A stretch of DNA of 28,316 nucleotides from Octopus sinensis (taxonomy: Eukaryota). This document shows, in pieces, positions 1-28,316 of the stretch (its first letter is position 1; each line of letters begins with the position of its first letter). Where the stretch lies: contig NW_021827579.1 in the NCBI RefSeq assembly GCF_006345805.1, positions 1-28,316 of the forward strand, read 5' to 3'. The notes beneath the pieces are model-generated. The model did not search any database, was not told the DNA's origin, and was given only the letters and a program-made list of their open reading frames with translations. Made by a program: the position numbers and the translations under genes.

Positions 1-224
1 TTATATATATTTATATATATATTTATACATGCATACACACACATATATATGTGTGTGTGTGTGTGTGTAAATTATATATATATAGAGTAAAAGAGTAAAA
101 TAATAAAAGAGTATATATATATATATAATATATATATATATCTATATATATATAAAGTATAATATAGATATATATATAATGTATGTATGTATATATATAT
201 ATATGTATGTATATATATAATATA

Positions 225-748
225 TTGGGTTGTCTGGAAAGTTCGTGCCGATTTATAGAAGCTTAACTTTCGACTTATTTTAGAACGTGTTTGAGTCCAT
301 AAAATAGGATTTGACTACACCTCCATTTAGGGCACAGTTTAAGCTATCTTTTTGTGGATGAAGGTTTATGTTCCTATAACCTGAGTTAATTCTGTAACCC
401 TTTGAAATGGAAGATAAGAAAGTTCATTTTCGGCACTTGATGCTTTTCTTTTTCGTAAAGGGAAAAATGCCCCACAAGCAACCAAAGAAATATGCGCAGT
501 TTACGGTGATGTTTCTTTATCCGAAAGAACTGAACGGAAGTGGTTCGCAAGGTTCTGAGCTGGAGATTGTAGCCTTATTGATAAAGAGCGATCAAGCAGA
601 CCATTCACTACAGATGATGACCAAATCAAGTCATTAATTGAGAATAACCCACATTGCACAACTTGAGAATTGACAGGAAGCCTCAGCCTATCAAAATCCG
701 TCGTTCATGAGCACCTGGTAAAACTTGGGTACACAAATCGCTTCGATG
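225..748 (+). mobile_element. mariner transposon, left TIR plus 5' part of transposase (truncated)
   Basis: TA at 223-224 followed by TTGGGTTGTCTGGAAAGTTCGTGCCGATTT, similar to mellifera-subfamily mariner TIRs as I recall them. No right TIR is present in the window. Confidence 0.9.
407..748 (+). pseudogene. mariner transposase N-terminal HTH region, frameshifted with stops
   Basis: MEDKKVHFRHLMLFF, a 1-nt frameshift, then RKGKNAPQATKEICAVYGDVSLSERTERKWFARF*AGDCSLIDKERSSRP...HLVKLGYTNRFD. The TGA stops at 556 and 664 fall at expected Arg (CGA) positions. Confidence 0.9.
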
Positions 749-773
749 AGAGGGGGCATCCCTGACGGACCCG

Positions 774-870
774 TAATAATAATAATGGTTTCGAATTTTG
801 CCATAAGGTCAACCATTTGGGGGGAGGGGATGAGTTGATTACATTGACCCCAGCGTTTAACTGGTACTTA
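774..870 (-). mobile_element. SINE 3' fragment (shares core with the 12386 family, different tail)
   Basis: The reverse complement reads TAAGTACCAGTTAAACGCTGGGGTCAATGTAATCAACTC, matching the core at about 12515-12553. It then carries a different tail ending in (ATT)n. Confidence 0.7.
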
Positions 871-877
871 TTATTAT

Positions 878-1465
878 CAGGTTGTAACTGAGGTAGAAAA
901 TGTAACTGTTTTGGGGGACATCCCAGTATGTACAGACCGGACTATCAAGGCAAATAAACCAGATATTGTTGTGAAAGACCAAAACAATAAAGTATGTGTA
1001 TTAATTGACATGAACATACCTTTGACCATAATATCTCGGCAAAAGAATTTGATAAGCTCAGAAAATATAAAGATTTGCTAATCGAAATCTAAAAACTGTG
1101 GCATCTCAAGACGGTTACAATACCAGTGATTGTCGGAGCAATTGGAATAGTCAAAAAAGGAACTGAAAATTATTTAAGAATGATCCCTGGCTTACCATCC
1201 ATGCAGGAAGTGCAAATGATTGTCTTAACTGGTACATCACACGTATTGAGAAGAGCCTTGTCTCTGAGAATCTTCTTTCCTTGTCCCCTCTTTTATTTTC
1301 TTTGATTTCTCTGTTATTTTTTTATTTTACCTTTTTCCTCTGTCACATGACTTTGTAAATTAACAATCTGGTGTGTTTATTTTAAAGGGCATACCAATGT
1401 ATACAGCGAGTTTCTCTGTCCCAGGCACCAAGAAAACACTCAGCAAGAGATGGAAACAATTGAAA
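878..1465 (+). mobile_element. R4/Dong-type non-LTR retrotransposon 3' end (restriction-like endonuclease remnant plus 3' UTR)
   Basis: Translation from 881: VVTEVENVTVLGDIPVCTDRTIKANKPDIVVKDQNNKVCVLIDMNIP, frameshift, DHNISAKEFDKLRKYKDLLIEI*KLWHLKTVTIPVIVGAIG...VLRRALSL. This is the PD..D..K..KY restriction-like endonuclease pattern. An (AAT)n tract follows. Confidence 0.85.
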
Positions 1466-1477
1466 GATGATAACGAT

Positions 1478-1502
1478 AAATGATGATAATAATAACAATA
1501 AC

Positions 1503-1538
<36 letters not shown>

Positions 1539-1564
1539 TATAATAATAATAATGATGATAATAC

Positions 1565-1631
<67 letters not shown>

Positions 1632-1643
1632 ATAATAATAATG

Positions 1644-1707
<64 letters not shown>

Positions 1708-1752
1708 TAATGATGGTGATGATGCTGATGATGATGATGATAATAATAATAG

Positions 1753-1804
<52 letters not shown>

Positions 1805-1845
1805 TGAGGATGATGATGATGAATATGATGGTGATGATGGTTTCT
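1478..1845. repeat. (AAT)n/(GAT)n compound microsatellite
   Basis: Seen directly. Confidence 0.95.
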
Positions 1846-2099
1846 AATAATATATGTGGGGTATTTTCGAAGATAAGGATAACGCCCTAATTAGCCCACA
1901 TAAAGGCGCAATGTTAAGTAACACCCAGAAACCCTCTCCACCCTCGCCACCTGTCCACATTATCCCCCTCCCACTCACTTCCACGAAACATAGAAACCGA
2001 TTAGATTAGTACTTATCTGAGAAATATGTTAAGTGTGTTCACAGTAATTTGGTAATTCGACTTCGGAAAGAAAATATATACGGCAGGGTTGTATGATTT

Positions 2100-2435
2100 A
2101 TTTTATTATTATTATTATTATCATCATCATTATTGTTATTATTATTATTGTTGTTATTATTATTATTGTTGTTGTTGTTGTTGTTGTTCTTCTTCTTCTT
2201 CTTCTTCTTATTATTATGATTATGATTTTATTATTAATATTATTATTATAATAATAATAATAATAATATAATAATAATAATAATAATATTATTATTAATA
2301 TTATTATTATTCTTATTATTATATTATTATTTTTTTATTATTATTATTATTAATATCATCATCATCATCATCATCATCATCATTATTATCATATTGTCAT
2401 TATTATCATTATTATCATTATATATTATTATTATA

Positions 2436-2483
<48 letters not shown>

Positions 2484-2497
2484 TATTATTATTATTT
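2100..2497. repeat. (TAT)n/(GTT)n/(CAT)n compound microsatellite
   Basis: Seen directly. Confidence 0.95.
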
Positions 2498-2504
2498 TTA
2501 GTGA

Positions 2505-2975
2505 TTTATGTTTTGAGAGAACAGAGCATGCCATCAAAGTGACACTGGGGTACAAATATACGAAGCCCAGTATACCCATCATGACTACCCGTCTGATAAG
2601 GGTACACCAGGCACATGCATCACAACCATATGTGTGCGACATGGTGATCTAATGTCAAGATAAACAGCACATGACCTTGCAGGTGGGGCCCAGTTAAAAT
2701 TTTCTTCAGGTCGAGTAACCCATCCTGCTCAAAAGATCCCTGAATAAGGGTTGTTTAAGGATGTTGAACGAAACACCCCGTTTCCAGCGGTGAATTATTC
2801 AAACCTCAAAGAATCCCTCTCAACACATGGCTATGATGCTCTCCCACTACTTCTGCTCGTGATCAGAGATGCACATATCGTCAATCACTAAGGGACATGC
2901 TCAACTGGTTAAGGTCAAACAACTGACAAGCAAATCTGTGGTATTGAGCAGAATATTTGCTGTAGCCCATCTTCT
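2505..2975. repeat. unclassified interspersed repeat
   Basis: 2813-2962 is clearly homologous to 16077-16230 (CCCTCTCAACAC...GGTATTGAGCAGAATATTTGCT). No coding similarity recognised. Confidence 0.7.
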
Positions 2976-2985
2976 ATAACAATTA

Positions 2986-3034
<49 letters not shown>

Positions 3035-3420
3035 ATGCCAACTTGTTCTTTTTGCACGTACGTACCTGTGGTGTGTGTCACGCTTACTTCAAACGAAGAA
3101 GTGAGTGGAAGAACGAGAGAGAGGGAGAGAGAGAGAGGAGGAGGACAGAGAGAAAGTAAGAGAGAAAGATAGAGTGGGTGAGAGAGAAAAAGAGAGAGAG
3201 TGAGAGAGAAAGAGAGTGGAAGAAAGTGAGTGGTGACGGCGTTCATTTTGCGTTTTTAAATGTTTATCGCATCGCAAGAAAAGTAGATACATAGATCCAA
3301 AGAAGAGTTGATGCATAGGTACATACACACATTGTTGAATTAAAAACAGAGAGAGGAGGGACACAGGGGAAGTGAGAGAAATAGAGAAAAAGTGAAAGAG
3401 ACAGTAGATACATAGATACC

Positions 3421-3920
3421 CGCCTCTTCAGGACTACTTTCGGGTCGGGATCTATGAACAATTTCCAGAGATCCCTGGCCTGGCAGTGCTATCGGGAAGC
3501 ATTGCCCGTTCGAGAGAAGGTCTACAGACACGGTTCAAGAAACACCGAACCGACCTGCGTGAGGTGCGGTCAGGACGATGAAACAGTCCTGCACGCACTC
3601 GTGCAGTGTCCACATATTTCAGAACTGTGGATCTTTGTCCAACGGCTGCTGTCCCGTGTGGGACGAATCCGTTTGTCAGCCGAGTCTGTCGGGAATATTG
3701 CCCTGTCACCTTCCTTTAACAGGGAAGACAAGCAGTTTTCGTCGTACTGGTGGCTATCGTGAAAGGATGTGTGTGGTGGACTCGTTTGAAAGGTTTAGAG
3801 ACAAATACTTTCTTCTTTGGCCAATCTCTCAACTTTTTCGAGTATTACTTGAAAAGGAAGGTGAGAGTAAAAAGAATAATTCTACATTATATTGTCCCCT
3901 CTGTATTAAGTCCTGTGTAG
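3421..3920 (+). mobile_element. Tx1/L1-clade LINE ORF2 C-terminal zinc-knuckle remnant
   Basis: RLFRTTFGSGSMNNFQRSLAWQCYREALPVREKVYRHGSRNTEPTCVRCGQDDETVLHALVQCPHISELW (CxxC..E...H...C motif), frameshift, then LVAIVKGCVWWTRLKG...YYLKRKVRV. Confidence 0.85.
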
Positions 3921-4048
3921 CTATCTTCCTATCTGTGTTGTGTGTGTGTGTGGTGTGTTGTGGGGTGTATGGTGTGTGTTGTGTGTGTGTGGGTTGATCA
4001 CTGCCTGTCCTGATTCCTGGTGCTAATCTCTACTACCCTATCTACTGC

Positions 4049-4050
<2 letters not shown>

Positions 4051-4142
<92 letters not shown>
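4051..4142. repeat. (TCTA)n microsatellite
   Basis: Seen directly. Confidence 0.95.
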
Positions 4143-4510
4143 GTGCGTATATGTGTGTAAATGTATGTATGTATGTATGCTGTACATTGGGTACATGTGT
4201 GTCTCTGTAATCGCAAGGGTGTTGAGTAAAGAGGTCGTACTTGGAAGTGATGTCCTACATTCGCTTTTTATTTTACCAATGTAAACATTGCAATTTTGGG
4301 GAGTGCCTTGGTTGGGGGTGGCCATCTCTCTCTTTCTTCTCTCTCTCTCTCTCTAAATGTCATTACGTAGAGAACACTCCAGTGAAAGGAAAACACAAAT
4401 GAAATGTCAGTTTCTGCAAACAACAGGAAGTTATGGAGGCTTTGGGCGAACGTCTGCGATTTGATGAGGGATGGCGATAGGGGTAATTGGAGAATTGGAT
4501 GCTGCTGAGG

Positions 4511-4512
4511 TT

Positions 4513-4546
<34 letters not shown>

Positions 4547-5860
4547 GCTGTCACGGCTGTCACAGCTGTTTTACTGTTGCTCTTGCTGCTGTTGTTTCCG
4601 CAGTTGCTGCTGTTGCTCTTGTTCCCGTTCCTGTTCCCGCTGCTGTTGCTGTTGCTGCTGCTGTTGTTGCTGCTGTCGTTGCTGCTGTTATTGCTACTGC
4701 TACTGTTGTTACTGCTGTTGCTGCTGCTGGTGTGGTTGCTGCTGCTGTTTCTGTTGACGGCGCAATTGTTGCTAATGTTGCTGCTGTTGTCGCAGTTGTT
4801 GCTGCTGTTATTGTTGCGGCTGTTGTTGCTTTTGCTGTTGTTGCTGCTGATTGCCGCTGCTGTTGTCGCTGCTGTTATTGCTGCTGTTGTTGTTGCTATT
4901 GCCGCTGCTGTTGTCGCTGCTGTTGTCGCTGCTGTTATTGCTTCTGATGTTGCTGCTGTTATCGTAGTTGTTGCTGTTGCAGTTGTTGCTGCTGTTGCTG
5001 CTCCGGGTTTCTACTGTTGCCGCTGTTGCTGTCGCTGCTGTTGTCATTGTTGCTGCTGTTGTCGTGCTGTTGTTGCCACAGTTTCTCTTGCTGTTGCTGC
5101 TGTTGCTGTTGAGTGAACAGTCTTCGTCCCAGAGCTCGCAAGATGGGAGAAGTCCGAAACGTGGTCCTTTGCTATTCGTAAGACCCGCAGAAGAGAAAGC
5201 AGGTCCCCCCCCCCCCTCCCGACACCCGAGAGCATCGACGGATGGATGAATGCGCATCCAGGCTCAGCGGTTGCGTAGGAAGTCGGGGACAAGAAACAGG
5301 AAGAAAGAGCGAGAGAAAGTCGGGGCGAAAGTGTACAACAGGGGTCGCTACCCCTACCCCCTGTCGGAGCCTCGTGGAGCTTTAGGTGTTTTCGCTCAAT
5401 AGACACACACGACGCCCGGTCTGGGAATCGAAACCGCGATCCTCCGACCGCGAGTCCGCTGCTCTAACCATTGGGCCATTGTGCCTCCACTTTGCTGTTG
5501 CTGCTGTTTTTGTTATTGCTTCCGTTGCTGCTGCTGCTGTTTCTGTTGTCGCCGCAGTTGTTGCTAATGTTGCTGATGTTGTCGCAGTTGGTTTGTTGCC
5601 TGCTGCTGCTGTTTCTGCTGCTGTCATTGTTGCTGCTGTTGTTGTTTCCGTTGTCGTGCTGTTGTTGCCACAGTTTCTCTTGCTGTTGCTGCTGCTGTTG
5701 TTGTTGCTGCTGTTTCTGCAGTTGCTGCTGCTGTTGCTGTTATCACTGCTGATGCTGTTGCTGCTGTTTTTTGTTACTGCTGCTGTTGTTGCTGTTTCCG
5801 CTGCAGATGTTGTGGCTGCTCATACTGCAACTGCTGCTGTCGTTGCTGCCGACGCTGCTG
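4511..5860. repeat. (GCT/GTT)n degenerate trinucleotide array interrupted by a SINE
   Basis: The array occupies 4511-5110 and 5491-5860. Confidence 0.9.
5111..5490 (-). mobile_element. tRNA-derived SINE, apparently full length, ending in a CAA/CAG tail
   Basis: Minus-strand head GTGGAGGCACAATGGCCCAATGGTTAGAGCAGCGGACTCGCGGTCGGAGGATCGCGGTTTCGATTCCC contains box A (TGGCCCAATGG) and box B (GGTTTCGATTCC). Confidence 0.85.
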
Positions 5861-6058
5861 AATAGTGTTCCTTATTTGACCCTAAGCAGACACGGACAAA
5901 CCGCGGCCCGCAGGGACTTTCTAAATATTACACCTAACGAAAAATCGCCTTAAGTATTTTTGGTAGTGTTTCTCCATAAAGATTGCCGTGCCTGGTTTAA
6001 AGCAATCCTTCACTAAAAAAAATAGTATCGCCTCGTTTTTATATGTTAATCTTGGCTT

Positions 6059-6129
6059 TCCTACTGACGAGAGCTTTGCCAAGTAAATTATTTTATTTGC
6101 TGAAGATAGCTTGAAACCACAGTATAGGA
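6059..6129 (+). ncRNA. type I hammerhead ribozyme fold (HHR-A)
   Basis: Stem I TCCTA(6059-63)/TAGGA(6125-29); core CTGACGA; stem II GAGCT(6071-75)/AGCTT(6108-12) with an inner AGTAAAT/ATTTGCT helix; GAAAC-CACA-GTA with predicted cleavage after 6124. Confidence 0.7.
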
Positions 6130-6292
6130 TATAGAGGGTAAATGTTTTTATTTTTCATTCTCTTTCGAAATTATCCCTAATAGTGGTTTGGAGTTTAACT
6201 ACTCCTTCTTGCGGTCAGATGTCCTGTTATGGCCATCACTTGTGTGTTTAAATGTCCACTATTATGTATATATATATATAATATTATATATA

Positions 6293-6334
<42 letters not shown>

Positions 6335-6801
6335 TTAAATTAATGCTAAAAATTAGAATCTTGATCAACTACATAGATTGACTAAAATCGATTATTTTTT
6401 TTAATACAAAACTTTATCCCATCTAACAGCCGTTTCTGCTACCAATGTCCTTCGATGTTGCCATCGAAATTTCTGAGAATAATATTCATCATATTTTGTA
6501 ACACATCCGATCTGGAACATTGAGTTTCATCAGAGGGAAGAAAAATACATAACAGAGAAGGAAAGAGGAAGACCCCCGAGAAAAAGAATGAACGCTTAAT
6601 ATATTTAAATTATTCCATTTTGCAGTGTAACGCTTCAGGACGTTGAGTAAATGACTAAGCTCATTTTGTCATTTACTCACGTCCTGACAAATATTATATA
6701 TATATATATCTATATTATTATATATATATATATATATATGTATTAGTATGTATCTATATATATATATATATATATATGTGTGTATGTATGTATATATATA
6801 T

Positions 6802-6853
<52 letters not shown>

Positions 6854-6869
6854 CATATATATCCATATA

Positions 6870-7150
6870 TATTTCGTTTTGGGATTTGGTTTGCAAAATT
6901 CTTTATATGAGTGTGTTGAAGCATATTCTGTTGTGTCTGGGGAGAGTTATTTTCTTTTTGTACCTTATAATGTAACACACTCACCGGTAAAATTCCACTT
7001 ATTTCTTATTTTTATTTTCCGACTATTGGAAAGGTTGCAAGATGCAACGAAAATATTAGAAAAATAGAAATAAGTGGAAATTTCACCGGTGAGTGTGTTA
7101 CATTATAAGGCACAGAAAGAAAATGACTCTCCCCAGACACAACAGCATAT
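6870..7150. mobile_element. inverted-repeat element between (TA)n tracts
   Basis: 6928-7005 is the reverse complement of 7067-7145 with about 5 differences. Confidence 0.7.
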
Positions 7151-7362
7151 ATATATATTGAAATCAAGAATAAAATCTACATAGCTAGCATATAAAAACA
7201 AATTAAGCTAAAAATTAATACAACGTGTCTGTGTGATAGGTAAAGTAGCTTAAAGCCATGTGGCGTCTTCTAGTATGTGGTATTACTTAGTAGTCGCCCT
7301 TACTAATAATTTTATAATTACATTTATAACATTATACACTTAATGTTGTGTATACATACATA

Positions 7363-7407
<45 letters not shown>

Positions 7408-7517
7408 TATATACATATATGTATATATATATATATATACATATATACATTTATATATGTATATATATATATGTATATATATATATGTATGTTATATATA
7501 TATCTATATCTTATATA

Positions 7518-7575
<58 letters not shown>

Positions 7576-7935
7576 CGCACACATTCTAAAACCTACACAT
7601 CTGAGTCTGTCGTAGGTCAACCAACACGTTAAATGTAAATCCCCGTTGAGAAAATCCTTCCCTGATGAAATATTAACCAGTTTCATTATGAAAATTTAAT
7701 TAAGCTAATTTAATTTAATTTCTTTTATTGAACTAATTGGGTATGGCAACAGCTGTAGGACTGGAATTCCTTTGTATGGTTTTGAGTATCTTTGAATAAA
7801 CTGATATCTGCATGTCAATTTTACCATTTTCTTCCTTTTCTCATTCATACATGTATGTATATATGTATTATATATATACAATATGCATGCACACACATCC
7901 ATACATATAGGCGTATACATCATACTACTCATACA

Positions 7936-8004
<69 letters not shown>

Positions 8005-8007
8005 TAT

Positions 8008-8217
8008 AAAATGTGACCGCGTGTGTACCGTGGTGATTTTTTCTCTCTGTCTTCCCTTCTCTGGATCTTTCCTTCTCCTATGTTTCCGACGAAGAGCTCC
8101 GCTCGAAACGTTAAACCCTCCTTCTTTCCTTCTTTCCTGAGCGTCCAATTACCATATTTGTTCCACGTCCTCGCGTTGTTGTGTTTTTTTGTGCTTTTTG
8201 TGCTTTCTTGTTTGGAT

Positions 8218-8222
<5 letters not shown>
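8008..8222 (+). mobile_element. 215-bp non-coding unit inside (TA)n carrying a minimal hammerhead (retrozyme/Penelope-type remnant)
   Basis: Bounded on both sides by (TA)n; contains HHR-B. Confidence 0.65.
8082..8116 (+). ncRNA. minimal type I hammerhead-like fold with variant core (HHR-B)
   Basis: GTTT-CCGACGA-A-GAGC-TCC-GCTC-GAAA-CG-TT-AAAC: 4-bp stem I, 4-bp stem II, palindromic ACGT stem III. Confidence 0.6.
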
Positions 8223-8288
<66 letters not shown>

Positions 8289-8559
8289 CAAAATCGGACA
8301 AGAACGCAAAACATCCAGAAGACGATACAAAAAAACAGGTCGGGTCATTCGAAGCTTTCTATCCTCAGTCAAGAACCGGATCATCCTCGCAATTTCGGCT
8401 GATTGATCTTGAGATTGCTCCAATCTGGCCAGCCCCAAGGAAAAACTAAGCTAAGAGCATTAGATTCTTTGGAAGAAAGCATCGAATGTATACGAAAACA
8501 AGGACGGAAAAACAGACGATGTTACATGAATATAAATACAAAATACAATAAAAATAGTG

Positions 8560-8830
8560 CATATATGTGTGTCTGTGTGTCCTTGTGTCTATATTTGCGT
8601 TTGCACCCCTCTCCGACGTTTGACAACCGGTGTTAGTTCGTTTACATTCCCATAAAATAGCACTTCGGCAAATGAGACCGAGGGAATAAGTACTAGACTT
8701 GAAAAAAAGAACAAAAACAAAAAAAATGTTAACCCCTCAAAAAATTTTTAAAAAGTAATTAGTGGGGTTCTATGCTCCAGCGTGATCGCAATCCATCCAA
8801 TGACGGAAATAAGTAAAAGATGAAAGACTC
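8560..8830 (+). mobile_element. 3' half of the microsatellite-containing SINE family (diverged)
   Basis: GAATAAGTACTAG...TGCTCCAGCGTG...AAGTAAAAGA, homologous to 9989-10110 and 11860-11970. Confidence 0.6.
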
Positions 8831-8921
8831 TATTGCTTGCTTTTTCATTTGTTTATGTATTTATTTGTTTGTTTTTGTTTCATGTTCTGTTTGTGTAAAG
8901 CGGAACCCGGATGTCTGTGCT

Positions 8922-9295
8922 TGTGTGTGTGTGTGTGTATGTGTGTGTGTGTGTGCATGTGTGTGAGCATGTGTGTGTGCGTGCGTGCGGTTATCTGTGT
9001 GTGCGGTCTTCTGTGGAGGCGGTTTTTTCTGCGTGTGTGTGTGTATGTTTATGTGTGTGTGTGCATGTGTGTGTGTGTGTGTGTGCGTGTGTGTGTGAGT
9101 GTGTGTGTGCGTGTGTGGTGACGGAAGGTCTTGAAATGAGAACTGAAATTTGAAACCGTGCCACCGTGATTTGCAACCGGATATTCACCTTCCGTCTTCT
9201 GACTCATCAGTTAATCCAACTCACACTCAGACACACACATGCACACACACACGCACACACGCATACACACATACACAAACACAAACTCACAAATA
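8922..9295. repeat. (GT)n and (CA)n tracts flanking a unique core
   Basis: (GT)n at 8922-9119 and (CA)n at 9222-9295. Confidence 0.9.
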
Positions 9296-9486
9296 GACAT
9301 ACGGTAAAAAAGATCTTTAAACAAAAAATCCCATTGCCGCCATCTTTGTTTCCATTTAACACTCCCTAATGCCTTCCACTTACCTGTCTATTATTTACCT
9401 CATTTACACATCTATACACCTACCTGTCTATCTACCTGACTGTTTGTCTGATTATCTCTCTGCTCATCATTCCACGTAAATGTTGA

Positions 9487-9487
<1 letters not shown>

Positions 9488-9522
<35 letters not shown>

Positions 9523-9538
9523 ATATTTATCTATATAT

Positions 9539-9578
<40 letters not shown>

Positions 9579-9579
9579 G

Positions 9580-9643
<64 letters not shown>

Positions 9644-9644
9644 C

Positions 9645-9708
<64 letters not shown>

Positions 9709-9709
9709 A

Positions 9710-9740
<31 letters not shown>
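9488..9740. repeat. (CT)n/(CTAT)n microsatellite
   Basis: Seen directly. Confidence 0.95.
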
Positions 9741-9988
9741 GTGGTTGGAAAGAAAACTTCTTCACCACATAACCATGCGTGATGCCCATCCTCATCCTTT
9801 GGAAGTGTGAATTGCTGAGGATAATCACCACGCTTTGAAACTCGGAGTACAGAGGAATTTGAATGATCCAAACATGTAACTCACAATAAATGTGTTGAGT
9901 GCCCTTCTTTCATTTGTCCACTCTCTCGTATGTATGCATGTATGTATGTATGTATGTATGCATGCATGTATTATGTATCTATGTACTT

Positions 9989-10108
9989 ATCATAGAATAA
10001 GCACTAGGCTTACAAAGAATAAGTCCTGGGGTCGATTTGCTCAACTAAAGGCGGTGCTCCAGCATGGCCACAGTCACATGACTGAAACAAGTAAAAGAGT
10101 AAAAAAGA

Positions 10109-10110
<2 letters not shown>
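9989..10110 (+). mobile_element. SINE 3' tail fragment
   Basis: AGAATAAGCACTAGGCTTACAAAGAATAAGTCCTGGGGTCGATTTG...GGTGCTCCAGCATGGCCACAGTC...TGACTGAAACAAGTAAAAGAG, with homologs at 11860 and 20670 (-). Confidence 0.7.
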
Positions 10111-10158
<48 letters not shown>

Positions 10159-10628
10159 AATACATACACACACACACACATACACACACACACATCGTTA
10201 TCTGTACATCCCCTGTGTACGTATATGATTACCTACCACACAGCATCCGGGGAACTACAGACGGCAGTGGAATAATAATTGGATTGCCAGTTCAGACCAA
10301 GCACCTCACGTACACGTACCTACGTGTACGTGCGTGTATATATCTTATACACGTAGGCGCACAAACATACAAACGTGCGCGCTCATATATATGTGTATTT
10401 ATGTGTGTGTGAATATGTAATTATATATATATGTGTGTTTGTGTATATGTGTATCTATGTAAGTAAAATTAATTATATTTTATGTATATCTATATCTCTC
10501 TCCCCCTCTCCTTCTCTATCTATCTAATTATCTGTCTGCTTGTTGTCTGTCTGTTTGTCTATCTCTCCCTCTCCCCTCTCCTCATCTCTCTCTCTCCTCC
10601 TCCCTACTACCTACCTACCTACCTACCC

Positions 10629-10733
<105 letters not shown>

Positions 10734-10738
10734 ATATG

Positions 10739-10788
<50 letters not shown>

Positions 10789-10818
10789 CTATACATATAT
10801 ATATGTATATATATATAT

Positions 10819-10851
<33 letters not shown>

Positions 10852-10853
10852 GA

Positions 10854-10889
<36 letters not shown>

Positions 10890-11218
10890 CAATGACACAA
10901 ATATACATGTGTCCAATTCCTAGAATTGCTTTTTTTTTCAAAAAAACTTCCACGAAGTTACACAGGACACATATTCAGTTGGAGGCGGGATACCCCTCCA
11001 AACAGCAGTTCTCACAATCAAGTAAGAAAAAAAATTGCTCTACCGCAGGCAGACCAAAGCTCAAAATCCAGTGAGGACTCCTTCCTTGTGCAAAAAAAAA
11101 CCAAAAAACAAAAAGAAAATAAACCTCACAAACAATGAATCCCACTGGACTCAAAAAGCAAATTGTCTTACCTTACAGTAGAACATCTTTCAATTACAAT
11201 TTTCGTCCGCGCAAACCT

Positions 11219-11312
11219 TAGGTGAGCGTCTTCTACTATAGCCTCCGTCAACCAAAGCCTGTGTATGGATTTGGTAGTCGGAAACTGAAGAAGCCCATCT
11301 TATATATATATC

Positions 11313-11359
<47 letters not shown>

Positions 11360-11360
11360 G

Positions 11361-11412
<52 letters not shown>

Positions 11413-11802
11413 TGTTTTTTTTCTTCATTTGTATTGCTTTTACGTCCTGTCTTTGTCACTCTTTTCACCCCTCTGCAAGAGAATTTTATTTAATTCATTT
11501 TGCAGCAAGGACTGCTTCGGCCGGATCGTGTTCTGCCCTTACCTTCGAAACACGCATTGAGTCGAAACAGGGGCAGCTGAAGAAGGGGAATGTTCCTTGT
11601 GTTGGTTGTCTTGTACTCTGTTTTTTCGTTGTTAAAAAAAGTCCGTTTCCTTGTTTGGTATTTTGTTTTCGTTTCTCGTTGTGTTCTACGTTTATTTGTG
11701 GTGTCCTGTACCCATACATATATGCATGTATATATACATATAGATGTAGGTGTGTACATATATGTATGTATGTATGCATATGTTTTATTTATTATTTTGC
11801 TA

Positions 11803-11861
<59 letters not shown>

Positions 11862-11970
11862 ATTAGTACTAGGTTTACAAAGTCCTGGAATCGATTTCTT
11901 CGACTAAAACCCTTTAAGGTGGTGCTCCAGCGTGACTACAGTCAAATAACTGAAACAAGTAAAAGATTAA
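11219..11970 (+). mobile_element. 5'-truncated SINE interrupted within its internal (AT)n
   Basis: The middle part (11219-11300) and the tail (11860-11970) match, in the same order, the minus-strand copy at 20650-21350. Confidence 0.6.
11410..11810 (+). repeat. interspersed element inserted in (AT)n; related copy inverted at 14060-14340
   Basis: 11600-11790 aligns by eye to the reverse complement of 14100-14300. Confidence 0.65.
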
Positions 11971-12074
11971 AAAAAACTCGTTCCGTGAAAATATAAAGGT
12001 CAGCTTAGGTCAATTTGAATGTTCGATTGCATTTGTTCTATTCCGATTGCCTGAGTGTTTCATGGCTTTACTCT

Positions 12075-12358
12075 TCTTCGCAATGGAAGATTTTGCTCGT
12101 GATATTAACGTACATGTGACTGAGCATACCATAGCCATACGTTCCCTTAACGTAGTCCTGAAGGAAATTTAGCGTGACACAGAATGTGACGAGGCTGGCC
12201 CCTTTTAATTACTGGTACTACTTAATTCTACCGGTTGAATGAACTGGAGCAACGTGAAATAAAGTGTTTTGCTCAAGGACGTGGCGTGTTGCCAGGAATC
12301 GAACTCATGACATGACGATCATGAGCTGCATACCCTAACCACTGAGCCATGCGCCCTC
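12075..12358 (-). mobile_element. tRNA-derived SINE (same family as 26659-26880)
   Basis: Minus head GGCGCATGGCTCAGTGGTTAGGG...GAGTTCGATTCC (box A and box B); body GGCCAGCC..GTCACATTCTGTG...ACTACGTTAAGGG shared with the 26659 copy. Confidence 0.85.
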
Positions 12359-12385
12359 ATACTTTAAAGTTACAGAAAAATTTAA

Positions 12386-12617
12386 GGCGGCGAACTGGCA
12401 GGATCGTTAGCACGCCGGGCGAAATGCGTAGCCGTATTTCGTCTGCCGTCACGTTCTGAGTTCAAATTCCGCCGAGGTCCACTTTGCCTTTCATCCTTTC
12501 GGGGTCGATAAATAAAGTACCAGTTACGCACTGGGGTCGATGTAATCGACTTAATCCATTTGTCTGTCCTTGTTTGTCCTCTCTGTGTTTAGCCCCTTGT
12601 GGGTAGTAAAGAAATAA
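12386..12617 (+). mobile_element. tRNA-derived SINE, full length
   Basis: Head GGCGGCGAACTGGCAGGATCGTTAG...GAGTTCAAATTCC, tail TTAGCCCCTTGTGGGTAGTAAAGAAATA; near-identical copy at 25926-26149. Confidence 0.9.
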
Positions 12618-12802
12618 GTATTTCGCCTTTCTTTACATTCTGAGTTCAAATTCCGACAAGGTCGACTTTGCTTTTCTTCCTTTCGGGGTCGATAAATTAA
12701 GAACCAGTTACGCACTGCTATCGATGTAATCGACTTAACCCCTTTGTCTATCCTTGTTTGTCCCCTCTGTGCTTAGCCCCTTGTGGGCAATAAAGAAATA
12801 AG
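12618..12802 (+). mobile_element. 5'-truncated tandem second copy of the same SINE
   Basis: Repeats the sequence from GTATTTCG through the AATAAAGAAATA tail. Confidence 0.85.
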
Positions 12803-12814
12803 AAAATTTTAAAC

Positions 12815-13269
12815 GCAGGCTGAAGAAAACAATTTGCAGTTCAAAGCTGACAAGTTTCAAACATTCCGCGATCGATCCACAAGCAGACTGTAGTCAGAAT
12901 ACGCAGGACCGAGGGTCAGTGCATTCACAATGTTAGAGTTGGTGTGTGTCGTCGGAATCCATATGAATGATACTGCATCATTCAGTGTGTATGTTACTAA
13001 GCTGACAAACAATTTTCAGGCGACTGATGGTTGGATTCTGAGATCAATCATAGATACAGTGAAAGGAATCATGTTGCTCCGGCGCCTAGTTTAATGGTCT
13101 CTATTAATGGTGGCCGCGAAGCGTAAAAATTAACAGTAGAACGTATTGAAATCCTACACCACGACACGAAAAAGAATTGCCTCGGTTCAACAGACGGGCT
13201 ACTTAGGTGAAATTAAAAGAGTTGTAGTTCTACTCCCTGGAGAGAAGACTCGAAAGATATGCAGCGATA
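12815..13269 (+). pseudogene. CR1/L2-group LINE reverse transcriptase C-terminal region, part 1
   Basis: QAEENNLQFKADKFQTFR ... VGIHMNDTASFSVYVTKL...GWILRS ... LKEL*FYSLERRLERYAAI, with frameshifts. Confidence 0.75.
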
Positions 13270-13952
13270 AAAATATCAGAGTAAGGACATAAATGCGAAG
13301 CATTAAGGTTTTCTGCGATTTTTATGATAATATTTTAAACGGCAAATGTAATTTCATGCAACCGGTTATGTTATTGAAAAGACCGTCAGATGTAAGGACC
13401 GATGAAACAAAACCATTTTCAAATGTGTATCTATGAAAGCATTGTATTTCTGTATATAACTTTATCTTGCTCCATTCTAAACAAAACAGTTCAACGAACG
13501 GGAACGTGAAACTCTGAGTAACAAGTTTTGTGATATTTTGTGATATTTGCTGCTTTTTGATAAAGTATATATCAATATATCTGTAAAAGATTTAAAGATA
13601 TATATATCTGTATATATATATATATTATATATATATATATATGTATATATGTATATATGTATGTATGTATGAATATATGTATATACTAATAATAGAAGGG
13701 TAAAATTTATTAAGTAAATTAATTAATTAATTAATAATTCTACCAAGTAGATCGGTACGTTAAAATAACCTTTATAGGTAAAATTATCCACATAATTATA
13801 ATTAGGGTTCAGCTAACTGCTTCACCAAATACCGAAATTAGAAAAAGGAGTTAAAAATTCCTTTCCTGCTACTATAAGCATTTCCATGACGGTAAACATA
13901 CATTTTTACGAAGGCAAAGAGGAAAAACAATGAATCAACACGACCAGGATTA

Positions 13953-14015
13953 ACTACATACGCGTTTCGAGATTAAAGTAATTTAAATTTTACTTACTTC
14001 TCTCTTCAGTATAAT
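13953..14015 (-). ncRNA. type I hammerhead ribozyme fold (HHR-C)
   Basis: Minus strand ATTATA-CTGAAGA-GAGA-AGTAA-(12-nt loop)-TTACT-TTAA-TCTC-GAAAC-GC-GTA-TGTAGT. Fully canonical core, 6-bp stem I (2 G-U), G-C closing pair on stem II, palindromic ACGCGT stem III. Confidence 0.8.
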
Positions 14016-14059
14016 ATGTCCCATTTTTTATAAGATTTGAAAGTTCTATGGCCGAATAT

Positions 14060-14400
14060 GCACACTTACTTGGAAAAGGATGCGTGGCGTTCGATCATAT
14101 AATAATATAAATAATATATAAATATATGCATATATACATACATATATGTACATACCTACATATACATGTATATATACATGCATATATAGGTACAGGACAT
14201 CAAAAAAACGTTGAACACAATGAAAAACGAAGACATAAAAACAAAAACATAGAAAACGAACTTTTTTTCCGAACAACGAAAAAAAAGTCCAGAGAAACGA
14301 GACATGCAACATAAAGAATGGGAATATACCCATATATGCATGTATATATACATGTATATGTAGGAATGTACATATATATATGCATATATATATATGCATA
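14060..14400 (-). repeat. inverted copy of the 11410 family with a short inverted terminal duplication
   Basis: 14147-14187 is the reverse complement of 14332-14372 (1 mismatch in 41 nt). Confidence 0.65.
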
Positions 14401-14445
14401 TATATATTATATATATATATATATATTATATATATTATATATATA

Positions 14446-14483
<38 letters not shown>

Positions 14484-14577
14484 TAGTGAATTGAAGAATG
14501 GAGTTGAACTTTTGATTAATCTGCAACAAGATTATTCATCTTTCTATTTCACATATATATATATAATTATATTATGC

Positions 14578-14656
<79 letters not shown>

Positions 14657-14694
14657 TATATATGTGTTATATATATATATATATATATATGTAT

Positions 14695-14747
<53 letters not shown>

Positions 14748-14750
14748 AAA

Positions 14751-14802
<52 letters not shown>

Positions 14803-14939
14803 TACATATATGTATATATATATTATTAGTGAATTGAAGAAATGGAGTTGAACTTTTGATTAATCTGCAACAAGATTATTCATCTTTCTATTTCACATAA
14901 ATATATATATATATATATCATATATAAATATAATATATC

Positions 14940-15001
<62 letters not shown>

Positions 15002-15027
15002 ATATATATTATATATATATATATTAT

Positions 15028-15059
<32 letters not shown>

Positions 15060-15077
15060 AAATATATATAATATATA

Positions 15078-15119
<42 letters not shown>

Positions 15120-15160
15120 TATATGCATACATATATGTATATATATATATATTATTTATT
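14380..15160. repeat. long (AT)n array with a duplicated 75-bp island
   Basis: The island occurs at 14481-14555 and 14824-14899. Confidence 0.9.
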
Positions 15161-15543
15161 AGGGAATAAAAATTGCAGCATCACAGGGATTCAGACAAAT
15201 TGAATTATTCTCTATAAGGAAATATATGTTATTTAGAGATAGAAGTCCCCATGCAATTCATCAAATCCTAATATCCTAATATACATCACGCCATATAATA
15301 GAATTTTATTTTAATACTTACTATTTCAGTGCCAAATTTCTCTTCTACACTTGTTTCATGAGGTGCGTTTAACGTTCACTAGACACACAGTCTTTTTCAG
15401 AAACATGTCTTAACTGCAACCCCAATCATCAGGACTCTTCTTAACATTTTTATAATTCAATAACTATTTCTATATTTTAATATTTTAACAGTTTCGAATG
15501 TAACTAACAGACAAATATGCGTGTGTGCAAATAAATTCGCCGA

Positions 15544-15870
15544 ATATATATATGGAAGATCCTGGAAAGTCTAGCACTCGACTTTAAGATAGAAAGCTCT
15601 GCTAAACGCCGGACTGAATGCCTCTGCTTATACTATCAAAGGTCTCGCTATCTCTGTCCAGAATAAGGACTCAAAACCGTAACAGCTTAGGTTTCAAAGG
15701 TTCTCAGATTTTCCGTACCAGACTAAAAGGAACCTGATGTCTACGAGTTTAAGACGTCGACGTATTCGAAGAACAATTAGACAAATTTTTACCTGCTGTC
15801 CAGGACGAAACCACCACAAGGTAAGAAACTCAAAGAATAGCAGCTCTGTCCAGCTGACTGCTTCATCGGG
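15544..15870 (+). pseudogene. CR1/L2-group LINE reverse transcriptase C-terminal region, part 2
   Basis: IYIWKILESLALDFKIES ... NSLGFKGSQIF ... DVDVFEEQLDKFLPAVQDET; continues part 1. Confidence 0.75.
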
Positions 15871-16146
15871 ACAAGTTCCGCAGACAGAACCAGGAAGTGA
15901 GTTTTAAAAAAAAAAGGCATTATCGATAATGGCAGTGCCCCAGCATGGTCAGAACTCATGATTTTTGTCCTTGGGTAGTAACTGTTATTTTTTATTTGCT
16001 CACCCCTAGAAAATATGAAAAATGGTTAAGATTTCCTTCAAACTTTGCTTTTCATACATTTATTCAAAACCCCTAGACTCCCTCTCAACACACGGCTACG
16101 ATGCTCCCCACAAATACTCCTGCTCATCATCAGAGATGCACATATT

Positions 16147-16717
16147 GTCAGTTGCTAAAGGACATGCTCAAGTGGTTAAGGTCAAACAACTGACAAGCAA
16201 ATCTCTGGTATTGAGCAGAATATTTGCTATAACGATATTTCTGCTACAGCAACTCAGTACTGATTCTGTGTGAAATGTAATGGAAAATAGGTCAGTTTGG
16301 AAACATTGATGTCCAGGTCAGAGAAGCAAAGTTTGAAGGGAATGGTAGTCATTTCCTTTGGTTTCTAGATAGAAGTAAATAGGAAATGACACTCACTGAC
16401 TAAAGACAACAAACAAATTTGTGGTATTGAGCAGAATATTTGCTGAAACGTGTCGTCAGCCACTAAGGGACATGCTCAACTGGTTAAGGTCAAGCAACTG
16501 ACAAACAAACCTGTGATATTGAGCAGAATATTTGCTATAACGATATTTCTGCTTCAGCAACTCAGCACTGAATCTGTCTGAAATGTAATGGAAAATAGAC
16601 CAGTTTCAAAACACAGATGTCCAGGTCCCAGAAGCAAAGTGTGAAGGGAATAGTAGTCGTTTCCTTTGATTTCTAGACAATAGCAAATAGGAAATAACAC
16701 TTACTGACCGAAGACAA
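16147..16717. repeat. diverged 263-bp tandem duplication
   Basis: 16147-16409 versus 16455-16717. Confidence 0.85.
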
Positions 16718-17009
16718 AAAAAAAAGAAACATTTTGTTACACAGAATAATAAAATGATAGAATAATAGAATATAATTCTTCGCTTGGGATAGAGATGTGT
16801 TGTTTTAGCTCAGTGCCATAACAAAATCAAGAAGAAACCTTTATTCCTGTATGATATAGAGTGGTAGATTTTAAATGATATTGAGGCTGGTCCAATGCTG
16901 TGACACCGATTTTTAGTGTCTGCCTGGCATTTCTACAGAATTGTGGGGGTCGGGTGGGGGAGAGGCATGAAATGCAAATGAAGAACAAATCAGTTGGCAA
17001 CAATATAGA

Positions 17010-17030
17010 ATCGATATATATGTATATACA

Positions 17031-17073
<43 letters not shown>

Positions 17074-17192
17074 TATATATGTATGTATGTATGTATGTGT
17101 GTGTGTGTATGTACAGACAGACAGACAGACACTACAAATGTACATATAAACACAAATACACAAACATACACACACACACACATACAAATATG

Positions 17193-17226
<34 letters not shown>

Positions 17227-17310
17227 GCACGAATATATATATATATACATACATACATACAAATACGTATAGATATTCATGTATGCAAATGTGAGCATAT
17301 ATATATTATA

Positions 17311-17357
<47 letters not shown>

Positions 17358-17561
17358 CATGTATATATACATATACAGGCATAAATACAATACATACACA
17401 TATACATATATGCATACATAATATATATACATATACATATTAAAGTATATACACACACACATTCACACAAGTACATATATATTTAGACATACACACACAT
17501 ACATATGTATATATTGTAGAGGTCCGTAAATATTGTGTGTGTATATGTATATATATTTTTT

Positions 17562-17594
<33 letters not shown>

Positions 17595-17690
17595 CATAAA
17601 TATTATATAGATATATTGTTTATATATGTATGTACACATATGTAAAGAGGTTGCTTGTATTTACACATATACTACACTCACACATACCAG

Positions 17691-17748
<58 letters not shown>

Positions 17749-17750
17749 TT
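17010..17750. repeat. (AT)n/(CA)n/(GT)n compound microsatellite
   Basis: Seen directly. Confidence 0.95.
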
Positions 17751-18049
17751 GAGATGGGTGTAGAACGAGAGAGGGAGACCGAGAAAGAGACAAAGAAAGA
17801 GAGAAAGAAGAAAAAAATGTGTCCAGACTCTTTTATCTGCGAAAACTAATGCAAAAACATAGGAGTAAGGTATTATTTATTGGTGGCCGTGTGAATGGCT
17901 GATGCCGAGCGATTATATCATCGAATTGGCATTCGCATTCACACCTAGCTCGATCGTAATATCGATTTATCTGTTTATCGATTTCGCTCGAGATTCTATT
18001 AAGGTTTGACAGAGTGACGAGTGACTCGGATTTTTATTTGCTATGATAA

Positions 18050-18290
18050 CAGTAGTAGTAGTATAGTGGTGGTGGTAGTAGTAGTTGTAGTAGTTGTAGT
18101 AGTAGTAGTAGTTGTTGTTGTTGTTTGTGTTGTTGTTGTTGTTGTTTGCTTCTAGGAAAAGCTGCTCTGGCTTTTTGCATTCAGTTATTCTTAATAGTCG
18201 CCATGTTGTTTTTGTTAGTTTTCGTTGTAGTAGTAGTAGTCGTGGTGGAGTTCGAAGTTGTGGTCGTTGTCCTCATCGTCGTCGTCGTCG

Positions 18291-18337
<47 letters not shown>

Positions 18338-20033
18338 TTCACCGTCACAATCTGCACCAAACCGGTGCCGCCGCCACCACCGTCACCACCACCATCGCCT
18401 CCGCCACCGCCGCGACCACCACCACTACCACCATCACCACCGCCGCCACCACCACCACCATTTCCGTCTCCTCATTCCTCTTCCTCCTCCTCCTCCACCG
18501 CCGCCTCTCTGTCTTCTTGCTTTTTCTCCTTATCTCCCTCTTCTTCACCACCATCACCACCACCACCATTTTCATGAGCATAACAGTAACGATGATGATA
18601 CTAATGATCATCATCTTCCTCCTCTTTCTCCTCTTTCTCCTCTTCAACTTCCTCCTCCTCCTCCTTCTTATATTTCTTTATCATCATCATCATCTTCTCC
18701 TTACATCTTCTTTCTCTTCTTCTTCTTTTCTTCTTCTTCATCTTCTTCTTCTTCTTCTTCTTCATCTTCAGTTCTTCATTCTATTCTTCTCCTTCTTCTT
18801 CTTCTTCTCTTTTTCTTCTTCTTCTCTTCTACTCTTCATATCATTTTCTTCTTCTTCTGCTTCCTCTTCTACACTTAATTCACTTCTTCTCTCTTCATTC
18901 TTCCTCTTCTTCTTCCTCTTCTTACATCTTTTCACCTCTTCTTTTCTCCTTATTTTCTTCTTCTCTTCTTCTTCTTTTTTTTTCTTCTTCTTCTATTCTA
19001 TTCTCTCCTTATTCTTCCTTCTCTCTTCTTTCTTTTTCTTCTTCTTATTTCTTTCTTCGTCTTCTTCTCTCTCCTTCTTTATTCGCCTTCTTCTATTATT
19101 ATTTTTCTTCTTCTTCTTCTTCTTCTTCTTCTTCTTCCGCCTTATCGTTCGCCTCCTTGCTGCAGTAATGCTTTCTCGGCCGACCGACCGACCGACTGAC
19201 CGAGCGATGAGCCGATCGATCAATCGATCAATCGATCGAATTATCGTAATTACGTGGATATGGAAAGGAGGGGTAGGAAGAAGAAGGTGAAGAAGAAGAA
19301 GAAGGAAAAGAAGAAGAAGAAGAAGAAGAAGAAGAAGACGAAGAAGAAGAAGGAGGAGGAGGAGGACAAAAGGTAAAGAAGAAAAAGGAAGGGAAGAAGA
19401 TGATGATGATGATAATGGAGAAGAAGGAGGTGAAATAGGATAAGAAAAAGGAGAAAAGGAAGAATAAATAAAATAAAAAAGAAACAAAACACCTCAAAAT
19501 GGCTACAAAAGTCAGGTATGCGTTATTCGGTTGCATGTTGAGAAAACGTACATATACACACTCATGCAGAAAGAGAGAGAAAGAGATAGAGGGAGAATGA
19601 AAGAGAGAGAAAATGAGAGATATAAAGAAAGGGGGAGTGGGAGAATGAAAGAATGAGAGGGGGAAAGAGAGAATAAAAGGGAGAGAGTGGGAGAAAGAGG
19701 AGAGAGCGAGAAATAAAGAGAGAGACAGAAGAATATTGAGAAAGGGGACTGCGAGAGTGAAAGAAAGAGAAGGAGAGAGAAGGGGAGAGATATAGCGGGA
19801 GGGGGAAAGAGAGAATGAAAGAGAGAGGGGGAGAAAAGAAGAAAAGAGAGAGGAGAGAGGAGCGAGAGGGAGAATGAAAAGAGAAAGAGGGAGTGACAGT
19901 GAATGAAAAAGAAAGAGAGTGAATGAAAAAGAGAGAGAGGGAAGGAGAGGAGAAGAGAGACTGGGAGGTAGGGGTGAGAGGAAGCATTAAAGAGAGAAAG
20001 AGAGGGAAAGACAGAAGAGAGTGATTGAGAGAA

Positions 20034-20070
<37 letters not shown>

Positions 20071-20085
20071 TAGAAAGAGAGAAAA
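18050..20085. repeat. compound trinucleotide arrays, polypyrimidine tract then polypurine tract
   Basis: (GTA)n, (CAT)n, (CAC)n, then (CTT)n to 19137; (GAA)n and GA-rich sequence 19270-20085. Confidence 0.9.
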
Positions 20086-20219
20086 TAATAAAAATATAAA
20101 AATTGGCGGGAATGACATTGCATGACACAGACGGCTCACTTTCGACGCCAGAAGAAAAAAAAGACCAGAAAGACCGCCATGTTTGTATCAGTATGAAATA
20201 CTGATTGGGCGAAGATGTA

Positions 20220-20277
20220 ATTATTATTGCTGTTGTTGTGGTTGCTGTTGGTCGTGTTGTTGTTGTTGTTGTTGTTG

Positions 20278-20312
<35 letters not shown>

Positions 20313-20426
20313 CATTATTATTATCATTATTATTATTATTATTATCATTATATTATTATATTATTATTATTATTATTATTGTTATTATTATTATTATCAT
20401 TATTATTATTATTGTTATTATTATTA

Positions 20427-20464
<38 letters not shown>

Positions 20465-20515
20465 GTTGTTGTTGTTGTTGTTGCTGTTGTTGTTGCTGCT
20501 GCTACTGCTGCTGTT
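20220..20515. repeat. (GTT)n/(TAT)n microsatellite
   Basis: Seen directly. Confidence 0.95.
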
Positions 20516-20649
20516 GTTTCACTAGATCCAACTCAAGCAAATATGGCCGACAATAACGGCGTTTGACGTTGAGTAAAGATGACATATCAGTGATTCAGTT
20601 AAAAAAATGTATAAGTCTATCTTGGAAACACAGCAAAGAAGTACATTTT

Positions 20650-20873
20650 ACTTTACTCTTTTTTAGATACCTTTGACCTTTTACTAGTTTCGGTCATTGG
20701 ACTGTGGCCATGCTGGGACCCGTTTGGAACGGTTTTGTGTTGAACAAATCGACTGCAGTTGTTTTATGTTTCGTTTTTAAGTCTATCATTTATTCCGGGG
20801 ATTTAAACACACCAACACCGGTTGCCAAGTGACGCTGGGAGTGAAACACAGACGAAGACATATCTATCCATCC

Positions 20874-20957
<84 letters not shown>

Positions 20958-21350
20958 GTCTGTCTGTTTGTCTGTCTGCCTGCCTGCCTGCGTGCCTGTC
21001 TGTCTGTCTGCCTGACTGCCTGTTTGTCTGTCAGTCTGTCTGTCTGTGTGTGTATATATATGTATATATATATAGATGTGTGTATATATATATATATATG
21101 TAAACACTCACACACACACACATATACATATACATACGTACATGTATACTCACATGCACACACACACACATACACACACACACATATACGACGGTTTTTC
21201 ACAGTTTCCATAAATCAGATCATGAACAAAGTATTAGGCGTCCCGGGGCTATAGCAGAAAAAAAACTTGTCCAAGGTACCGCGCAATGGGATTGAACCCG
21301 AAACCTCGTGGTTGTTAAGCGAGCTTCTTAATCACAGAGCCATACCTGCA
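20650..21350 (-). mobile_element. tRNA-derived SINE with expanded internal microsatellite
   Basis: Minus head GGTGCAGGTATGGCTCTGTGATTAAG...GGGTTCAATCCC at 21290-21350; internal (TCTA/TCTG/AT/CA)n at 20862-21190; tail 20670-20830 homologous to 9989 and 11860. Confidence 0.7.
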
Positions 21351-21599
21351 CCCATATAGTTAATTGGTTAAATTTTTGATTTCCTTTGCTTCTGTTTCCT
21401 CACCGATCGTCTGGTGTGTGATGGCGGCCGAGATATCGATAAAAATCAATAAAACTATATCTATGGAGGTCGATATGCTGTCCACTGCAACCTTTCCTCA
21501 TATTCTGTGACCTTGAACGCATGTCAGATATTCAATATGATTGATTTCTTGCGGTAAGAAAAACTAAAGAGCCGTCCACTCCTCATGTGGTACGACATG

Positions 21600-21770
21600 T
21601 AGGAGTGTGATGCCACGCTGGGGAAGTTCACTAAGAAGTTCGTCACGTGGTTTGAGGCCTCGAAACCGCTATGGGCGACTTCCGTTTGAGATTCGGGTTT
21701 GGCTAAGTTTTGCTGATTGCAGTTTAGTTGATGGAAACTGCATGGAAGACGGCCGTATGCCTTTGTATGT
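21600..21770 (+). mobile_element. old diverged SINE copy (tentative)
   Basis: GATGGAAACTGCATGGAAGACGGCCGTATG resembles GTCGGAAACTGAAGAAGCCCATC at 11278-11300. Confidence 0.35.
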
Positions 21771-21921
21771 ATCTCTGTACTTGCGCATGCGCGCGTGCGC
21801 ATAATACACACAGACATAAATGTATGTGTGTCTGTATGTATTGTATGTCATTATTCAGTTTTATTCCAAGATTTTGCCAATAAAGAACCGGTTTCTAACC
21901 TAGATCCAAGGCTCCCATTAT

Positions 21922-21967
<46 letters not shown>

Positions 21968-21986
21968 TGTGTGTGTATGTATATAA

Positions 21987-22150
21987 TTGTCTTTCAATAC
22001 CTGTGATGTGTTGATCCCAGCGCTATTACAACAATGCACCAAAGAACTATATCGAGTTGGACGGGAATCGCTTTAAAGTTCGTTTTATCAACACATCTAT
22101 ACTTTTAAGACACTTGAAGCACAATTTACCGCAAGTCGCCCTTAAAACAT
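21987..22150 (+). pseudogene. possible Penelope-type GIY-YIG endonuclease remnant
   Basis: NCLSIPVMC*...PKNYIELDGNRFKVRF resembles the YIG....F..R motif of Penelope-like elements; heavily decayed. Confidence 0.35.
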
Positions 22151-22552
22151 ATATGCTGCCTAATAAAAGTAATAGTTTTCATTAAAATCTTCGCTAAAAT
22201 GACTGCTCAAGTTAAAGATTATAGATATTATTTCAAGATGACGGCAGATTAAATCAACACACAAATATGTTAGGTTACTGTAGGTAAGCCTCGAAGTTTT
22301 TATATCGCTGTTAAATGTCCTCGAAACTAATAATTGGAACTGAAGGAGCAATATACTTTATACGAACTTTAAAGCTTTTATCTTATTACGCAAAAAATTC
22401 CTATTACACACGCTGACATAGAACCAACGTTGAACCCTTTATTCGCAAAATTACCGAATCTGGAACTTAACTATGGTCTGTCTATAGCACTTGTTGAGAT
22501 TTACCTGACACCTTTGGGTCTCAATGACACCATTATCTTTTATATATATATA

Positions 22553-23820
22553 CAGACATGTAGGAAGTAAATAGACACCTTTAGTTTTCAAGATTTATGA
22601 TCTAAACGTCTTAATATGCTTTCAGCGATGTAGAATTTACAATGTAATTATTCTTTTTCATTCCAGGTGCCATTATATTAAACATTTGTGAAGAGTAACC
22701 ATGCCACGCACAAAAAATTCAGCAGGACTGTCAGATTTTCAAAGAAGTCGTATTGTTGGGCAATCTGAGGCTGTCTTAGCCAGCGAAAAATTGCCGAAAA
22801 TCTTCAAATTCCTCGTGCTACTGTTAATAGAATTATAGTGCAATTCAAAAGCCAAGGAAAAGAATCAACAGATTCTCGTCCCGGTCGACCTGGGCCCTCG
22901 CAAAGGAAGCTTCGCTGTTTGAAGAGAATTGTGAAAAATGAACCCCGTTTGAAGGCTTCTGACATTGCAAAACATCTAGAAGTTAGTCCAAGAACGTGTG
23001 TTACATATCTGCATAAGCTTGGGCATTATGGACGAGCAGCTAGAAGTAAACATCTCCTTCAACCAATTAATATAATGAAAAGAAAGAAATGGGCTAAGGA
23101 GATGTCAGAAAAATCCAGTTCATTTTGGGATAGATTCTCAGATGAATCCAGATTTGCATTATTTTCAGAAAGTAGACGTGTTTGGGTCTGGAGGCTTCCC
23201 AATCAAAAATTTGATTTGAAACGACTCCAACCAACTGTGAAACATGGCGGTATCTCTGTAATGGTATGGGGAGCTGTCACCAGTAATGGTCGTTCTGAGC
23301 TGATCGAATGTGACGGAACCATAAACTCTGAAAAAGACATCGAAATACTTAAGCAAGGACTACTTCCGATGTATTCACATGGTAACACAACGAAAAATGA
23401 GTTTTTATTCATGGAAGACGGGGCTCCATTCCACACAGTGAAAAGTAATCAACAATGGCTGTTTGAAAATTTGATCAAAAAGCTTCCTTGGTCGAGCCAA
23501 TCTACTGACGTGAACCCAATTGGAAATCTTTGTAGCATACAAGATAGAGCTATACCAAAAAAACTCGACAGAAACCTAAATCTAAAAATGAATTGTTTCG
23601 ATTGTTGCGTGAAAAGTGGGCTGAAATTCTACAAGAGACAATCACAAAGCTTGTCAGTTCAATGCCAAAAAGAGTTTCTGAATTAAAAACTGCAAAGGGA
23701 ATGTCAACTAAATACTAAAGTATGTAGTCCTACCTATCGAATACATTTCAATTGTTCGCTTTGCGTATTAAATAAAAGGTTTTGAAAATTAAAGGTGTCT
23801 ATTTACTTCCTGCATGTCTG
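22553..23820 (+). mobile_element. Tc1-family DNA transposon, full length (1268 bp) with both TIRs
   Basis: Left end TA-CAGACATGTAGGAAGTAAATAGACACCTTTAGTTTTCAA; right end is the reverse complement CAGACATGCAGGAAGTAAATAGACACCTTTAATTTTCAA, followed by TG (probable mutated TA target duplication). Confidence 0.95.
22701..23718 (+). pseudogene. Tc1 DD34E transposase, inactivated
   Basis: ATG at 22701 (MPRTK...), frameshift near 22772, FSDES, KHGG..VMVWG, MEDGAP, then 34 residues to NPIG (catalytic E replaced by G), second frameshift near 23565, ends GMSTKY*. Confidence 0.9.
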
Positions 23821-24014
23821 TGTATATAATTATTTTGAGGGGAACGTTGGATCTTGAGCTACAAATAACAACGTATAAATATAGGCTTAACACAGTATTT
23901 ACATGCTATTATCTATAGTTTGTCAGCTTCGAGATTCAAGTTTCCAGATCAAAATGAGTGTTATTCCATGTTTCAAAATTTATAAATTATCATGAGATCA
24001 GCAATAGACACACA

Positions 24015-24093
<79 letters not shown>

Positions 24094-24158
24094 TTATATA
24101 TATTATTATACGCACGTATGTATATGTATATACATACATGCATACATACATACATACA

Positions 24159-24194
<36 letters not shown>

Positions 24195-24440
24195 TATATG
24201 TTTTTTGTATGTATATATGTATGTATTTAACATATATGTGATATATATATAGGTTTGGTGACCCAAATCACACACACACACATATATACATATTTATTTA
24301 TGTATACATATGTGTCTATGTATATATATATTATATCTATATATCTATCTCTCTGTCTGTCTGTCTGTCTGTCTCCTCTCTCTATATATATAAATATATA
24401 TATATACATAAATATATATATATGTGTGTGTATGTATGTG

Positions 24441-24471
<31 letters not shown>

Positions 24472-24515
24472 GTATATATATATATATATATCTATGTATA
24501 TATATATATGTTATT

Positions 24516-24578
<63 letters not shown>

Positions 24579-24607
24579 ATATATATATTATTATATATAT
24601 ATATATA

Positions 24608-24964
24608 GTGACGCATTTTGCCATTTGAATATGGCTAACCCCAAGGGTGGATGCTACTGTAGTTTGTAGCCCGGAAGATATCAGTGTCAATCGACACTGG
24701 AAAAAGTATATGTATTTGTGAGGGAAACTGAATTCTCGTCGACAACTATGATTGTCACACACCGATGAAAGGTAAACATCTTGAAACTCGAGTCCGTGTG
24801 TATCATAAGTTGAAGACGGGAAGGATGACTTCCCTTCACAAATACTGATAGGGCACTGAAAGTGTGTCTATAGCCAGCTGGAGGAGATATCTTCCTGGGG
24901 CTACAAACTACAGTAGCATCCACCCTTAGGGGTTAGCCATATTTAAATGGCAAATATGTGTCAC
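24608..24964. mobile_element. fold-back (rod-like) element carrying a hammerhead at its apex
   Basis: Arms 24608-24682 / 24886-24964 are inverted, with further nested helices at 24712-24726/24830-24845, 24733-24740/24815-24822 and 24743-24752/24802-24812. Confidence 0.8.
24756..24800 (+). ncRNA. type I hammerhead-like fold with variant core (HHR-D)
   Basis: CACAC-A-CCGATGA-AAGGT-AAAC-ATCTT-GAAA-CTCGA-GTC-C-GTGTG: stem I CACAC/GTGTG with an A-C first pair, 5-bp stem II, perfect palindrome ACTCGAGT, GUC cleavage triplet ending at 24794. Confidence 0.7.
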
Positions 24965-25925
24965 GATGTGTTACCGCTACTGTTTATAACTCGCTCTGAG
25001 ATTTATCATTGTTATATATATATATATATATATATGAGAGAGGGGGAGAGAGAGAGTTGAGCAAGAAATTGTCCATAAATCAGTGCATCCAACAAAAAGT
25101 ACATCTCGGTATCTCTCTCTTCCGCCCGAGTTGCGCAAGCGCATTTTTGCCTGTCAATCTCGATGTTACATTACAAATACAAGAATCTAACGATCGGTTT
25201 TGTTGTAAACGCATAAATAACGACACAACGACTGAAAATGCAATGCTTTTAATTAAACCCCCCCACACACATACTCACAATACACACACACAACAACAAG
25301 AACAACAACAAAGCAAATTAAAAATATATAAGCAAGAAAATCGATAGATTCGAATCTAACCTCCTGTTTGCCTCTTACTACTTGAACAACAAACATGAGA
25401 AGAAAAAAAAATCACTCGTAGCATTGAACCGATATTAGAAATCAATATTTTTCTCTGGTCCATTCATGCATCTATGACCAACAAACATGTCACTTGGCGG
25501 ATGGAGAATCAAGTCCTTGTGATTCATTGTGATAGTAAGCGTATCATAGCAGAGCAGACGGCCAGAATATCGATTGTCCAGCTATAATTTTCACTATGCT
25601 ACATTGGATATGCCAACACTAAATTCACTATTGTCTGTTTGTATTTTTGTTTTGATTTATTTTTTCATATTCATGGCGTCTGTGAGTAAATTACTATAAT
25701 AATTACCGTGTAATTATTATGAATAATTTTTTTTTTAATTGCTAATATATGTCAACTCTTTTCTTTCTTCTTTAAAACATCTACTTAATGATTCATGCTT
25801 CACTGCATGAAATATGGGAATCTATGTCTCGTTCAGAAGATCTGATGAACACCGAAACGTGTCCGGAATATTCTTTTTCTGCCGAGCTCTCCGAAAGATG
25901 AAGAGAAGAGGGTTAGTTAAGTTAA

Positions 25926-26149
25926 GGCGGCGAGCTGGCAGAAACGTTAGCACGCCGGGCGAAATGCTTAGCGGTATTTCGTCTGCGTTACGTTGTGAGT
26001 TCAAATTCCGCCGAGGTCGACTTTGCTTTTCATCCTTTCGGGGTCGATAAATTAAGTTACGCACTGGGGTCGATGTAATCGACTTAATACCTATGTCTGT
26101 CCTTGTTTGTCCCCTCTGTGTTTAGCCTCTTGTGGGTAATAAAGAAATA
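25926..26149 (+). mobile_element. tRNA-derived SINE, full length, with target-site duplication
   Basis: Same family as 12386. The 15-bp duplication GGTTAGTTAAGTTAA (25911-25925) / GGTTAGTTAAATTAA (26150-26164) has one mismatch. Confidence 0.92.
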
Positions 26150-26414
26150 GGTTAGTTAAATTAAGTTAAGTTAATTTTTTGGCTCAGAAAGCAAAAAGCA
26201 AGGCCATGTATGGGGACATGGAGTTATGTACAGGGTGGCTATGAAACCGCCCTTTCTAAATTATCCGATGAAGAATCGAATGCCGCAGTTCACAGTAGAG
26301 AACAGAAAGACCATTTTGCCCACTCAAGATCAGCAATCATTTATGGTAAAGCTGAATCCACCTGTGATACAGGCATAAACCGCCTAAAAGAAGACATAAA
26401 TTTTGTTTCCATTT

Positions 26415-26658
26415 TAGTTGGAGAATTGTTAGTGAAAAAAAGCCAAACTTGGTATCTTCTATTCAGTTTTCATGCCTATCCTCAACTACGGTCGTAAAAA
26501 TTGAGCAATGACTGAAAGAATATGATCGTGGATACAAGCAGCTGAGACGGGGTTCTTCCAAATGATCTCTAAAGAAACTTACCTGAGTGGGTGCATAGCT
26601 CGAATATGTAAGAGTTTCTCCAGGCTCAGCTGCTACTTTATCTCCACTGAAAGGTCAC
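26415..26658 (+). pseudogene. RTE-clade LINE reverse transcriptase C-terminal fragment
   Basis: FYSVFMPILNYGRKN*AMTERI*SWIQAAETGFFQMIS matches the RTE-type P.L.YG.E.W.......I.AAEM.F.R.I pattern. Confidence 0.75.
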
Positions 26659-26880
26659 GGCCCGTGGCTTAGTCGTTAGGGTATTCGGCCCGCGATCGTC
26701 CGGTCATGAGTTCGATTCCTGGCAGCGTGTTGTATCCTTGAGCAAGACACTTTATTTCACATTGCTCCAGTCCACTCAGCTGGTAAAAATGAGCTGTACC
26801 AGTAATTCAAAAGGGCCAGCCTTGTCACATTCTGTGTTATGTTGATTCTCTCTGAGAACTACGTTAAGGGTATGCGTGTC
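26659..26880 (+). mobile_element. tRNA-derived SINE (12075 family), 3' truncated
   Basis: Head GTGGCTTAGTCGTTAGGG...GAGTTCGATTCC; body shared with the 12075-12358 copy. Confidence 0.85.
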
Positions 26881-27016
26881 TGGCAGAATCGTTAACACGC
26901 CGGGCAAAATGCTTAGCAGTATTTCGTCTGCCGTTACGTTCTGAGTTCAAATTCCGCTGAGGTCGACTTTGCCTTTCATCCTTTCGGGGATCGATAAATT
27001 AAGTACTCGCACTGGG
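26881..27016 (+). mobile_element. partial SINE of the 12386 family
   Basis: TGGCAGAATCGTTAACACGCCGGGC...GAGTTCAAATTCC...CGCACTGGG. Confidence 0.85.
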
Positions 27017-27719
27017 TGAACGCCGTCACAAGTACAAGTGAGTCTGAGAGGAACTTACGGAGCAGATGCTTCGGGACATTTACCACCCGACCCTCTCATG
27101 AACAGTGGGCGGAGAAGATGGACTGATGGTTGGATAATAGTCATGAAGTTACTCGTGTTGTCTTTTCTTAACCGCATAATTATTTCCAATTAAAAATTTG
27201 CTTAATAATCACTATATTAAAGAATTCTAAGACTAACTTAACCTTTGGAAATATATAACCGACTGCAATTATTAAGCAGGTTTGGTTTGTTTTCTGGTTT
27301 CTGTTTGTATCTAGATATCAATGCAGTTAGGAAGTTCGCTTTTTTGCAGGTTCGGGACGTGTACCCGCGTTTGATCCCACTGTATAAAAAAGAAAAGAAC
27401 GAAATTCCTGAGACTTGCGTTTTCTACTGAACGTGCTGGAATCGGTAATTCCACAACTGGTAAATGTTAGTGTGATGGGTAATAATTCTGACCTGATAGA
27501 TAGGGGTTGTCATCTAGGTGGTGAAAATAATGATTTCATTACAGTTTATGGAATTGTATTAATATCTAATGACTTTAAATTAGATAATAGAGAGCTCCGT
27601 AGCTGGTAGAAGTATGAAAGTTCAGATTCCTTTAAATAGTGAAAATGATTTCTCAATCTCAAAATAAAGGCGTAGTATGCAGAAAATTTAAGCTAAAGCG
27701 CAGGCGCAATTGGCATAAT

Positions 27720-28316
27720 TTAAGTACACACACCACACGCACACAAACACACACGTACGCACACATACACACACATACGCACACGTACATACACATACAT
27801 ACGCACACACACACACACATGTATGTATATATTTAAGCCTTAATACATACACACGCACACTTATATATACATGCATACATATTTACTTGCACATTTCGTG
27901 TGCTTATGTGTGTGTGTGTGCGTGTGTGTATGTGTGTGTGTGTACGTGTGTGTGTATGTATATATGTGTGTGTGTGTGTGTGTGTGTCGTTGATGTGAAA
28001 ATTTTGCATTCCTTTTCGAAATGCTTCACACAGTTTCGAGTAACACGCACACACACGCACAAACACACAGTGCTCATTCACACACACATAACAAATACAC
28101 GCATACACACACACACACACACACACACATCAAACATATACACAACCTTAAACAAAAAAACTAAACTACCAAAACAAAAAAATCTCTAAAACAACAACAT
28201 AAGAATAATAAAAAAAAGAGCACCACAGGGAAAATAGAGAAGCAACACACATACACACACAACACGCGGCGCACAACACACAACAAACCATACACACACA
28301 CAACCATACATATACA
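27720..28316. repeat. alternating (CA)n/(GT)n/(CA)n tracts
   Basis: Seen directly. Confidence 0.9.

What the first reader, a model, noticed from the sequence alone, without database searches (positions are those of the whole stretch)
24608..24964. 357-nt rod-like fold-back element with a hammerhead at its tip
Seen: nested pairing from the ends inward - about 75-bp arms (24608-24682/24886-24964), GTATTTGTG-AGGGAA/TTCCCTTCACAAATAC, TTCTCGTC/GACGGGAA, CAAC-TATGAT/ATCATAAGTTG, then CACAC/GTGTG, which is stem I of HHR-D. The whole element is therefore an extension of the ribozyme's stem I. The arms are imperfect and the middle segments differ, which suggests an old or selected structure rather than a fresh inversion. 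Inference: a viroid/retrozyme-like rod RNA, or a MITE-like element that captured a ribozyme. A transcript would also be a long dsRNA substrate for ADAR or Dicer.
Basis: partly seen in the sequence, partly recalled or inferred. Interest (0 to 1): 0.85.

Follow-up and report, generated by a model that had tools for sequence, protein, structure and literature searches.

The report
Fold-back repeat with decayed hammerhead tip
A 357-base stretch in a repeat-rich animal genome folds back on itself and carries a damaged, probably dead copy of a self-cutting RNA motif (hammerhead) at its tip; it looks like an old mobile-element insertion, not a working viroid-like RNA.

Summary
Window 24608-24964 is a very strong fold-back (RNA MFE -201 kcal/mol, z -23).

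The fold-back is not one continuous palindrome. It has three tiers:
- near-perfect 75-nt outer arms;
- unrelated middle segments;
- a 69%-complementary inner hairpin.

Both strands fold about equally well, so the symmetry is at the DNA level.

The hammerhead scores 18.8 bits, below Rfam's cut-off of 34. It has several defects: C at core position U4, an A.C mismatch at 2.1-1.1, A-U in place of G10.1-C11.1, and a competing fold that is 7.4 kcal/mol more stable. The element occurs once in the window, with one ribozyme on one strand and no tandem copy.

Best reading (about 0.4): a decayed hammerhead-bearing retrozyme or Penelope-type unit inserted into a (TA)n microsatellite, with the inverted 5'-truncated partner copy that is usual for Penelope-like insertions. 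Rivals are a MITE with an internal hammerhead hairpin, or a chance hammerhead look-alike.

No other copy could be retrieved, because the host genome is not in any searchable collection. The family-level tests (copy number, one or two arms, covariation) therefore remain undone.

The parts
24383..24607 (.). Imperfect (TA)n microsatellite, about 115 units, abutting the left end of the element. Candidate insertion target.
   Evidence: TRF; sequence
24608..24682 (+). Left outer arm, 75 nt. In the preferred model it is the inverted, 5'-truncated copy of the unit's 3' end. In the MITE model it is the left TIR.
   Evidence: Inverted repeats at 90-97%. 73 matches, 2 mismatches and 4 gap columns against the right arm, with 0 of 500 shuffles as good. 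100% paired in the MFE structure.
24683..24706 (+). Left middle segment. Not complementary to its right-hand counterpart. It holds its own small hairpin, AGUGUC/GACACU (24683-24698).
   Evidence: 253 of 500 shuffles align as well
24707..24755 (+). Inner left arm: an imperfect extension of hammerhead helix I, with a UGU bulge at 24753-24755 where loop 1 would lie.
   Evidence: MFE helices. 69% complementarity, 0 of 500 shuffles as good. The inner hairpin has z -5.9 on the + strand and -5.6 on the - strand.
24756..24800 (+). Type-I hammerhead-like motif. Helix I is 24756-24761 / 24795-24800 (5 bp plus the A24761.C24795 mismatch). The core is CCGAUGA at 24762-24768, with U4 replaced by C at 24763. 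Helix II is 24769-24772 / 24779-24782 (4 bp, closing pair A-U) with loop UAAACA. G12-A14 are 24783-24785. Helix III is A24786-U24793 and C24787-G24792 with the palindromic loop UCGA. C17 is 24794, so the predicted cleavage site lies between 24794 and 24795.
   Evidence: Rfam RF00163: 18.8 bits (gathering score 34), E 0.032 in a 171-nt search, gapless over model positions 1-45. Not reported at gathering threshold.
24801..24850 (+). Inner right arm, pairing with 24707-24755.
24851..24885 (+). Right middle segment, 35 nt, unrelated to the left middle segment. It holds its own small hairpin (24851-24856 / 24864-24869).
24886..24964 (+). Right outer arm, 79 nt. In the preferred model it is the 3'-terminal region of the direct copy. 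In the MITE model it is the right TIR.
24965..25012 (.). 48 nt of unique, non-repeat sequence between the right arm and the next (TA)n tract. Possibly the one-sided 'tail' seen at Penelope-type insertions, or simply original flank.
   Evidence: Sequence; TRF; no significant match elsewhere in the window
25013..25035 (.). Perfect (TA)11.5. Possibly the other half of the interrupted microsatellite.
   Evidence: TRF

Best explanation
This is a single, old insertion of a hammerhead-bearing non-autonomous repeat of the retrozyme / Penelope-like-element (PLE) lineage, sitting in a (TA)n microsatellite.

Proposed layout (inferred):
- The direct copy is about 24683-24964. It consists of an imperfect 144-nt hairpin whose tip is a canonical metazoan type-I hammerhead (helix I extended by the unit's own sequence), followed by a 79-nt 3' region.
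- The left 75 nt (24608-24682) are an inverted, 5'-truncated copy of that same 3' region, laid down at insertion. PLE-mobilised insertions often carry such a copy.
- This explains why the outer arms are nearly identical and end at the same nucleotide, while the middle segments are unrelated and the inner hairpin is only 69% complementary.
- The 48 nt to the right would be the one-sided tail.

State of the ribozyme (inferred): it is very probably inactive in this copy. It has C at U4, an A.C mismatch at 2.1-1.1 and A-U at 10.1-11.1. Its 2-bp helix III needs a second copy to form a dimer, and no second copy is present. A competing fold is 7.4 kcal/mol more stable. The locus therefore has no ribozyme function now. 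If transcribed, it would simply give a long hairpin RNA with a near-perfect duplex of about 70 bp.

Shown: the structure, the motif and its defects, the microsatellite context, and that the element occurs once in the window.
Inferred: the retroelement origin, the insertion mechanism and the inactivity.
For: 1. The motif matches the canonical metazoan type-I hammerhead point by point: helix I of 6 positions followed by an internal loop, helix II of 4 bp with a 6-nt A-rich loop, helix III of 2 bp capped by a 4-nt palindromic loop (ACUCGAGU), and a GUC cleavage triplet. It aligns without gaps to RF00163. The architecture is as described in PMC4209133.
2. A hammerhead-like tip is rare by chance on a fold-back: 2.2e-4 to 3.5e-5 in simulation.
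3. Such hammerheads are known from PLE pLTRs and from retrozymes of 150-450 bp, GC below 50%, with highly self-paired RNAs (PMC7229834; 2026 preprint). This unit is 282-357 nt, 43% GC and 78% paired.
4. PLE insertions often carry an adjacent inverted 5'-truncated copy, a 30-40 bp tail at one end, and a bias for microsatellites including (TA)n (PMC8557442). Here, (TA)115 abuts the left end and (TA)11.5 resumes 48 nt beyond the right end.
5. The three-tier complementarity (outer 97% excluding gaps, middle none, inner 69%) fits two copies of one 3' end flanking a unit that has its own imperfect hairpin. It does not fit a single inverted duplication.
6. Cephalopod genomes, which I suspect to be the host group, are reported to hold hundreds of Hammerhead_1 hits (235 in the giant squid; PMC6962438).
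Against: - The hammerhead is sub-threshold (18.8 against 34 bits) and carries three departures from conserved positions. These include the highly conserved G10.1-C11.1 pair, so it could be a look-alike.
- No second copy of the unit, tandem or dispersed, lies in the 28-kb window, and none could be retrieved elsewhere.
- No PLE reverse transcriptase or GIY-YIG remnant was seen among the ORFs scanned.
- The 48-nt 'tail' is longer than the reported 30-40 bp and may just be flank.
- Two 75-nt arms ending at the same nucleotide are equally what a DNA transposon's TIRs look like.
Confidence: 0.4

Rival explanations
1. It is a MITE or foldback-type non-autonomous DNA transposon. The 75-bp arms are terminal inverted repeats recognised by a transposase, and the 203-bp interior holds a hairpin with a hammerhead relic, either captured or inherited. 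It moves as DNA and the ribozyme plays no part in mobility.
For: - The terminal repeats are near-perfect, end at the same nucleotide on both sides (GTGAC...GTCAC), and enclose an unrelated interior. This is the classic MITE layout.
- The element is small and non-coding.
- Both strands fold equally well, so the symmetry is at the DNA level.
- The left flank ends in TA, and the window holds other DNA transposons, such as a Tc1-like element at 22548-23827.
Against: - No target-site duplication is discernible: TA on the left against GA on the right, and no match at 3, 4, 8 or 9 bp.
- The termini match no superfamily consensus I could recognise and are unrelated to the neighbouring Tc1-like TIRs.
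- No MITE carrying a hammerhead turned up in the literature search.
- There is no second copy in the window.
Confidence: 0.25
2. The hammerhead is a chance look-alike. The locus is an ordinary inverted repeat or hairpin-forming repeat of whatever origin. Its tip happens to carry GAUGA...GAAA...GUC in a hammerhead-like arrangement, with helix I supplied for free by the palindrome.
For: - The score is well below Rfam's cut-off, and the hit is seen only with lax filters on a short stretch.
- There is one core mismatch (U4C), a mismatch at 2.1-1.1, and no G10.1-C11.1 pair.
- A descriptor that allows one core mismatch hits 0.14 times per random window.
- The other hammerhead-like strings in the window are noise: 11.4 bits at E 7.5, or no hit at all, and their contexts are unstructured with z between -1.8 and +0.9.
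- The left half of the tip is marginally alignable to the reverse complement of the right half; 19 of 500 shuffles do as well.
Against: - The simulated probability of such a tip on a random fold-back is 2e-4 or less.
- The alignment to the 45-nt model is gapless.
- Features outside my descriptor also fit the canonical animal hammerhead: a 4-bp helix II, a 6-nt YAAAYA loop 2, a bulge at the loop-1 position, and the 8-nt palindrome ACUCGAGU.
Confidence: 0.25
3. It is a working retrozyme or viroid-like rod RNA. The locus would be transcribed, self-cleaved and circularised into a rod-shaped RNA of about 357 nt whose helix I is the rod.
For: - The size, GC content and high self-pairing fit retrozyme circRNAs.
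- Joining the two ends gives GTCAC|GTGAC, a palindrome that could close the far end of a circle.
- The ribozyme is masked by an alternative pairing, as in viroids.
Against: - There is only one cleavage site, so no unit-length RNA can be excised. There is no tandem copy.
- There are core defects at U4 and at 2.1-1.1. Core mutations are generally taken to abolish biological function (PMC3088659).
- Helix III is of the dimer-dependent type and has no partner.
- The 75 nt of uninterrupted pairing are unlike viroid-type rods.
- There is no strand asymmetry in G.U pairs.
Confidence: 0.05
4. It is an assembly or library artefact: a fold-back chimera created during sequencing.
For: Inverted duplications next to long (TA)n tracts are a known kind of artefact (general knowledge).
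Against: - The arms differ by 2 substitutions and 3 indels.
- The middle segments are unrelated and of different length (24 against 35 nt).
- The inner hairpin is only 69% complementary.
An artefact would give an exact palindrome with an abrupt junction.
Confidence: 0.03

Closest known systems
Canonical metazoan type-I hammerhead ribozyme (Rfam RF00163; the Schistosoma Sm-alpha and newt satellite 2 type)
   Same: It has type-I topology and a gapless 45-nt alignment. Helix I has 6 positions followed by an internal loop. Helix II has 4 bp with a 6-nt A-rich loop. Helix III has 2 bp with a palindromic 4-nt loop (the dimer type). The GUC cleavage triplet and G12-A13-A14 are intact.
   Different: The score is below the family cut-off. 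Position U4 is C, the 2.1-1.1 pair is an A.C mismatch, and the 10.1-11.1 pair is A-U. There is a single copy with no neighbour to dimerise with. Helix I continues into a fold-back of about 150 bp.
Metazoan non-LTR retrozymes (Cervera and de la Pena 2020, PMC7229834)
   Same: The unit lies within 150-450 bp, has GC below 50%, carries a type-I hammerhead, and gives a highly self-paired predicted RNA in which the rest of the unit closes helix I.
   Different: It is not tandem. It has only one ribozyme, so no excision is possible. The hammerhead lies in the middle of the genomic unit. It has 75-nt near-perfect terminal inverted repeats. The ribozyme is masked by a competing fold, whereas most metazoan retrozymes leave it free.
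Penelope-like element insertions: pLTRs with hammerheads, inverted 5'-truncated partner copies, one-sided tails, microsatellite targets (PMC8557442, PMC4209133)
   Same: The inverted repeat ends at a common terminus. The site is a (TA)n microsatellite. Extra non-repeat nucleotides lie at one end only. The hammerhead has a small palindromic helix III.
   Different: There is no RT or GIY-YIG ORF or recognisable pLTR nearby. The whole structure is only about 400 bp. The tail is 48 nt rather than 30-40. Homology to any PLE was not shown.
MITEs and foldback DNA transposons
   Same: It is short and non-coding, has long terminal inverted repeats around an unrelated interior, and shows strong DNA-level hairpin potential on both strands.
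   Different: No target-site duplication was found, the termini match no known superfamily, and copy number is unknown. I found no report of a MITE carrying a hammerhead.
Hammerhead viroids (Avsunviroidae) and viroid-like circular RNAs
   Same: It has a rod-like fold, and the hammerhead is sequestered by an alternative pairing.
   Different: It is genomic DNA in an animal, the ribozyme is of one polarity only, the duplex is far more perfect than in a viroid rod, and there is no evidence of a circular RNA.

Membership tests
Hammerhead ribozyme type I (RF00163) | Score at or above Rfam's gathering threshold (34 bits) | tested here: not met
   18.8 bits. No hit at gathering threshold.
Hammerhead ribozyme type I (RF00163) | Three helices around the core, with helix I open (type-I topology) | tested here: met
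   Gapless alignment to model positions 1-45. Helices are 5 bp plus 1 mismatch, 4 bp, and 2 bp.
Hammerhead ribozyme type I (RF00163) | Conserved core: C3 U4 G5 A6 N7 G8 A9, G12 A13 A14, A15.1-U16.1, and H17 | tested here: not met
   All are present except U4, which is C at 24763.
Hammerhead ribozyme type I (RF00163) | G10.1-C11.1 pair closing helix II | tested here: not met
   The pair is A24769-U24782. PMC4209133 calls this pair highly conserved.
Hammerhead ribozyme type I (RF00163) | Self-cleavage at H17 | not testable with these tools
   This needs in-vitro transcription of monomer and dimer constructs.
Metazoan non-LTR retrozyme | Tandem repeats of 150-450 bp, each with a type-I hammerhead | tested here: not met
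   The unit occurs once in the window and has no direct repeat of itself.
Metazoan non-LTR retrozyme | GC below 50% and a highly self-paired unit RNA | tested here: met
   GC is 43%. 78% of bases are paired and z is -23.
Metazoan non-LTR retrozyme | Expressed as circular and linear unit-length RNAs | not testable with these tools
   No transcriptome data are available.
Penelope-like-element type insertion | Adjacent inverted 5'-truncated copy sharing the 3' terminus | tested here: inconclusive
   The arms end at the same nucleotide, and complementarity stops abruptly 75 nt in. This is compatible with the feature, but TIRs would look the same.
Penelope-like-element type insertion | Insertion into a microsatellite, with a 30-40 bp tail at one end | tested here: inconclusive
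   (TA)115 lies on the left. 48 unique nt followed by (TA)11.5 lie on the right. No empty site is available for comparison.
Penelope-like-element type insertion | Sequence homology to a PLE pLTR, or a nearby RT/GIY-YIG ORF | tested here: not met
   No such domain was found among the ORFs scanned. No PLE sequence library was on hand, so pLTR homology was not tested.
MITE / foldback DNA transposon | Terminal inverted repeats | tested here: met
   75 and 79 nt: 73 matches, 2 mismatches, 4 gap columns.
MITE / foldback DNA transposon | Target-site duplication of fixed length | tested here: not met
   The flanks are ...TATATATA on the left and GATGTGTT... on the right. There is no match at 2, 3, 4, 8 or 9 bp. 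The microsatellite context weakens this test.
MITE / foldback DNA transposon | Many dispersed copies with the same termini | not testable with these tools
   The host genome is not in any collection. A SINE present at least 4 times in the window found no candidate at all in the protein collection, so the negative searches say nothing about copy number.
Viroid-like rod RNA | Circular RNA with ribozymes serving rolling-circle processing | tested here: not met
   There is one hammerhead-like motif on the + strand only and a single cleavage site. Circularity itself cannot be tested.

The most novel reading that the evidence does not exclude
The element is one copy of a real family in which a hammerhead sits at the tip of a long hairpin bounded by terminal inverted repeats. 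That would be either a DNA-mobilised (MITE-like) carrier of a ribozyme, or a retrozyme whose genomic unit is delimited at the far loop of its rod. In either case the ribozyme would cut a long hairpin transcript at its apex, for instance opening it for Dicer or ADAR processing or for circle formation. Neither arrangement has been described.
Probability: 0.12. Interest if true: 0.75.

Novelty: new member of a known kind. Interest (0 to 1): 0.3.

Why it matters
If the preferred reading is right, this is one more fossil of the hammerhead-bearing retroelements (retrozymes and Penelope-like elements) that litter invertebrate genomes. It would be a useful worked example of how a Penelope-style inverted partner copy can make such an insertion look like a MITE or a viroid-like rod.

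It would matter more if genome-wide copies showed a family with both arms and an intact hammerhead in the consensus. That would be the first DNA-transposon-like or hairpin-delimited carrier of a self-cleaving ribozyme in an animal. It would also link ribozyme cleavage to long-hairpin RNA processing.

Tried and rejected
1. External copies by DNA pattern:
- A 23-mer of the arm gave 0 hits in viral, metagenome and prokaryote-genome contigs.
- A degenerate 23-mer of the arm's outer part gave 0 hits in metagenomes.
- A 24-mer of the hammerhead gave 0 hits in viral contigs.

2. External copies through spurious ORFs:
- Exact look-up of the 78-aa ORF and of the neighbouring transposase ORF found nothing on record.
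- A word-indexed search with the 78-aa ORF found nothing.
- An exhaustive HMMER search with the 51-aa left-arm ORF gave 0 hits.

3. Control for these negatives: a peptide from a SINE present at least 4 times in the window found no word-sharing candidate. The host genome is therefore absent from the collection, and the negatives say nothing about copy number.

4. Host-related DNA through the Tc1-like transposase:
- One 1.4-kb ENA contig is 93.6% identical to the window's Tc1 element.
- A 115-kb ENA contig has only 66% identity and none of the window's SINEs, so it comes from another species. I abandoned this route.

5. Relation to the neighbouring Tc1-like element: its TIRs (CAGACATGYAGGAAGTAAATAGACACC) are unrelated to the arms. 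Rejected.

6. RNA-level selection judged from strand asymmetry of wobble pairs: 4 against 3, uninformative.

7. Other hammerheads in the window as family context:
- 6058-6130 scores 11.4 bits at E 7.5.
- 13952-14016 on the - strand gives no hammerhead hit.
- None of these sits in a structured context. I treat them as noise.

8. Nested insertion into a perfect palindrome with a GATATC 'duplication': GATATC is self-complementary, so it carries no independent weight. I noted it but did not adopt it.

9. The 48-nt tail as a partial third copy of the arm: only an 8-mer is shared. Rejected.

10. The mir-297, mir-466 and mir-3149 hits across the window are microsatellite artefacts.

Full report
**What is there.** The window is eukaryotic, 35% GC, and packed with microsatellites and transposon debris. 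Positions 24608-24964 form an exceptionally stable fold-back. As RNA, the + strand reaches -201 kcal/mol against -90.7 +/- 4.8 for dinucleotide shuffles (z -22.9). The - strand reaches -182 kcal/mol (z -17.6).

**Anatomy.** The fold-back is not one continuous palindrome. It has four parts:
- The outer arms (24608-24682 and 24886-24964) align with 73 matches, 2 mismatches and 4 gap columns, and are 100% paired.
- The next segments inward (24683-24706 and 24851-24885) have different lengths, 24 and 35 nt. They are not complementary at all; 253 of 500 shuffles align as well. Each forms its own small hairpin.
- The inner arms (24707-24755 and 24801-24850) are 69% complementary, with 0 of 500 shuffles as good. 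They form a bulged hairpin with z about -5.9 on the + strand and -5.6 on the - strand.
- The tip (24756-24800) is the hammerhead-like motif.

A single inverted duplication would diverge uniformly along its length, so this pattern rules out a simple fresh inversion. It also rules out a sequencing fold-back artefact.

**The hammerhead.** On a short stretch, Rfam's Hammerhead_1 model aligns to 24756-24800 on the + strand without a gap over all 45 positions. The score is 18.8 bits, E 0.032.
- This is far below the family's cut-off of 34 bits.
- Nothing is reported at gathering threshold.
- The hit is even lost by the filters when 416 nt are searched.

The architecture nevertheless matches what Cervera and de la Pena describe for canonical animal type-I hammerheads (PMC4209133):
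- helix I of six positions followed by an internal loop (a UGU bulge at 24753-24755);
- helix II of 4 bp with a six-base A-rich loop;
- helix III of two pairs capped by a palindromic tetraloop, so that A15.1 to U16.1 reads ACUCGAGU, the dimer-forming type;
- a GUC cleavage triplet, with the predicted cut between 24794 and 24795.

The defects are:
- C instead of U at core position 4 (24763);
- A-U instead of the highly conserved G10.1-C11.1 pair.

Forcing the catalytic fold costs 7.4 kcal/mol relative to the competing pairing, which sequesters C3-A6 against the helix III strand. Core changes are generally taken to abolish biological function (PMC3088659). A helix III of this type needs a second ribozyme copy, and there is none. 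I conclude by inference that this copy does not cleave.

**Is the motif chance?**
- A descriptor allowing one core mismatch hits 0.14 times per random 28-kb window. A bare motif of this quality is therefore not remarkable.
- The other hammerhead-like strings in the window are noise. They score 11.4 bits at E 7.5, or give no hit, and their surroundings are unstructured.
- Placed at the tip of a fold-back, the picture changes. In 200,000 simulated degenerate fold-backs, only 44 had such a tip, and only 7 at this motif's quality.
- Several canonical features lie outside my descriptor.

Taking these together, I put the odds at roughly three to one that the motif descends from a real animal hammerhead. 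Chance remains a live rival at about 0.25.

**RNA-level or DNA-level symmetry?**
- Both strands fold about equally well.
- Transition mismatches that would be G.U on the + strand number 4, against 3 for the - strand.
- The outer 75 nt form an almost uninterrupted duplex.

Nothing here indicates selection on a transcript of one polarity. The symmetry is what DNA-level inverted repeats give.

**Context.**
- An imperfect (TA)115 tract runs right up to the left end.
- On the right, 48 nt of unique sequence are followed by a perfect (TA)11.5.
- No target-site duplication is recognisable.
- The element is unique in the window.
- It is unrelated to the neighbouring Tc1-like transposon at 22548-23827, whose TIRs read CAGACATGYAGGAAG....
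- No reverse transcriptase or GIY-YIG endonuclease remnant was found in the ORFs scanned, apart from a LINE-type zf-RVT fragment at 3454-3762.

**Best explanation (confidence about 0.4).** Animal type-I hammerheads are known from the pseudo-LTRs of Penelope-like elements and from their non-autonomous derivatives, the retrozymes. Retrozymes have units of 150-450 bp, GC below 50% and highly self-paired RNAs. Penelope-type insertions characteristically show an inverted 5'-truncated copy next to the direct copy, a 30-40 bp tail at one end, and a preference for microsatellites including (TA)n (PMC8557442).

Reading the locus this way explains the three tiers:
- The direct unit is 24683-24964: a bulged hairpin with the hammerhead at its tip, plus a 79-nt 3' region.
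- The left 75 nt are the inverted, truncated copy of that same 3' region, made in the same event. They are therefore nearly identical to it and end at the same nucleotide.
- The 48 nt to the right would be the tail.

The structure and context are shown. The origin and mechanism are inferred.

**Rivals.**
- *A MITE or foldback DNA transposon with 75-bp TIRs and an internal hammerhead hairpin (0.25).* It fits the termini equally well. However, it lacks a target-site duplication and a recognisable superfamily signature, and it has no precedent in the literature searched.
- *A chance look-alike on an ordinary inverted repeat (0.25).*
- *A working viroid- or retrozyme-like RNA (0.05).* A single cleavage site, core defects, no dimer partner and no tandem copy all speak against it.
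- *An assembly artefact (0.03).* The unrelated middle segments and the imperfect arms exclude it.

**What could not be done.** I could retrieve none.
- Arm and hammerhead patterns found nothing in the viral, metagenome or prokaryote-genome collections.
- ORF-based searches with pieces of the element found nothing.
- As a control, a peptide from a SINE that occurs at least four times in this window found no candidate at all. The host genome is simply not in the protein collection, so these negatives say nothing about copy number.
- The only related DNA reached was a 1.4-kb ENA contig 93.6% identical to the neighbouring Tc1-like element.
- From memory, and unverified, the SINEs resemble those of cephalopods. 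The giant squid genome is reported to contain 235 Hammerhead_1 hits (PMC6962438).

**Verdict.** The structural observation is right and well above chance.
- The locus is most likely a dead, single-copy relic of a hammerhead-bearing mobile element whose inverted terminal duplication makes it look like a rod.
- It is not an active rod-like RNA.
- It is a new member of a known kind and of modest interest.
- The unexcluded novel reading is a true family of hairpin-delimited or MITE-like ribozyme carriers. It would be worth a genome-wide BLAST, which would settle the matter quickly.

Noticed in passing
window 22548-23827: Tc1-like DNA transposon with about 30-bp TIRs (CAGACATGYAGGAAGTAAATAGACACC) and a degraded transposase ORF (22838-23686; HTH_Tnp_Tc3_2 and DDE_3). 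It is 93.6% identical over 1287 nt to an ENA metagenome-assembly contig (ERZ17090559 NODE_252314).
   Followed up: partly
window about 25920-26075, 26880-27012, 12385-12590 and 12555-12770: At least four copies of one tRNA-derived SINE with a B-box-like GAGTTCAAATTCCGC. A second tRNA-like SINE lies at about 26655-26800 (GGCTTAGTCGTTAGGG...GAGTTCGATTCCTGGC). From memory they resemble cephalopod SINEs; this is unverified. ARAGORN calls no tRNA here.
   Followed up: partly
window 3454-3762: ORF with a zf-RVT domain (E 5.8e-9). It is the C-terminal fragment of a non-LTR retrotransposon reverse transcriptase.
   Followed up: no
window 13952-14016 (- strand) and 6058-6130 (+ strand): Two further hammerhead-like strings: CUGAAGA...GAAACGCGUA with a palindromic ACGCGU, and CUGACGA...GAAACCACAGUA. 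Rfam gives no hit for the first and 11.4 bits (E 7.5) for the second. Their surroundings are unstructured.
   Followed up: yes
window-wide, e.g. 24121-24226, 21065-21133, 14119-14406, 17084-17191: Dozens of sub-threshold Rfam hits to mir-297, mir-466, mir-3149 and mir-1277. All fall on (TA)n, (CA)n or (TACA)n microsatellites and are repeat artefacts, not miRNA genes.
   Followed up: yes
window 24677-24682 and 24886-24891: Both near-perfect outer arms end inward in the self-complementary hexamer GATATC. It therefore reads as both an inverted and a direct repeat around the 203-nt interior. It could be read as a 6-bp duplication from a nested insertion, but it carries no independent weight.
   Followed up: partly
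window 18112-19290, 4471-5865 and 20183-20566: Long low-complexity trinucleotide-repeat tracts that produce spurious ORFs of up to 392 aa in several frames. These are not genes.
   Followed up: no
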